Positions 1 to 64,000 of a stretch of DNA of 64,000 nt are shown in pieces. Under the pieces are notes generated by a model, which was given only the letters and a program-made list of their open reading frames with translations, had not been told where the DNA came from and made no database searches. This DNA comes from Dehalococcoidia bacterium (lineage in GTDB: Bacteria > Chloroflexota > Dehalococcoidia > Lucifugimonadales > UBA3495). A program made the position numbers and the translations under genes. Where the stretch lies: the NCBI GenBank assembly GCA_965232835.1, contig OZ247426.1:725339-789338 (forward strand), given 5' to 3'. Positions within the stretch are counted from its first letter, which is position 1; each line of letters opens with the position of its first letter.

Positions 1-194
1 AATATCTCCTCGTCGCAGATTCGCAGGGTGAGGAAGATATGCCCGCCGCGAATGATGGACTGGTAGGCGTTGTAGGTGCTGAGATGCAGCCCACGACGAA
101 CGATGATGCGAGCGAAAATGTCCCCGGGTGTGGCAATGCCCTGACCCGCCTCACCACCGATGCCCATTGCGAAATCGTACGTGCCCAATGCCAT
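1..194 (-). CDS. 2-oxoacid:ferredoxin oxidoreductase alpha-type subunit, N-terminal part (gene continues beyond window start)
   Basis: Reverse-strand ATG at 194..192 preceded by AGGAG. Translation MALGTYDFAMGIGGEAGQGIATPGDIFARIIVRRGLHLSTYNAYQSIIRGGHIFLTLRI has the GGxxGQG and IRGG motifs of KorA/Por-gamma-like subunits. Absent from the ORF track because it has no stop in the window. Confidence 0.6.
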   Translation of the reverse strand, partial: MALGTYDFAMGIGGEAGQGIATPGDIFARIIVRRGLHLSTYNAYQSIIRGGHIFLTLRICDEEI

Positions 195-392
195 CTATCC
201 GCTCCTGCATTCACGTTCCGCCAATAACAGTAATCAACGGATCATGGGTTTCATTCGCTATGAATCGGGTTACGCGCCAAGTATACCGCCGCTATCCGCC
301 CCGCACAAACAATTTTTCGAATTTCGAAAAAACACATGCGGAAATCTGCGAATCACACCAGCAGGTGGCACGACTGGTTTCCGGTCTGCACT

Positions 393-1778
393 CTACATGT
401 GCACCGCGCGCCCCTGCGCGGAAAGCGCCGCCTCCTTGAGCATCTCGGAAAGCGACGGGTGGGCGTGTACCGTCCAGCCCAGCTCCAGGGTGGTACCCTC
501 AAGCATGCGGGTCATGGATAGTTCGCCCAGCAGCTCGGTGACCTCGGGGCCAATCATGTGCCCGCCCAGAAGCTCACCGTACCGGGAGTCGACCACCAGC
601 TTCACCATGCCCTCGGTCTCTCCCATAGCCAGCGCCTTTCCGTTGGCAAGTGCGTTGAATATGCCCACGTTCACTTCGTAGCCTTGCTCCCTGGCTTGGG
701 CTTCAGTGAGGCCAAAGCTGGCGATCTGGGGGTTGCAGTAGGTGGTCCGGGGCATGTGAACGTAGTCCAGGGGCTGGGGTTCCATACCCATAATGTGCTC
801 GACGGCTGTTACCGCCTGGGCCGACGCCACGTGAGCCAGCGGCATCTTGCCAGTGACGTCGCCTATGGCGTAGACACCCGGCACGTTGGTCGCGCAGTAC
901 TCGTCAACCACGATTCCTGAGCGGTCGACTGCCACGCCCGCAGAGTCCAGGCTCAACTCCTCGACGTTTGGCTGCACGCCCACGGCCACCAGCACCATAC
1001 CTGTGTCGATGGATTGGGTGGCTCCGCCCTGGTCGATCGAGACGGTCACGCCGTCCGAGCGGGTCTGAACGCCCGTCACTGCCGCTCCGGTCATCACGTT
1101 GACGCCGTATCCCTTGAACGACCGCTCCAGCTGGGCGCTGATGTCCTCATCCTCGTTGGGGACCAGGCGCGGAAGCAGCTCGACGATGGTTACTTCCACG
1201 CCGTACATGGCGTAGACGTAGGCGAACTCCACGCCGATGGCGCCACCCCCGACGATGATCATGGACTGTGGGAGATCCGTGAGGACGATAGACTCGCGGC
1301 TGGTTATGATCCGGTTTCCATCTACCGGCAGGGATGGAACGGACCGGGGCCGGGCACCGGTGGCTATGACGATGTTCTTCGCCTCGACTACCGTGCCCTC
1401 CGGGTCTATGGCCACCCGGTTGGGCCCAGCCAGCCGACCGGTCCCGGTGATGTGGTCGACGTTGTTCTTCCGCAGGAGAAAGCGAACGCCCCGGGTGTTG
1501 CGATCAACGACCCTGCGGCTACGGGACATGGCCACTGAGTAGTCGGCGTGAAAGCCGTCGAATTTCAGGCCGAACTCCTCGGAGCGCCGCACGTAGGATA
1601 CGATCTCCGCGTTTTTCAGCAGGGCCTTGGTCGGTATGCACCCCCAGTTGAGGCAGGTCCCGCCCAGTGCCTCCCGTTCCACCACCGCCGCCTTCATGCC
1701 CAGCTGGCCGGCGCGAATCGCTGCAACATACCCGCCCGGGCCGGATCCGATTACAACCAGGTCATAGCTTGATTCCAT
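393..1778 (-). CDS. lpdA: dihydrolipoyl dehydrogenase (E3)
   Basis: ORF 393..1826. FAD motif VVIGSGPGGYVAA, redox disulfide GGTCLNWGCIPTK, C-terminal HAHPSLSE. Likely start is the ATG at 1778 (MESSYDLVVIG) with GAGGA upstream. Confidence 0.9.
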   Translation of the reverse strand: MESSYDLVVIGSGPGGYVAAIRAGQLGMKAAVVEREALGGTCLNWGCIPTKALLKNAEIVSYVRRSEEFGLKFDGFHADYSVAMSRSRRVVDRNTRGVRFLLRKNNVDHITGTGRLAGPNRVAIDPEGTVVEAKNIVIATGARPRSVPSLPVDGNRIITSRESIVLTDLPQSMIIVGGGAIGVEFAYVYAMYGVEVTIVELLPRLVPNEDEDISAQLERSFKGYGVNVMTGAAVTGVQTRSDGVTVSIDQGGATQSIDTGMVLVAVGVQPNVEELSLDSAGVAVDRSGIVVDEYCATNVPGVYAIGDVTGKMPLAHVASAQAVTAVEHIMGMEPQPLDYVHMPRTTYCNPQIASFGLTEAQAREQGYEVNVGIFNALANGKALAMGETEGMVKLVVDSRYGELLGGHMIGPEVTELLGELSMTRMLEGTTLELGWTVHAHPSLSEMLKEAALSAQGRAVHM

Positions 1779-1938
1779 CCCATCCTCGGAAAAACCCATC
1801 CGCTTCTGCGCGCACCAAATTGCCAATACAGCGACGAATTATAGCGGTGTGCCAGCGGCAGGCACAATATAAAGGAAGGTAGTTTATGTCGTGTCCGCTT
1901 TGTCCTGGCCAAGTTACCAAGGTGTTTTCAAGGTCACC

Positions 1939-2036
1939 GTCTGAATCAGGCTGAATCAGGATTATCTGGATTTGGGAATTTTCAGGATGCCGCTCAATCC
2001 TGCTAATCCTTTAATCCTGTGAATCCTGATTCAGAC
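1939..2036. repeat. MITE-like palindromic repeat, copy A (TIR GTCTGAATCAGGAT / ATCCTGATTCAGAC)
   Basis: Terminal inverted repeats with internal AATCCTG/CAGGATT heptamers. The left arm carries a 10-bp duplication (ctgaatcagg twice). Related copies at 14292..14379 and about 17826..17905. Confidence 0.6.
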
Positions 2037-2154
2037 AAAATTGAAGTCGCAGGACTTTGAAATGGCCCAGTCAACAGACTTGGGAATTTGTTTGTTACCG
2101 CCCTTTCTGATAGTATGAATGGCGCTTCAAATAATCTTCTTTGCGAGAATTGAT

Positions 2155-2367
2155 ATGCGACTTGGACCGCTGGGACTCTGGGAAATCCTGGCAATCCTCG
2201 TGGTCATCCTGCTCATTTTCGGAGCCCGAAGGCTCCCGGAGATCGGTTCATCCATGGGCAAGGGAATTCGCACATTCAAGAGCGCATTGATGGGTGAGGA
2301 CGAGAAGCAGCAGCCTCAGGACCCGCCGCCGGCTGCCAAGAGCGGCGATGAGCGCACTCCTTACTGA
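2155..2367 (+). CDS. tatA: twin-arginine translocase TatA/E-family protein
   Basis: MRLGPLGLWEILAILVVILLIFGARRLPEIGSSMGKGIRTFK: single TM helix followed by the FG..+LPE and FK motifs. The ORF track starts at 2119; the ATG at 2155 fits the family N-terminus. Confidence 0.85.
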   Translation: MRLGPLGLWEILAILVVILLIFGARRLPEIGSSMGKGIRTFKSALMGEDEKQQPQDPPPAAKSGDERTPY

Positions 2368-2391
2368 GCAATTGGGAAACTGGACATCAAA

Positions 2392-2422
2392 AGGACCGGT
2401 CGATAACCGGTCCTTTTTCTTT
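2392..2422. terminator. bidirectional intrinsic terminator between convergent tatA and tatC
   Basis: Perfect 8-bp stem AGGACCGG / CCGGTCCT with a 7-nt loop, then TTTTTCTTT. An A-run lies on the other side. Confidence 0.7.
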
Positions 2423-2438
2423 GAACGGCGCTCTTCGA

Positions 2439-3191
2439 CTACCTCTGCACGATGGCCGTCTCGGTCTCCCGCCGGCTCCGTCCTGCCAGCCTGGCCAGCA
2501 GCACCCCGATCTCGTACAGCACCAGTAGCGGGCCCGCCACCAGGGCCTGGTTCACCGGGTCGAAGGTGGGCGTGATGATGGCCGCAAGAATGAACGCTAT
2601 TACCACCCAGTACCTACGAAACCGCGAGAGCCCCTGCGCGGACACGATTCCCAGCGAGGCCAGCATGTACATGATCAGCGGTGTCTCGAAGGCAACTCCC
2701 ATCCAGAACAGCAGTCTCACCATCAGGTTCACGAAGTTGCTGATGCGAATCAGCGGCGTTGCCACATCGCTGAATCCCAGCAGGAACTTCAGCGCAGGTG
2801 GAGTCAGCACATAGTAGGCAAAGGCAACACCAGCGGCGAATGCCAGCAGGGCGGCTGGCATGAAAAGGTACAGGTAGCGCCGCTCTTTGCCCGTCAGGCC
2901 GGGCGCCACGAACATGACCACCTGGTGCAGGATCACGGGCAGGGCCAGGACAAACCCCGCGACGAATGACACCTTCACCGCGGTGGTCAAAAGCTCGGTG
3001 ACCTCAATGAATACCAGTTCCAGTCCCGACCCGGTATCGAGGTCGTAGGCAGGGCGGGAGAGGAACTCTATGATCTGACGGTAGAAGGCAAACGAGACCA
3101 CGCTGCCGGCCAGAATCGCCACCACACACACCAGTACCCGCCGGCGCAGTTCTCGCAGGTGGTCCGTGATGGAGAGTTCCCGGGACATCAC
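2439..3191 (-). CDS. tatC: twin-arginine translocase subunit TatC
   Basis: 250 aa, six predicted TM segments. N-terminal SITDHLRELRRRV and overall TatC-like sequence. 4-nt overlap with the upstream tatB-like gene. Confidence 0.9.
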   Translation of the reverse strand: MMSRELSITDHLRELRRRVLVCVVAILAGSVVSFAFYRQIIEFLSRPAYDLDTGSGLELVFIEVTELLTTAVKVSFVAGFVLALPVILHQVVMFVAPGLTGKERRYLYLFMPAALLAFAAGVAFAYYVLTPPALKFLLGFSDVATPLIRISNFVNLMVRLLFWMGVAFETPLIMYMLASLGIVSAQGLSRFRRYWVVIAFILAAIITPTFDPVNQALVAGPLLVLYEIGVLLARLAGRSRRETETAIVQR

Positions 3192-3478
3192 GACCTGTCG
3201 GGAGGAGTTTCGTCTTTGGGGGATTGCTTAGACGGGGCGGGGTCGTCATCCGGCATTTCCGGGCGCGATGGTACTCCCGGCGGGGGCTGCTGGGAGTGGG
3301 TTCGCTGCCGTTCCTCAACCGAAATGGCATCGGTGACATCTGAGAAACCGCGCTTCAAGTCTCCCAGCACCTTCCCGGTCCGGCGCGCCATTTCTATCGA
3401 ACGCCCCGGCCCCACCACCAGGAACGCCACCAGTAGGATGACCACCAGCTCCATGGAACCGATACCCATGAAATTCAT
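3188..3478 (-). CDS. tatB: TatB-like (TatA/B family) translocase component
   Basis: MELVVILLVAFLVVGPGRSIEMARRTGKVLGDLKR: TM helix plus the GP-type hinge typical of TatB. Acidic/Pro-rich tail. Overlaps neighbouring genes by 4 nt on both sides. Confidence 0.7.
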   Translation of the reverse strand: MNFMGIGSMELVVILLVAFLVVGPGRSIEMARRTGKVLGDLKRGFSDVTDAISVEERQRTHSQQPPPGVPSRPEMPDDDPAPSKQSPKDETPPDRS

Positions 3479-5430
3479 GGAGCCTCCCTCCGTTCGGGTG
3501 CGGTACCATCTGATGGCAGCGCGGCCGCTTGGGTTGGGCAGTCAGGCCCACATCGGGCGGAGTCCGGCAACTGCCAGCCCTCTGGCCATCGATAGCCCAG
3601 CTCATCCAGGACTTGCAGAGCCAAGCACGTGGGCAGGCCGATTATGTTGTGGTAGCAGCCCTGCCAGGCCGACGCGGGTCGCAGTTCCCTGTCCTGCACC
3701 GCGTAGGCCCCGGCCTTGTCGTGAGGCACACCGGAGGCGATGCTGGTCTCGATTTCCTCGTCCGAGAAATCCCGCAGGGTGATCTCCGAGGTCATGCTGA
3801 CCGTCTTAGCCCGTCCGTTGGCGGCGTTGACCACGGTGAGTCCGGTACTGACGTGATGAGTCGTCCCCCTCAGCCTCCGCAGCATGGCGCGGGCCTCGTC
3901 GTCATCAACCGGCTTACCCAGCGACTCACCCAGGTGAACCACCGTGCTGTCCCCGCCGATAATGAAACCAGTGTCCATCGTGTCGGCCACCTTCAGGGCT
4001 TTGTCTCGCGAGAGTCGCTCCACCATCTCCTGCGGTGTTTCGCCTGGTAGCGGTTCCTCGGGCACGTCGGCCGGCTGCACCTCGAAAGGCAGTCCCACCG
4101 TCTCCAGCAGCTCGCGCCTCCGTGGCGACGCCGACGCCAGGACGAGTTGACCGGTCGCAACGGTGTCGCCCCAGCGAAGCAGTGCCACGCACTCGACGTG
4201 GTGAGTCTGCGGGAACATGTCGATGGGTACCACTCTGTCCAGCATGTAGCCGCCAGCCGTCAGGACCTTGAGGTCGCGGGCCAGCGTCTCCGCGTCGCAG
4301 GAAACGTAGGCCACCCTCGGTGGAGCCAGCTCCAGCAGACTGGTCAGCGCCTGCGGTTGGCACCCGGAACGTGGGGGATCCAGAACGACGGCGTCAGGGC
4401 GTAAGGGCAAGTCCGAGAGCACGTTCTCGGTTCGACCCAGCAGGAATTCCACGTTGGGGAGCCCCGCCGCGTTTTCCCGCGCGTCGGCCACGGCGGCGGA
4501 TGACTCCTCAATCGCCAGCACTTTCTTCACGTGTGGCGAGAGGAGTACGGCGAAAGTTCCGACACCGGCGTAGGCATCCACCAGCACATCCTCGGGCGAA
4601 AGCGCCAGCCATTCCCGCACCACGTCGGCGGCTCTCGCGGCCTGCTCGACGTTCACCTGGAAGAATGACGGCGACGACACGAAAAAGCGTTTCTCACCGA
4701 TGGTTTCTACGTAGCGTTTCTGCCCCGTAACCACTTCAATGCCGGGGCCGAACATCCGGGGTTGCACCAGGTAACTGTCAGTATCCTCCGCAGTTTCGCC
4801 GCCTGAGCGAATGGAAAGCTGCGTTGTCTCTCTGCAGCGGTCCTGCAGCTCTTCCAGCAGGAGGTTGACGCTGCGCCTCATCAGCATGCACTCGTCGATC
4901 CTGATGAACTTCCGGGTCTCCCGGTTGACGAAGCCCAGCTCGCCCTGCTTGCTCACGGTAAAACGAGCGTGATTGCGGTAACCGTAGCGATTGGGAGAGG
5001 GCAGCGTTTCCGTCACCGGTGCTTCCTGCCCATCGAGAAACAGGCCGCCGACCCGGGAGAGGGCGTCAACAACTTTCTCACGTTTCACCGCCAGCTGCGC
5101 ATCGTAATCGAGATGCTGCCACTGGCAGCCGGTGCACACTCCGAAGTACTGGCAGGGCGGGTCGATGCGGTCCGGTGACGGCTCAAGGACCTCCACGACG
5201 GTGGCGGACGCGTATTTGCGGTGCACCCGCACCACTTCCGCTGTAACCCGCTCGCCGGGGATGCCGCCCAGCACAAACACCGGCTCGTCGTTGTGCCGGA
5301 CCATGGCCTCGCCCAGCCGGCCCCATGACTCCAGAGTGACGTCGATGCGGTCGCCAACGCGCAGCCGGGGAGTATCGTCCACGGCGGCAGGCGTACCGCG
5401 CGCGGCAGGTTGTTCTGTGGACTCAATCAC
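3475..5430 (-). CDS. fusion protein: TRAM/[4Fe-4S] RNA (uracil-5)-methyltransferase (RlmD/RumA/TrmA family) + Maf nucleotide pyrophosphatase
   Basis: One 651-aa ORF. Residues 1-420 carry the TRAM region, Cys cluster CQYFGVCTGCQWQH, FFQVN, LDPPRSGC and YVSCDAETL. Residues about 428-613 carry LVLASASPRRRELL, GKPVDDDEA, DKAGAYAVQD and IIGLP (Maf). Confidence 0.85.
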   Translation of the reverse strand: MIESTEQPAARGTPAAVDDTPRLRVGDRIDVTLESWGRLGEAMVRHNDEPVFVLGGIPGERVTAEVVRVHRKYASATVVEVLEPSPDRIDPPCQYFGVCTGCQWQHLDYDAQLAVKREKVVDALSRVGGLFLDGQEAPVTETLPSPNRYGYRNHARFTVSKQGELGFVNRETRKFIRIDECMLMRRSVNLLLEELQDRCRETTQLSIRSGGETAEDTDSYLVQPRMFGPGIEVVTGQKRYVETIGEKRFFVSSPSFFQVNVEQAARAADVVREWLALSPEDVLVDAYAGVGTFAVLLSPHVKKVLAIEESSAAVADARENAAGLPNVEFLLGRTENVLSDLPLRPDAVVLDPPRSGCQPQALTSLLELAPPRVAYVSCDAETLARDLKVLTAGGYMLDRVVPIDMFPQTHHVECVALLRWGDTVATGQLVLASASPRRRELLETVGLPFEVQPADVPEEPLPGETPQEMVERLSRDKALKVADTMDTGFIIGGDSTVVHLGESLGKPVDDDEARAMLRRLRGTTHHVSTGLTVVNAANGRAKTVSMTSEITLRDFSDEEIETSIASGVPHDKAGAYAVQDRELRPASAWQGCYHNIIGLPTCLALQVLDELGYRWPEGWQLPDSARCGPDCPTQAAALPSDGTAPERREAP

Positions 5431-5499
5431 GATCTAACACTATACAGACATATCTGGGACTAATCCAACGACGTTCCTGCAACAGAGGGGGCTTTCGAA

Positions 5500-5540
5500 T
5501 CACCCTCCCCCTGAGGGGGAGGGCCGGGTTGGGGGTGAAA
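5500..5540 (-). repeat. GC-rich REP-like hairpin repeat (family 1)
   Basis: tcaccctccccctgagggggagggccgggttgggggtga. Same architecture as copies at 18914, 22507, 42441, 46905, 46999, 48810 and 52882. Confidence 0.7.
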
Positions 5541-5578
5541 TCCTGCGCATCAGCGGCTTTGCAATCAACGAGAGAACT

Positions 5579-5627
5579 CCCTCACTCTAACCCTCTCGCT
5601 CTGCAACCCTCTCGCTCTGCGAGAGGG
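5579..5627 (+). repeat. REP-like variant with 16-bp tandem duplication
   Basis: aaccctctcgctctgc occurs twice in tandem (5589..5604, 5605..5620), ending in the hairpin ccctctcgc-tct-gcgagaggg. Confidence 0.6.
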
Positions 5628-5788
5628 CACAACTAAAGAGCCCTGCTCCACTGACAGCATCCGGTTGACCAGCATCAGCGGCCCATTTAAACTTTAAGAG
5701 AACCTTTTTTCGCTGCGCGCGAGTTGCAGTCGCCGACGGAAGGCCCGCGCGAGTTTACGACAGCGGAAGACCTTTCCGGAGGATGAGA

Positions 5789-6118
5789 ATGGCAGAACCC
5801 ATTGAGGTCACCGAACAGAATTGGGACTCCGAGGTTCTCAAGTCAGACACTGTTGTAATGGTCGATTTCTGGGCCGAGTGGTGTGGCCCGTGCAAGATGA
5901 TTGCTCCTTCCGTCCATGACATGGCCGTGGAATACGACGGCAAGCTCACCGTAGGTAAGCTGGACGTCGACAGCAGCCCCAGTGTCGCCATGCAGTACGG
6001 AGTGCGCAGCATTCCCGCCCTGATTTTCTTCAAGGACGGCCAGCCCGTCGACCAGATCGTAGGCGCCGTGCCCAAGGGCGCGCTGAAGAAGAAGATCGAC
6101 GCCGTCCTGGGCAGCTAA
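5789..6118 (+). CDS. trxA: thioredoxin
   Basis: WAEWCGPCKMIAP active site. About 109 aa. GGAGG lies 6 nt upstream of the ATG at 5789. Confidence 0.92.
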   Translation: MAEPIEVTEQNWDSEVLKSDTVVMVDFWAEWCGPCKMIAPSVHDMAVEYDGKLTVGKLDVDSSPSVAMQYGVRSIPALIFFKDGQPVDQIVGAVPKGALKKKIDAVLGS

Positions 6119-6154
6119 CCACCGCCGCCTCCTCGATTGAGGCGATATAAGAAG

Positions 6155-6190
6155 AGGCGCACCCCACGAAAACGGGTGCGCCTTTCCTTT
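6155..6190. terminator. intrinsic terminator after trxA (convergent with amidohydrolase gene)
   Basis: 10-bp stem AGGCGCACCC / GGGTGCGCCT with a 9-nt loop, followed by TTTCCTTT. Confidence 0.7.
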
Positions 6191-6262
6191 GGGTCTATAA
6201 CCCTCGGCTCCGAGTCGCCACAGAACCATCGTATGCTATGGTCAGGACCTATCCACGGATCA

Positions 6263-7412
6263 CTATGCCTCGTAGACTGTCCTGCCGCCGACGATGGTCC
6301 GCTGGACCTGGATGTCCTTGATGCCGAACGGGTCGATCTGGGTGGGGTCTTCGCCCAGCACCACCATGTCGGCCATCTTCCCCACCTCCAGGGACCCCTT
6401 CCGGTCCTCGTCGAAGGACGCGTAGGCGCTGTGCATGGTGTAGATGCGCAGGGCCTCCTCTACTGACACCTTCTGGTTTGGCCCCCATACGTTGCCCCGG
6501 CTATCGGTGCGAGTGACGCAGCTCTGGATGCCCAGCAGCGGCTGGAACGGGCCGGGCGGGTAGTCCGTGGCGCCGGTGCCCACCACGCCGTAGTCCAGGA
6601 ATGAGCGCTGGGCGAACATCCACTGCAGGCGCTCTTCACCGTAGAAGGGCATCTTTTCGCCGTGGTGGTAGACGTAGGTGCAGAATGGCGTTGCAATGGT
6701 GCCAAGATTGTGCATCTTGGTGAGAATGTCCGGGTTGACCAGCGTGCAGTGCTCCACACGGTGTCGCGGATTGGGGCGAGGATCAGCCGCCTGAGCCTTC
6801 TCGTAGGCGTTCAGCACCATCTCGATGGCCAGGTCGCCGTTGGCGTGGATGCAGACCTGGAACCCGGCCCGGTGCATCTCCATCACGTTCTCTTCGATCT
6901 CCTCGGCGCTCATGGCCAGGATGCCGTGGTCGCAGTCGCTGCCTACATACGGCTCCGACAGGTAGGCCGTGCGGGCGGCGATGGCGCCGTCGGCCACCAT
7001 CTTGATGCCGCCGAGGCGCAGCATGTCGTCGCCGAACCCGGTCTTAAGTCCCGCCTCCTGCAGAGACCGGAAGTGGGGGTGGTACATAAGAGCGTACACC
7101 CGCATGGACAGGTCGCCGGCGTCCCTACCTTCCTGGTAGGTGACAAACTCGTCGCGCACCACCCGGGCATCGTGGACGCTCGTGAGTCCGACCTCGGTCA
7201 GCATTCGGCAGATGGTGCGCAGTCCCTCGCGCCGGATCTCCGGCGTGTCCGAAGGAATGAGCCCAAACCGCACCGGCTCGATGGCCCGCTCATAGATCAC
7301 CCCGTTCAGATCACCGGTGTCAGGGTCTCGTTCCAGCCGACCGCCGAAGGGATCGGGAGTGTCCCGATCGAACCCCGCGAGCTCCAGGGCCATGCTGTTC
7401 AGGTAGTAGATG
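6263..7412 (-). pseudogene. YtcJ-like amidohydrolase (Amidohydro_3), C-terminal fragment separated from its N-terminus by an IS insertion
   Basis: ORF 6263..7393 (VCIHANGDLAIE, HRVEHCTLV, KMADMVVL) lacks the metal-binding N-terminus. The frame stays open upstream through IYYLNS to the insertion junction. Confidence 0.85.
7405..7412. repeat. 8-bp target-site duplication AGTAGATG (left copy)
   Basis: Identical octamer at 11059..11066, each abutting a terminal inverted repeat. Confidence 0.85.
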
Positions 7413-7435
7413 GGTTCTGTTGCATTTGCTGGGTA

Positions 7436-7597
7436 TTAGTCATTTTTGCAGGTGTGGCTATGACGCTGCCCTTCGCAAATGTCCGTCTCACCGCATTTGA
7501 TGCAGGTATAGCTTGGGCATTTGAAGGATAAGCCGCGCTCCACGCGATGCGTATGGTAATGTCCTTGGCCTTGAGTAGTGGTCTGTCTGGCTATCAT
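7436..7597 (-). CDS. possible 53-aa Cys/His-rich (zinc-ribbon-like) mini-protein
   Basis: ATG directly follows the transposase TAG in the same frame (GGA GGA TAG ATG). Peptide MIARQTTTQGQGHYHTHRVERGLSFKCPSYTCIKCGETDICEGQRHSHTCKND. Too short for the ORF track. No homology support. Confidence 0.25.
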   Translation of the reverse strand: MIARQTTTQGQGHYHTHRVERGLSFKCPSYTCIKCGETDICEGQRHSHTCKND

Positions 7598-8986
7598 CTA
7601 TCCTCCGAGGTCTTCTCCATAGTCGTCAGTGATACTCGTGATGCTGATAAGCGCTGGATCAAGCACTAGCGCTTCCCTGCGGTCCTCAAGCACAATAACC
7701 TGAGGCTGAAATAGCATGGCCTCACGCACGGAATCCTCGTCTGTATACGGGACATAGGCGACACGCTCCGCCCGCACTTCAGTTTCGTACAGCTGCCCTT
7801 GCTCACTGTCCCCCAACGCTGCTCCCCATCGAGGCGTCATGTACTGCTCGGCTATTCTCGGCTCGGTAGCCAGCCAAACAGCGTCGATTTCAGTAAGCGC
7901 CTTCACTGCCTCACCAGGTGCGTTGTATTGAGCGCTTTTGGCCGTGGGCATCGGGATAGCACGAGTGAGGCGGAAGCTCTCTATCGTCTGTCCTATGGGT
8001 TGCACCGTGCCGTGGAATAGCTCCAGTCGGTCAGCAGGTTCAATTTCTATTTCATATTGCGGCTCTCTATCCGGGACAGCTACCTGCACGCTGGGCTGAG
8101 ATTCTGGGTGGGGCTCAGAAGTTAGTTGCATGCTGGGCGCGATGGATTCGGTTGCCGGTTCTTTCGACCCCGACATTGCCGCGACATCCCTCCAACTCGC
8201 AAACGGAATCTCCGCCCCCGCTCTTTCGGCGGGCCGTTTGCCTTTAAGCGATTGATGCGGCCGGAAGTAATTGTAGTTCAGCACCAGCCCGTCAAGGTAC
8301 GTCTGGCCACTGTCCCGCTTCTTCAGCCCGCGCAACGTCTTGTCCCTGTCCCGTAGTGTCCCTTGTAGCCGCTCGCTCAGGTTGTTGTTGATTTCCGCCC
8401 TGATTCCCTGACTGACAACGTGCTTGACCGGCACAGTCGGAAACGCAGTCCTGATCCCCTCCTGGTACGACCGTAGCCCGTCCGTCTTTATCACGGCGGG
8501 CGGGTTCGCCGACTTTTCGCGGGCCATCGCCATAGCCGTTGCCGCTGCCCTGGTGGTTCGCTCCGGCGACAGGTAGGCCGATAGGACAAACCGCGTCTTG
8601 GAGTCCATCACGTTGAACACCCAGTATTGCTTGCCGCCCACCTTTACCGCGAGCTCGTCGGCCACCCATTCAGAGCCGGTATCCACCTTGATTCCGTCCA
8701 CAACCTCTTTGGCCCGCGCCGTATTGGCTTTCACCCAGCCGTAGACCGTGGAGGCGTCGGTTTCGCGGTCAAAGTAGTCTCCGACGTTCTCCGCAGTCCG
8801 CCGATAGGACAGCCCGTCATAGTACATGTCCACCGCCGCGCCTATCTGCTGCGGCGTAGCGTGAGGCTTGCGCTTGGGCGTGTCCACGGGCACCGTGTGG
8901 CCCTCCGGCGTTGGCCCGGGGCGTCGGCACGTCTCGCAACGCTGGCCTGTCTTGCGCTTGCAGCTTGACCCGCAGTTGTGGCTCAT
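7598..8986 (-). CDS. IS6-family DDE transposase with N-terminal Cys cluster and about 190-aa C-terminal extension
   Basis: WVADELAVKV (D), VIKTDGLRSY (D) and NNNLSERLQGTLRDR (E) in IS6/IS240 spacing. N-terminal CGSSC..CETC. Residues 271-462 lie beyond the usual transposase end. Confidence 0.85.
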   Translation of the reverse strand: MSHNCGSSCKRKTGQRCETCRRPGPTPEGHTVPVDTPKRKPHATPQQIGAAVDMYYDGLSYRRTAENVGDYFDRETDASTVYGWVKANTARAKEVVDGIKVDTGSEWVADELAVKVGGKQYWVFNVMDSKTRFVLSAYLSPERTTRAAATAMAMAREKSANPPAVIKTDGLRSYQEGIRTAFPTVPVKHVVSQGIRAEINNNLSERLQGTLRDRDKTLRGLKKRDSGQTYLDGLVLNYNYFRPHQSLKGKRPAERAGAEIPFASWRDVAAMSGSKEPATESIAPSMQLTSEPHPESQPSVQVAVPDREPQYEIEIEPADRLELFHGTVQPIGQTIESFRLTRAIPMPTAKSAQYNAPGEAVKALTEIDAVWLATEPRIAEQYMTPRWGAALGDSEQGQLYETEVRAERVAYVPYTDEDSVREAMLFQPQVIVLEDRREALVLDPALISITSITDDYGEDLGG

Positions 8987-9091
8987 TCCCGCTCCTGTGG
9001 TATTATTCTAAAATGTTCGGGGTCGAATCTACGGAATTCATCCGCTTATGTCTGGCCTACGCATTGGGAGTAGGTATGACGATGCTTGGCT

Positions 9092-9274
9092 TTATTGTCC
9101 AAAAAGCGAGAGCAGGAAAAGGGACACTCCGAATACTACACCGCCTGCGGCTGCAACGCTGAAAGCCCAAGCTGCTTCACCTTTGGATGCAAAGGCAGCA
9201 CCGCCGAACAACGCCATTATCGCACCAGATAATCCGGCTACCGCCTGAATCAGCCCTTCCAAGATTCCCGACAT
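9092..9274 (-). CDS. 60-aa glycine-zipper membrane protein (unknown function), IS cargo
   Basis: MSGILEGLIQAVAGLSGAIMALFGGAAF...GGVVFGVSLFLLSLFGQ: two hydrophobic Gly/Ala-rich helices. GGAGGGAG Shine-Dalgarno just upstream. Confidence 0.45.
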   Translation of the reverse strand: MSGILEGLIQAVAGLSGAIMALFGGAAFASKGEAAWAFSVAAAGGVVFGVSLFLLSLFGQ

Positions 9275-9340
9275 ACTCCCTCCAAGTCCCCGCCGGTAGT
9301 GTCGCCAAACTCTGACCGGCGGGGATGTTCTTTTTTGCTG

Positions 9341-10989
9341 CTACTCCGACATCAACCTTTCCTGCATCCGCCGAGCCTCCCTGCGAGGCATCCGTTTTGC
9401 AACTCCCTTGTGCGTGGGTAGGGTCAAAGGTTTGTTGGCTAGCAGGTCCTCCACACTGTATCCCTGAATCACGGGGTAGTTGCCCAAGTCGTCGCTGAAC
9501 ACCGCATTTCCGCGCTGATTCTCTACTGTCCGCATGTGGCGACTAAAACAGACGAATACTCCCGCAGTGGCGCCCACACGGCGCACCGTCGTTTCCAAGG
9601 CTTTCACCGAGTCCGGCGTAACCGCCCCTCCCTTTACTTGAACTACCGCCCATTCCGGCTTTGGCCTTTTCCCCCATCGCGTCGGCACGAAAGGAAGCAA
9701 CCCGTCCACCCCCCCGTCTGTCCCCGGAGTGCCTGGGTTGTGGAACAATCCCTCCGCGCCAATCGCCCCGCATACCCATTTCTCAAACTCGAACTTGTCT
9801 CGTTCAGCCAATGCTGCGGCATCCGCGACGTTGACTGGCACACCGCGCACCACTACATCATCAATTGTCAGTCCCTCGAATGCGTTGACTACTCGATTCC
9901 GAACCAACCCCACTGCAAAGGCCGAAAGGTCTATTCCGATCCATCGGCGGTTCAGCCGTTCGGCGGCGTGAACAGCAGTGCCGCAACCGCAGAATGGGTC
10001 AAGCACCAAATGGCCCGTGTTACTGCTTGAGTCGATGATCCGCTCAAGCAGACTCAGCGGCTTTTGGGTCGGATAGCCTAGCCGCTCGCTTGCTCGCGAG
10101 GATATTGGCCCTATGTCGGTCCAAACGTCTTGCAGAGGCACGCCCGGCATTTCGTCCAAGTATCGCTTGTATCGAGGCACCGCACCTGGTCTTGTTTGGA
10201 CAATCCGCCCTTCATCTATTAGCTTTTGCATATTCTCCTGGCTGTATCGCCAATAGCGACTGACCCCCATGACTTCATAGTGCGGATTCCCCTTAGCTGA
10301 ACCATAAGGGCCTGTTAAATCTGTCAGTTGGTACCGCCGTCCCGTCCCTTCTTCTGTGTGCTTGTAAAAGTTCTCCACATACTCGCGGTCGTGAGGGGTG
10401 TATTGTGGGTTCCACGTCCAGTCATTTCCTTTGGTATAGAAAAGCAGCACGTCGTGAATCCGACCGTGCTGCTTTCGCCCCTGCTTAGTGTCACTGTGAG
10501 CGTATGTGCGCTTCCAGACAATCTCTGCCTTGTAGTTTTGTTGGCCGAAAATGGCGTCCATCAGTAGCTTGAGGTAATGGCTGGCGGTGTCGTCGCAGTG
10601 GAGATAGATGCTTCCGGCATCAGATAATACCCGCTGCATGGGGAGCAATCTAGCCGCCATATTTATCAAGTATGGAGCAAGCCCCCCCCCCCCCGACTTT
10701 CACTGTCCACTCGTTGAGCGAGCGTAACTATGTCAGCCAGTACGCGAGAACGAGGGCCACTGCTCAATTCCTGCAAAAGATGATCTTCTTCTGCTCCCCA
10801 TTTCCAAGTGTCCTCAAACGCCTCCACCGGGCGCGTGTCAATATCCTTGTCGGCGAACGGCAGATTATAGACGCTCTTGGAGTTAAAGGGCGGGTCAAGA
10901 TATATGAGGTCAACTGAGCCACCAGGGAGGGCCAGTTCGTCGTTAAGGACGTTCAGGCAGTCGTCGCTGTACAGCATCCGGTCAGCCAT
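9341..10989 (-). CDS. beta-class N6A/N4C DNA methyltransferase fused to a C-terminal Mrr-like PD-(D/E)xK nuclease domain; reading frame broken at a G13 tract
   Basis: ORFs 10666..11007 (LIYLDPPFNS, motif IV) and 9341..10669 (VLDPFCGCGTAVHAA, motif I; DGGVDG...VVQVKGG, Mrr_cat-like) are contiguous. One extra G or two fewer G in the tract fuses them. Likely start is the ATG at 10989 after AGGAG. Confidence 0.85.
10682..10694 (-). repeat. homopolymeric tract (C13 on + strand, G13 on coding strand) inside the methyltransferase gene
   Basis: Read directly: g + 13 c + gacttt. Encodes RGGGG, then the frame ends after LLHT*. Confidence 0.9.
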
Positions 10990-11058
10990 CGCCGCGCTCC
11001 TAGACAAGAGTAACCGCGGCGATTATGATTGGCCTACCCCGCAAAAGTCAACAGAACC

Positions 11059-11066
11059 AGTAGATG
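11059..11066. repeat. 8-bp target-site duplication AGTAGATG (right copy)
   Basis: Identical to 7405..7412. Confidence 0.85.
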
Positions 11067-11518
11067 TGGCCCGCCCGGTGGGACACCATGATTGGGTGGA
11101 AGGTGCTCACCGCGTCCAGCTCCTCCCGGAAGATGGAGCGGTTCTCCGCCGTCTTGGTGTCGTCGTACTTGAAACCCTGCACCCACTGGCCCGGCGGCGT
11201 GGTTTCCGCCCGATCCCGCAGCGCCGTCTGGATGGCGGCGATGGAGGGCAGGTCGCAGTCGGCGGCCATCACGTGGCGAATGCCGCTGTTCAGCACGTGG
11301 ATGTGGGCATCGATGAAGCCGGGGAGGACTGTGCTGCCGGTCAGGTCCAGCACCTTGACGTTGGTGCCGACGAACGTCTCGACGTCCGCGTTGCTTCCAA
11401 CTCCGATGATGCGCCCGTTGCTCATGGCCACGGCCTCGGCGCGGGGCCGGCTGCGGTCCATGGTGATGACGTTTGCGTTCCTGATGACCGTATCGGCCTT
11501 GGTAGGGTTGGTTGACAT
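11059..11518 (-). pseudogene. YtcJ-like amidohydrolase, N-terminal fragment
   Basis: MSTNPTKADTVIRNANVITMD...VLPGFIDAHIHVLNSG...MVSHRAGHIY, then IS-derived WFC*. ATG at 11518 with GAGGAGG upstream. Joins in-frame to 6263..7412 after removal of the IS and one duplication copy. Confidence 0.85.
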
Positions 11519-11734
11519 TGGGCCTCCTCGGGCGTTGCTGGAACGCCTGGCTGGCATTCGTACGTGCGGCAATTGAGACCGCAAGTTTACCACCTTGTTT
11601 GATACTCGTTGATCGCTACAATGAGGCAACCTTTTTCGCCGACAGAGTCTCCCGCGTATCAATTAGGGACAGTCGCAACTGCTGCCAGGGATAAGCATTC
11701 CTGGCAAACCCTCAGCTTCAATACGGAGGACACC

Positions 11735-12892
11735 ATGGGCTGGTCCAACAACCATCCGAACGGCCTGATCCACTATGAGCCTCGGGACGCCTGCCGTGGA
11801 TACACGCTGATTACCAACGTAAGCGGTCATGACTCCCGCCTGATAGACATGGAGGGGCGGGTCTGCCACGCCTGGCACTCCGACGAGGGCATCGGTTATG
11901 CCTACCTGCTGCCCAACGGCCACCTGCTGCTGCGCACCGGGCCCGCCGCCGAGGAGGTCTCGTTCCTCAGCCGTCCGGAGCGGGAGCTGCTGCCCATCGG
12001 CGGCAGGACGGTGGCAGGCGCGATTCTGGAGCTGGACTGGGATAGCAACGTGGTCTGGGAATACCGATACCCTCTGCTGCATCACGACTTCGAGCGTCTG
12101 CCCAACGGCAATACCCTGGTGCTGACGTGGGAGCTGATGCCAGACGAGCTGACCCGGCAGGTCAAGGGCGGCCACGAGTCGGGACACGGCGGAGCCGGCA
12201 TGCTGGGGGACACGGTGCGGGAGATCACGCCCTCCGGCGAGGTCGTTTACGAGTGGAACTCCTGGGAGTATCTGGATGTCGAGGAGGACAGGATCTGCTT
12301 CCTGGAGGGCCGGGCTGAGTGGACGCACCAGAACACCCTCAACGTAACTCCCGAGGGCGACCTGGTGGTCAGCTTCCGCCAGACCGACACCGTCGGCATC
12401 GTCGACCGGGCCAGCGGCGAGTTCCGCTGGAAGTGGGGACGAGGCAACATCTCCCACCAGCACAACCCGACCATGCTGCCCAACGGACGGGTGCTCATAT
12501 TCGACAACGGCCCCCATAAGAGCGGCTTCACCCACTCGCGGGTCATCGAGGTCGATCCCGCCAATAATGAGATTGCTTGGGAGTACCGGGGAGACCCTCC
12601 CATCTCCTTCTACAGCTACCACATCAGCGGCTCCGAGCGTCAGCCTAACGGCAACACGCTGATCTGCGAGGGCGCGCCGGGCCGAATCTTCGAGGTCACG
12701 CCCGGCAAGCAGATCGTGTGGGAGTACATCAACCCGTTCATGGCTCGCAGCGGCTACGGGGTGGGTGGCTCCATCTCGGGCTTGGGCAACTCTGTGTTTC
12801 GCGCCCACCGGTACAGTTACGACCACCCCGCACTGGCTGGGAGGGACCTCAACCCCGACCGGTACGCCAACCTGAACCGCCTGTACGCCTGA
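11735..12892 (+). CDS. arylsulfotransferase (ASST)-like beta-propeller protein
   Basis: Repeated PNGH/PNGN-LL/PNGRVL blade motifs (LPNGHLLL, LPNGNTLVL, LPNGRVLIFDNG, QPNGNTLI). ATG at 11735 after GGAGGA. Confidence 0.6.
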   Translation: MGWSNNHPNGLIHYEPRDACRGYTLITNVSGHDSRLIDMEGRVCHAWHSDEGIGYAYLLPNGHLLLRTGPAAEEVSFLSRPERELLPIGGRTVAGAILELDWDSNVVWEYRYPLLHHDFERLPNGNTLVLTWELMPDELTRQVKGGHESGHGGAGMLGDTVREITPSGEVVYEWNSWEYLDVEEDRICFLEGRAEWTHQNTLNVTPEGDLVVSFRQTDTVGIVDRASGEFRWKWGRGNISHQHNPTMLPNGRVLIFDNGPHKSGFTHSRVIEVDPANNEIAWEYRGDPPISFYSYHISGSERQPNGNTLICEGAPGRIFEVTPGKQIVWEYINPFMARSGYGVGGSISGLGNSVFRAHRYSYDHPALAGRDLNPDRYANLNRLYA

Positions 12893-13035
12893 ACGGTGGA
12901 AGGTAACTTGGGAGGGCTGGGGGTCCGACTACGTACACTGTTCACGTCGACACTCACAGCACGCGATGTTAGGATTCCAGCAAATGCCGGCCTGACATTA
13001 GCCGGGACTCACCGCAGAGACTGGAGGAAGAACCC

Positions 13036-14241
13036 ATGACCGGGAAAGCCCTGGACTACACAACGCTGTTCAATCGCAGCCTGCCCGCTCCTTCCGCGCC
13101 TTTCGGGGGGCACCCGAAGTACAACTTCATCGGCGGGCACAGCGACCCGGACATGGTGCCCATGGAGGGGTTCATCGAGTCTGCGGGCAGGGTGTTTCGG
13201 GGCGATCCCCGCAACATATCGATGTACAACTTCGACGGCGGGCCGCAGGGCATCACTCCCCTGCGTCAGTTCCTGGTAGACAAGCTGGCGACCCACCGAG
13301 GAATCAACACGACCGTTGACGAAATCCTGATCACCTCGGGGTCGGGCCTGGCCATCGAGCTCATCAACGAGATCCTGCTGGAGGAGGGCGATACCGTCAT
13401 CGTTGAGGCGTTCAGCTTCTCCGGCGCCCTAGGCAACATCAGGCGCCGCAAGGTGAACATGGTCGCCATCGACGTCGACCACGACGGCCTGCGGATGGAC
13501 CAGCTGGCCCAGGCCCTGGAGGACCTGAGGTCGCGCGGCGTGCGCCCCAAGTACATCTACACCATCCCCACGCTGCAGAACCCCACCGGCACGGTGATGA
13601 GCATGGAGCGGCGTCTGCGGATGCTGGAGCTCAGCGAGGAATACGGCGTCCCGATCTTCGAGGACGAATGCTACGCCGACCTCATTTTCGAGGGAGAATA
13701 CGAAAACGCCATTCGCTCCCTGGACGACAGCAACCGGGTGCTGCACATCGGTTCGTTCTCCAAGACCCTAGGGCCTGGCACTCGCCTCGGTTACATCGTC
13801 GCCGACTGGGAGGTGATGAGCCGTCTGATGTCCCGCAAGAACGACGCCGGCACCGGCGTCCTCGACCAGATGATTGTTGCCGACTATTTCAACCACCATT
13901 ACGAGGAGCACATCATGAATATGCGCTCCTCGCTCCAGCGCAAGTGCGATGTTCTCGCCAGCGCACTGCGGGAGTCCTTCGGACCGAACGTTGACTTCTA
14001 CGTGCCTCGCGGCGGGATGTACCTGTGGGTCAAGCTGCCCGACGGTGTGGATTCACGCGCCCTGGCCGGGCCTGCCCTGCGGGAGGGCATCGCATTCAAC
14101 CCCGGCCCAGACTGGTCGGCTGACCCTGACGCTGCCGCAAGCTACATCCGCCTGTGCTTCGCCCTCCCCTCCGAGGCCGAGATCTGGGAGGGTGTGGAAA
14201 AGCTGGCGGAGGTATTCCGGAGGGAGGGCGCCATTTCCTGA
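13036..14241 (+). CDS. PLP-dependent aminotransferase (class I/II)
   Basis: 401 aa. SFSKTLGPGTRLGYIV (PLP lysine), YTIPTLQNPTG, IFEDECY. Confidence 0.85.
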   Translation: MTGKALDYTTLFNRSLPAPSAPFGGHPKYNFIGGHSDPDMVPMEGFIESAGRVFRGDPRNISMYNFDGGPQGITPLRQFLVDKLATHRGINTTVDEILITSGSGLAIELINEILLEEGDTVIVEAFSFSGALGNIRRRKVNMVAIDVDHDGLRMDQLAQALEDLRSRGVRPKYIYTIPTLQNPTGTVMSMERRLRMLELSEEYGVPIFEDECYADLIFEGEYENAIRSLDDSNRVLHIGSFSKTLGPGTRLGYIVADWEVMSRLMSRKNDAGTGVLDQMIVADYFNHHYEEHIMNMRSSLQRKCDVLASALRESFGPNVDFYVPRGGMYLWVKLPDGVDSRALAGPALREGIAFNPGPDWSADPDAAASYIRLCFALPSEAEIWEGVEKLAEVFRREGAIS

Positions 14242-14291
14242 TTCCTCCCTCAAGACTCCAGGGCGATCGCGAAGCAGGCGCCACCAATTTT

Positions 14292-14379
14292 GTCTGAATC
14301 AGGATTTGCAGGATTCAAAGATCAACAGGATCAGAAATCATCCTGAAAATCCCGGAATCTTGACAATCCTGATTCAGAC
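14292..14379. repeat. MITE-like palindromic repeat, copy B
   Basis: Perfect 14-bp TIRs gtctgaatcaggat ... atcctgattcagac, with internal CAGGAT/ATCCTG heptamers. Confidence 0.65.
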
Positions 14380-14584
14380 AATGACTTTGCAATAGTCCTG
14401 CCCTTGACGTGGGAGGCTTTGGGTAGGGGTCAAAAGGCAAAAAGGGACTCTCGTGGTTAACCCCACTCATTCACCCTGACTTGAAAAAGTTGCAAGAAAC
14501 CGGCCCCGATCCATTCTGGATAAGGGCCGGTTCACTTTCTTGCCGGGCTATCGAGCGCAACGAGTCAGCTCGTCGGCAAACAGA

Positions 14585-15556
14585 TCAGTTGGGCGTCCAT
14601 ACCATGGCCCCAATTTCGCTGAACTCCCTCTTCAGTTTCTTCCACGAATCGCCGCAGTCGGCGCTGGTGTAGACCTCGCCCAGCAGGCTGGAAGCCAATA
14701 CGAAGTCGGGGTCGGCAGCGTGGGTCACTATGTTCCAGATGTTGGAGTTCGGCTCGTTGGGCAGCGGACGCTCCTCCCAAGTCTGGCCGCCGTCCTGGGA
14801 TCGCTGGATGGCGCCGGTGCTGCCAATTGCAGTGTCGCCAACCGCGGCGAAGAGCACGCTTGGGTCGCCGGGCCGGAAGGCAATGCCCCGGCTGTAGGGC
14901 AGGACGAACTTGTCGGTGGTCACAACCGACTGCCAGCTCTCGCCCATGTCCGTGGTGGCGTAGATCTCCCGGGGCGTGCTGGCCAGGACTGTCCGCGTCT
15001 CGGCGGGACTGATTGCCATGCCGTGAATATCGGGATGCACCCCTCCCTGAACGTGGGTCCAAGAGTCACCACCGTCTACGCTGCGATACACGCCATCCAC
15101 CTCAACGCCGGCCCAGACCGTGCGGTGGTCCTGCGGTTCGACCATCAGCATGGTCACCATGGGCGGGCCGATGTGGCACTCCTGGGCCATTTGCACCGAG
15201 AGCCTGCTCCAACTCTCACCGCCGTCCTTGGAGCGGAAAAGCGCCGCGGGCTTGATGCCGACAAAGATGGTCTCGGCGTCCACCGGGTCAATGGCGATCG
15301 ACCAGATGGGCATACCGTCCATGGCTGACCACAGTTTCTCCCAGGTCGCACCGCAGTCCTCGCTGCGGTAAATGCCATAGTCGGAGCCGGCCAGGATGCG
15401 GTTGGGGTTGTCGGGGTAGACAGCCATCCCCCGTACCTGGCTGCCCAGCGGGAACGGGTCCCTGATGCGGTTCCAGTTATCTCCGCCGTCGGGGCTGTGC
15501 CAGACGCCGCCGCCGAAGCCGACGGCCCCCACGCATATGCTGTAGTCCTTACCCAT
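14585..15556 (-). CDS. BNR/Asp-box repeat beta-propeller protein (Ycf48/sialidase-like)
   Basis: Repeated SxDxGxxW motifs (SPDGGDNW, SEDCGATW, SKDGGESW, SVDGGDSW, TTDMGESW, SQDGGQTW, SADCGDSW). ATG at 15556 after AAGGAGGG. Confidence 0.7.
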   Translation of the reverse strand: MGKDYSICVGAVGFGGGVWHSPDGGDNWNRIRDPFPLGSQVRGMAVYPDNPNRILAGSDYGIYRSEDCGATWEKLWSAMDGMPIWSIAIDPVDAETIFVGIKPAALFRSKDGGESWSRLSVQMAQECHIGPPMVTMLMVEPQDHRTVWAGVEVDGVYRSVDGGDSWTHVQGGVHPDIHGMAISPAETRTVLASTPREIYATTDMGESWQSVVTTDKFVLPYSRGIAFRPGDPSVLFAAVGDTAIGSTGAIQRSQDGGQTWEERPLPNEPNSNIWNIVTHAADPDFVLASSLLGEVYTSADCGDSWKKLKREFSEIGAMVWTPN

Positions 15557-15720
15557 ATCCAGACCCTCCTTTGCCGCTAATTCCTGCTCACTTATGGGTT
15601 TACATGCCCTTTTTAGCAAGTATACGCGACGTCAGAGCCGTATTCCATCGCGATCAGAGAATAGTCGCATCAAGTGCGACTATACCCTGATTGGTGACGA
15701 TGAATTACGGCGAGAATCCG

Positions 15721-17667
15721 TCAGGCATGGCAGTGGCCGTTGACGTGATGCGACGGCGGCACGTCCAGCGCCGGGTTACGGTCGAAGAAGCCGACGGGCA
15801 TCAGCTTGAACCCGGTGTACATCACCGGCATAACCGGCCAGTCCTCGGGTCGTGGGATGTGGTGGCTCCCGAAGTTGTACCAGACCACGATATCGGTGTT
15901 CTCGACGTTCCGGTTTGCCTGGGTCCACTTGGGCAGGCCGTCGCCTCCGGGATGCTGGTTCGGATACGGCCCGGTGGGCGACATCTCCTCGGGATGGTAT
16001 GGAGTTACCCACAGGTGCTTCCGGAAGAAACCGGCACGCTTGGACACGCTGGCCTCGGGATGGGCGAAGGGCAGCAGTCCGTCGCCGGGCACCAGCTTGT
16101 AGCTGACCGGCTGGCCCACATAGTTGTTCACCGACGGGTTGGCTATCAGCCAGTAGCGGCCCGTCAGCGGGTCCACGGTGCGTTGCGCCTCCGACTCGGT
16201 GGCCAGCAGCGTCCTCTCCGGGTAGAACGCGCCGGACTGCGGGTTGTCTGGGCCCAGGGGCTCGGCCACCGTGTTGACCTCGTAGACCGAGTTGTTCGGG
16301 CCGTCGACGGCCATATCCAACCGCATCCCGAAGAAGTGCTGATGGACGTGGCCGCCCAGCTGGGGCGCAATCACAGTGCCGTACTTGGGCTCTTCTCCTG
16401 GCTCCAGGGCCATGTTGTTGACGATGCCGGTGAGCTTCACCTGGAACTCGATGTTGCCGTCCTGGTAGAAGTGCCAGAAGAAACCGTACTCGTAGTTGCC
16501 GACGGTGGCGATGAAGGAGATCACAAGCCGTCGGGAGCGGCGCACCTCGGCTTGCCCGGTGCGCCAGTCGGTGTGCTTCCAGAGGATGCCGAAGTCCTCC
16601 TCGTGCAGGCAGACAGCGTTGGGGATCTCGACGGGTTCACCTCGGCTGTTGTTCAGGACTACGTCGAAGTAGTAGATCTGGCCCAGGCAGTCGCAGCCCA
16701 GCGCGAGGGAGTTGGCCAGGGACCCAATGCCTGCCTCGCCGACGTCGAAGGCGTTCTTTCGGTAGTTCTTCTCCTCGGGATCGCCGTAGGGCACAACCAG
16801 CTCGGACAGCGACGCGCGGTTGATGATGGGCCGCTCGCGTCCCTGGTCCTCGTAGCTGATACCGTGAAGCACCAAGCCCTCGCGCCGTGTGTAGCCCACC
16901 CGGAAGCTCCATTTCTGCCAGGTAACCAGGTTCCCATCGACGCTGAAGCTGGGGCCTTCGGGCTGCACCACGTCCAGTGGCTTCAGGTCGGTGCGGAACT
17001 CCTGCACGAACTCCTCGGCGTAGTTGCCGTCGTTGGGCGGGATGGGCACGACGCCGTGGTCCTCAACCCGCAGCACCTTCATAGCGTTCAGGTCAACGAC
17101 GGCTATTACCCCCTCGATGGGGCGGGCGTACCCGTTGTCATTTGGGCCGGTCTTGAGCCAGCTTCGGGCGAAGGAGAGCCGGACACCCTCCTCCTCGGCA
17201 ACGCCGTAGTTGCCAGCGGGCCAGGGGTCCACCATGACCATGCTGGTGTCGTCGATCCCCCGCTTGCGCAGGGCTGCCTGGAACTCTGGGGAGGCCTTGA
17301 CCGCATTTTCGCAGTCGAAAAACTCGTCCATCATCAGTCGGGGCTGCACGCCGGGTACATGGGTCCACCACTTGACCGCTGATTCATCCAGCGAAACTAC
17401 GGCCTCGTAGGTTTTCCCTGTGTCGTTGTCCAGCAGAATGATGAACGCCTCACGTTCGGGCGGCTTGTGCCCATTACGGCTGAGGACGCTCTCCTTGGGA
17501 GGCTCCTTCAGTTCGACCGACTCGAACTTGACCCTCTCTCCCAGCGACTGGCCGGCGCGCAGGATCGCTACGGCGGCTTCGATCTCCTGCGGGGACAGAG
17601 GGTCGAGCGGGTGGGAAGCCTTGGTGGGACCGGATTGCACGTGGACCGACTGGCCTACAGTTGTCAT
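15721..17667 (-). CDS. copper-containing primary amine oxidase (TPQ enzyme)
   Basis: 648 aa. TPQ precursor motif TVGNYEYGFFW. Cu-His motifs GGHVHQHFF and FGSHHIPRPEDWP. AAGGAGG upstream. Confidence 0.9.
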   Translation of the reverse strand: MTTVGQSVHVQSGPTKASHPLDPLSPQEIEAAVAILRAGQSLGERVKFESVELKEPPKESVLSRNGHKPPEREAFIILLDNDTGKTYEAVVSLDESAVKWWTHVPGVQPRLMMDEFFDCENAVKASPEFQAALRKRGIDDTSMVMVDPWPAGNYGVAEEEGVRLSFARSWLKTGPNDNGYARPIEGVIAVVDLNAMKVLRVEDHGVVPIPPNDGNYAEEFVQEFRTDLKPLDVVQPEGPSFSVDGNLVTWQKWSFRVGYTRREGLVLHGISYEDQGRERPIINRASLSELVVPYGDPEEKNYRKNAFDVGEAGIGSLANSLALGCDCLGQIYYFDVVLNNSRGEPVEIPNAVCLHEEDFGILWKHTDWRTGQAEVRRSRRLVISFIATVGNYEYGFFWHFYQDGNIEFQVKLTGIVNNMALEPGEEPKYGTVIAPQLGGHVHQHFFGMRLDMAVDGPNNSVYEVNTVAEPLGPDNPQSGAFYPERTLLATESEAQRTVDPLTGRYWLIANPSVNNYVGQPVSYKLVPGDGLLPFAHPEASVSKRAGFFRKHLWVTPYHPEEMSPTGPYPNQHPGGDGLPKWTQANRNVENTDIVVWYNFGSHHIPRPEDWPVMPVMYTGFKLMPVGFFDRNPALDVPPSHHVNGHCHA

Positions 17668-17825
17668 TTGGGGCCTCCTTCCCTGTGGTGTTGGCGTTCA
17701 GGTAACGAGAGAACGTGTACGGAGGTTTCAAAGAGCGGCTTGTTGCACAGTATAGTTTCGGCCCGCCCAATGAGAAAGCTCCACGCTTGGTGGCCGCGGG
17801 ACGACTGCAAAATTGTTATCTGACC

Positions 17826-17905
17826 TGTGATTCGTTTGATTTCGGGATTTCGCTGATGGGGCTCTAATCCTGATGGTCCTTTAATCCTGCGAACCTGATT
17901 CAGAC
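17826..17905. repeat. MITE-like repeat, copy C (right half conserved, left half degenerate)
   Basis: ctaatcctgatggtcctttaatcctgcgaacctgattcagac matches the right halves of copies A and B. Confidence 0.4.
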
Positions 17906-18043
17906 AGTTGCATCGCTATCGTCATATCGCCGTACTACAGCAAACTTGACACAGTACAAAAGGCCCACCAGAATTCCCCTCAAATTCGCAATTATTTCTC
18001 GCCTGCGCTTTCAACAGGAACGCGCGGCAACGAAAGGACAGCA

Positions 18044-18850
18044 TTGAATTACGAGACCGTCATACTCGAGAAGAAAGACCATGTGGCCCGTGTCACTCTC
18101 AACCGGCCGGAACGCCTGAACGCCCTGAACCGTCAGATGTTCCGGGAGCTGAATTCCGCCCTGGAAGACGCCGCTACCGACAGCGACGTCTGGGTGGTGG
18201 TACTGACTGGAGCAGGCCGGGCATTCTGCGCCTCCGCTGACATCAAGGAGGAGCGCCAGGAGGGCGACCGCCTGCTGGGCTACATGGAGCCCAACGAGAT
18301 TTACCAGTTCATCCGCAGCGGCCCGCAAGCCATCACCCTCAAGCTGCACCAGATGGACAAGCCCACCATCGCCATGGTCAACGGCCTGGCCATCGGCGAC
18401 GGGTTCGACTTCGTGCTGGCCTGCGACATCCGGGTCGGCTGCGAGCATTCGCGCTTCATGAACGCGTTCCTGCAGATGGGTCTGGTCTCCAACACCGGCG
18501 CAACCTGGCTATACCCCCGCGCCCTTGGAGTTAACAAGGCCCTGGAACTGCTGTTTACCGGGGACTGGCTGGACGCGGACGAGGCGCTGCAGTTGGGCCT
18601 GCTGAACCGGCTGGTACCGTACGAGGAACTGGAAGCCGAGACCATGGCCCTGGCGGCCAAGATCGCCGGGAAATCGCCGGTGGCCAACCGCCTCGTCAAG
18701 GGGATGGTCTTTCGCGGACTTGGCCAGTCGCTGGAGGAGCATCTCCCAGAGGCTGCCCACGCCGAGGTCCTTTCGCTGGCCAGCGAGGACCACCGCGAGG
18801 CCCTGGCCGCATTCCTAGAGAAACGCGAACCCGAGTTCAAAGGGCGTTAA
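18044..18850 (+). CDS. enoyl-CoA hydratase/isomerase (crotonase) family
   Basis: VVVLTGAGRAFCASADIKE, MVNGLAIGDGFDFVLACDIR. Confidence 0.9.
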   Translation: MNYETVILEKKDHVARVTLNRPERLNALNRQMFRELNSALEDAATDSDVWVVVLTGAGRAFCASADIKEERQEGDRLLGYMEPNEIYQFIRSGPQAITLKLHQMDKPTIAMVNGLAIGDGFDFVLACDIRVGCEHSRFMNAFLQMGLVSNTGATWLYPRALGVNKALELLFTGDWLDADEALQLGLLNRLVPYEELEAETMALAAKIAGKSPVANRLVKGMVFRGLGQSLEEHLPEAAHAEVLSLASEDHREALAAFLEKREPEFKGR

Positions 18851-18913
18851 TTCTCCCCCCTGCCTCCAGCTGAGGGATAGGGCGGGGGCGTCCTCTTAAC
18901 GAATAACAGGACA

Positions 18914-18952
18914 TCACCCTCACTACAGCTCTCTCCCTCAAGGGAGAGGGGG
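18914..18952 (+). repeat. REP-like hairpin repeat (family 1)
   Basis: tcaccctcactacagctctctccctcaagggagaggggg. Confidence 0.6.
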
Positions 18953-18979
18953 TCTGAGAGATCTCCGACTAGGACAATT

Positions 18980-19471
18980 ATGGCCGACTCCCTGTTTGAA
19001 AAACTGAAGGCCACGGTTGAACAGGAACTGGTGTTCGAAGCGCCGGACGAGATCGGGCGGTCAGCCTTTCGGCAGTACGCCCTGGCCGTGGGCGACTTCA
19101 ACCCGCTCTACTCCGACCGTGAGCATGCCACATCCAACGGACTCCGGGACGTGATGGCGCCGCCAACGCTGATCTGCGACACCTGGCAGTACGTGGACAG
19201 TGACATGGACACCCGTGGTGACTTGGTCGGTCGAGGCTCGTTCGGCGAGTTGACCGGCCTCCGCGCGGGCAACGAGTACGAATTCTTCCAGCCAATTCAC
19301 CCCGACGACGTGATCACCGCCCGGTGGCTGGTCAAGGACGTTTACGAGCGCACGGGGCGCTCCGGTTCACTGGTTTTCCAGGTGGTTGAGGCGACGTATA
19401 GCAACCAGCGGGGCGAGCTGCTGGCCCGGAACACCGAGACCCTGTTCTACCGGGAAGAGACCCTGCAATGA
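18980..19471 (+). CDS. hot-dog fold dehydratase subunit (FAS1-DH/MaoC N-terminal-like)
   Basis: 163 aa. YALAVGDFNPLY motif. 4-nt overlap with the next hot-dog gene suggests a heteromeric hydratase. Confidence 0.7.
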   Translation: MADSLFEKLKATVEQELVFEAPDEIGRSAFRQYALAVGDFNPLYSDREHATSNGLRDVMAPPTLICDTWQYVDSDMDTRGDLVGRGSFGELTGLRAGNEYEFFQPIHPDDVITARWLVKDVYERTGRSGSLVFQVVEATYSNQRGELLARNTETLFYREETLQ

Positions 19472-19941
19472 CCTCCGTCAGAAACAGCGGACGCTTCTAC
19501 GAGGATGTTTCCGTCGGCGAGGAGTTGCCTCCCCTGCAGAAGCAGATCGACATGCCCCACATGATGGCCTATGGCGCCGCCACCTGGGACTTCATTCGCG
19601 TCCACTACGACGCGGATCTGGCGCGGGAGCTCGGATTCCCCGGACCGTTCGTCGACGGCCAGATGCTCGGGGCCTTCCTGGCCCAGCACGTGCAGGATTG
19701 GGCGGGACCCGGCTCGTTCCTGCGCAAGCTGTCCTTTCGCAACCGGGTTATGGTCTACCCCGGCGACACACTGGTCTGCGGTGGCGCGGTGACCGGCCTT
19801 CAGGGCGAGGGCGATGCCAGCAAGGGATGCGGCCTGGCCGAGTGCGACCTGTGGATCGAGAATCAGCGTGGCGAACGAGTGGTAGACCGGGCCACCGCCG
19901 TGGTGCAGATTCCGCTGCGGCCCCGCGAGGCACGCTCCTGA
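19468..19941 (+). CDS. MaoC-like (R)-specific enoyl-CoA hydratase/dehydratase
   Basis: YGAATWDFIRVHYDADLARELGFPGPFVDGQM: hydratase-2-like motif. Confidence 0.8.
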   Translation: MTSVRNSGRFYEDVSVGEELPPLQKQIDMPHMMAYGAATWDFIRVHYDADLARELGFPGPFVDGQMLGAFLAQHVQDWAGPGSFLRKLSFRNRVMVYPGDTLVCGGAVTGLQGEGDASKGCGLAECDLWIENQRGERVVDRATAVVQIPLRPREARS

Positions 19942-21224
19942 TGAGCATGGACGGCGACAACGCCTCAACAACGTCATCCGCCCTCGCTGGCGTGCGCGTA
20001 GTTGAGTTCACCGGGATGGCGTCGGCGTCCTTCTGTGCCCGCCTGCTGGCCGATGCCGGAGCCGACGTGGTCAAGGTGGAACCGCCCGACGGCGATCCCT
20101 ACCGCCATCGTGGCCCCTTCCCCGACGGCAAGCCCGACCCTGACTGGAGCGGGATGTTCCTGTACCTGAACGCCAACAAGCGCGGCGTGACATTGGACCT
20201 ACAGGACGAGGCACACAAGGCCGCCTTTGACGCCACAATCGCAGGGGCAGACATCCTGGTCGTCGGCGGACAGAGCGGCGACATTGAACGGCAAGGCCTT
20301 CGCCGGGATACGCTGCGGAATCTCAATCCCGGCTTGATCGTCGCCGCCATCACTCCTTTTGGTCTGTCAGGGCCCAATAGCTTTTTTGTGGGCGACGAAT
20401 TGACGGCGGTCGCGGCCGGCGGTCTGTCCTTCGCCACCCCCGGAGTGCCGGACGGCGTGCAGGACCCGGCCAGTGAGCCTCCCCTCACGGCCAACACGCC
20501 GCTGGCGGAGCTGATGACCGGCGTGCTGGGCTCCGCGGCGTGCGTGGCCGCCCTGTTGTCCCGTCAGTTCAGCGGCCAGGGTTGCGAGATCGACCTCAGC
20601 CTGCAGGAAGGTGTGGCGGCGGTTATGCCCTACGAGCTGGCCCACGCCGCTTACCATGAGCCGAAGAAACGGGAGATGCTGGGTTTCGCCCTGATGCCCA
20701 ATGTATACCTTCCTTGCAAGGACGGCTACGTGGTGCTGATGGCGGTACTGGAGGGCCACTGGCGAAACCTGATGGAGGCAGCCGGCAACCCCGAGTGGGG
20801 AGAGCTGGAGGTTTTCGGCAACGCCCGAGAGCGGGGCCGGAACTGGGACGCGCTGGAACCGCTGCTACTGGAGTGGACAATGTCCCACACAGGGGAGGAA
20901 ATCGCCCGTCTGGCCCAGGAACGCGGCGTCCCGTGTTTCCCGGCATACACAGTTGGCCAGATGATGAAGTCGGACCATGTCAGGGAGCGCGCCTTCCTGC
21001 AAGAACTGACCAGCCCCCAGGGGACCAGGTTCAACCTTCCCGGACATCCCATCCGAATGTCCGCCACGCCCTGGCGATCGTTCCGGCCTGCGCCCAGGTT
21101 GGGACAGCACACCGCCGAGGTCCTGCAGGACTGGCTGGGCTGGACCGATAGCAAGGCGGAGGCGCTGTCCCGATCGCACATTGAACGTTCCGCCGAAGCC
21201 GCCACGAGGTCGAGTGCGCTATGA
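19941..21224 (+). CDS. family III CoA-transferase (CaiB/BaiF)
   Basis: LAGVRVVEFTGMASASFCARLLADAGADVVKVEPPDGDPYR. ATG at 19941 overlaps the upstream stop (TGATG). The 612-aa track ORF is an artefactual 5' extension. Confidence 0.85.
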   Translation: MSMDGDNASTTSSALAGVRVVEFTGMASASFCARLLADAGADVVKVEPPDGDPYRHRGPFPDGKPDPDWSGMFLYLNANKRGVTLDLQDEAHKAAFDATIAGADILVVGGQSGDIERQGLRRDTLRNLNPGLIVAAITPFGLSGPNSFFVGDELTAVAAGGLSFATPGVPDGVQDPASEPPLTANTPLAELMTGVLGSAACVAALLSRQFSGQGCEIDLSLQEGVAAVMPYELAHAAYHEPKKREMLGFALMPNVYLPCKDGYVVLMAVLEGHWRNLMEAAGNPEWGELEVFGNARERGRNWDALEPLLLEWTMSHTGEEIARLAQERGVPCFPAYTVGQMMKSDHVRERAFLQELTSPQGTRFNLPGHPIRMSATPWRSFRPAPRLGQHTAEVLQDWLGWTDSKAEALSRSHIERSAEAATRSSAL

Positions 21225-22456
21225 ACCCCGCCGTTGGTTCAGGTAAGGCCCCGTTGCCGCTGCAGGGCATCCGTGTCGCTGATTTCGGCCAGGTAATCGC
21301 CGCTCCGGTTACGGCCCAGATGCTGGGATGGCTGGGCGCCGAGGTGGTCCTGGTCGAGACCGAGGCCCGCTTCACCACCCGCGTGTGGCCTCCCTTCGCC
21401 GACGGAGAGTTCGGCATCAACAACAGCGGCGGCTTCAACCTGGTCAACAACAACAAGCTGAGCTGCTCCCTGGACCTGGGCAAGCCCGAAGCTCTCGAGG
21501 TGGCCAAGGGCATCATCAAGGTCAGCGACGTCCTCGTTGAGAACTATGCCACCGGTTCCATGGAGCGTCTCGGGCTGGGTTACGACGAGGTTAGGAAACT
21601 GCGACCCGACATTGTCTACATGTCCCTGGGCGCCTTCGGGCGCAGCGGCCCGTTCAAGGATTTGACGGGCTTTCACAGCGTCATCAACCTCTTTAGCGGC
21701 CTGGCGGCGGTCACCGGATACCCCGGCACCCACCCGCGGGTTATGGGTGGCCTGATCCCTGACGCCTTCTCCGGCTGCTACGCCGCCCTCGCAATTCTGC
21801 AGGGGCTGTACCACCGGTCGCGCACCGGCGAGGGCCAGCTCATCGAGGTATCCATGACGGAGGCATTGTCCGGCATGATCCCCGAGGCCGTGATGGAATA
21901 CTCCCTCACTGGCAAAGAGCAGGAAAAGATGGGCAACCGCGACGGACGTCGCGCCCCTCGCAACGTCTTCCGCTGCCTGGGAGATGAGAAATGGGTGGCC
22001 ATTTCGGTGGAAACCGACGAGCAATTCATGTGCCTGGCCAGTGCCTCCGGTAACGGATTCTGGGCACAGGATCCCCGATTCGCCACCGTCGAGGCCCGCT
22101 TGGCAAACCAGGACGCGCTTGAGTCGCTGGTGCAACAATGGACTTCCGGGCTTGAAGTCGAAGAGGTGTTGGCGATGCTGCAGGACGTCGGCGTCCCGGC
22201 GGCGCCGGTGTTCGACTCTGCCGAGGTGATGGACGACCCGCATCTGCGGGAACGAGGATTCGTGGCGCCGCTGGAGCATCCGGTGGCCGGAAGCCGGCCG
22301 GTCCTCTCCCTGCCGTGGGCCGTCAACGGGCAGAGAGGAGACACGCTTCGTCCCGCGCCCAACTTCGGCCAGCACAACGACTGGGTGTTGAAAGAACTGC
22401 TCAGCGTGCCGGACGATGAATACGAACGGCTGCATGCCTCGGGCGCTATTGGATGA
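21221..22456 (+). CDS. family III CoA-transferase (CaiB/BaiF), second paralog
   Basis: LQGIRVADFGQVIAAPVTAQMLGWLGAEVVLVE. 4-nt overlap with the preceding gene. Confidence 0.85.
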   Translation: MNPAVGSGKAPLPLQGIRVADFGQVIAAPVTAQMLGWLGAEVVLVETEARFTTRVWPPFADGEFGINNSGGFNLVNNNKLSCSLDLGKPEALEVAKGIIKVSDVLVENYATGSMERLGLGYDEVRKLRPDIVYMSLGAFGRSGPFKDLTGFHSVINLFSGLAAVTGYPGTHPRVMGGLIPDAFSGCYAALAILQGLYHRSRTGEGQLIEVSMTEALSGMIPEAVMEYSLTGKEQEKMGNRDGRRAPRNVFRCLGDEKWVAISVETDEQFMCLASASGNGFWAQDPRFATVEARLANQDALESLVQQWTSGLEVEEVLAMLQDVGVPAAPVFDSAEVMDDPHLRERGFVAPLEHPVAGSRPVLSLPWAVNGQRGDTLRPAPNFGQHNDWVLKELLSVPDDEYERLHASGAIG

Positions 22457-22506
22457 ATTACATCGCCCCACTGTTGACTGAAACTCTGAGCATCTGAAGG
22501 TGCGAT

Positions 22507-22545
22507 TTCACCCTCACCCCAGCCCTCTCCCTCAAGGGAGAGGGA
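22507..22545 (+). repeat. REP-like hairpin repeat (family 1)
   Basis: ttcaccctcaccccagccctctccctcaagggagaggga. Confidence 0.65.
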
Positions 22546-22598
22546 GCGTGGGACGGACACGCCTCCCTAAGGGGGATTGAAGATTAAACGGAGTAGAA

Positions 22599-23828
22599 AT
22601 GCCCAGAAACATCGTCGAGGTTGACCCGCGGAAATTCCCCTGGCTGGACCTGAACCGCTACACCTTCTGCCTCGCGGCCGAGAGCGGAGGGATCGTGTAC
22701 CTCGCGGGGCAGACTGCCAGCGAGTACGACCCATCGGCGGGTGGCGTCGTCTGCAAGGGGGACCTGCTGGACCAGACGCGGGTGATCTACGAAAAGCTGG
22801 GCGTCATCCTGGAAGCAGCCGGTATGTCCTTCGACGATGTCGTGCAGACGGTGGACTACATCGACCCGTCGGCCCTGCCTCAGTACCGTGAGACCGGCGC
22901 CATCCGCCGCGAGTTCCTGGGCGGCACTCCCGTGGGCGCCACCGGAATTTGCGTGGAGAGGCTGCTGCGACCCGACGCTCTGCTGGAGGTCAGCGCCGTG
23001 GCGGTGCGCGGCGAAAAACGCGCCATCAATCCGGGCTACGATCGGTACGGCTCTCTCACCTACGTGCCCGGCGTGATCGCCGGCGACACCCTGTGGACGT
23101 CGGGCTTCGTGGGCAGCGACGAGGTGGACGGCCTGGCGTCCTTTCCCCAAGACACCGGCGTCCAGATGGGCCTGACCTACGGCATCGTGAGCAGCGTGCT
23201 GGAGGCGGCGGGAGCGGCTCCCTCCGATATCGTCAAGACGTTAGAATACGTCTCTCCTCAGGCATGGCTCCAGTACGACGGGGGTTCATCGACGGCTCGG
23301 AGCGAGTTCTTCAAAGGCGAGTATCCGGCCAGCACCGGCATCACGGTGAACCGGCTACTGCGGCCCGAGGGGCACGTGGAGGTGGAGGCCGTCGCCGTGC
23401 TGGGCGGCACCCGAGAGGAAATCCAGGTACCCGGTTGGGAGGCCACCTACAGCGGCGCCACGTTCGCTCCTGGCGTCAGGAAGGGACGCATGGTGCAGCT
23501 ATCGGCGCAAGCCGGAGTGGACCACACCACCGCCTCGGTCGTGTCCCCCTTCGACATCGTGGCCCAGGCCGAGCGGGCCTACGGCAACCTGGCGCGGGTC
23601 CTGGCCGAGGGCGGCTACTCGATGGATGACGTGGTGAACACCATCGAATGGGTGCCGCCCAACGGCCTGTCCACCTACCGTCGCATTGGCGATGTGCGCC
23701 GCAAGTACTTTGGCGACACCTTCCCGTCGGCCACGGGTGTGTCAATGCACCGCATCCGCCGGCCTGGCCCCAGCGACCGGCTGATCCCCGAGCTGTTGTT
23801 CGAGGTTACGGCGGTGGCCATCGTTTAA
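22599..23828 (+). CDS. triple tandem RidA/YjgF/TdcF-family domain protein
   Basis: 409 aa made of three modules of about 135 aa. Each ends in a RidA C-terminal motif: ATGICVERLLRPDALLEVSAVAV, STGITVNRLLRPEGHVEVEAVAV, ATGVSMHRIRRPG...LFEVTAVAIV. Confidence 0.8.
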   Translation: MPRNIVEVDPRKFPWLDLNRYTFCLAAESGGIVYLAGQTASEYDPSAGGVVCKGDLLDQTRVIYEKLGVILEAAGMSFDDVVQTVDYIDPSALPQYRETGAIRREFLGGTPVGATGICVERLLRPDALLEVSAVAVRGEKRAINPGYDRYGSLTYVPGVIAGDTLWTSGFVGSDEVDGLASFPQDTGVQMGLTYGIVSSVLEAAGAAPSDIVKTLEYVSPQAWLQYDGGSSTARSEFFKGEYPASTGITVNRLLRPEGHVEVEAVAVLGGTREEIQVPGWEATYSGATFAPGVRKGRMVQLSAQAGVDHTTASVVSPFDIVAQAERAYGNLARVLAEGGYSMDDVVNTIEWVPPNGLSTYRRIGDVRRKYFGDTFPSATGVSMHRIRRPGPSDRLIPELLFEVTAVAIV

Positions 23829-24021
23829 CCGAGGACCCCGCCCAGAGGGCCTCTCTGGTTCCAGGGCAGGGGCGGGGCCATTTCGTCCGTCTCGACGCCA
23901 TTCGCCAGGCCTACCGACGCCAACGGAGGGTCAATTGTGATTAAAACCCGCCACGGGCCGGGAAATCAATGCAGGTGCCGCCCTTCAGGCTCCCGGCTAA
24001 GTCAATCGCTACCGCTACTAT

Positions 24022-24420
24022 CTATCTGACAGTGGCGACAACCGGCGCGCATTCGTCGCAAACGGACAGGTAGGTCCCGGGCGCCACGCTCTTGCCCTGG
24101 TTTTCGGGAACAGGGTTTCGGCAACCCATCATCTCGCATTCGCGCATCACGGGCTGCTGGTGCTGCTCCAGGTGCTTTTCGACTGCCAGGATTGCCGCCT
24201 CCACCCCAATCTTCTCCACCGGGAGCCGAAACAGGAGCGCCGGATCGCACTCCTTTTCACTCTCATCGACGACGGCGTAAACGTGGCCGGTCTCGTGGAT
24301 GATGGCCACTCGCATCTCTCCGTCGGGGCCATCCCAGGTTCCGACGCGGGTTTCGGTGGGGTCCTCTATTTTGAGTTCCCTGATGAGGTCTTCAATTGTA
24401 GTTTTAATGCTGCCAGTCAT
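24022..24420 (-). CDS. hypothetical protein with C-terminal Cys cluster
   Basis: ATG at 24420 after AGGAGGTGGG. 132 aa. C-terminal CEMMGC...CDEC. No recognisable family. Confidence 0.5.
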   Translation of the reverse strand: MTGSIKTTIEDLIRELKIEDPTETRVGTWDGPDGEMRVAIIHETGHVYAVVDESEKECDPALLFRLPVEKIGVEAAILAVEKHLEQHQQPVMRECEMMGCRNPVPENQGKSVAPGTYLSVCDECAPVVATVR

Positions 24421-24579
24421 ATTCCCACCTCCTGAAGAACATCCCTTCCAGGGGAGCGGCCTATTCACATGGGCTGTCTCCGGTCCGTGCTGTAAAGTGT
24501 CAATCTCATCCCTTAATCGTCCCTATTATCATGTTATACACTTTATATTATATCATATCAGAATGTATCAATCTAATAT

Positions 24580-25060
24580 ATGTCCAACAGTGATGATCTA
24601 CTGATCAAGTGGGTGTATCCAGTCCGGGCCGCTTTACCAATTCATGGTAAATCTACTCAGCAGCAGGCTGTCGATTTGCCATACGGATCGAAGGGTGGGC
24701 TAAATCGGACCAAGGCGGATAAAATCCTCTGCCCCCTAAATGCGGGGGTGTATGGGGCCCGGTGGTCCTTACGGCGTTCGAGTCGACACGGTTATCCCTG
24801 TTGAGCCCCATCTAAGCTCAATCAGCTACGAATGAAGTCTGAGGTGGTCGATGAGGAAGTCGGGCGGGACGAGTTTTGGGATGAGTTGCCGGAGGAGTTG
24901 TCCCTCAGGGAGGAGAGGCCAAGGAGGATACGAAAGTCCAAGGCGGCCCTGGAGGCTGTTGCGCAGGTAGCGTCGGAGCAGACCGAAGCTGAGGGCAGGG
25001 AGCATCCGGGGGTTCCCGATAACCGGACGCAGCGCAACTTCACTGCCCCTGACTCCGGCA
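24580..25060 (+). pseudogene. DDE transposase remnant (IS1182/IS4-like, family uncertain)
   Basis: ORFs 24580..24804 and 24832..25260 share one frame, separated by an in-frame TGA. LPEELSLREERPRRIRKSKAALEAVA...RTQRNFTAPDS resembles, from memory, the central linker of such transposases. No catalytic domain follows. Confidence 0.35.
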
Positions 25061-25184
25061 GCGGGACAGGATTTCGATTACCGGGAGGCTGGCCAAGTGC
25101 CGGCCTTCAGCATCGTCAGGATCGGTGCTCGGTCCCGGACACGGCCCAACGTCAAGGCCAGTCAGGCAATACCAAGACGGGCTG

Positions 25185-25601
25185 CTACGGAGCGAAGCTG
25201 GAGCGGGCCTGGGCTCCCCAGCGTCCATTGACGTGGGTCATAATCCACAGCGAACGGTAGGTGGCAATTGCGCCGCCGTCCGCGTTATTGCGAGTGAACT
25301 GTATCAGGACGTGGACCTTGTGCTCTGAGCTGTGAAGCACGTCGGCAGAATCCAGCACGGTATGGTGCCAGTCGTCTCCGGCGCGGGCATAGAAGTCCCG
25401 CATGTAGGTGGCCTCCAGCTCCTCCCGGTTATGCCAGATGGCCACTCCACCACCGGAAATGCGGATGTGCGGCAGGTGCAGCAAATCGTGCATCGCATCG
25501 GCGTCCCCTACGTTTATTGCGGCCATGAAGCTGGTGATGGCCGACACGGCTGCGGCGGCACTCTCCGGCCACTGGTTCTCCTGCCCTTGAAGTTCGGTCA
25601 T
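25185..25601 (-). CDS. NTF2/SnoaL-like fold protein
   Basis: About 138 aa from the ATG at 25601 (MTELQGQ...). Pattern FMAAINVGDADAMHDLLH...W..TH is typical of SnoaL-like/DUF4440 proteins. Weak assignment. Confidence 0.5.
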   Translation of the reverse strand: MTELQGQENQWPESAAAAVSAITSFMAAINVGDADAMHDLLHLPHIRISGGGVAIWHNREELEATYMRDFYARAGDDWHHTVLDSADVLHSSEHKVHVLIQFTRNNADGGAIATYRSLWIMTHVNGRWGAQARSSFAP

Positions 25602-25726
25602 TACTGGCCTCTTTGTTGCGGCAATTTGGCAAATTGCATGCAGGGGCAGGCACAATGCCCGCCCCTGCATGTTTATGGAACGGTGTCGGGTCTATAGGGT
25701 TGCCCTTAACCGTCAAACGTCGCCTC

Positions 25727-25751
25727 GTAGGGGCGCCCCTAGTGGGCGCCC
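25727..25751. repeat. GGGCGCCC-type hairpin repeat (family 2)
   Basis: gtaggggcgcccctagtgggcgccc. Related copies at 30216 and 61846. Confidence 0.55.
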
Positions 25752-25829
25752 TGGTCGTATCTGAGAAATTCACCTTTCCTCTAACCCTCCCCCATCAAGG
25801 CAGAGGAGAAATAGGGGTACAGTCATTGG

Positions 25830-27008
25830 CTAGGTGAGGCGGAGGAAGGCCTCAGCGTTGCCGGACATGTGCTTGCGCAGGGCCTCATCGCCCAGGTCCT
25901 GCCAGAAGGGCCAGTTGATGACCATCTCCGCGGTGTCGGGGAAGTGGGCCTCGCCGTGGGGGTAGTCGGACTGGTGCATCAGCGCTTCGTCGCCTAACAG
26001 ATCGATGCAGGCCTTGGTCATGGCCGCGCCCTCGAAAGGTTCGGCGCCGCAGCGGAAGCGTCCCATCTGGGCGTATTCGATGGGCTTGTAGTCGGTCTTG
26101 GGCGTGGTGCCGGAGACGTAGTTGCACATCTCTTCGAGGCGGATCAGCCAGTGAGGCAGCCAGCCGTGACCCACCTCTGCGGCGCCGGCGTTGATGTTGG
26201 GGAATCGGTCGAAGATGCGGCCCACTATCAGGTAGGAGAGCAGCCGAGCGGCGCCCCACGGGTGGGCGGCGGTGCGCGCGACGGCGATGTTGCCCCACAT
26301 GTCGCGGTAGCCGGGGAAGTAGGGCGGCTCGAAGGTGAAGCTGTGGTGCAGGATGGGCAGGTGTTCCTCGTTCAGCACCTCGAACAGCCGGTCGTTGGCC
26401 GGGTGGTCGATGGGCATTCCCTCGGGCAGTATGATGGCCACGGCAGCGGCCCACCGCTCCTTTGAAACGGCCTTGATCTCGTTGATGGACCACTCGATGT
26501 CGGCGGCGGGGGCCAGGATGATGCTGCGCAGCCGCTCGGGGTCGGCGCTGCAGTACTCGCGCATGTAACGGTGGTAGGAGGAGTAGAGGCCCTCGGCGAG
26601 GGTTACGTCCTCGATACCGGTCAGGCCATTGGCCCAGGTGCCGGGAATAATCACGTCGACGTCGCGGCCCTCCAGGTCCATGTCGGCGAGGCGGCCGGTG
26701 GCGTTTTCGTCGCTGACGCCTTTCTGTGGGTCGACGCGGTGGTGCCCCGAGTTCCGGGTTACCCGGCCTTCCAGCGCGCCACGTCCACCGGCAACGGCAG
26801 CCTGGTCGTCGCCGCTGGGAGCCTCGCCGGGGAAGCGGTCGAAGGGGATGGAGGCGATGCTGAGGGCGTTGTACTCGCCGACGGTGCGAATATAGGGCTT
26901 GAGCTCATCAAGCCGGGGCCGGAAGGACGGGTCGACGTACTTGATCAGGGTGTCGAGGCTGGGGTTCACGTGGGTGTCGATGTCGATGACGCGGTATCCG
27001 TTCTTCAT
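25830..27008 (-). CDS. amidohydrolase-2 (ACMSD-like metal-dependent hydrolase/decarboxylase) family protein
   Basis: YRVIDIDTHVNPS N-terminal metal motif and C-terminal QSDYPHGE. ATG at 27008 after GGAGGAG. Confidence 0.8.
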   Translation of the reverse strand: MKNGYRVIDIDTHVNPSLDTLIKYVDPSFRPRLDELKPYIRTVGEYNALSIASIPFDRFPGEAPSGDDQAAVAGGRGALEGRVTRNSGHHRVDPQKGVSDENATGRLADMDLEGRDVDVIIPGTWANGLTGIEDVTLAEGLYSSYHRYMREYCSADPERLRSIILAPAADIEWSINEIKAVSKERWAAAVAIILPEGMPIDHPANDRLFEVLNEEHLPILHHSFTFEPPYFPGYRDMWGNIAVARTAAHPWGAARLLSYLIVGRIFDRFPNINAGAAEVGHGWLPHWLIRLEEMCNYVSGTTPKTDYKPIEYAQMGRFRCGAEPFEGAAMTKACIDLLGDEALMHQSDYPHGEAHFPDTAEMVINWPFWQDLGDEALRKHMSGNAEAFLRLT

Positions 27009-27037
27009 TTGTTCGTCTCCTCCGGGTCCAGGTTGGG

Positions 27038-27826
27038 TCAGGACTTCAGGTAGCGGGAGAGCCATTCGAGGCAGCGCCCCCAGGCCATGTGCGCGGCCTC
27101 GGGGCGGTAGCTCTCGCGGGTGTCGGACATGAATGCGTGCCCGGCGCGGGGATAGCTGACGAACTTGAAGGTCCTGCCGGACTGTTCCAATACCCCGCGC
27201 AGTCGGGCCACGTCGCCGGGCGACGGGTTGGTGTCGTCATCACCGAACAGGGCCAGCATGGGGCAGCTGATACTGGCGGCCAGCTCGCCGGGCGGCTTCG
27301 GGTTGACCTCCGTGGGCTGGAACAGGCCGTTGGGGTAGAAGCTGACGCAGACGTCGACACTACCTGCTCCAAGGTCCGGGCTGCTGGCGAAGACCAGGCC
27401 CAGCCGCCCGCCGGAGCAGAAGCCGACAACGCCGATGCGGTCGCCAACGTGAGGGCTCGCCCGCAGGAAGTCGAGGCCGCCCTGCAGGTCGCCGACGGTC
27501 TGGGCGTTGGGCCTTGAGTTCAGGGCGTCGCGGGCCATGTTCATGTCCGAGTGCTCGATCACGGTCAGAAACCCGTCGCGGCTGTAGAGGGCAGGCACGA
27601 TGGCGGCGTATCCCAGGGCGGCGTAGCGGCGCGCCATGTCCTTCAAGTGCTCCTCGTAGCCGTGGATGCCGTGGACGAGCAGCAGCCCCGGATGCGGGCC
27701 ACCCTCCGACGGCCGGGCCACGTAGGCGGGCACCTGATCGTCGTTGTAGCCGCTGATGGTGGCGTCGTAGGCCATTATGTCAGCCGGGTGATATACCAGA
27801 CCGGGTGGCAGCGTTCGGGAGACCAC
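27038..27826 (-). CDS. dienelactone hydrolase family protein
   Basis: GLLLVHGIHG, nucleophile elbow VVGFCSGG, C-terminal YPRAGHAF. Confidence 0.85.
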   Translation of the reverse strand: MVSRTLPPGLVYHPADIMAYDATISGYNDDQVPAYVARPSEGGPHPGLLLVHGIHGYEEHLKDMARRYAALGYAAIVPALYSRDGFLTVIEHSDMNMARDALNSRPNAQTVGDLQGGLDFLRASPHVGDRIGVVGFCSGGRLGLVFASSPDLGAGSVDVCVSFYPNGLFQPTEVNPKPPGELAASISCPMLALFGDDDTNPSPGDVARLRGVLEQSGRTFKFVSYPRAGHAFMSDTRESYRPEAAHMAWGRCLEWLSRYLKS

Positions 27827-27969
27827 GGTCGATGCGTCCTCATGCCATCACGGACCCTCGGGCGGTCCGGGTGGGATGGGGGCATTCTAGGGAGCAGATG
27901 ACGGGGTTGCAACCGGCGCGAGTGACTCTTGGAGGTTGAATGTGCCCGATGCACAGGTAAAATGACAAC

Positions 27970-30198
27970 GTGCTTGAATTGCTGAAGACTCACTTCGGCT
28001 ACGATGCCTTTCTGCCCCTGCAAGAGGAGATCGTCGAGTCGGTGATGGCGGGGCGGGACACCTTCGCGCTGATGCCCACGGGCGGCGGCAAATCGCTGTG
28101 CTACCAGCTTCCCGCCATGGCCCTGCCGGGGCTGACTCTAGTGGTGTCGCCGCTGATCGCCCTGATGAAAGACCAGGTCGACGCACTGGAAGCCAATGGA
28201 ATACCGGCGGGATTCATCAACAGCACGCAGACCAGCGCTGAAGTCTCGTTGATGGTTCGAAGGATACGTTCAGGGGCGATCAAGCTCCTTTACGTTGCTC
28301 CGGAACGGGTGATTGAGCCGCGGTTTGCGGACTTCCTCTCGACCCTTGACGTCAGTCTCGTAGCCATTGACGAGGCCCACTGCGTTTCAGAGTGGGGGCA
28401 TGAATTCAGGCCTGCATACCGCGAGTTGCGGAACCTGCGGCGCTGCTGCCCCGAGGCCCCGGTCATAGCCCTGACTGCCACGGCCACCGGCCAGGTGCGC
28501 GCCGACATTCTTTCGCAACTTGGACTGCAGACTCCATCTGTCTTCGTATCCAGTTTCAACCGCCCCAATCTGTCCTACTCGATCGTTCCCAAGGAACGAG
28601 ACCTATCGGGCCTGCTGCACCTGCTGGAAAAGCACCGTGGAGAGTCGGCGATAGTCTACTGTGGGTCCAGACGAGACACTGAGGACATCGCGGCAACGCT
28701 CAGGGAGCAGGGATTCAAGGCGGAGCCGTACCACGCTGGTCTTGATGCCGACGCAAGACGGACCACCCAGGAGCGATTCATACGCGACCACACTCCCATA
28801 GTGACCGCCACCATCGCCTTCGGAATGGGAATTAACAAGCCTGACGTTCGTCTGGTAGTACATTATGACATTCCGAAGAGCATCGAAAGCTACTACCAGG
28901 AAACCGGCCGGGCCGGGCGAGATGGGCTGCCCAGCGAGTGCGTGCTGTTCTACTCCTATGCCGGGAAATCAAGGCAGGAATTCTTCATAAATCAGATAGA
29001 GGACGACGAGGAAAGAGAGAGGGCAAGGCAGCGGCTGAATCGGGTGATCGCCCTCTGCACGCTCAGTACCTGCCGCCGCAGGTACGTTCTGCAGTACCTC
29101 GGCGAGGAATGGGCTGAGGACAGCTGCGGCGGGTGCGACAACTGCACAGGTCCTCGGGAAGAGTATGACGCGACAGAGATTGCGCAAAAGGCGCTTTCCG
29201 CAGTCATTCGTACCGGTGAGCGTTTCGGAGCAGCGCACGTCATTGCTGTGCTGCGGGGGAGCAAGGGCGAGAGGGTGCTGGCACAGGGGCACGACCAGCT
29301 GTCCGTTTATGGCATTGCCGCCGACAAGTCCAGGGACGAACTCAGAGACCTGATTGAGGACTTGAAGCGAGAGGGACTGCTGACTGTCTCCGAGGGAGAA
29401 TTCCCGACGTTGCAGGTGTCGGACCGAGGCCGGGAGTTCCTGAGAAACCGCGAAAGGCTGTTGCTATCCAGGCCGGTTGAAGTCAAGACCGCTGAAGGAG
29501 CCGGAGGCGGGAGGAGCCGCTCCATCGATGGAGATTATGACGAGGGGCTCTACAACGAACTTTCGGCCCTGCGGAGGAAAATTTCGGACGATCGCGGGGT
29601 TCCTGCGTATGTGATCTTTGGCAACCGCGCTCTCCAGGACATGGCGCGCAAGGTCCCTCGAACGCCTGCAGAGTTTTCGCGAGTGTCCGGGGTTGGCCGG
29701 GCCAAACTGGAAGACCTGGGCGAGCCTTTCCTGAATTTGATCAACTCCTATGCCCGTGAGCGAGGCTGGCCGGAAGCGCAGACTTCGAGGAACCGGAGCG
29801 CCGCCGTTGAACCGACGCCTCGGGTTGTCAACCAGTCGTATCGTGAGACTGGCCGCTTGATCTCTGAGGGAGCATCGCTCTCGGACACGGCTGCGGCACG
29901 CGGACTGAAGCCAACGACTGTCATGGGGCATCTTGAGCGTCTGGTGGAGGAGGGTGTACCTGTTAGCCTGGCCCACGTCCTGCCAGCCCCGGACCGTCGG
30001 GTCGAGATAGAGGCAGCGCTGGGTGCGCTGGGTGACAGCCCCCTCCGTCCCGTATGGGAGGAGCTTGAAGGCCGGTACAGCTACGACGAAATCCGGCTGG
30101 TGCGGTTGGCAAGAAGAAACGCATCGCTGGCGACGGCTATGGAGGCACTTGATGCCCGGGAACGGGACTCCCGGTCGATGATGGGGCACCGGGCATAA
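27970..30198 (+). CDS. recQ: ATP-dependent DNA helicase RecQ (with HRDC and C-terminal HTH extension)
   Basis: MPTGGGKSLCYQLP (Walker A), VAIDEAHCVSEWGHEFRP (DEAH), TIAFGMGINKPDVR, Zn-binding Cys cluster CRRRYVLQYLGE..CGGCDNC, HRDC region LRRKISDDRGVPAYVIF. Confidence 0.92.
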   Translation: MLELLKTHFGYDAFLPLQEEIVESVMAGRDTFALMPTGGGKSLCYQLPAMALPGLTLVVSPLIALMKDQVDALEANGIPAGFINSTQTSAEVSLMVRRIRSGAIKLLYVAPERVIEPRFADFLSTLDVSLVAIDEAHCVSEWGHEFRPAYRELRNLRRCCPEAPVIALTATATGQVRADILSQLGLQTPSVFVSSFNRPNLSYSIVPKERDLSGLLHLLEKHRGESAIVYCGSRRDTEDIAATLREQGFKAEPYHAGLDADARRTTQERFIRDHTPIVTATIAFGMGINKPDVRLVVHYDIPKSIESYYQETGRAGRDGLPSECVLFYSYAGKSRQEFFINQIEDDEERERARQRLNRVIALCTLSTCRRRYVLQYLGEEWAEDSCGGCDNCTGPREEYDATEIAQKALSAVIRTGERFGAAHVIAVLRGSKGERVLAQGHDQLSVYGIAADKSRDELRDLIEDLKREGLLTVSEGEFPTLQVSDRGREFLRNRERLLLSRPVEVKTAEGAGGGRSRSIDGDYDEGLYNELSALRRKISDDRGVPAYVIFGNRALQDMARKVPRTPAEFSRVSGVGRAKLEDLGEPFLNLINSYARERGWPEAQTSRNRSAAVEPTPRVVNQSYRETGRLISEGASLSDTAAARGLKPTTVMGHLERLVEEGVPVSLAHVLPAPDRRVEIEAALGALGDSPLRPVWEELEGRYSYDEIRLVRLARRNASLATAMEALDARERDSRSMMGHRA

Positions 30199-30215
30199 AC
30201 GAATGGGGAACAAAA

Positions 30216-30240
30216 GGGCGCCCACAAGGGGCGCCCCTAC
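30216..30240. repeat. GGGCGCCC-type hairpin repeat (family 2), probable terminator between convergent recQ and acyl-CoA dehydrogenase
   Basis: gggcgcccacaaggggcgcccctac. GGGCGCCC is self-complementary. Confidence 0.55.
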
Positions 30241-30269
30241 ATTTGCTAGTGCAGTCCGAAGGTGCACCC

Positions 30270-31403
30270 CTACAACCCCAGCGCCGCTGCCAGCTCGCGC
30301 TTGTGCTGCTTGGGGTCTCCGAGGAAGTGGTAGAGGGTGCGGGAGGCGGAGGTGTGCAGGGTGAGCCCGTACTCGGTCATGCTGCCCACGCCGGCGTGCA
30401 CCTCGTGGGCGTAGTTGCAGGCCTCGTAGTAGCCCTCGCTGGCGACGGCCTTGCACAATGAGATGCTGCTGGCGGCGTCGCGGCCCACGTCCAGCTTCCA
30501 TAGGGCCTCGTAGGTGGTCCAGCGGGCGGCGTCGAGGTGGTTGACCAGGGCGATGACCTGGTCCTGCACGCGCTGGAAGCGTCCGATGGGGGTGCCGAAC
30601 TGGATGCGGGTGCGGCTGTAGTCGACGGAGACCTCGTAGACGGCCTGGCAGCCACCAACCTGGTAGGCGCCGATGACCGGGATAGCCTTGGCGACGGCGC
30701 GCTGCCAGGCACCCCAACCGCCTGTGATGGCGTTGCCCAGGACGTTGGTAGAGTCAGCGGGAGTGTTGTCGAACCGCACCTCGGCCAGGTTCCAGGCGAA
30801 GCCGGGCAGGTTGCGGGGGCGAACGCCTTCGGCGCCAGCGGGAACGACCACCAGCCCGACATCTTCGGATTCCTCGGAGCGGACGGCGACCAGGTAGTGG
30901 CTGGCCGTCTCGCCGTCGAAAACAAAGGCCTTGGAGCCGTTGAGGCGCAGGCTGTCGCCGTCAACCCGTGCGGTGAGGCGCACGTCGCGCTCGTCCCAGC
31001 CGTAGTCGCGCTCGGTGATGGCGGGAACCAAGCGCATTTCGCCGCTGGCGATGCGGGGGAGCCAGTCGCGCTTCTGCTCCTCGGTGCCGCCTTCCAGGAT
31101 CGTAAGAGCGGACAACACCGCCGACGTCAGGTGCGGGCCTGGCACTGGGCCGCGTCCCAGTTCCTCGAACAACACGCCGGCGTCGGTGAACGAGCCGCCC
31201 TCGCCGCCGTACTGTTCCGGGATGAGGATGCCCAGCCAACCAGTGGAGGCTAGTCGACCCCACGGCTCGAGGGGCGTTGTTTCGTCAGGAGAGGCGATCT
31301 GCAGCAGCGTCTCCTTCGGGTACTCCTGGGCCACGAGGCGGCTGGCGGCCGCCTTTAGCATTTCCTGTTCCGGTGTAAGGGAGAGATCCATACGTCTCCT
31401 CAA
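30270..31403 (-). CDS. acyl-CoA dehydrogenase family protein
   Basis: 377 aa. ACAD three-domain layout, C-terminal HEVHAGVGSMTEYGL. Confidence 0.88.
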   Translation of the reverse strand: MRRRMDLSLTPEQEMLKAAASRLVAQEYPKETLLQIASPDETTPLEPWGRLASTGWLGILIPEQYGGEGGSFTDAGVLFEELGRGPVPGPHLTSAVLSALTILEGGTEEQKRDWLPRIASGEMRLVPAITERDYGWDERDVRLTARVDGDSLRLNGSKAFVFDGETASHYLVAVRSEESEDVGLVVVPAGAEGVRPRNLPGFAWNLAEVRFDNTPADSTNVLGNAITGGWGAWQRAVAKAIPVIGAYQVGGCQAVYEVSVDYSRTRIQFGTPIGRFQRVQDQVIALVNHLDAARWTTYEALWKLDVGRDAASSISLCKAVASEGYYEACNYAHEVHAGVGSMTEYGLTLHTSASRTLYHFLGDPKQHKRELAAALGL

Positions 31404-31498
31404 CTAAGCGAAGAAAATTAAACCCGGAGACCACAGAGGGCACGGAGATAATGTTATATCTCCTATGCTCTGTGCTCTCCGTGTGCTCTGTGTTTGAT

Positions 31499-32731
31499 TT
31501 AGCCGAGGGCGCCGGCGCGCTCGCGAACCTCGCGGCCGATGCCGATGCGCCGGGCCATGATCACCTTCTGGATGTCGGTGGTGCCGCCGGGGTGGATGGC
31601 GACGATGCCGGCGCGGCTGTGGGCCTCCATGTGGCCGTCGGCAGCGCCGAGCTCCTTGTCGTGGGTCAGGCCGGCGGGGCCGAGGATGTCGAGCATGGCC
31701 CCAGCCATCCGTAGGCCGGAGGTCTTGCGCACGTAAGAGGCCTGGGGGCCCTCGTAGGTGATGTGGGCGCCGCTGTGGCGCATCCAGTAGTTGCGCAGGT
31801 TGAGCAGGCGCACGATCTCGGCCTCGACATAGACGTCGATTAGCCGGTCGCGGACATCGGGGTCATTGGTCATGGGCTCGCCGCGGCGCTCGGTGGTGCG
31901 GCAGTGCTCGAAGAGACGGTCCACCAGCCAGTTGCGGCCAATGCGCCCGCCGGTGCCGTGCTCCAGCTCCAGGTGGGTGGTGGCGACCTTCCAGCCCTGG
32001 TTCTCGCCGCCGATCAGGTTGAAGGCAGGGACGCGGACGTTGTCGAAGTAGACCGTCTGCTTCACGCCGGAGCCCGCGCCGGACTCGCCGCCGGAGATCA
32101 GCAGGTCCATGGGCTGAATGGTGATGCCGGGCAGATGGGTGGGCACCATGAACCAGCCGAGGTTCTCGTGGCGCTTGGCCTCGGGGTCGGTGACGGTGAT
32201 GGTCCACATGTAATCGCAGCCGTGGTCGCTGCCGACGAAAATTTTCTGGCCGTTGAGGACGTACTCGTCACCGTCGCGGATGGCCTGGGTCTTCACGTTG
32301 GCCAGGTCGGAGCCGGCCTCGGGCTCGGAGAGGAGCTGCCAGGTCCGGACGCGTCCGGTGAAGATGGGAGGCAAGAAGGACTGCTTCTGCTCCTCGGTGC
32401 CCCAGACCAGGATGGAGTTGCCGCCGAGGCGGCCGCCGGAGTCGTAGTAGGGCGGGAGGGTCAGGCCGAAGGAGTCGATCTCCTCCTCAATGACCACGGC
32501 GCTGTCGACGTCGAGGCCGCCGCCGCCGTATTCGGCCGGCGCGGTGGGCCAGAGCCAGCCTTTGTCGCCCAGCTTGCGGCCCAGTTCACGACGGAGCTGG
32601 TACTGGTCCCAGGTCAGGTCGGCCGGGTCCGCCGGGTGCTCCATGCCGCCGGGCACGTGCTCCTTCAGCCAGGCGCTGACCTCGCGGCGGAACTCTTCCT
32701 GTTCAGGGGTATAAGTAGGTTCAAAGTCCAT
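31499..32731 (-). CDS. acyl-CoA dehydrogenase family protein
   Basis: 410 aa. LSEPEAGSDLA motif, C-terminal IHPGGTTDIQKVIMARRI. Confidence 0.88.
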   Translation of the reverse strand: MDFEPTYTPEQEEFRREVSAWLKEHVPGGMEHPADPADLTWDQYQLRRELGRKLGDKGWLWPTAPAEYGGGGLDVDSAVVIEEEIDSFGLTLPPYYDSGGRLGGNSILVWGTEEQKQSFLPPIFTGRVRTWQLLSEPEAGSDLANVKTQAIRDGDEYVLNGQKIFVGSDHGCDYMWTITVTDPEAKRHENLGWFMVPTHLPGITIQPMDLLISGGESGAGSGVKQTVYFDNVRVPAFNLIGGENQGWKVATTHLELEHGTGGRIGRNWLVDRLFEHCRTTERRGEPMTNDPDVRDRLIDVYVEAEIVRLLNLRNYWMRHSGAHITYEGPQASYVRKTSGLRMAGAMLDILGPAGLTHDKELGAADGHMEAHSRAGIVAIHPGGTTDIQKVIMARRIGIGREVRERAGALG

Positions 32732-32745
32732 TGGGACCTCCGGGT

Positions 32746-32991
32746 CTAATCGGTATAGAATTCTCTTCGAAGTAATCGTTCCGGGACGTACTTGATTGCT
32801 AGTCGATAGATTGCGCGCAGGGTGCCGAGATCTATTTGCCGGTGCCTCGGCACCATCACGTTCTGTTCCTCTCCAGTCTCTGAATATCTCCTGAGTTTGA
32901 CGTGGCTGCCTTCTTGAGTAGTAATTGCAAAACCGTAACGAAGAAAGATGGAAACCACCTCACGATATGACATTCGCCTCAGTCTAGGCAC
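32746..32991 (-). CDS. hicA: HicA-family mRNA interferase toxin
   Basis: 81 aa. YREVVSIFLRYGFAITTQEGSHVKLRR...VPRHRQIDLGTLRAI matches the HicA pattern (GxxxxxxxGSH..., PxH...GTL). AT-richer than its surroundings. Confidence 0.8.
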   Translation of the reverse strand: MPRLRRMSYREVVSIFLRYGFAITTQEGSHVKLRRYSETGEEQNVMVPRHRQIDLGTLRAIYRLAIKYVPERLLRREFYTD

Positions 32992-33214
32992 TGGCGGTTT
33001 CCAATTCCATAGTCAGGAGGATGCGCGGATGACGCACTACTCCGATGTATTCAAGATCTTCATCGTCAAGGTATAGGCACACTGCTTCCTTCACATTGGC
33101 TATTGTTTCGTCCAACGTGCGTCCCTGGGTTACAATCGCAAGCTCCAGACACGAGGCCACAAAACAGCCCTCGCTTTCCCTGATGTGAACTCTAATGCTT
33201 TCGTCCAACTTCAT
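32984..33214 (-). CDS. hicB: HicB-like (UPF0150) antitoxin, short form
   Basis: IRVHIRESEGCFVASCLELAIVTQGRTLDETIANVKEAVCLYLDD. ATG at 33214 after AGAGG. 8-nt overlap with hicA. Confidence 0.7.
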   Translation of the reverse strand: MKLDESIRVHIRESEGCFVASCLELAIVTQGRTLDETIANVKEAVCLYLDDEDLEYIGVVRHPRILLTMELETASA

Positions 33215-33240
33215 TTCGACCTCTTGGCTTCGATTGGCCT

Positions 33241-34794
33241 TCACTGCGAACGCAGGGCGCGGCCTGGGAGGGCGCCGGTGTGGGTTCCATTATCCACCAC
33301 CAGCGTGCCGTTGACCAAGACGTGAGAGATACCGTCGGGATACTGCTTCGGCTCCTCGAAGGTGGCGTTGGCCCGTACGGTGTCGGGGTCGAAGACCACG
33401 ACGTCGGCCTTCATGCTGTCGCGGAGGACGCCGCGGTCCTGCAGGCCCAGGCGTTGGGCGGGAGCGGATGTCATCTTGCGTACGGCATCCTCCAACCGGA
33501 ACAGGCCCTCGTCGCGAGAGAACTGGCCCAGCACGTAAGGGAATGTACCGTAGGTGCGGGGATTGGGCATGTCTCCCGTCATGATTCCATCGGAGCCGAC
33601 CATCTGCGCCGGGTGGCGGACTATGGTGCGGATGTTGTCGGCGTTCCCGGTGCGGGCCACGAAGGCGACCTCCAGGTTTTCCTCGATGAGAAAGTCGCAG
33701 ATGGCGTCGACCATACGTTTGCCCTGGTGGCGGGCCAGGTCGCCGAGAGAACGGCCCTCCCACTCCTTGTTATTGGGCACATTGCTGAATATGTAGTGGT
33801 CAAGCGTCAGGCCCCACATTGGCTCCACGGCGTCTCCGATCTCGTCACGAATGGCGGGCTGCCGGATGCGGTCCATCAGCGCGCCGGGGCCGCCGGCATG
33901 CACCCAGTAGGGAAGCAGCGAATGCAGGACGGTGGACGCGGCGGCGTAGGGATACTGGTCGAAAGTGACGTCAACGCCCGTGTCGCGGCCCTCATCGACA
34001 AGGCCGACCATCTGCTCGCCCATGCCGTCGACCGGGTTGTGGTAATGGGAGATGTGGATCGGGACTCCAGCGCGGCGGCCGATCTCGATGGCCTCTCGGA
34101 AGGGATCCAGCAGCCGATCACCAAGGGAGTATCGGGCGTGGGTCATGTACATTCCGCCGAGGTCGGCGATGGCCTCACTGACGGCGACCAGCTCGTTTGT
34201 GTCGCTGTAGGCGCCAGGCGGGTAGGTCAGTCCAGTGGCGAAGCCGAAGGCACCGTCCAGCATTGCCTCGCGGACCAGCCGGCGCATGTGGGCCAGCTCC
34301 GGCTCGGTGGGAAGGCGGTCCTCCCAGCCCATGGCCTCGACGCGAATGGCGGCGTGGGGGGCCATGAACGCAACGTTACAGGCGACGCGATTGTCGAATA
34401 GGTCCAGGTACTCGCTTACGGAGCCCCAGCGAACGTCCTTGGGAGGCATTCCGTTCACCGCGGCGAGGTAGTACAGCAACTGCTCCAGCTTTTCGGGTGA
34501 AGAGGGTGCGTAGGAGAGCCCGTCCATCCCCATCAGCTCGGTGGTCACTCCCTGCCGCAGCTTGATCTCGTGTTGCGGGTTGGAGAGCAGGACGAGGTCG
34601 GAGTGGGAGTGCATGTCGATGAAGCCGGGGCAGATCACGCTGCCGCCAACGTCGATGATACTGCCGGCTTTCACGTCGGCCTCGCCAGAGCGGACGATGG
34701 TAACGGAGTCGCCGGAAATGCCAACGCCCCCGCGAAACCATGTCTGCCCTGTCCCGTCGATGATTCGCCCATTGCGCAGGAAAATATCGAACAT
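33241..34794 (-). CDS. N-acyl-D-amino-acid deacylase (D-aminoacylase) family amidohydrolase
   Basis: VICPGFIDMHSHSD, HISHYH, C-terminal ADVVVFDPDTV...G.HTG. ATG at 34794 after GGGAGG. Confidence 0.85.
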   Translation of the reverse strand: MFDIFLRNGRIIDGTGQTWFRGGVGISGDSVTIVRSGEADVKAGSIIDVGGSVICPGFIDMHSHSDLVLLSNPQHEIKLRQGVTTELMGMDGLSYAPSSPEKLEQLLYYLAAVNGMPPKDVRWGSVSEYLDLFDNRVACNVAFMAPHAAIRVEAMGWEDRLPTEPELAHMRRLVREAMLDGAFGFATGLTYPPGAYSDTNELVAVSEAIADLGGMYMTHARYSLGDRLLDPFREAIEIGRRAGVPIHISHYHNPVDGMGEQMVGLVDEGRDTGVDVTFDQYPYAAASTVLHSLLPYWVHAGGPGALMDRIRQPAIRDEIGDAVEPMWGLTLDHYIFSNVPNNKEWEGRSLGDLARHQGKRMVDAICDFLIEENLEVAFVARTGNADNIRTIVRHPAQMVGSDGIMTGDMPNPRTYGTFPYVLGQFSRDEGLFRLEDAVRKMTSAPAQRLGLQDRGVLRDSMKADVVVFDPDTVRANATFEEPKQYPDGISHVLVNGTLVVDNGTHTGALPGRALRSQ

Positions 34795-35112
34795 GGTGGC
34801 CTCCCTTTGGCGACGCTGCAAAATGTGGCCAATAGACTACCACACGACGGTTGCAGGATGGGCGAGGGACCAGCCGTAACGTCCTGGCTGGAGAGACCCC
34901 TGACGATTCTACTGGTTAGATTTAGCCCACACTTTTGGACTCCCCCTAATGGAACAAAACGTGCTCGTGATCGTGTATTGCTGGTAATATACGCAGCACG
35001 CTACACGGTGCCCAAAGGGAAGACTCGCAGGCAAGCCTCCAGTTAGCGGCAGGCAGTATCAGTGCCATGAAACTGCACCCTGAACCCGATCCGAAGGAGA
35101 CGATTACCGAGA

Positions 35113-35898
35113 ATGCTGGACCGCTTCCGAGACTTTGTGAAACGCTTGGAACTGCCCCAGGAGGATGACGTCGTTTACCGGATCATTGACGATGATGGCA
35201 ACGCTGTCGAGGTTTCGCGATCCCAGTTTACCCGCTGGCGCCTCCAGCACGATGTGGCTGAGAGGGCAATAGTGGCCGAGGACTCAATTGAAGACGTAAG
35301 GGTCAGGACCACGTTTTCGATTATGCCCGAAGACAGGACTTACAAGCCCTTCGGTACATCGGCGTTCAACATGAGCTCACTTGACCCGTTGCTGCAATAT
35401 TCACGACGATACGATACGCGCGAGGAAGCGGAACGAGGGCACCGGCAGATTCTCGAAATTATCAGGCGGGACTCGGCAAGAGCCCGCGCTGTAGAGGAGA
35501 GAGCAGAGGCTCTGGCCGGAGTGGCCGGAGAGGTGAGGCTCGCCTTATCAGCCGATCTGCCAGCGCTCTTCCAGGTGGACGAGCGCTCCGAAAGCGAAGT
35601 CTCCGTCATGACACCTCTGTCCCGTGCTGACGGTTCCACGATCACACTGACGGTTGTGGCTACCGGGGCAGGGTTCGACCTGAACGCCCCCATTGAGCTA
35701 ACCCCGAATAGCTCCATCTTGACTCTTGGCAGATTGAGGTCTGAGCAGATTAACCGGGTGTGCGAGACACTGGGAGTGTCATTGGAAGAGGGTCACCTGA
35801 CCTGCAGAGTAGAAGACGTAAGCAAAATTGGGCGAGCCATGATGAGGCTTGCGGAGGCGGTCGTCTGCACAACGTACATCGCCACCGAGAGGCGATAA
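35113..35898 (+). CDS. hypothetical protein (two-part; no confident family)
   Basis: 261-aa ORF in a locally AT-richer stretch. The N-terminal half ends in RRYDTREEAERGHRQI. The central region is an Ala/Glu/Arg-rich helix. Confidence 0.5.
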   Translation: MLDRFRDFVKRLELPQEDDVVYRIIDDDGNAVEVSRSQFTRWRLQHDVAERAIVAEDSIEDVRVRTTFSIMPEDRTYKPFGTSAFNMSSLDPLLQYSRRYDTREEAERGHRQILEIIRRDSARARAVEERAEALAGVAGEVRLALSADLPALFQVDERSESEVSVMTPLSRADGSTITLTVVATGAGFDLNAPIELTPNSSILTLGRLRSEQINRVCETLGVSLEEGHLTCRVEDVSKIGRAMMRLAEAVVCTTYIATERR

Positions 35899-36260
35899 TC
35901 TCCACCTTTCCAGTGTTTTACGCCTGATTCCCTGTTCTGTAGCAGGTACGAGAGAGTGTAGCGATGTTGATCGATCTGGCTACCGTGAGACCGCGATGGG
36001 CGACTCCTCCGGAAGGGAATGGCGTCGTGGTGAATTCTTCCCTGAATCTCCAGTTAATGCTTTGATACCTTGCCAGTAACGGAGTCGACCACCATCCCCA
36101 ACGGGAATCAGTCACTTGTCGGTTTCCTCGTGGAGTCATCCGGGGAGGCCTCAATGACGCCGTCCGCATGCAGTGAGTTGCGCGGGAAAGCGGCTTCTTG
36201 CCAGTCATCTACCTGCCCTATATCATTGCGGCGCCCAAACCTGTTCCCGGAGTTGCGCTG

Positions 36261-36668
36261 ATGCCCACAGTATCCATCGACCACATTGCCATGCCCACAG
36301 CCAATGCCGAGCGACTTATCGAGTTCTACAAGCGGCTCGGATTCACCATCAATGATGAGGAGGAATGGCGGGCGGGAACGGCCAATATCTTCTCCATACA
36401 GGTTGGTGATTCCAAGATAAATGTGCATCCCGAGGGATATGTCGCGGGGTTGCGCGGGCCATCGGCGATGCCCGGCTCTGCGGACATCTGCTTTGTCTGG
36501 GACGGCACGGTCGAGGAATGCCAGAAATGGCTTGCCGCGGCCGGCGTGGAGGTGATCCTCGGTCCCGCTCCACGCAAGGGAGGCAGAGACTTCGGCCGGG
36601 TGCCGTCGCTCAGCCTGTATGCCCGCGACCCGGACGACAATCTGCTGGAATGGATGACCTACCAGTAG
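36261..36668 (+). CDS. VOC/glyoxalase-bleomycin resistance family protein
   Basis: VSIDHIAMPTANAERLIEFYKRLGFTI...ICFVWDG...DPDDNLLE. Confidence 0.75.
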   Translation: MPTVSIDHIAMPTANAERLIEFYKRLGFTINDEEEWRAGTANIFSIQVGDSKINVHPEGYVAGLRGPSAMPGSADICFVWDGTVEECQKWLAAAGVEVILGPAPRKGGRDFGRVPSLSLYARDPDDNLLEWMTYQ

Positions 36669-36744
36669 GCAGCGACCTGGAATGGGACGCAATGCTGCGC
36701 CCGGCGCCAAACAAACCGAAGTCGAATATCAGGAAGGTGGCGCA

Positions 36745-38418
36745 ATGCCTGCAATGACCGGCAAGGATGCCCTGGTGCGGATGCTGAAGGCCGAGGGTGT
36801 GGACTACATTTTCGGAAACCCGGGCACCAGCGAGACACCGATGATGGATGCCCTGCAGGATTTTCCGGAGGTGAACTACATCCAGGCTCTGCAGGAGGGC
36901 ACGGCGGTAGGCATGGCAGACGGGTACGCCAGGGCAACCGGACGTCCCGCCTTTGCCAACATACACATCGCCGGCGGACTGGCCAACGGCATCAGCGCGC
37001 TGTACAACGCTTTCCGAGGCGGAACTCCCGTGGTCCTGAGTGCGGGCAATTCCGACACACGGATGCTGCTAAGCGAGCCAACGCTGTCCGGGGACCTGGT
37101 GCAGATGACCCGCCAGTACACCAAGTGGAGCCATGAGATTCATCACGCCGCCGATATTCCCGTGGCAGTGCGAAGGGCATTCAACGAGGCCAAGACACCT
37201 CCTACCGGCCCGACCTTCCTCTCGTTTCCCTGGGACACAATGGACGTGCAGGCGGATATCGACATCGTAGGGTCCAGCCACGGCTATCATAGAATCCGTC
37301 CTGATCGCGATGCACTGGAGCAGGCTTCCCGGCTGCTTTCGCAGGCGGAGAACCCGGTCATCATCATCGGAGACCGGATCGCCCAGTCCGGAGGGGTGGA
37401 GCAGATGGTGCAGGTGGCGGAACGCCTGGGCGCCAGAGTGTTCGCCGCATCATTTTCCGAGGTGAATTTCCCCACCAGCCACCCGCTGTGGTCCGGGATG
37501 CTCAACACCAGCTCTCCGGCCACCCGCCGGCTGCTGTCCGGCGCGGATGTGGCCCTGGCCGTGGGGGCCAGCATTTTCTCTCAATTCCTTTACGTGGATA
37601 CTCCGCTGCTCGACCCCACAACCAGGCTGGTGCATCTGGACAGCTCCACCAGCGAGGTGGAAAAGAACTATCCCACGGAGGTCGGGGTTTATGCCGACCC
37701 CGCCACCGGCCTGGCCGAGCTGGCGGATGCCCTGGACCAGGACATGTCGGGGCCAGCCAAGGAGGCAGCCGCCACCCGCATGGCCGAACTGGGCGAACGA
37801 CGGCGCAGGGCCCAGGAACAGTACCAGGAAAGACTGCGGGAACGCTGGGACAACAACCCGATTGCTGTCGAGCGGATGATGCACGAGTTGGCAGCCGCAG
37901 CGCCCCCGGGAACCATCGTGGCCGACGAGGCAGTGACATCCCGCCCCGCCATGATGCGGGAGTTCAGTTTCGACGAACCTGGCACCTTCTACGGAATACA
38001 GGGAGGAGCCCTGGGATGGGCGATGCCCGGTGCGCTGGGACTCAAGCTGGCGAGACCGGACCGGCCGGTGCTAGCCGTAGTCGGCGACGGGGCCTCGATG
38101 TATACGGTGCAGGCACTGTGGACGGCTGCGACCTACAACATCCCGGTGGTCTACGCCATCTGCAACAACCGGGCCTACCGCATACTCAAGGTAAACATGG
38201 ATATCTACCTCAAGAGGATGCTTAACGAAGATGACCGGGTGAGCGAATACAAGGGAATGGATTTCGCCAATCCCCTGGATCTGTCGGCCATGGCACAGGC
38301 GATGGGTGTCCAGAGTGCAAAAATCAGCGATCCCTCGGAGATTGGACCGACCGCCCGCCGGATGTTCGAGAGCGGAAAACCAGGCCTGCTGGACATCACC
38401 ATTGACGGCTCACTCTGA
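36745..38418 (+). CDS. thiamine-pyrophosphate-dependent enzyme (benzoylformate decarboxylase/acetolactate synthase-like)
   Basis: GVDYIFGNPGTSE N-terminal motif. TPP motif GDGASMYTVQALWTAATYNIPVVYAICNN. Confidence 0.85.
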   Translation: MPAMTGKDALVRMLKAEGVDYIFGNPGTSETPMMDALQDFPEVNYIQALQEGTAVGMADGYARATGRPAFANIHIAGGLANGISALYNAFRGGTPVVLSAGNSDTRMLLSEPTLSGDLVQMTRQYTKWSHEIHHAADIPVAVRRAFNEAKTPPTGPTFLSFPWDTMDVQADIDIVGSSHGYHRIRPDRDALEQASRLLSQAENPVIIIGDRIAQSGGVEQMVQVAERLGARVFAASFSEVNFPTSHPLWSGMLNTSSPATRRLLSGADVALAVGASIFSQFLYVDTPLLDPTTRLVHLDSSTSEVEKNYPTEVGVYADPATGLAELADALDQDMSGPAKEAAATRMAELGERRRRAQEQYQERLRERWDNNPIAVERMMHELAAAAPPGTIVADEAVTSRPAMMREFSFDEPGTFYGIQGGALGWAMPGALGLKLARPDRPVLAVVGDGASMYTVQALWTAATYNIPVVYAICNNRAYRILKVNMDIYLKRMLNEDDRVSEYKGMDFANPLDLSAMAQAMGVQSAKISDPSEIGPTARRMFESGKPGLLDITIDGSL

Positions 38419-38422
38419 CCAT

Positions 38423-38460
38423 TGCAGCCCCGGTCATGCGCTGACAGGACCGGGGCTGCA
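38423..38460 (+). terminator. 13-bp perfect hairpin after the TPP-enzyme gene
   Basis: TGCAGCCCCGGTC-12 nt loop-GACCGGGGCTGCA. Weak U-tract (ttag). Confidence 0.5.
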
Positions 38461-38646
38461 TTAGCTGTATCGTTGATCATCTCTGCGCGCGTCGCAGGCC
38501 CTCGCCATAGGGTATCAAATCCGTTGATACTGATTCCCATGAGTAACCGAGGGGACCCCAGAACATGGGGCTGGATGAAGCTGAAACGGTATCTGAATGC
38601 TCAAGATTTTCACACTTTTGGCACGACTTTTATATTGTTATGTCGT

Positions 38647-38676
38647 TTGACAAATACAATTTATTTACCATATCCT
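38647..38676 (+). promoter_or_regulatory. putative sigma-70-like promoter of the tubulin-like module
   Basis: TTGACA, 18 nt, TATCCT, inside an AT-rich spacer. GAGGAG lies 5 nt before the ATG at 38721. Confidence 0.4.
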
Positions 38677-38720
38677 AGAGCGGTGCAACGATGGCGGCAT
38701 AACGCGCCTGAGGAGCGGGA

Positions 38721-39755
38721 ATGGTAACACTATCGACAGACGCTGGAATGATGCGATTGAACGCCAACAGGAATGTTCAGCGCGTCGTCTCACCTTCCAT
38801 GGTAATCGGGCTCGGCTCCACGAGCTGCCAGATTGTCAGAAAATTGGAGGCGACCTCAGAAAATTGGAGTTTTGAGGACCGCAAGAATCTCGCCTTTCTT
38901 TATATGGATACGCGGGAGGCAACCCGGGGCGAGATCTCCCGTGCAGCCAGGTTCATCCCCCTGGTTCTCCCCCACTTTTCCAACCTTCGGGACATGCGTC
39001 CCTGGATCACCGAGTGTGTGCCTGAGCTGAAGTACCTGAGTCTATCCCGTGAAGGAGCGCTGGGTACGCTGGCCAATGCCGGAGTGGCGGGAAGATTCAA
39101 CTACAGCGATATCCGCGGCCACCTGGACTCCACTATCGAACAGATTTGTCCTTACTACGAGGGGATAACCTATCTCAGGATCCACTTGGTTGCTTTCCTC
39201 GGTGGCGGCACCGTGGGGGCCCTGCCGGTGCTCCTGGCGGCTCTGTCGGAAGTTCGCGGTACTGCGTACAATTTCAGCGTGGTGCTGCACCTGCTGTTGC
39301 CGCAGCGGGGAATGTCCAGAGACCCGGAGACCACCTATCCGCTGCAGCTGCGGAACGCCTATGCGATCCTGCAGTACCTGCGCTCCATCACCGGCGTGCA
39401 GGTCGGTCGTGGCGAGCACACGGGAGGTGACTCCTTTACCATCACCGTTTATCCCGATAAACGAATAGAAGCAATAGGGCCACATTTTGACGTGTGCCTG
39501 TTACATCGATCACCGAAAGACTCTTTGCCCGTACAAAGGAATCACGTGGCCCGTCTCCTGGAGGACCTCGTGGCTGATGCATGGGGTACGGGACAGGACT
39601 GGTGGGCGCGTTTCCACGAAACAATGAGGGAAGCGAATAACCAGGAGGACGCTCGATTCGGTTCCATAAGTTCCAGAGAGATTGGATTGCTTGACGGGTT
39701 TTTCACCCAGACGGCCAAGCAGTATCTCCAAAATCAGTGGCGCAGCAGGCTGTAG
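38721..39755 (+). CDS. FtsZ/tubulin-superfamily GTPase-like protein (Tubulin_2/FtsZl-like), degenerate G-loops
   Basis: Ordered motifs: VIGLGSTSCQIV (T1-like), FLYMDTRE (T2-like), GALGTLANAGVAGR (T3-like), FLGGGTVGALPV (T4; compare FtsZ GGGTGTGAAPV). 344 aa. Confidence 0.65.
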   Translation: MVTLSTDAGMMRLNANRNVQRVVSPSMVIGLGSTSCQIVRKLEATSENWSFEDRKNLAFLYMDTREATRGEISRAARFIPLVLPHFSNLRDMRPWITECVPELKYLSLSREGALGTLANAGVAGRFNYSDIRGHLDSTIEQICPYYEGITYLRIHLVAFLGGGTVGALPVLLAALSEVRGTAYNFSVVLHLLLPQRGMSRDPETTYPLQLRNAYAILQYLRSITGVQVGRGEHTGGDSFTITVYPDKRIEAIGPHFDVCLLHRSPKDSLPVQRNHVARLLEDLVADAWGTGQDWWARFHETMREANNQEDARFGSISSREIGLLDGFFTQTAKQYLQNQWRSRL

Positions 39756-39766
39756 CGGGGGGTAAG

Positions 39767-41314
39767 ATGGCGCGATTCAAGATTCGCCGTAACAGGCCGT
39801 CCTTCAGTGAAATGAGCAAAGTCCTACCGGCTCCGGTGGACCCTCTTTCATTCATTAACACCGGACGCCCGGGAGGTTCCGGGGCCGCCAGAGAGGCATA
39901 CAACCAGATACTCGGTTCCTTTCACGAAGTCCTGGCCGACGTGGAAAGGGCGTTATCTTCTGTCTTGGAGCGCATGCGTCCCGAAGGCAATATCAGCGAC
40001 CGCATGGCCGTAGAGGCCAACAGCGACGTCAGGACTGAACTCGCCAGGGCGAGCACCCTGGTCGACGTCAAGCGCAACGAACTCATCTCCGGAATTTCCT
40101 TCCGGTTACAGGCCATGTTCCTGCAGAACCTTATTTTGGCTCCCGAGCAGGACCCGCCCGTGCGCCGCTGGGCCACGCTGGCGGATCGAGTGGTACAGAG
40201 GGACATGCCGATCGTGTCCGAGCCGACCCACGCCGAGCTGGACGTTAATCCCAAGGAGAGGCGCAAGCGCATCACCAACTGGCAACTCGAAACCGATGAG
40301 TGGCTGGAGACGCTGTGCCTCAATCGCACGGGGGAAGTGATCGCTCATCTCCTGGAGGAGATCGGGGATTACTCGGCATCTTGGTCCGATACGGTGAACC
40401 AGCTTCGCCGGGAATCGGTCGGCGGCGGTCGGCTTTTCCGGGAAGTGACTGACCCCGAGTACTGGACCTTCGACAATGAAGACCCCACGGTCAAGAATCT
40501 GGTGTCGGGAGTGCAGGCCCAGGAAATCGCTGGACGCATTCTCAATCGATTCCAGCTCAGCAACATGGAACTGATGGAGATCTGCCAGACGGTACATCAG
40601 GGCCTCGGAGGGAAGCCGGTCTACGGGTCCGACCGGGTTGATATCCTTGAATTGGAAAACCTGTTGGCCGAAGCGACAGCCGTCAAGATCAAAGACACCG
40701 TGGCCATCGAGGACGGGTTTATTTCCCTGATCTCCATGGGGAGCCGGTCCAACGAGGAACTGGGCGAACTGCTGGTGGAAATGCGGATGGGCGCGGCGGC
40801 CATGGAAGAGAAGATGTGGCGTGTCGGTGAATACCGGCTGGGCCACGTGGACTCGGCTGCCGGCGTCGGTATCACAGCTTCCTCCCTGCATGACTCTGTG
40901 CTGCGGGGCTTGGGCGGCGGGCGCAAGTTTGCGGCGGTCGAAGGCCACCCCAGTAGCAATCACCGGTTCGAAGTGCAGATGTCGACCGTTGGCGCCTCAC
41001 TGTCTGACTTGGCGATTTTCCGTGATATGGTCAACGCTTGGTATTCCTGGCACTTCGAGGAGCGGCGCGGTGAGAACGGAAACCGCAAAGCCCGCATGGA
41101 TGCCATCAGGAAGGAGTCCTGGAAGCTCTACCCTGACATAGGACTGAATTCCGGGGTGAGGCCCGCGGTGATCGAACTGATCGATGACGACCTGAGGCAG
41201 GTCTGGAACACCTCGGGCGATGTCGCTCTACGGCTTGCCTACGGTCATCTGGACGAAGTTGACGCGGAGCAGGTACATGCTCCCGAAAATGGACGCGCCA
41301 GGCTGGCCAACTGA
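39767..41314 (+). CDS. uncharacterised 515-aa partner protein of the tubulin-like gene
   Basis: ATG 11 nt after the upstream TAG (the track ORF begins at GTG 39737). Long open frame in the same orientation, followed directly by a strong terminator. No motif I can name. Confidence 0.6.
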   Translation: MARFKIRRNRPSFSEMSKVLPAPVDPLSFINTGRPGGSGAAREAYNQILGSFHEVLADVERALSSVLERMRPEGNISDRMAVEANSDVRTELARASTLVDVKRNELISGISFRLQAMFLQNLILAPEQDPPVRRWATLADRVVQRDMPIVSEPTHAELDVNPKERRKRITNWQLETDEWLETLCLNRTGEVIAHLLEEIGDYSASWSDTVNQLRRESVGGGRLFREVTDPEYWTFDNEDPTVKNLVSGVQAQEIAGRILNRFQLSNMELMEICQTVHQGLGGKPVYGSDRVDILELENLLAEATAVKIKDTVAIEDGFISLISMGSRSNEELGELLVEMRMGAAAMEEKMWRVGEYRLGHVDSAAGVGITASSLHDSVLRGLGGGRKFAAVEGHPSSNHRFEVQMSTVGASLSDLAIFRDMVNAWYSWHFEERRGENGNRKARMDAIRKESWKLYPDIGLNSGVRPAVIELIDDDLRQVWNTSGDVALRLAYGHLDEVDAEQVHAPENGRARLAN

Positions 41315-41341
41315 TCGCAATTCAGTAAAATCGACTTGTTT

Positions 41342-41380
41342 CACGCCGCCTCTGTTTCTAAGAGGCGGCGTGTTATTTTG
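41342..41380 (+). terminator. rho-independent terminator of the two-gene module
   Basis: CACGCCGCCTC-9 nt loop-GAGGCGGCGTG followed by TTATTTTG. Confidence 0.8.
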
Positions 41381-41476
41381 TCGGGAACCCTTCCTTCGTG
41401 GACCCTAGTGAAGCCCGCCAATATCTGCTGAACCACGGCGGGCATGAATTCGTAACACTCAACAGTGGAGAGACCG

Positions 41477-42289
41477 ATGCAGAGACCCAGATTCAGACTG
41501 GAAGGCAAGGTCGCCATCGTCACGGGCGCCGGTTCCAGCGGCCCAGGCGTCGGAACCGGTAAGGCCACAGCGATTCTGTTTGCTCGTGAAGGCGCCAAAG
41601 TACTGCTGGTAGACCGCTCCCAGCGGCAGGCCGAGGAGACTCTGTCGGCCATCCGCGAGGAGGGCGGAGAGGCGTCGGTGTTCGAGGCCGACGTCACCAG
41701 TTCCGAGGATTGCAGGGCCATGGTGGATTCAGCGATTGAGCGCTACGGGGGCCTGCACGTCCTGTTCAACAACGTGGGCATTCTCGGGCAGGGCAGTGTG
41801 GTGGACGTGGACGAGGAACACTGGGACCAGGTGCTGAACGTCAACCTGAAGTCCATGGTGCTGACCAGCAAGCACGCCATACCGCAGATGGTCGAAGGCG
41901 GCGGAGGATCGATAATAAACGTTACATCGATCGCAGGCTTGCGTGCGGGAAGTACGGGCGCCGCCGTACCCTACGCTGCATCCAAGTCCGGCATCATTGG
42001 TCTGACGTCCACCATGGCGGTCACCCATGGCCGAGACAACATTCGGGTGAACTGCATCGCTCCCGGACACATCTATACGCCCATGGTGGCGGGAGCCATG
42101 GCCGACGAGACTCGCGATCTTCGGCGCCGCGCCGGTCCGCTGGGAACCGAGGGAGACGCCTGGGACATCGCGTGGGCCGCAGTATTCCTGGCCAGCGACG
42201 AGTCCCGCTGGGTATCGGGCATCGTCATGCCCGTGGATGCAGGGTTACTGGCCACCACCCCGCTGGCAATGCTGGACCACCTGCGATAG
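41477..42289 (+). CDS. short-chain dehydrogenase/reductase (SDR)
   Basis: VAIVTGAGSSGPGVGTG, NNVG, YAASKSG (YxxxK). Confidence 0.9.
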   Translation: MQRPRFRLEGKVAIVTGAGSSGPGVGTGKATAILFAREGAKVLLVDRSQRQAEETLSAIREEGGEASVFEADVTSSEDCRAMVDSAIERYGGLHVLFNNVGILGQGSVVDVDEEHWDQVLNVNLKSMVLTSKHAIPQMVEGGGGSIINVTSIAGLRAGSTGAAVPYAASKSGIIGLTSTMAVTHGRDNIRVNCIAPGHIYTPMVAGAMADETRDLRRRAGPLGTEGDAWDIAWAAVFLASDESRWVSGIVMPVDAGLLATTPLAMLDHLR

Positions 42290-42440
42290 CCACCGGCTAT
42301 CTTGCTACAGATGCGGTAACTCGCTCACCCTCAGCTTGTCGAAGGGGGATATCTTCAGCGTCGCATGAGGTCTCTTTGGCAGGGGCGGGTTGGAGACCCG
42401 CCCTTACTATTGCCGGACAAGACTTGAAGCCGGCCGGGTC

Positions 42441-42470
42441 CGCCCTCACCCTCTCCCGGAGGGAGAGGGG
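42441..42470 (+). repeat. REP-like hairpin repeat (family 1, short form)
   Basis: cgccctcaccctctcccggagggagagggg. Confidence 0.6.
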
Positions 42471-42500
42471 ACCTTCCGGAATCCCCGACCCGAAGGGACG

Positions 42501-43454
42501 TTACTCCGCGTCGGGGTGGGTGGTGATGAAGCGAGCGGCGCGGGACGGGTCAACGTGGGGCGCTCTGACTTCGACGTCGGCCTGCTCCTCCTGCAGGCGG
42601 ATGGTCACAGAGCTGTCCATACCGCCCCAGCCGCGATTCATGGCCTCGATGGCGATCTGCTCCGCCAGGTTGGCGACGGGCATGGGCACGTTGAACTCGC
42701 GCCCCAGGTCGGTGGCCAGCCCGATGTCCTTGCGGGCCAGCTCGAGGGCGAAACTGGGCGGGTCGTACTCACCCCGGAACAGCGTGCGCACAACACCCTC
42801 ATGGAGGACGTTCATTCTTCCCAGGGAGCCACGGCGGATGCACTCCCACAGCGGCTCCGGGTCCACACCAGCCTTGACGCCCAGGGTCAGGCCCTCGGCG
42901 ATGGCCTGCCGGACGCCGTGTCCGATCATGTTGTGCACCAGCTTGGCCACTGACCCGGCGCCGACTTCACCCGCATAGAAGACCTTGTCGCCGAAAGCGT
43001 CCAGCAGCGGCTTGACCCGGTCGAAGATCTCTCGCTCGCCTCCCACCATCACGGCCAGGTTGCGAGACTGGGCACCGCTCTTGCCGCCGCTGACCGGCGC
43101 GTCCAGGACGTGAACGCCTTTGGCCCGGAACTTGACCTCCAACTCGCGGATCAGGGTCGGGCGGCTGGTGGACAGGTCGATGTAGATCGAGCCCGGTTTG
43201 ATGCCCTCAAGGATGCCCTCCCTGCTGGTGGCCACAAGCTCCACCTCGCGTGGACCGGGCAGCGAAGTCAGCGTTACCTCGCACCGCTCGGCAACGTCGG
43301 CGGGAGAGCTGCCCAGCCGGGCGCCCGCCTCCAGGAAGGGACGGGTGGCCTCTTCACGCAGGTCGTACACCACCATTGGGTAGCCGGCCTTCTGGATGTT
43401 GCCAGCCATTCCGCCGCCCATGTTGCCCAGTCCAATAAATCCTACGGTCTCCAT
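42501..43454 (-). CDS. NAD(P)-dependent 3-hydroxyisobutyrate/6-phosphogluconate dehydrogenase-like oxidoreductase
   Basis: VGFIGLGNMGGGMAGNI, DAPVSGG, VGAGSVAKLVHNM. Confidence 0.85.
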   Translation of the reverse strand: METVGFIGLGNMGGGMAGNIQKAGYPMVVYDLREEATRPFLEAGARLGSSPADVAERCEVTLTSLPGPREVELVATSREGILEGIKPGSIYIDLSTSRPTLIRELEVKFRAKGVHVLDAPVSGGKSGAQSRNLAVMVGGEREIFDRVKPLLDAFGDKVFYAGEVGAGSVAKLVHNMIGHGVRQAIAEGLTLGVKAGVDPEPLWECIRRGSLGRMNVLHEGVVRTLFRGEYDPPSFALELARKDIGLATDLGREFNVPMPVANLAEQIAIEAMNRGWGGMDSSVTIRLQEEQADVEVRAPHVDPSRAARFITTHPDAE

Positions 43455-43561
43455 TTTTCACCTCTGAAGCCGCAGGATCTCGTTCTCACGCTGCGGCCGT
43501 AGTTTGCCCGCCGATTATAGTACAGACCGCTTGGCTACTCCCGAATCAGAGAGGAGTGGCT

Positions 43562-44254
43562 TCAGGACGGAACCGCCATCTCCGCCAGCGCATTCAGGTC
43601 CGGCACCGTCAGAGTCGGCACGGCGTCGGTGGGGCGGGTGCCGCCGCCGCGATCGGGACGCTTGACCCACACGCAGTCGATGCCCATCTTGTTGGCGGGG
43701 CCGATATCGTGGTAGAGGCTCTCACCGACATGCAGCCAGTGGTCTCGCTCGACTCCCATCAGTTCCTGTGCCTCGTGAAAGTTGTTCAGGTCAGGCTTGT
43801 AGCTTTGGGCCTGCTGGGAGGTCATCACCGCACTGAAATTGACTCCCAATGCCTCTTCGGACTGGCGGAACAGGTCATCGTCCACGTTGGAGATGATCGC
43901 CAGCTTGTAGCGGGACTGCAGCTGCTTCAGGGACTCCGGCGCCTCCGGAAATATCGGCCACCGGGGCAGAGAATCGGGGAGGGACTCGGCTTCTGACGCA
44001 GTCAGCCGGATGCTTGCCTCCCACGCCATGATCTGCATGACGTCTCGCAACACCCTCCGGTACTCGAGAAACTCGCCTGAGGACTGTACGCGGGGTTCAG
44101 ACGCGGCAAACAGGGCCAGGATTTCATCCCTGCTCTTTCGCACCCGATGCCGAGCGAAAATCGCGGCAACCGCATCCGAGATGCCGGTCTCCCAGTCGAC
44201 CAGGGTGCCGTAGCAGTCGAAGCTGATCCTTTCGTAGCGGCTGAAATCGAGCAC
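43562..44254 (-). CDS. HAD-superfamily hydrolase (haloacid dehalogenase type II-like)
   Basis: ISFDCYGTLVDWE (motif I), ISN (II), GESLYHDI. Preferred start is the GTG at 44254 after GGGAGA; the track ORF extends to 44320. Confidence 0.8.
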   Translation of the reverse strand: MLDFSRYERISFDCYGTLVDWETGISDAVAAIFARHRVRKSRDEILALFAASEPRVQSSGEFLEYRRVLRDVMQIMAWEASIRLTASEAESLPDSLPRWPIFPEAPESLKQLQSRYKLAIISNVDDDLFRQSEEALGVNFSAVMTSQQAQSYKPDLNNFHEAQELMGVERDHWLHVGESLYHDIGPANKMGIDCVWVKRPDRGGGTRPTDAVPTLTVPDLNALAEMAVPS

Positions 44255-44410
44255 TTGGTTTCTCCCAGGAGGATTTAACTCGGCAACCATCGCCAGATGG
44301 CACCGACATGTTACCAGCACGGCTTATCTTTGAGGGTCGGCGTTTTTTCAGATACACTTGCCCGGATTCGCTCAGGATCCAAATTTCCGAAAGGGCTTAC
44401 GAGGTGCTCC

Positions 44411-45217
44411 GTGCTGTTCCCCACTCCCGAGACCGACCGCCTGCTGTACAACCTGGACAACGGGCTGCCATCGCTGTGCGCCTACGTGTTCAGCCATCCC
44501 AACATGGTGGAGGTGGCGGGCATCGCGGGCATGGACGCATTCATGGCAGACATGATGTTCACGGCCCACGACTGGGACAACATCGCGCACCTGATCAGGG
44601 CGGCCCGTGGCACTGGCATCTCTCCGTTGATCCGGGTGCAGGCGTTTCCGTGGGCCACCGGCACCGACCGCCGTACCGTTTCCGACGCATCCCGCGCCCT
44701 GTCGCTGGGGGCCACCGCGGTCACCGTGTCAGTCGGGTCGAAGGAGGAGGTGCAGGAACTGATGGGACTGCGCGACGACTGGCACCGGCTGATCCACCTG
44801 CGCCGCTTCAACACCGCCGAGGAATTCCCGGAGTTCAACCAGAAGACCCGCGAGGGCACGCTGGTCGTGCCCACGGTCGAGAGCGAGGGCGGCCTGCGCG
44901 ACCTGGACGAGATTCTGGCCATCGACGGCATCCGTCTGGTCTGGCTCGCCGCTGGGGACATCACCAAGATATTGGGCGTGCCTTTCAAGTACGACGACCC
45001 CAAGGTGATGCGGTTGCTGGAGAACGCGGTCAAGACGGGCGAAAAGCACGGCGCGGCCATCATGTACAACATGGGCCTGGACTCGCCGGACTTCGACACC
45101 ATGGCCGACTCGGCCCGCCGCTACTTCGAAGTGGGGGTGCGAGTAGTCGGCCTGGGGGCCATGGAGTGGCACATGCAGATGGCCCTGCAGCATATACGCC
45201 GCCGGGCCATTGGGTAA
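44411..45217 (+). CDS. HpcH/HpaI aldolase/citrate-lyase-beta family protein
   Basis: MVEVAGIAGMDAFMADMMFTAHDW, VPTVESEGGLRDLDEILAIDGI, AAGDI. Start uncertain (GTG at 44411 proposed; the track ORF begins at 44297). Confidence 0.7.
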   Translation: MLFPTPETDRLLYNLDNGLPSLCAYVFSHPNMVEVAGIAGMDAFMADMMFTAHDWDNIAHLIRAARGTGISPLIRVQAFPWATGTDRRTVSDASRALSLGATAVTVSVGSKEEVQELMGLRDDWHRLIHLRRFNTAEEFPEFNQKTREGTLVVPTVESEGGLRDLDEILAIDGIRLVWLAAGDITKILGVPFKYDDPKVMRLLENAVKTGEKHGAAIMYNMGLDSPDFDTMADSARRYFEVGVRVVGLGAMEWHMQMALQHIRRRAIG

Positions 45218-45315
45218 GCAGGTTTGGAATTGGGAATGCGGAATTGAGAATTGGGAATCAGGATTCCTTATTGCAGCCGGTTCCCAAGCTGAATGTATTG
45301 ATCTTGCACATTCAT

Positions 45316-46872
45316 TCAGGCGTAGAGCCAGTCTGGAACGTCCCTGCCTTGGGCGCCGGCGCCTCGGGCCAGTGAGTCCTTCAGGACGCCGATGCGAGAG
45401 CGGAATGGGTGCACCTGGTTGCGCTCGTGGGTTAGGCCCAGGCCGACCAGGAACATCAGGCTCTTGCCCGCCGCGTGGGGTGAAAAGAACGCCGTTACCG
45501 CGTCGTCGTAAAAGGTCATGCCCGTTGCCCCGAGCCCCATGGCGTGGGTGGACAGGTACATCCGCCCGCCGATAATGCCCGCTTCCAACTGCGCCAGTCG
45601 GTAGCCTCGGTTGCCGAACCGGGCCAGGATGGCATCGAGGTCGGCCATGAAGTAGGCGACGGCGCTTGAGTCCGCTCCGAGGGCTTGTTCGAAGCATAGA
45701 TGTCCCGCCTCCTCGCGGTATTCGCCCTCCGACAGCAACTCCAATTGCCCCTTCGACGGCGAGTAGTAATAGGTACCGGGAGTGATTCCCTCTGCGGCGT
45801 TTACTATCAGGTAGGTGTCGATCAGTCCGCCGCCGTAGTCGGAGCGCACCGGTGCGGTGGACGCTGAAAGCAGTGCCTCCAGCCGCCCGACGGGCATGGG
45901 TTCGCGGGCGAATCGGCGGGTAGAGCCTCGGTGGGCGATGGTCCCCCCGAGAGGCACGGACTCCGGCCATTCTGAGGGCGACGCTGAGGGATTTTGGCTG
46001 GGCGCTCCCTTTCGCCACGTCGACAGTTCCGAAGCATTGGCGAGGACGGAACCGGCGTGCAATGCTGTGGTCTCGGGATACTCAGTGCGGCGCTCGACGC
46101 CTAGGACGCCTGCGTCGACGCTGCCCAATGAGCCTGAAGCGGGCGGCGCAGCACTGCCGCTCCCGACCGGCACCATGCAGAACGAGGCCTCGCTGGAGGA
46201 CTCCAAACCCAGCAGCGCGTCGACCTCCGAGTCCACGAACCCGGCGACGATCTCGGCAGGCAGGCCTAGGGCGGTGGCGGTGGCGGTCATGTTGGCCAGT
46301 ATGGTGCCGTTGTCCCAGTAGCAGTACCGGTAGCCTCGCTCGCGGTACTTCCAGGCGCTGCGCCAGAACACGCAGCTGAACACGATGGTGGCGGGCGCGT
46401 CGGCCACGGCGGGATGGTCCCCCGCAGACTCGGAGAGGTTGCCTCGGTAGTCGCCAGACCGCAACAGGGTCAGCGAATTGGTGGCCGGGCCGTAGTGATA
46501 AACGCCGGCAGCAAGGTCAGGCAGGTCGCCACAGACGACGTAGAGTTCTATGGGATACAAGGCACCCGCAGATGCAGCCGCCCGATAATGTACTTCGCCG
46601 GCCGTTCGCAGGGTGCTGCGGCGGATCAGCCCGGCGGAGTAGTGCAGCAGCTGCGCCAGAGCCGTTAGGTCCAGAGGCCCCTGAGACGGCGACATCACCC
46701 CGGCGACGGAGGGCAGCGTTGCCGCCCCCGCCGAGGGCATGTCGGCAGGCAGAGCTACGGTCGGCAAGCCGGCGTAGGACTTGTACAGGGGCGGCTTGGT
46801 GGCCAGGCTAATGTAGCTCAGCTTGGTGGCGTCGTGGAAGCTGCGGGCCGCGCTGGTGTCGCTGTTGGGCAT
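45316..46872 (-). CDS. SagB/ThcOx-type tandem nitroreductase-fold dehydrogenase
   Basis: 518 aa. FHDATKLSY N-terminus. ASAGALYPIELYVV and a second half RGSTRRF...GLGATGMTFYDD. Confidence 0.75.
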   Translation of the reverse strand: MPNSDTSAARSFHDATKLSYISLATKPPLYKSYAGLPTVALPADMPSAGAATLPSVAGVMSPSQGPLDLTALAQLLHYSAGLIRRSTLRTAGEVHYRAAASAGALYPIELYVVCGDLPDLAAGVYHYGPATNSLTLLRSGDYRGNLSESAGDHPAVADAPATIVFSCVFWRSAWKYRERGYRYCYWDNGTILANMTATATALGLPAEIVAGFVDSEVDALLGLESSSEASFCMVPVGSGSAAPPASGSLGSVDAGVLGVERRTEYPETTALHAGSVLANASELSTWRKGAPSQNPSASPSEWPESVPLGGTIAHRGSTRRFAREPMPVGRLEALLSASTAPVRSDYGGGLIDTYLIVNAAEGITPGTYYYSPSKGQLELLSEGEYREEAGHLCFEQALGADSSAVAYFMADLDAILARFGNRGYRLAQLEAGIIGGRMYLSTHAMGLGATGMTFYDDAVTAFFSPHAAGKSLMFLVGLGLTHERNQVHPFRSRIGVLKDSLARGAGAQGRDVPDWLYA

Positions 46873-46904
46873 TATGTCCGCCCCTCAAATTATCTGTGCC
46901 AAGG

Positions 46905-46944
46905 TTTTCACCCCCACCCTAGCCCTCCCCCTGAGGGGGAGGGG
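46905..46944 (+). repeat. REP-like hairpin repeat (family 1)
   Basis: ttttcacccccaccctagccctccccctgagggggagggg. Confidence 0.65.
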
Positions 46945-46998
46945 ATTTTACAAGGGTTGCGCCCTCTCCGTGACCTACTCCCCTCAGGGACATTCCGA

Positions 46999-47039
46999 GG
47001 GACGCCCTCACCCCAACCCTCTCCCAGGGGGAGAGGGAG
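46999..47039 (+). repeat. REP-like hairpin repeat (family 1, core consensus copy)
   Basis: gggacgccctcaccccaaccctctcccagggggagagggag. Near-identical in reverse complement to 48810..48845 and 52882..52920. Confidence 0.7.
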
Positions 47040-47041
47040 TT

Positions 47042-47515
47042 CTAAGCCTGGCCCATGGCGAGGATCTCATCGAACTCCTCTTTGGTCACGGGCTGGATGG
47101 AGAGGCGCTGGCCCTTTCGGATCAGTAGCATGTCCTTCAGTTTGGGATTGGCCTTGACCGCCTGCAGCGTAACCGGGTTGGGCAGCCGCTGGTCGGCCTG
47201 GATCTCGACGACCGTCCAGACGGTCTCGCCGGGGCTGCTCTTGGGGTCGTAGTGCTTGTCGTTGGGATCCCAGGCCGTTGCGTCGGGGTAGGCCTCCCGG
47301 ACGATGCGGGCGGTTCCGACAACGGCGGTAGGCTTGGCGCTGCTATGGTAGAACAGCACACGGTCGCCCATCTTCATGTCGTCGCGCATGAAGTTGCGGG
47401 CCTGGTAATTGCGAACGCCGTCCCACTCGGCCGTGCTGTTCTCCTCGTTGATCAGGTCGTCGAAGGAGTAGGCGGACGGCTCGGACTTGAACAGCCAGTA
47501 TTTCGGCTCGGACAC
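47042..47515 (-). CDS. EVE (PUA-like) domain protein
   Basis: KYWLFKSEPSAYSFDDL...WDGVRNYQARNFMRDDMKMGDRVLFYHS. Confidence 0.85.
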   Translation of the reverse strand: MSEPKYWLFKSEPSAYSFDDLINEENSTAEWDGVRNYQARNFMRDDMKMGDRVLFYHSSAKPTAVVGTARIVREAYPDATAWDPNDKHYDPKSSPGETVWTVVEIQADQRLPNPVTLQAVKANPKLKDMLLIRKGQRLSIQPVTKEEFDEILAMGQA

Positions 47516-47624
47516 TTGATCCTCCGTATTTTCAACGCAGAGGAAGCGCAGAGACTATTGCCCTTCCTCTGAATTCTTTGCGTCCTCTGCGAATATCTCC
47601 GCGCCCTCCGCGTTGAAGGTATTT

Positions 47625-49289
47625 CTATCGCAGGCGGATGCCGGCGGCCTCGGTGTCGAAGCAGCCCTCGATCAGGTCCTCGCGCTCCTGGCGCAGCACG
47701 TCCTTGCGTACGCGCAGGCTGGGAGTGCGGGGCAACTCGTCGCGCACTTCCCAGTAGCGGGGCACCTTGAAGTAGGCCAGGTGCTCGGCGCACCAGTAGA
47801 CCACCTGCTCCGGGTCGACGATGGCGCCATCACGAGGGGTGACGTAGGCCTTGACCTCGTCCTCGCCTAAGTCCGAGGGCACGGCGACAACGGCAGCGTC
47901 GAGGACGTTGGGGTTGGACTTGATGACGTTCTCCACCTCCTGTGAGGAGATATTCTCCCCGCGGCGGCGGATAATGTCTTTCTTGCGGTCGACGAAATAC
48001 AGGAAGCCGTCGTCGTCGAGCCAGCCCAGGTCGCCGGTGTAGAGCCAGCCGTCGCGCAGGGTCTCGCGGTTCTGCTCGTCGTTGCGCCAGTAGCCGGGCA
48101 TCACCGCCGGGTTCTTGATGGTGATCTCGCCGACGGTGTTGGGGCCTACGTGATGACCGGTTTCGGCGTCGGCGATACGGATGGTGTTCTCAAAGCGCGG
48201 GTCGGGGTGCTGACGCGTGCGGCCCGAGGAACCGGACCTACGGTGCTCGCGAATGGCCTCGATGGTGCCGTAGCAGGTCTCGGTCATGCCGAAGCCGACG
48301 ATAATGTCGGTGGAGAAGCGCTGCTGGAACTCCTCAAGGAACTCCGGCGGAAAGGACGGCGAGCCGTAGAACAGCCGCACGGTGTTGTCTGCGTCGTCGG
48401 GCTGCTGCTCGTTCTTGGCCAGCACCGGCATCATCATGCCGATGAAGTTGACCACCGTGGCCCGGGCCTCGCGCACCTGACCCCAGAACCGGGACGCGCT
48501 GAATCGATCGACGATCACCAACGTGGCGCCTGAGGCCAGCGCGCCCATGGTCGAGTAGTACTGGATGTTGGCGTGGTAGAAGGGCAGGCAGGTAAAGAAC
48601 CGGTCGTCGGGAGTGGCCTTGGTCCAGTGCCGGAAGCCCTGCCCGGCGGCGGCGTACATGCGGTGGGTGACCATCACGCCCTTGGGGTTGCCGGTAGTGC
48701 CCGAGGTGTAGACCAGCATCGAAACGTCGTCGGGCGACACCTCGGGCCGATCAGCCAGCGGAGCGGCGCGGTCGAAGGCCTCGTTGAAAGAAGTCCAGCC
48801 TTCCTGTCTCCTCTCCCCCTGGGAGAGGGTTGGGGTGAGGGCGTCGACTTCCCCCCTCAGAATACGGTGGCGGATGCTGGGGGCCAGGTCGGCGGCGGCA
48901 CCGGCGACGTCGGCCAGCAACGGATCGGTGACCAGCGCAACGGCCTCTGCGTTGTTCAGGATGTAGGCGGTCTCGTCGCGACGGTAGGCGGTGTTGATGG
49001 GCACGCTGATGGCGCCTAGCTCCGACAGGCCGAACCAGCAGTACAGGTACTCGATGGCGTTGGGCATGAACAGGCCCACTCGGTCGCCGTGCTTGACGCC
49101 CATATCGCGGAACATGGCGGCCGTCCGCAGCACGCCCTCCCGTATCTCACCATACGAGTACGACACGCCGCCGATCTCAACGAAGGTCTTTTCCGGGTCG
49201 GCTTCGGTGATACGGTCGAGGACCTCGCCGATGGTGGTGTCCCAGGGCATTGTGGTGCCGGTGTCCATGGTCGACTGCTGTGCGCTCAT
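47625..49289 (-). CDS. AMP-dependent acyl-CoA synthetase/ligase
   Basis: LVYTSGTTGNPKGV, GFGMTE, YTGDLG, VDRKKDIIRRRGENIS. Confidence 0.9.
   Translation of the reverse strand: MSAQQSTMDTGTTMPWDTTIGEVLDRITEADPEKTFVEIGGVSYSYGEIREGVLRTAAMFRDMGVKHGDRVGLFMPNAIEYLYCWFGLSELGAISVPINTAYRRDETAYILNNAEAVALVTDPLLADVAGAAADLAPSIRHRILRGEVDALTPTLSQGERRQEGWTSFNEAFDRAAPLADRPEVSPDDVSMLVYTSGTTGNPKGVMVTHRMYAAAGQGFRHWTKATPDDRFFTCLPFYHANIQYYSTMGALASGATLVIVDRFSASRFWGQVREARATVVNFIGMMMPVLAKNEQQPDDADNTVRLFYGSPSFPPEFLEEFQQRFSTDIIVGFGMTETCYGTIEAIREHRRSGSSGRTRQHPDPRFENTIRIADAETGHHVGPNTVGEITIKNPAVMPGYWRNDEQNRETLRDGWLYTGDLGWLDDDGFLYFVDRKKDIIRRRGENISSQEVENVIKSNPNVLDAAVVAVPSDLGEDEVKAYVTPRDGAIVDPEQVVYWCAEHLAYFKVPRYWEVRDELPRTPSLRVRKDVLRQEREDLIEGCFDTEAAGIRLR
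48810..48845 (-). repeat. REP-like repeat (family 1) embedded in-frame in the acyl-CoA synthetase CDS
   Basis: cctctccccctgggagagggttggggtgagggcgtc, translated on the minus strand as DALTPTLSQGERRQE. Confidence 0.7.
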
Positions 49290-49521
49290 TGTCAGCCCGC
49301 CGGTGGAGTTGTCTCGACGGTCAAGCTACCACGCGCGTGTGGGGCGGTCAACTGAGGGGGGTGGGAGTAACTGTAGGTGTATATCAAACCAGCCAGTACA
49401 GAACGCATTGGCAATAGCTACAGCGGAGGGGTTACGCCCTATCTACCCTAGCAGGACCAGCTCAACGGCCCAGTGAGCGGTAATGTTGGGTTGGCGAGCA
49501 AATGCCGTCGCCTGCGAGTGA

Positions 49522-50898
49522 TCAAGAGCACCATTCAATCCGTGGCAGGTCGTCCGGATTTTCCGGCAGCCTGATCTTTATTTCGTCCACTCCTTCGGTG
49601 CCCGCGTCCAGTGTCGCAGCTTCCGTACATGTGGCCGCTCGGGAACCGTCGCCGTCATACCAACCCACGAAGCTGCATCCCTCGCTCGGATATATGTCCA
49701 AAGTGAACGATCCCTCGGGGGCCCGGATGCTGAACTTGCCGTCCTTGTCGGTTATCCCATAGCTGCTGTTTGACTCCTCTCCCTGCCATGCCCAGAGGCC
49801 GATGCCTCGCAGGGGTTCCCCCTTCGGGCCCAGCACTTTCCCTGTGATCTCTGCGCCCTCGAGTGCCTCACTGCTTGTGAAGTCAAAGTGCTGGGGCGGG
49901 TTCTCCCGTTTCGTGGTCCCCCCCGTAACCAGGTGGGCCCTCTCCTCGGTTGCTTCGTAGCGGACGTCCGAGTTAAAAAGGGCGTTTTCAGAATCGTCAT
50001 AGGGATAACTTGTGAATCCCCACGTCGCCGGCACTCCGTCGCCCCTGGGTCTCCCTACGCTTACGTGCCACACTGGGATGTCTACGGGCCTGATCGGGGA
50101 TCCGTAAATCTCGATGGTCGCCAGAGCTCGGGGTTGCATTCTGGCAGTTCCTTGCTCCAGGGGAAACTTCAGCGATCCAATCCAGGTCTCTTCATCGCTC
50201 TCCAGGTCGGTGACCCACAGGCTGAACCACTCCCCGTCCTCTTCAAGCCCGTCCGGTGCAATCCGTGCCCGGTAGTCCCCCACTCCCCAGTCATAGGACC
50301 GCCTCACCCCAATGAAGTCGCCCTCGTGACCTGCGGATTCGGGCCACCCATCGTCCTCTGCGAACTTGGCGTAACCGAGGTCCCTGATCCCCCACCTGGA
50401 GAATATTACTGCCTTTCCCTGCCAGTTGGCGTCGGTCTGAATACCCAAGTAAAAGCTTATCCCCGAGATTGAATTCTCGAGTAGTATCAGGAAGTACCCG
50501 TGACGGAGGGAGAAATTTCCCACGTCGTTGTGGATGGTGATGTCCATGGCCATCTCCCGGAAGCCTTCCTGTCCTTGTTCCCACCGCCACTGAACAAACG
50601 CTGGCGCCATGGGCGGGGAGATGCGGTCGTACAGATAGGGCCTTCCGGGTATTTGAGTTGGTGTGGGTGTCGGACTTCGAGTGGGGCTTGGCGTCTGAAC
50701 GGGCGCCGACGTGGGTGCTTGTGTCGGCGTAGGCGTGGGCGTCGGCGAAAGTGTCGGCTCTGGCGTTGACACCGCGCTGGCCGTTGCCGTCGGCTCAGCC
50801 GAAATTCGGGTTGGTGTGGGCGGCTCCACTCGCTCACTAGCGCAGCCTGCAGCCAGCAGGATGGCTGTCACCACAATCAGGAAGGGTGTCGATGTCAT
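49522..50898 (-). CDS. secreted/lipoprotein-like protein: signal peptide + Pro/Thr-rich linker + DUF3472-like domain + CarboxypepD_reg-like C-terminus
   Basis: MTSTPFLIVVTAILLAAGCAS, PTPTPTPTQAPT linker, C-terminal ITGKVLGPKGEPLRGIGLWAW...TDKDGKFSIRAPEGSFTL. Confidence 0.7.
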   Translation of the reverse strand: MTSTPFLIVVTAILLAAGCASERVEPPTPTRISAEPTATASAVSTPEPTLSPTPTPTPTQAPTSAPVQTPSPTRSPTPTPTQIPGRPYLYDRISPPMAPAFVQWRWEQGQEGFREMAMDITIHNDVGNFSLRHGYFLILLENSISGISFYLGIQTDANWQGKAVIFSRWGIRDLGYAKFAEDDGWPESAGHEGDFIGVRRSYDWGVGDYRARIAPDGLEEDGEWFSLWVTDLESDEETWIGSLKFPLEQGTARMQPRALATIEIYGSPIRPVDIPVWHVSVGRPRGDGVPATWGFTSYPYDDSENALFNSDVRYEATEERAHLVTGGTTKRENPPQHFDFTSSEALEGAEITGKVLGPKGEPLRGIGLWAWQGEESNSSYGITDKDGKFSIRAPEGSFTLDIYPSEGCSFVGWYDGDGSRAATCTEAATLDAGTEGVDEIKIRLPENPDDLPRIEWCS

Positions 50899-51121
50899 GC
50901 GTATCCCCAATAGTTGGGCAATGTAGCCAGCGGCGACTCAGGTGTCAATGACGAGCGCCCTAGTTTGTTGTAGCTGTTGGCGTGTATTTGCACAACATAT
51001 AGTATCTCCGCCCCAATTCCGGATATAATGACGCCATACTTACAGGCTGGTTGGTGCGGTGTAGAATGGATGGAGCGCCTGCACACCGAGGCTGAACTCT
51101 CCCCGCTCAAGGAGGCCCGCC

Positions 51122-52822
<1,701 letters not shown>

Positions 52823-52881
52823 TCGCGGCATTTGGGGGCGATGAGCAATCGCCGCTTCCTCTCCAGGAGGGTGGCCACATT

Positions 52882-52920
52882 CCCTCTCCCTCAGGGAGAG
52901 GGTTAGGGTGAGGGCGTCCC
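52882..52920 (-). repeat. REP-like hairpin repeat (family 1) between guaA and purD
   Basis: ccctctccctcagggagagggttagggtgagggcgtccc. Confidence 0.7.
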
Positions 52921-52921
52921 T

Positions 52922-54196
52922 TTGAACGTTCTGATTGTCGGCAGCGGGGGCAGGGAGCACGCCCTTGCTTGGCGCATCGCCCGCAGCCCTTCGTTGACAC
53001 GACTGTGGGTGGCTCCGGGCAACTACGGGACAAGCAGGGTCGCCACCAACCTGCCCGTCGGTTCTGGTGTCGACGCCCTCGTGCAGGCCGCATGCGATGT
53101 TGCCGCTGACCTGGTTGTAGTGGGCACCGAGGCGCCTCTGGCCGAGGGACTTGTCGACCTGCTGGCAATCCATGGCATCCCTGCCTTCGGCCCGACGGCC
53201 GCCGCCGCCCGGCTGGAGTCCAGCAAGAGCTTCGCCCGCGAGATCATCCGGGAGGCCCACGCTCCCGGCCCCGAGTTCGCAGTGTTCACCGACGAGCCCG
53301 AGGCCCTCGACTACCTGCGCCGCAACCCTGGCCCTCGCGTGGTGAAGGCCGACGGCCTGGCGGCGGGCAAAGGGGTGGTGGTCTGCGACGATGAGTCGCA
53401 GGCAGCCGACGCCGTACGGGCCAGCATTTCGTCCCGCGCCTTCGGAGAAGCAGGGTCAACCGTGCTCTTGGAGGAAAGGCTGGAAGGCCGCGAGGTCAGT
53501 GTCTTCGCCCTCACCGACGGCGAGCGCAGCTCGCAGCTCGTTGCGGCCTGCGACTACAAGCGGCTGGAGGACCACGACCGTGGCCCCAACACCGGCGGAA
53601 TGGGCAGCTATTCCCCAACGGAGTTCTGGACGCCAAAACTCAGCGAACAAGTTGAGAGCACCATAATCCACCCCGTCATCGCTCAGATGGCCGCTCGGGG
53701 CACGCCATACCGCGGCGTGCTGTACGCCGGGCTGATGCTCACCGCCGACGGGCCGAAGATCCTGGAGTTCAACTGCCGTTTCGGCGACCCGGAAACGCAG
53801 GTGCTGATGCCACGCCTGGCCTCCGACCCGCTGCCGGCAATGCTGGCCTGCGCCGAAGGCCGCCTCGATCCAGGGTCCGTAGCGTGGGACGAACGGCACT
53901 ACGTGGGCGTGGTGATGGCCTCAGGCGGGTACCCGGACCAATACGCCACTGGCAAGACCATTTCCGGCTTGGGCGAAGGCGATTCAGAGGACGCCATGTT
54001 CTTCACCGCCGGCGTCGCTGAGGGTCCTGACGGTCGCCCGGTTACCTCCGGCGGGCGCGTGCTGACCGTTGTGGGCGGCGGCAAGGACCTGAACGAGGCG
54101 AGATTGCGTGCTTATGATCGCTTGGATGGCATCTCATTCGATGGTGCGGTGTGGCGCACCGATATCGCTGCCGTCGGCGCCCGGGTGAGCGCGTGA
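52922..54196 (+). CDS. purD: phosphoribosylamine--glycine ligase
   Basis: MNVLIVGSGGREHALAW, ATP-grasp GKGV..., GDPETQ. 424 aa. Confidence 0.92.
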   Translation: MNVLIVGSGGREHALAWRIARSPSLTRLWVAPGNYGTSRVATNLPVGSGVDALVQAACDVAADLVVVGTEAPLAEGLVDLLAIHGIPAFGPTAAAARLESSKSFAREIIREAHAPGPEFAVFTDEPEALDYLRRNPGPRVVKADGLAAGKGVVVCDDESQAADAVRASISSRAFGEAGSTVLLEERLEGREVSVFALTDGERSSQLVAACDYKRLEDHDRGPNTGGMGSYSPTEFWTPKLSEQVESTIIHPVIAQMAARGTPYRGVLYAGLMLTADGPKILEFNCRFGDPETQVLMPRLASDPLPAMLACAEGRLDPGSVAWDERHYVGVVMASGGYPDQYATGKTISGLGEGDSEDAMFFTAGVAEGPDGRPVTSGGRVLTVVGGGKDLNEARLRAYDRLDGISFDGAVWRTDIAAVGARVSA

Positions 54197-54837
54197 CCTC
54201 TCGATCACAAGCGGCCCGGGTTACCCCCGCCGATCTCCGCAGCCTGTATGACGAAGCGCTCGAGTCCGGCGCCGACGCCGCCTATCGCAAGCGTCGGTGG
54301 GGCCGGGCTTCGGAGTTCGCCTCCTGGCTGGAACAGGATGCTCTGACATCGTTGGAGCTGCCGCAGGCTCTGCAGCTTTACCGCGCCTCCGGAGGACGGC
54401 AGGCGGAGGCCTTCGGCAGCACCCCCGTTGAGGAGTTGAGGGACAGCCTCGATTTCCTCCTGTATGATACTATCAAGCTGGAAGGCCGTTTCGACGAATG
54501 TGCGTCGAACGACGGAGCATACAGGCTACCCGGCACAGGCCGCGAGTTCGCATCCTGGTTGCTGTGCCTCCGGAATCCGGCTTTGCTGGGCGTATGGAAC
54601 GGCAGTGCCGAACGGATGCTGAAGCGCATGGGCGCCTTCCCGGAGTCCATGAGACGCGGTCCCGAGGGTATCCGCTATTTGGATTTGATGGAAGCCTTGG
54701 CCATGGTGCGCTCGCGCTTGGGATTGCGCGATTTCATAGAGGTGGACATCCTCGCCTACCTCTCCACCAGGCCACGAAACCGGAAGAGGAAATTGGCGGT
54801 AGCTGAGAGCTCGGAGATGGACAATGCCCTGGCGTGA
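54193..54837 (+). CDS. hypothetical protein embedded in the pur cluster
   Basis: GTG overlaps the purD stop (GTGA). 214 aa. No family recognised (FLLYDTIKLEGRFDE...LPGTGREFASWLL...GVWN). Confidence 0.5.
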   Translation: MTSRSQAARVTPADLRSLYDEALESGADAAYRKRRWGRASEFASWLEQDALTSLELPQALQLYRASGGRQAEAFGSTPVEELRDSLDFLLYDTIKLEGRFDECASNDGAYRLPGTGREFASWLLCLRNPALLGVWNGSAERMLKRMGAFPESMRRGPEGIRYLDLMEALAMVRSRLGLRDFIEVDILAYLSTRPRNRKRKLAVAESSEMDNALA

Positions 54838-55261
54838 ATCACTGCAACAACTGAAAGATGAACTGACTTCGTCTCGCGCCTCCCGCCTGGAGCGCATCGA
54901 GGCTCTCGACCGGCAGGTCGCTGCGGAGAGGGAGGAGTTGCTGGCGCGCCAGGAGTCCATGCAGATCACCGCCCTGGTCACCGAAATGAACGAAGTTCTG
55001 CTGGACGGACAAGGCCTGGTTGAGAACACCATCGAGTGGGAGGCGGAGGACGAGGACCGGTTCGAAGGCGAGGATGACATGGCCGACGTCATCACCACCG
55101 CACTCACATGGGATGAAGGTGAGGAACTGGAAGTGCTGGTGGAACTGGTGATGCTCGACGATGGGCTGACCCTGATGGTAAACGGCGTGCAGATCAGGCA
55201 GGACCAGGATGCCTTGCAGAAAGCACTCATTGATGCTTTCCGGGAGCAATTGGAGATTTAA
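54824..55261 (+). CDS. hypothetical acidic coiled-coil protein
   Basis: 145 aa. 14-nt overlap with the upstream gene. Glu/Asp-rich (EWEAEDEDRFEGEDDMADV). Confidence 0.45.
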   Translation: MPWRESLQQLKDELTSSRASRLERIEALDRQVAAEREELLARQESMQITALVTEMNEVLLDGQGLVENTIEWEAEDEDRFEGEDDMADVITTALTWDEGEELEVLVELVMLDDGLTLMVNGVQIRQDQDALQKALIDAFREQLEI

Positions 55262-55436
55262 CGCCACTCTGGTCATTTTCCTTTGAGGTATCCCCGTAAC
55301 GGTTTTCAGGTGTTATCATGGCTCCCGGTGTTTCGCCGCCCCGGAGTTGCGAGATTTCGAACATGCGGCGGCAGGAAATAATGAAGTGTGTTGGGGGAAG
55401 TTCAGCGATGACCGAGGGTTTGTGCGGGAGGCTGGC

Positions 55437-55895
55437 ATGCCACTCGTAGGTGTAGTAATGGGGAGTTCGTCTGACGAAGCCGTGGTGAACGAGGCCGTCA
55501 AGACGCTGGAACAGCTGGGAATTGATTACGAAGTCCGTGTTATGTCCGCTCATCGAACTCCGGAGCGGGTTGCGGAATACGCCCAGGAAGCAAGGGATCG
55601 TGGCATCCAGGTGCTTATCGCGGCGGCCGGCGGATCGGCGGCCCTCGGGGGCGCTCTGGCGGCATGGTCCACCCTGCCCGTGATCGGCATTCCGCTGGCG
55701 TCCAGCGAGTTGAAGGGTATAGATGCCCTCCTGTCCACGGCCCAGATGCCTCCGGGCATACCTGTTGCGGCCATGGCCGTGGGCGCCTGGGGGGCCCGGA
55801 ACGCGGCTTTCTTCGCCGCGCAGATACTTGGTCTACAGCATCCGGAAATCAGGCAAGCGTATGACGATTACCGGCGCTCACTCCGCGAGCGGTAA
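55437..55895 (+). CDS. purE: 5-(carboxyamino)imidazole ribonucleotide mutase
   Basis: VGVVMGSSSD, RVMSAHRTPE, AAAGGSAALGG, LPVIGIP. ATG at 55437 after GGGAGG. Confidence 0.9.
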   Translation: MPLVGVVMGSSSDEAVVNEAVKTLEQLGIDYEVRVMSAHRTPERVAEYAQEARDRGIQVLIAAAGGSAALGGALAAWSTLPVIGIPLASSELKGIDALLSTAQMPPGIPVAAMAVGAWGARNAAFFAAQILGLQHPEIRQAYDDYRRSLRER

Positions 55896-56559
55896 AGTGC
55901 GCCCGGCAATCCTGACGGATTTCGACGACACGGCCGCCGTGCAGAACGTGGCTGAGCTGTTACTCCAACGCTTCGGAGACCCCACCTGGACTGACGTACG
56001 CCAGCAGTTCCGCGACGGCCAGATGGATCTCAAGGAATACCAGGAGATAACGTTCAGAAACATGCGCGCCGACCGCTCGGCCATGCAGCACTTCGTGCGG
56101 GAGAGGGCGAACCTGCGGCCGTTCTTCGGGGATCTCTACCAGTACTGCCGCGGACACGACATCCCTCTCGCTGTGGTTAGCCAGGGGCTGGACTTCTACA
56201 TTTCGGCCCTGCTTGACCGCGACGGGTTCGGAGACGTGCCGATTTATGCGGTGGACACGAGCTTCGATCGGGGCCAGATTTTCTATCACTATAACCACGT
56301 CTATCCGGGCGCGGAATCCAAGGGGAATTCCAAGGCATTCATAGTGGAGCAGTTCCAGCAGCAGGGCCACTTCGTCATTTTTGCCGGCGATGGGGCCTCG
56401 GATCAGGAAGCGTCGGAAAGGGCAGACATGGTCTTCGCTCACCGAACACTGGCCCGATTCTGCGACCGTCAGGGCATCGAGTATCAGCCGTTCGAAGACT
56501 TCAGGGCCGTGCTGCTGGCCCTCAGGGAACTGCACCTGAACGGGTCGGCTACCCTCTGA
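55861..56559 (+). CDS. HAD-IB phosphatase (MtnX/phosphoserine phosphatase-like)
   Basis: ILTDFDDT (DxDxT), VVSQG, FAGDGASDQEA. Alternative start at GTG 55897, 2 nt after the purE stop. Confidence 0.7.
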   Translation: MTITGAHSASGKVRPAILTDFDDTAAVQNVAELLLQRFGDPTWTDVRQQFRDGQMDLKEYQEITFRNMRADRSAMQHFVRERANLRPFFGDLYQYCRGHDIPLAVVSQGLDFYISALLDRDGFGDVPIYAVDTSFDRGQIFYHYNHVYPGAESKGNSKAFIVEQFQQQGHFVIFAGDGASDQEASERADMVFAHRTLARFCDRQGIEYQPFEDFRAVLLALRELHLNGSATL

Positions 56560-56590
56560 CTCCACATCTTCACCTCACGGGGCCAAGGCT

Positions 56591-57931
56591 GTGATTGACA
56601 GATACTCCCGTCCCGCAATGAAGCGGGTGTGGTCCGACGACAACAAGTACGAAAAGTGGCTGGCCGTCGAGCTGGCAGTATGCGAGGCATGGTGCGAGGA
56701 GGGTGTGATCCCACCCGAGGACATGGAACGCCTTCGCTCGGCCAAGTACGATCCCCAGCGAATGGACGAGATTTTCCAGACCACACGCCACGACGTTACG
56801 GCATTCATTTCGTCCATCACCGGGACGCTGGGGCCGGAGGGACGCTGGCTGCACCTCGGCCTGACCTCCAGTGATATGCTGGACACCGGCCTGGACCTGC
56901 AGATGGTCGAGGCGGGCGGGCTCCTGCTGGATGAGGTGGACAAGGCCATTGATGCCCTTGCGGGTCAGGCCTTGGAGCACAAGGACACGCTAATGATGGG
57001 GCGCACCCACGGGGTGCACGCCGAACCCATGACCATGGGGCTGAAGCTGGCCCTCTGGTGGGATGAAATGAGGCGGCAACGGGAACGACTATTGGCTGCT
57101 CTTGAAACGGTCCGGGTCGGCAAGATTTCGGGCGCCGTCGGCACTCACGCCACCGTCCCGCCCTCCGTGGAGGAGCGAGTCTGTGATCGACTGGGGCTGA
57201 AGGTCGCTGGGATTTCCAACCAGGTGATCCAGCGCGACCGCTACGCTCACTTCATGACCACCCTGGCCCTCATCGCGGCATCCCTGGAGAAGTTTGCCAC
57301 GGAGATACGCTCCCTGCAGCGCACCGAGATCCATGAGCTGGAGGAACCCTTCGGCCACGGGCAGACCGGTTCGTCGTCCATGCCTCACAAGCGGAACCCC
57401 GAGCTGGCCGAGCGCATCTGCGGCCTGGCCCGGCTGATCCGGGGCAACTCCATGACGGCGCTGGAGAATGTGGCCCTCTGGGGCGAGCGGGACATCAGCC
57501 ACTCCTCAGCCGAGAGAATCATACTGCCCGACTCCTGCCTTGCCCTCGACTACATCCTCAGCATCTTCACCCGGATCATTGAGGGCCTGCGGGTGTTCCC
57601 GGACAGGATGTTTGCCAACATCGAGAGCAGTTTCGGCCTGGTCTTCAGCCAGAGAACGCTGTTGGAGTTGGTGGAAAAGGGCCTGCCCCGAGAGGAGGCC
57701 TACAAGATTGTCCAGACCAACGCGGCCCGCAGCTGGGACGAGGGCCGCGACTTCCGGGATCTGCTCAGAACCGATTCGACGGTTGCCTCGTATCTGACAC
57801 CGCAGGAACTTGAGGAACTTTTCGATTACGGTTACTACACCCGGTACGTTGATGACACCTTCCGGCGCGTCGGGCTGCTGCCCGCGATCACCGCCGAGGA
57901 CAAGGTGCCGGAGCCGGCGACCGCCGACTGA
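56591..57931 (+). CDS. purB: adenylosuccinate lyase
   Basis: Fumarate-lyase signature GQTGSSSMPHKRNP. MIDRYSRPAMKRVW N-terminus. Confidence 0.92.
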   Translation: MIDRYSRPAMKRVWSDDNKYEKWLAVELAVCEAWCEEGVIPPEDMERLRSAKYDPQRMDEIFQTTRHDVTAFISSITGTLGPEGRWLHLGLTSSDMLDTGLDLQMVEAGGLLLDEVDKAIDALAGQALEHKDTLMMGRTHGVHAEPMTMGLKLALWWDEMRRQRERLLAALETVRVGKISGAVGTHATVPPSVEERVCDRLGLKVAGISNQVIQRDRYAHFMTTLALIAASLEKFATEIRSLQRTEIHELEEPFGHGQTGSSSMPHKRNPELAERICGLARLIRGNSMTALENVALWGERDISHSSAERIILPDSCLALDYILSIFTRIIEGLRVFPDRMFANIESSFGLVFSQRTLLELVEKGLPREEAYKIVQTNAARSWDEGRDFRDLLRTDSTVASYLTPQELEELFDYGYYTRYVDDTFRRVGLLPAITAEDKVPEPATAD

Positions 57932-57992
57932 GAGCATCCCGGCTCTTCCAGATGGCAATGGCTAATACAGCGATTAAGAACGAGGGATTGGA

Positions 57993-58898
57993 ATGATCAT
58001 AGAGACTCCGCTGCCCGGCCGTACGCACCGGGGTAAAGTTCGCGACACCTACGACCTGGGAAGCGGCCGTCTGCTCATGGTGGCCACCGACCGTATCTCG
58101 GCCTTCGATGTGGTGCTGCCCACCGGGATCCCGGAAAAGGGCCTGGTGCTGAACAGGATCTCCGCATTCTGGTTCGACAAGACCGGCCACATAGTTCCGA
58201 ATCACCTGATCTGCCTGGCCGACGCTCCAGAGGCAGCATCCTATCTCGCCGGCGGCAACGGCTCGGGTCTGTCCGACCCCGTTCCGGCCGAGGTTGCACA
58301 GCAGGCCATGGTGGTGAAGCGGGCCGAGCGCATTGACATTGAGTGCATCGTGAGAGGGTATATCACGGGCTCTGCGTGGTCGGAGTACCGGCGGCAGGGA
58401 ACCGTTCAGGGCATGGAAATGCCAGCGGGTATGGTGGAGGGACAGCCCTTTCCGGAGCCTCTTTTCACCCCCACCACCAAGGCCGAGGAAGGCCACGACG
58501 AGAACATGTCGCGCCAGGAAGTCATCGACATGGTCGGTGCCGAGATGGCCGCAAAGCTGGAGGAGACCAGCAAGGCCGTTTACGCCTTCGCCGAGGAGTA
58601 CGCTCGCGGGAGAGGCATCATCCTGGCGGACACCAAGATGGAGTTCGGTACCTTGGACGGCCAGTTGATACTGATCGACGAGCTGCTGACCCCCGACTCC
58701 AGCCGGTTCTGGGATGCGGAAGGCTACGGTCCGGGCCGCTCACAGCCCAACTTCGACAAGCAGTTCGTGCGCGACTGGCTCGATGAGCAGGGCTGGGACC
58801 ACGAGCCGCCGGCCCCCGAACTGCCCGGCGACGTAACTGCCAGGACCACCGAACGGTACCGGGAAGCCTACGAGAGGCTCACCGGACAGAGTCTTTAG
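57993..58898 (+). CDS. purC: phosphoribosylaminoimidazole-succinocarboxamide synthase
   Basis: GKVRDTYD, MVATDRISAFD, LADTKMEFG, DELLTPDSSRFW. Confidence 0.92.
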   Translation: MIIETPLPGRTHRGKVRDTYDLGSGRLLMVATDRISAFDVVLPTGIPEKGLVLNRISAFWFDKTGHIVPNHLICLADAPEAASYLAGGNGSGLSDPVPAEVAQQAMVVKRAERIDIECIVRGYITGSAWSEYRRQGTVQGMEMPAGMVEGQPFPEPLFTPTTKAEEGHDENMSRQEVIDMVGAEMAAKLEETSKAVYAFAEEYARGRGIILADTKMEFGTLDGQLILIDELLTPDSSRFWDAEGYGPGRSQPNFDKQFVRDWLDEQGWDHEPPAPELPGDVTARTTERYREAYERLTGQSL

Positions 58899-58940
58899 CC
58901 TACACCATCCTGACCCCTTCGCATTCATACGGAGAGATCA

Positions 58941-59627
58941 TTGCCCGAGTCGAGACACCGCCGGAATCGCCGCCCCCGCAACCTGGAGATTCCACGCACC
59001 TCCCAGCGCGGCGGAACCAACAAGTTCATCCTGGTTGTTTCCATCGTCATCGCCGTGCTGGTCATTGGCAGTTTCGCGGCTGTCCCGATTTTCCAGAGTA
59101 TCGGGGGACCCGATGACATCAGCTTGGGCACTGCTGAGGCCTACGTCGATGGAGTAGGTGAGAAGCAGGATATAATGCGAACCAAGAACCACGTCGATCT
59201 GAACAGCGATGAGGCCGACGACGACGTGGTCTACAACTCATTCCCGCCCACTTCAGGGGACCACTGGAGCGCGGCGCAGAGTTGCGGGTTCTACGAGGGC
59301 GCGATTCCGGACGAGCGCGTTGTCCACAACCTGGAACACTCCAACATCGTCATCAGCTACAACCTGCCCAACCAGGCCGACGTCGACGCGCTGAAGGGCG
59401 TGTATGACAACCTCGAGGACGGCTGGCGCAACCACTTTACCGTCGCCCGTGAATACGACGGCATTGGGGAAGGCCAGGTCGGGCTGGCAGCATGGGGTGT
59501 GTTGGATGTGATGGACGGCGTAGACGAGGAGCGCATCCTCCGCTTCTACGAGCACTACGTCGGCAGATTGGGTCCGGAGGGGGCAGTGTCCTGCCTCGGG
59601 TCCCAGTCCAGCATGCCGGGTAGCTAG
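58941..59627 (+). CDS. DUF3105-like membrane-anchored protein
   Basis: N-terminal basic region + TM helix, PPTSGDHW and HNLEHSNIVISY motifs. TTG start after GGAGAG. Confidence 0.65.
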   Translation: MPESRHRRNRRPRNLEIPRTSQRGGTNKFILVVSIVIAVLVIGSFAAVPIFQSIGGPDDISLGTAEAYVDGVGEKQDIMRTKNHVDLNSDEADDDVVYNSFPPTSGDHWSAAQSCGFYEGAIPDERVVHNLEHSNIVISYNLPNQADVDALKGVYDNLEDGWRNHFTVAREYDGIGEGQVGLAAWGVLDVMDGVDEERILRFYEHYVGRLGPEGAVSCLGSQSSMPGS

Positions 59628-59644
59628 GGCCTTCACTCTCAGCT

Positions 59645-60523
59645 GTGCTGCAGCAGTTTCAGAGGACGTTGCGAACCGGCTCTAACTGCCTCGTCGTCGG
59701 CCTTTTGGCGGTGACCGTTATGCTGCTCGTCGCCGGCCTGGGCTGCGGCTCCGAGGAGATGGATGAAGCCGTACCTCCTGGCACTCCGGCGCCTCCGTCA
59801 CCGTCGGAAAGTGCGAGTCGTTCGGAAACGCCAGAACCATCGCCGCAGACCGTTGTTGCCGTGGGAACGACAGTACCGGAACAGTCGCCTCAGAACATCG
59901 AAGGCTCAGGAGAGTCCGTTACCCCATCGTCTCCGGCCGTAGAAAGTGACCCGACCTGCTGTTTGGTGTCCACACCACCATCGCCGACAGCTACAAGAAC
60001 TGTTACGGTGGGACCGGTGCTGGGGAGTGCCGACGCCTACGTCGAAGGCGTCGGCGAGAAGCAGGAGATCACGAACTCCATTGATCACGTTGATCTTAAT
60101 GAAGACCCCTCCGATGACATCGTTCCCTACAGTTCGTTCCCGCCGACCTCGGGAGACCACTGGAGCACTCCCGTGCGTTGCGGCTTCTACATCCAGGCGG
60201 TGCCCGATGAGATGGTCGTGCATAACATGGAGCACTCCAACATCATCGTGAGTTACAATCTGACAACCCGGGACGACCTGGAGACACTGAAGGACGTGTA
60301 CGACGATCTGCCGGAAATCTGGCGGGATCATTTCACAGTGGTCCGGCCCTACGGCAGAATTGGCGAAGGCAAAGTGGCCCTCACGGCCTGGGGTGTGCTG
60401 GACGAAATGGAGGGAGTGAACCGGGAGCGGATCCTGCGGTTCTTTGAGCATTATGTCGGCAAGCTGGGCCCTGAGGGAGCGATCTCTTGCCGGGGAACGC
60501 AGGACAGCATGCCCCGCGGGTGA
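59645..60523 (+). CDS. DUF3105-like protein, tandem paralog with Pro/Ser-rich linker
   Basis: Same PPTSGDHW / HNMEHSNIIVSY / GPEGAISC motifs. About two-thirds identical by eye to the upstream gene over the C-terminal 165 aa. Confidence 0.65.
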   Translation: MLQQFQRTLRTGSNCLVVGLLAVTVMLLVAGLGCGSEEMDEAVPPGTPAPPSPSESASRSETPEPSPQTVVAVGTTVPEQSPQNIEGSGESVTPSSPAVESDPTCCLVSTPPSPTATRTVTVGPVLGSADAYVEGVGEKQEITNSIDHVDLNEDPSDDIVPYSSFPPTSGDHWSTPVRCGFYIQAVPDEMVVHNMEHSNIIVSYNLTTRDDLETLKDVYDDLPEIWRDHFTVVRPYGRIGEGKVALTAWGVLDEMEGVNRERILRFFEHYVGKLGPEGAISCRGTQDSMPRG

Positions 60524-60526
60524 AAG

Positions 60527-60784
60527 ATGACATACCTGGCGAAAATATACGTTACGCTGAAACCTGCCGTCAGTGACCCGGCAGGGCAGACGGTGCTGGC
60601 AGCCCTAAAGCGGATGGGGCACGGCGAGGCGGAGGACGCCCGCATCGGCAAATACCTGGAGCTTCGAGTGAACGGCGAGGAAAAGCAGGCTGTGGAGAAA
60701 TCGGTGGACCACATGTGCCGGGAACTGCTCTCAAATCCGGTGATAGAGGACTACCGCTTCGAGCTTGAAGAAATACCGGGCTGA
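60527..60784 (+). CDS. purS: phosphoribosylformylglycinamidine synthase subunit PurS
   Basis: 85 aa. VTLKPAVSDPAGQTV...NPVIEDYRFEL. Confidence 0.9.
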   Translation: MTYLAKIYVTLKPAVSDPAGQTVLAALKRMGHGEAEDARIGKYLELRVNGEEKQAVEKSVDHMCRELLSNPVIEDYRFELEEIPG

Positions 60785-60826
60785 ATCGTAAAACTATCCG
60801 CATAGTCGCATCGCGTTGGAGGAGTT

Positions 60827-61807
60827 ATGACCCACATTTATGCCGGAGCCGAGACCAGTGGACTGTACAGGCTTTCTCCCGGGTCCGATCAGTGGGAGGA
60901 GTTGACCGCCGGCCTGCCCGAGGCGCCGTCGGTGTGTGGCGTCGCCATTCACCCGGACAACCCAGAGGTCGTGTTTGCCGGGACCCAGGATGGTCCCTAT
61001 CGCAGCCTGAATCGAGGCAACACCTGGGAGCGGATGGACTATCCGAGGGTGGCCCCGCCGGTGTGGAGTTTCATGTTCCGTCCCGGAGACCCCACGGTGA
61101 TGTACGTGGGCACCGCACCGGGCGAGATTTTCCGCAGCATCGACAGCGGCGAGTCCTGGAAACGGCTCAATGCGGCCACCATGGGTTCCAACGAGGTGTC
61201 GATGTCCTTCCCCACTCGGGTCATCGCGCTGACTGCCGACCCGAACTTTCCCGACGAAATGTACGCCGCGCTGGAGGTTGCCGGGGTAATTCGTAGTTCC
61301 GACGGCGGAGACACCTGGGAGGAGATCACAGGCAGCCTCGCCCCCAGCGAGGATACCCTGGACCTGCACGGCATCCAGTGTGCAGCCGCCTTGCCTCACG
61401 TCGTGTTTATCACCACACGCCAGGGTCCGTTCATTGGACCTGACCGAGGATCGGAGTGGGTTCCCGTGGATTTCGGCCAGTTTTCCGAGGTCACCTACAC
61501 CCGCGACCTGAAAGCCGCGCCGCACGATCCCAACATGCTCTACGTGTCCATTGGGGCGGCGGCACGCAGCAACACTGGCGCGCTGTATCGCAGCCGGGAC
61601 CTGTTCAAGACATTCGAGCGGGTGGACCGTGGTATCACTGCCAACTCCACCATGATGTCCGTTTCGGTTGACCCGCAGGCTCCATCCAACATAGCCTGCG
61701 CTGCCCGCGACGGCCAGGTCTTCCGCACCACCGACGAAGGAGCGACGTGGAGCAGCCATCCGCTGCCTGACCGGGCCCTTGAAGTACGGGCAATTGCGGC
61801 AGGTTAG
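60827..61807 (+). CDS. BNR/Asp-box repeat beta-propeller protein (paralog type of 14585..15556)
   Basis: SLNRGNTWERM, SIDSGESWKRL, SSDGGDTWEEI, TTDEGATWSS. Confidence 0.7.
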   Translation: MTHIYAGAETSGLYRLSPGSDQWEELTAGLPEAPSVCGVAIHPDNPEVVFAGTQDGPYRSLNRGNTWERMDYPRVAPPVWSFMFRPGDPTVMYVGTAPGEIFRSIDSGESWKRLNAATMGSNEVSMSFPTRVIALTADPNFPDEMYAALEVAGVIRSSDGGDTWEEITGSLAPSEDTLDLHGIQCAAALPHVVFITTRQGPFIGPDRGSEWVPVDFGQFSEVTYTRDLKAAPHDPNMLYVSIGAAARSNTGALYRSRDLFKTFERVDRGITANSTMMSVSVDPQAPSNIACAARDGQVFRTTDEGATWSSHPLPDRALEVRAIAAG

Positions 61808-61845
61808 CGGCGAGGACGTTCTTCGGAGTACATCAATAGCAGATT

Positions 61846-61877
61846 GTAAAGGGGCGCACAGTTGTGCGCCCCTACAT
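61846..61877. repeat. GGGCGC-type hairpin repeat (family 2 variant)
   Basis: gtaaaggggcgcacagttgtgcgcccctacat. Confidence 0.5.
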
Positions 61878-61916
61878 GTCTCACAGCCAAACTGATCAGG
61901 GAATTGAAAGCTGTCC

Positions 61917-63482
61917 GTGGATGCTACCTTAGGAACTGAAATCGATCCTGAAACGCAGTTCCCTCCGCTGTTGGAGCTGCAAGGGATCACGAAGTCGTTT
62001 CCCGGGGTGGTGGCGAACGACGGTATTGACCTGAGCGTTGGCTGGGGTGAGATACACGCCGTTCTAGGCGAAAACGGCTCGGGCAAAAGCACCCTGATGA
62101 AGGTCATCTACGGATTTCACGCCCCGGACTCCGGCACGATCGCCGTCGATGGGCGCGCTGTCAAATTGGGTTCGCCGTCAGATGGCCGCCGGCTGGGGAT
62201 CGGCATGGTTTTCCAGGATTTCTCGCTGATACCAGCTTTGTCGGTCGTGGAGAACGTTGCCCTTTTTCTGCCAAGGCAGGGGCGATTCATTCGCCGCAAG
62301 TCCCTCGTCCGGGAGATCGAGCAGTTTGCCGATTCCTACGGGCTGGAGATCGACCCCAATCGCCGGGTGGATGAGCTATCCCTCGGCGAGCGGCAGCGTG
62401 TTGAGCTCGTCAAGCTGCTGCTTGCTGAAGCGCGGCTGCTGATTTTTGACGAACCCACCAGCGTGCTCGCACCCCACGAGGTCGATGGGCTATTTCGCGT
62501 GTTTGACGCCCTCAAGCAGGACGGTTACTCGATCCTGTTCATAACCCACAAGGTCAGGGAAGCGCTGGCTGTTGCCGACAACGTTACCGTTCTGCGGCGG
62601 GGCAGGGTTGAGGCCAGTGCCCCACGTTCCGGGTTTGACGCGGAGAGCCTGGTTGCAACCATGGTTGGGGATGGGAATGCGGCGCAGGCCAATTCCTACC
62701 CCATCGTCCAAGAGACCGGTGAGACGGTTCTGGAGTTTAAAGGCGTCAGCACGACCGCTGAGACCGGCGACAGAAAGCTTGACCACGTCAGTTTTCAAGT
62801 CCGACAAGGAGAGATTCTCGGGGTTGCCGGGGTGGCAGGGAATGGCCAACGGCTGCTGGGTGATGTTCTGCTGGGCCTTCGACCAATCAGTGCGGGCGAG
62901 ATATTGCTTCATGGCGAGCGGTTCAACGGCCACCAGCCTTCCGATGCCCTGGCCAGGGGCGTGTCGGTAATCTGCGAGGACCCGTTGGCTGACGCTATGG
63001 TTGCCGGGATGAGGGTGGACGAGAACCTGCTGCTCTCGGGACTGGCCCGGGGCCAAGGCAATGGGATATGGCTCAATCGACGGAGCATCGCGGAGGGAGC
63101 TGAAGAGGTTCGGGCCGAATTCCCTCTGCAGATGGCGGATTCAACTTCACAGGTCCGGCACCTCTCAGGCGGCAACATACAACGGGTGATGCTGGCAGGT
63201 GAGCTGTGCCGGGGGGCCAGCGTGTTCCTGGCCTATTACCCGACAAGGGGACTGGACGTGCTGAGCGCCGAGTCCACCCGTAAATTGTTGCTCGCCCAGC
63301 GCGACAGGGGCGCCGCCACGGTCTTAGTGTCGGAGGACCTCGACGAGCTCCTGGCCCTGAGCGACCGGCTGATGGTGATGTTCCGCGGTAGCGTTGTCGG
63401 GGAGTTCACCCCGTCCGATGCCTCACTGCAGGAAATCGGCCTGTTGATGACCGGACACTCCGTTGCCCTGCTTTCCACATGA
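61917..63482 (+). CDS. ABC transporter ATP-binding protein with two NBDs (sugar/nucleoside BMP-type importer)
   Basis: [27 protein letters not shown]; second half [15 protein letters not shown]. Confidence 0.85.
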
Positions 63483-64000
63483 ACCGCGCGACCGACCTCG
63501 CAGAAGGGTTCCTAGGCGGCATTCCCGAACTCTGGCGCCATGGGCCGCTAGCAGGCGGTGAACCAACCGTGCGGGCCGCACTGGGGATACTCCTTGCTCT
63601 CGCGATGTTCGCCGCCTTTCTCGCGGCGTCAGGACACGATCCGCTCGAAGCGTTCTCCAGGGGCTTGGACGGAGTTTTAGGCAGTTCCCTTGGCCTGAGC
63701 GAAGTCGGGGTAACCATGATCCCCTTGCTGCTCACGGCCCTGGCCACTGCCATACCAACCCGCGTTGGCCTGGTCAACGTCGGCGGGGAGGGACAACTCT
63801 ACATCGGCGCCCTGACTGCAACCGGGGTGGCACTCTTCTTTCCGGTGGTGCAGATTTGGCTGATGCTTCCGGTGATGGCCCTCGCCGGTTGTGCCGGGGG
63901 CGGAATCTGGGCCGCCATAGCCGCCCTGCTCAGGCGCTGGCGGGGCGTGAACGAGGTAATCTCCACCCTCCTTGCCAACTACATTGCCATTTTGCTGGTC
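63479..64000 (+). CDS. ABC transporter permease, N-terminal part (runs off window end)
   Basis: ATG overlaps the upstream stop (ATGA). Open to the window end. Hydrophobic segments [39 protein letters not shown]. Confidence 0.7.

Follow-up and report, generated by a model that had tools for sequence, protein, structure and literature searches.

A poly-G tract as a candidate slipped-strand switch in an insertion sequence-borne DNA methyltransferase gene of uncultivated Chloroflexota

Introduction

A methyltransferase gene that is interrupted by a single long homopolymer raises the question of whether the break is a reversible switch, an error of sequencing, a site of recoding, or a mark of decay. 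Such a break is found in the DNA analyzed here, a stretch of 64,000 bases from a Dehalococcoidia bacterium (hereafter, the window). The preliminary description of this DNA, made from the window itself, proposed that the homopolymer is either a slipped-strand switch or an error, that the gene is borne by an insertion sequence (IS), and that the setting is an unusual one for a switch of this kind.

SSRs are known to drive the phase variation of methyltransferases of Type III, Type I, Type IIG, and, in some cases, Type II (PMC5909438, PMC7383803, PMC4889913, PMC10305163), and transporter ISs (tIS), which carry passenger genes, are a recognized class of mobile element (PMC9330008). The setting is less exceptional than had been claimed because SSR-bearing mod genes have already been catalogued in environmental species (PMC5909438). 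SSR-switched methyltransferases are thus well known in themselves, and what is new in the present case is the host phylum and the carriage by an IS.

Results

A run of 13 G residues interrupts the methyltransferase frame

The reported break of the frame was confirmed, and the tract responsible for it (Table 1) is the only single-base run in the window that is longer than 7, the longest others being two runs of 7. C-runs in the window number 172, 43, 4, and 2 at lengths of 4 to 7, respectively, and, because these counts drop about 4- to 5-fold with each extra base, a 13-mer lies far outside chance. With 13 residues inside an ORF, the tract counts as a potentially phase-variable SSR, for which a mononucleotide run of at least nine G is the cut-off (PMC5909438).

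When the tract was edited in silico to G14 or G11, one ORF starting from the ATG at 10989 and ending in a single terminal stop was obtained, as had been predicted, and its 549 amino acids agree with the earlier estimate of about 550. Editing to G12 or G15 gave 16 stops. The full enzyme is encoded at this locus when the G length is congruent to 2 modulo 3 (11, 14, 17, or 20). In the G13 allele, a stop is encountered 4 codons (13 nt) past the tract, and the product is about 107 aa long (113 aa as listed from an upstream TTG). This fragment keeps motif IV but is devoid of the target-recognition region, the SAM-binding motif I, and the Mrr-like domain, so the allele as assembled represents an OFF state. 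The C-terminal fragment exists as a public gene call (P0001, 100% identity).

A quick scan of the 64-kb window for further broken genes, based on stop-free segments, returned none, the segments flagged being ordinary adjacent genes. A truncation of guaA that was once suspected in the window was dropped as an artefact of the way in which ORF starts had been listed.

Table 1. Positions of the features discussed in the text, numbered from the first base of the window.
Feature	Position	Strand	Remarks
Target-site duplication AGTAGATG, left copy	7405..7412		perfect 8 bp
Target-site duplication AGTAGATG, right copy	11059..11066		perfect 8 bp
IS6-family transporter IS, 3,646 bp	7413..11058	-	transposase, small ORF, and methyltransferase; terminal inverted repeats GGTTCTGTTGCATTT at 7413-7427, complement at 11044-11058
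Split Amidohydro_3 (YtcJ-like) host gene, C-terminal part	6263..7412	-	
Split host amidohydrolase gene, N-terminal part	11059..11518	-	
DDE transposase, 462 aa	7598..8986	-	DDE_Tnp_IS240 at residues 106-236; unannotated C-terminal extension of ~200 aa
Hydrophobic small ORF, 60 aa	9092..9274	-	between methyltransferase and transposase
GC-rich hairpin	9287..9325	-	directly 3' of methyltransferase stop; minimum free energy -26.3 kcal/mol, z -2.64
C-terminal methyltransferase frame, 442 codons	9341..10669	-	starts ...INMAARLLPMQ; target-recognition region, FCGCG (motif I), Mrr-like PD-(D/E)xK domain (DGGVDG...VQVKGG)
N-terminal methyltransferase fragment	10666..11007	-	likely ATG 10989; DPPF (motif IV); reads ...DSESRGGGGLLHT and stop, ending LLHT and stop
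Poly-G tract	10682..10694	-	G13 on coding strand, C13 on + strand; frameshift site; codes for Gly99-102 of repaired protein
Sigma-70-like promoter match	11022..11051	-	TTGACT, 18-nt spacer, CATAAT; points into methyltransferase gene; -35 box within IS end

The repaired product is a predicted beta-class methyltransferase with an Mrr-like domain

The Pfam profile N6_N4_Mtase (PF01555) spans residues 26-358 of the repaired protein (E 1e-35, 124.1 bits against a cut-off of 26.7), and DPPF (residues 32-35) precedes FCGCG (residues 333-337), which is the motif order claimed earlier. By profile and motif order, the product is a predicted beta-class N6-adenine/N4-cytosine DNA methyltransferase. Mrr_cat spans residues 398-484 with a marginal score of 22 bits against a cut-off of 21. 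Within this C-terminal domain, all of 88 sequences share D425, G427, D429, and K453, and at least 90% of them have Q451; we take its DGGVDG...QVK to be the D...QxK motif of Mrr-type nucleases. Homologs of the methyltransferase also match the "inactive REase" family PF22722. With a C-terminal nuclease domain that is a putative one, the enzyme cannot be filed as Type IIG. Assignment as a Type III Mod subunit was rejected, given that no res gene is found: besides the methyltransferase gene, the element holds only a transposase and the 60-aa ORF, and its flanks are the split amidohydrolase gene.

An AlphaFold model built with the 88-sequence alignment (pLDDT 86.8, pTM 0.86) places the residues encoded by the tract in a predicted loop, 98-103, that is flanked by helices 82-97 and 104-121. 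The loop follows the catalytic motif IV and precedes the target-recognition region and motif I. Its length differs among family members, so changes in tract length that preserve the frame should be tolerated. In the PDB, the fold comes closest to those of EcoP15I Mod (4zcf), a Helicobacter pylori Mod (6k0w), and Type II enzymes of the beta class, with matches at the sequence level as well, and it also matches those of RsrI, MboIIA, CcrM, and Mod.

As for possible signals around the gene, the sigma-70-like promoter is a consensus match only, with 3 such matches found in the region versus 2.3 expected, and the hairpin behind the stop codon is kept in two homolog loci, L161 and L167, at about 87% nucleotide identity.

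The gene is a passenger of an IS6-type transporter IS

When the element and one copy of the duplication were deleted in silico, a 581-codon open amidohydrolase frame was restored. Intact amidohydrolase orthologs of 533 aa with 85-94% identity exist in other assemblies, and the named relatives among them are Chloroflexota. The inverted repeats, the 8-bp duplication, and the restored host gene together define the element as a transporter IS, whose passengers are the methyltransferase gene and the 60-aa ORF, and thus bear out the earlier view that the gene is IS-borne. The G+C content of the element, 0.53-0.60, is lower than the 0.62-0.66 of the flanks. The transposase scored 58.9 bits against Pfam PF13610 (cut-off 27) and 110.5 bits against NCBIfam transpos_IS6, which is under the cut-off of 125 for that family. 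The 60-aa ORF gave no match in PADLOC.

The ends of this IS were also sought in the homolog loci, where no clean matching pairs were found, and the transposases neighboring the homologous methyltransferases are only 40-44% identical to that of the window. What recurs across loci is therefore only an association of methyltransferase and transposase, not demonstrably a single conserved unit made up of the IS and the methyltransferase gene.

A G-run of variable length recurs at one codon in the close relatives

The methyltransferase plus Mrr-like architecture defines a very large family, with 8,000 matches at E values of 1e-10 or lower, whose members occur in many phyla and also on plasmids and viral contigs. 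The DNA was retrieved for 12 close relatives, which gives, with the window, 13 independent tract loci. The tract clade comprises the relatives with at least 69% identity, with about 70-89% nucleotide identity for the 13 loci. The preliminary description had reasoned that homologs devoid of a repeat at this site would speak against a switch, and it had proposed that tract lengths be compared across strains. In all 12 relatives, as in the window, a pure G-run of G6-G20 was found at one shared alignment column and codon (Table 2).

Table 2. Tract length and reading frame in the 13 tract loci.
Locus	Tract	Frame state	Remarks
Window	G13	out of frame	
L002	G17	out of frame	Dehalococcoidia MAG chromosome
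L161	G11	out of frame	Logan assembly
L162/L163	G6	out of frame	identical in ENA and Logan assemblies
L164	G20	in frame	
L165	G17	out of frame	
L166	G14	out of frame	
L167	G19	in frame	scaffold, Illumina-style name
L168	G15	in frame	
L169	G8	out of frame	41x circular chromosome
L170	G10	in frame	
L171	G14	out of frame	
L196	G10	out of frame	

Including the window, the gene is in frame in 4 of the 13 loci and out of frame in 9, among which 4 need a gain of one base and 5 a loss of one base for repair, and all three reading phases are represented. Only one other homopolymer of at least 8 was present in about 105 kb from 12 of the 13 loci (all but L196). L001 (74% identity) is without a tract, and so are about 180 relatives that are more distant (identity of 55% or lower); scans of JGI metagenomes and IMG/VR returned only relatives with at most 55% identity, all tract-less, which were of use as an outgroup.

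The closest comparison is provided by L169 and L196, which come from different samples, share the same chromosomal context, and are 99.05% identical over 4.4 kb. The former carries G8 and the latter G10, and the tract is one of only three indels between them, the other two not being of the homopolymer type. Since the in-frame length in this lineage would be G9, each of the two strains is one step away from ON, in opposite directions. In a second pair, L166 and L170, which share 89% identity and identical tract flanks, the tract is G14 and out of frame in the former and G10 and in frame in the latter.

The gene is otherwise intact, and the tract is older than synonymous saturation

When nothing but the tract was reset, an ORF of 540-557 aa with no other stop was obtained in all eight of the out-of-frame loci examined, the window included (the ninth, L196, was left out). 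The tract is therefore the sole lesion in these genes, and the additional inactivating lesions that, according to the preliminary description, would have spoken against a switch were not found in them. Pairwise dN/dS values of 0.06-0.19 were obtained on either side of the tract from ten tract-bearing loci and the tract-less L001, and they indicate that both the upstream and the downstream half of the gene are under purifying selection. For most locus pairs, dS was above 1 or beyond the Jukes-Cantor limit, which means that the tract has outlived synonymous saturation. GGG accounts for only 31% of the Gly codons outside the tract, and 4-6 consecutive GGG codons are found at the tract in each lineage; this bias points to a process at the DNA level, i.e., slippage and/or selection for mutability, rather than to selection on the peptide. 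When the clade was arranged in a neighbor-joining tree, alleles in frame, out of frame, and without a tract were mixed among one another.

Discussion

The G6-G20 runs that related loci carry at the matching position lend support to the initial suggestion of a slipped-strand switch or a homopolymer error, and, between these, we consider it rather probable that the tract is a hypermutable slipped-strand contingency (phase-variation) switch of an IS-borne, beta-class methyltransferase with an Mrr-like domain in Chloroflexota. Replication slippage would alter the length of the tract, and it might do so fast enough to maintain mixed ON/OFF populations, heterogeneity of length inside a population being what defines phase variation. 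Cells in the ON state would carry methylation at a specific motif and might also express the nuclease-like domain, such that methylating cells would coexist with non-methylating ones in a population, and the switch itself would move along with the mobile element. Among the out-of-frame alleles, those with the short tracts G6 and G8 are expected to switch slowly and may perhaps be locked OFF.

The tract might instead be an artefact of assembly or base calling. In that case its true length would be in frame, e.g., G14, and it would perhaps be only a slippage-prone poly-glycine loop that plays no regulatory role. The materials give some reason for such a concern. The gene fragment of the window comes from a single 4.74-Mb contig, and the relatives are MAG chromosomes and contigs named in the form "ctgN_Nx_l/c" with coverage tags of 2x-41x, most of which look like long-read assemblies of low coverage (2x-12x). 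Homopolymers must be shorter than about 11 bp to be resolved in R10.4 consensus, and long-read consensus is error-prone at tracts of 10 or more (PMC9262707). The in-frame to out-of-frame ratio of 4:9 fits random thirds, and the in-frame share of 4/13 is what is expected under random length error. On the other hand, out-of-frame tracts that are short and easily called do exist, namely G6, on which the ENA and Logan assemblies agree, and G8, which lies in a circular chromosome of 41x coverage. In addition, no other broken gene was seen in the quick scan of the window, and the other two indels of the 99%-identical pair L169/L196 are not homopolymer errors. Moreover, an artefact would account for the frame state of the gene, but not for the retention of a pure G-run at a single codon while synonymous sites diverged to saturation. 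We therefore regard this explanation as unlikely for the tract as a whole. That the specific OFF state, G13, of the window is real seems to us no more probable than that it is not, and G13 may be a miscall of G14.

Another explanation is that transcriptional slippage or some other recoding on the G-run yields a certain amount of full-length protein at any DNA length, which would make the gene a leaky one, or that both fragments are produced and reassemble. Long homopolymers are known sites of RNA polymerase slippage, a subject reviewed in PMC5009743. The TGA stop of the N-terminal fragment in the window shares bases with a TTG start codon of the downstream frame (TTGA at 10666-10669), and the break sits in what the model predicts to be a surface loop. 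The best-described cases of transcriptional slippage, however, involve A/T rather than G runs. A programmed site needs conservation of length and of the direction of the shift, whereas the tract ranges from G6 to G20 in all three phases, and the other out-of-frame loci do not share the overlap of stop and start. Since neither the length nor the phase of the tract is conserved, we rejected programmed frameshifting as the principal reading, and the broader explanation by recoding or reassembly seems to us very unlikely, although slippage or frameshifting could still add leakiness. Finally, a pseudogene decaying on a mobile element, with the frameshift as its inactivating mutation, would agree with a gene that is split in the assembly, lies on an IS, and belongs to a set of many transposase-rich loci, but this reading is hardly credible and was rejected because no lesion other than the tract was present in the eight out-of-frame loci examined, the window among them (L196 left out), and because pairwise dN/dS is about 0.1 on either side of it, while in-frame alleles are, besides, interleaved with out-of-frame ones on the clade tree.

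If the tract is taken as a contingency switch, comparison with known systems is instructive. The proposed switch resembles those of phase-variable Type III mod genes, such as the poly-G-bearing modH of H. pylori (PMC5909438), in the beta-class N6/N4 fold, which matches EcoP15I Mod and H. pylori Mod. It also resembles the Type III mod phasevarions in that a mononucleotide tract of at least 9 within the ORF sets the frame and differs in length between strains (PMC5909438). Unlike Type III mod genes, the gene in the window has no res partner, encodes a C-terminal Mrr-like domain, and lies inside an IS; moreover, its host belongs to an uncultivated Chloroflexota lineage rather than to the host-adapted pathogens. 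Type IIG enzymes are usually of the gamma class and have an N-terminal nuclease. Campylobacter jejuni cj0031 (Type IIG, PMC4889913), whose expression is governed by an in-ORF poly-G, is similar to the present gene in that a methyltransferase and a nuclease-type domain are joined in one chain, but the methyltransferase of the window is beta-class and its Mrr-like domain, a putative nuclease, is C-terminal. The DCM8 and DAM3 genes of Metamycoplasma hominis (Type II, PMC10305163) are likewise stand-alone methyltransferase genes, the ORFs of which are broken or restored by the number of TA repeats; they differ in that the repeat is a dinucleotide, the species is a host-adapted one with a small genome, and the genes are not IS-borne.

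With regard to the vehicle, the element agrees with the IS6/IS26 family and with tIS (PMC9330008) in its DDE_Tnp_IS240 transposase, short inverted repeats beginning GGTTCTGTTGCA, 8-bp target duplication, and enclosed passenger gene. It is, however, 3.6 kb in size, much longer than a typical IS6 member, and its transposase, which falls below the NCBIfam IS6 cut-off, bears an extension of 200 aa. Unlike in other IS6/IS26 tIS, the passenger is a DNA methyltransferase gene with a hypermutable tract.

These features lead to a wider proposal, namely that IS6-type transporter elements of uncultivated Chloroflexota form a family with a built-in contingency locus, in which a persistent poly-G stochastically toggles a passenger with methyltransferase and nuclease folds. 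We put it forward tentatively, as something that falls slightly short of being probable. If it is true, epigenetic or defense heterogeneity would be a portable trait that travels with an insertion sequence. Phase-variable methyltransferases have been studied mostly in host-adapted pathogens with small genomes, and a conserved hypervariable tract on an IS would extend bet-hedging both to mobile elements as such and to a phylum that is environmental and uncultivated. In our literature search, no paper was found that connects phase-variable methyltransferases with Chloroflexota or Dehalococcoidia, and, as far as the literature searched shows, the present case would be the first one described in Chloroflexota and on an IS.

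The tract also affects how these genes appear in public MAG collections, where those of the clade are systematically called as truncated proteins, so annotation pipelines and "quality" metrics based on frameshifts would mistake biology for assembly error, or vice versa. In the tract clade, which holds the closest matches, about one in two gene calls begins just past the tract (74-80% query coverage), and the homolog matches with at most 61% identity all cover 92-100% of the query. In the full-length close homologs, GGG to GGGGGG stands at the position of the tract.

Genomic setting of the methyltransferase and its homologs

The methyltransferase carried by the IS6-family element of the window has homologs that keep company with a variety of mobile and defense genes. 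An IS240-type transposase was found 0.3-4 kb from the methyltransferase in most of the homolog loci, and these nearby transposases are only 40-44% identical to that of the window, whereas the methyltransferases themselves share ~75% identity with the window enzyme. Several unrelated transposases (IS66, IS1595, and IS110) also occur near the homologs, together with the defense genes HsdM, HsdS, ThsB_TIR, KAP NTPase, and DndB. The transposase of the window scores below the NCBIfam IS6 cut-off, and its C-terminal extension of ~200 amino acids is without a Pfam match.

Orthologs of the interrupted amidohydrolase in other assemblies are intact 533-aa proteins with identity of up to 94%, which is consistent with a lineage-specific insertion of the IS. 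The -35 box of the sigma-70-like promoter match falls within the terminal repeat of the IS. Read-through into the methyltransferase from the host amidohydrolase promoter is also possible because the two genes lie on the same strand.

Features of the elements discussed here; L numbers denote homolog loci that have a poly-G tract at the same methyltransferase codon
Feature	Location	Strand	Remark
Host YtcJ-like amidohydrolase, two parts	window 6263-7412 and 11059-11518		split cleanly by the IS
C-terminal extension of the IS6-type transposase	window 7598-8200	-	transposase residues about 260-462
Small hydrophobic ORF, 60 aa	window 9092-9274	-	between methyltransferase and transposase
GC-rich hairpin CCCCGCCGG...CCGGCGGGG	window 9287-9325	-	directly 3' of the methyltransferase stop codon
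Hairpin counterparts	L161 about 1832-1881; L167 about 6611-6659
Second, shorter G-run (G7)	window 9709-9715		coding strand, same methyltransferase gene
TTGA stop/start overlap	window 10666-10669		TGA stop of N-terminal fragment overlaps TTG start of downstream frame
Sigma-70-like promoter match, 10/12 positions	window 11022-11051	-	directed into the methyltransferase gene
11-bp indel GCTGGGATTGC	L196 3118 / L169 6409		downstream of the methyltransferase
Defense-gene or transposase neighbors	L168 1-4500 and 9667-11376; L165 7280-8071; L162 12-4516

Features within and 3' of the methyltransferase gene

The TTGA overlap could allow termination-reinitiation in the G13 state of the window allele; it is not kept in the other out-of-frame loci. 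The G7 run is in frame in the window, where it codes for DGGVDG, a conserved motif of the Mrr-like domain.

The hairpin that follows the gene has a folding energy of -26.3 kcal/mol (z -2.6), and its counterparts in L161 and L167 are ~87% identical to it, yet the rest of the non-coding DNA around them cannot be aligned. The hairpin could serve as a terminator lacking a T-run, or as a recognition site. The 60-aa ORF gave no match in a PADLOC search, and the small ORFs at the equivalent position in the homolog loci are unrelated in sequence. The 11-bp indel, which sets apart the otherwise 99% identical strains of L196 and L169, is an imperfect tandem copy of the adjoining GCTGGGACTGC.
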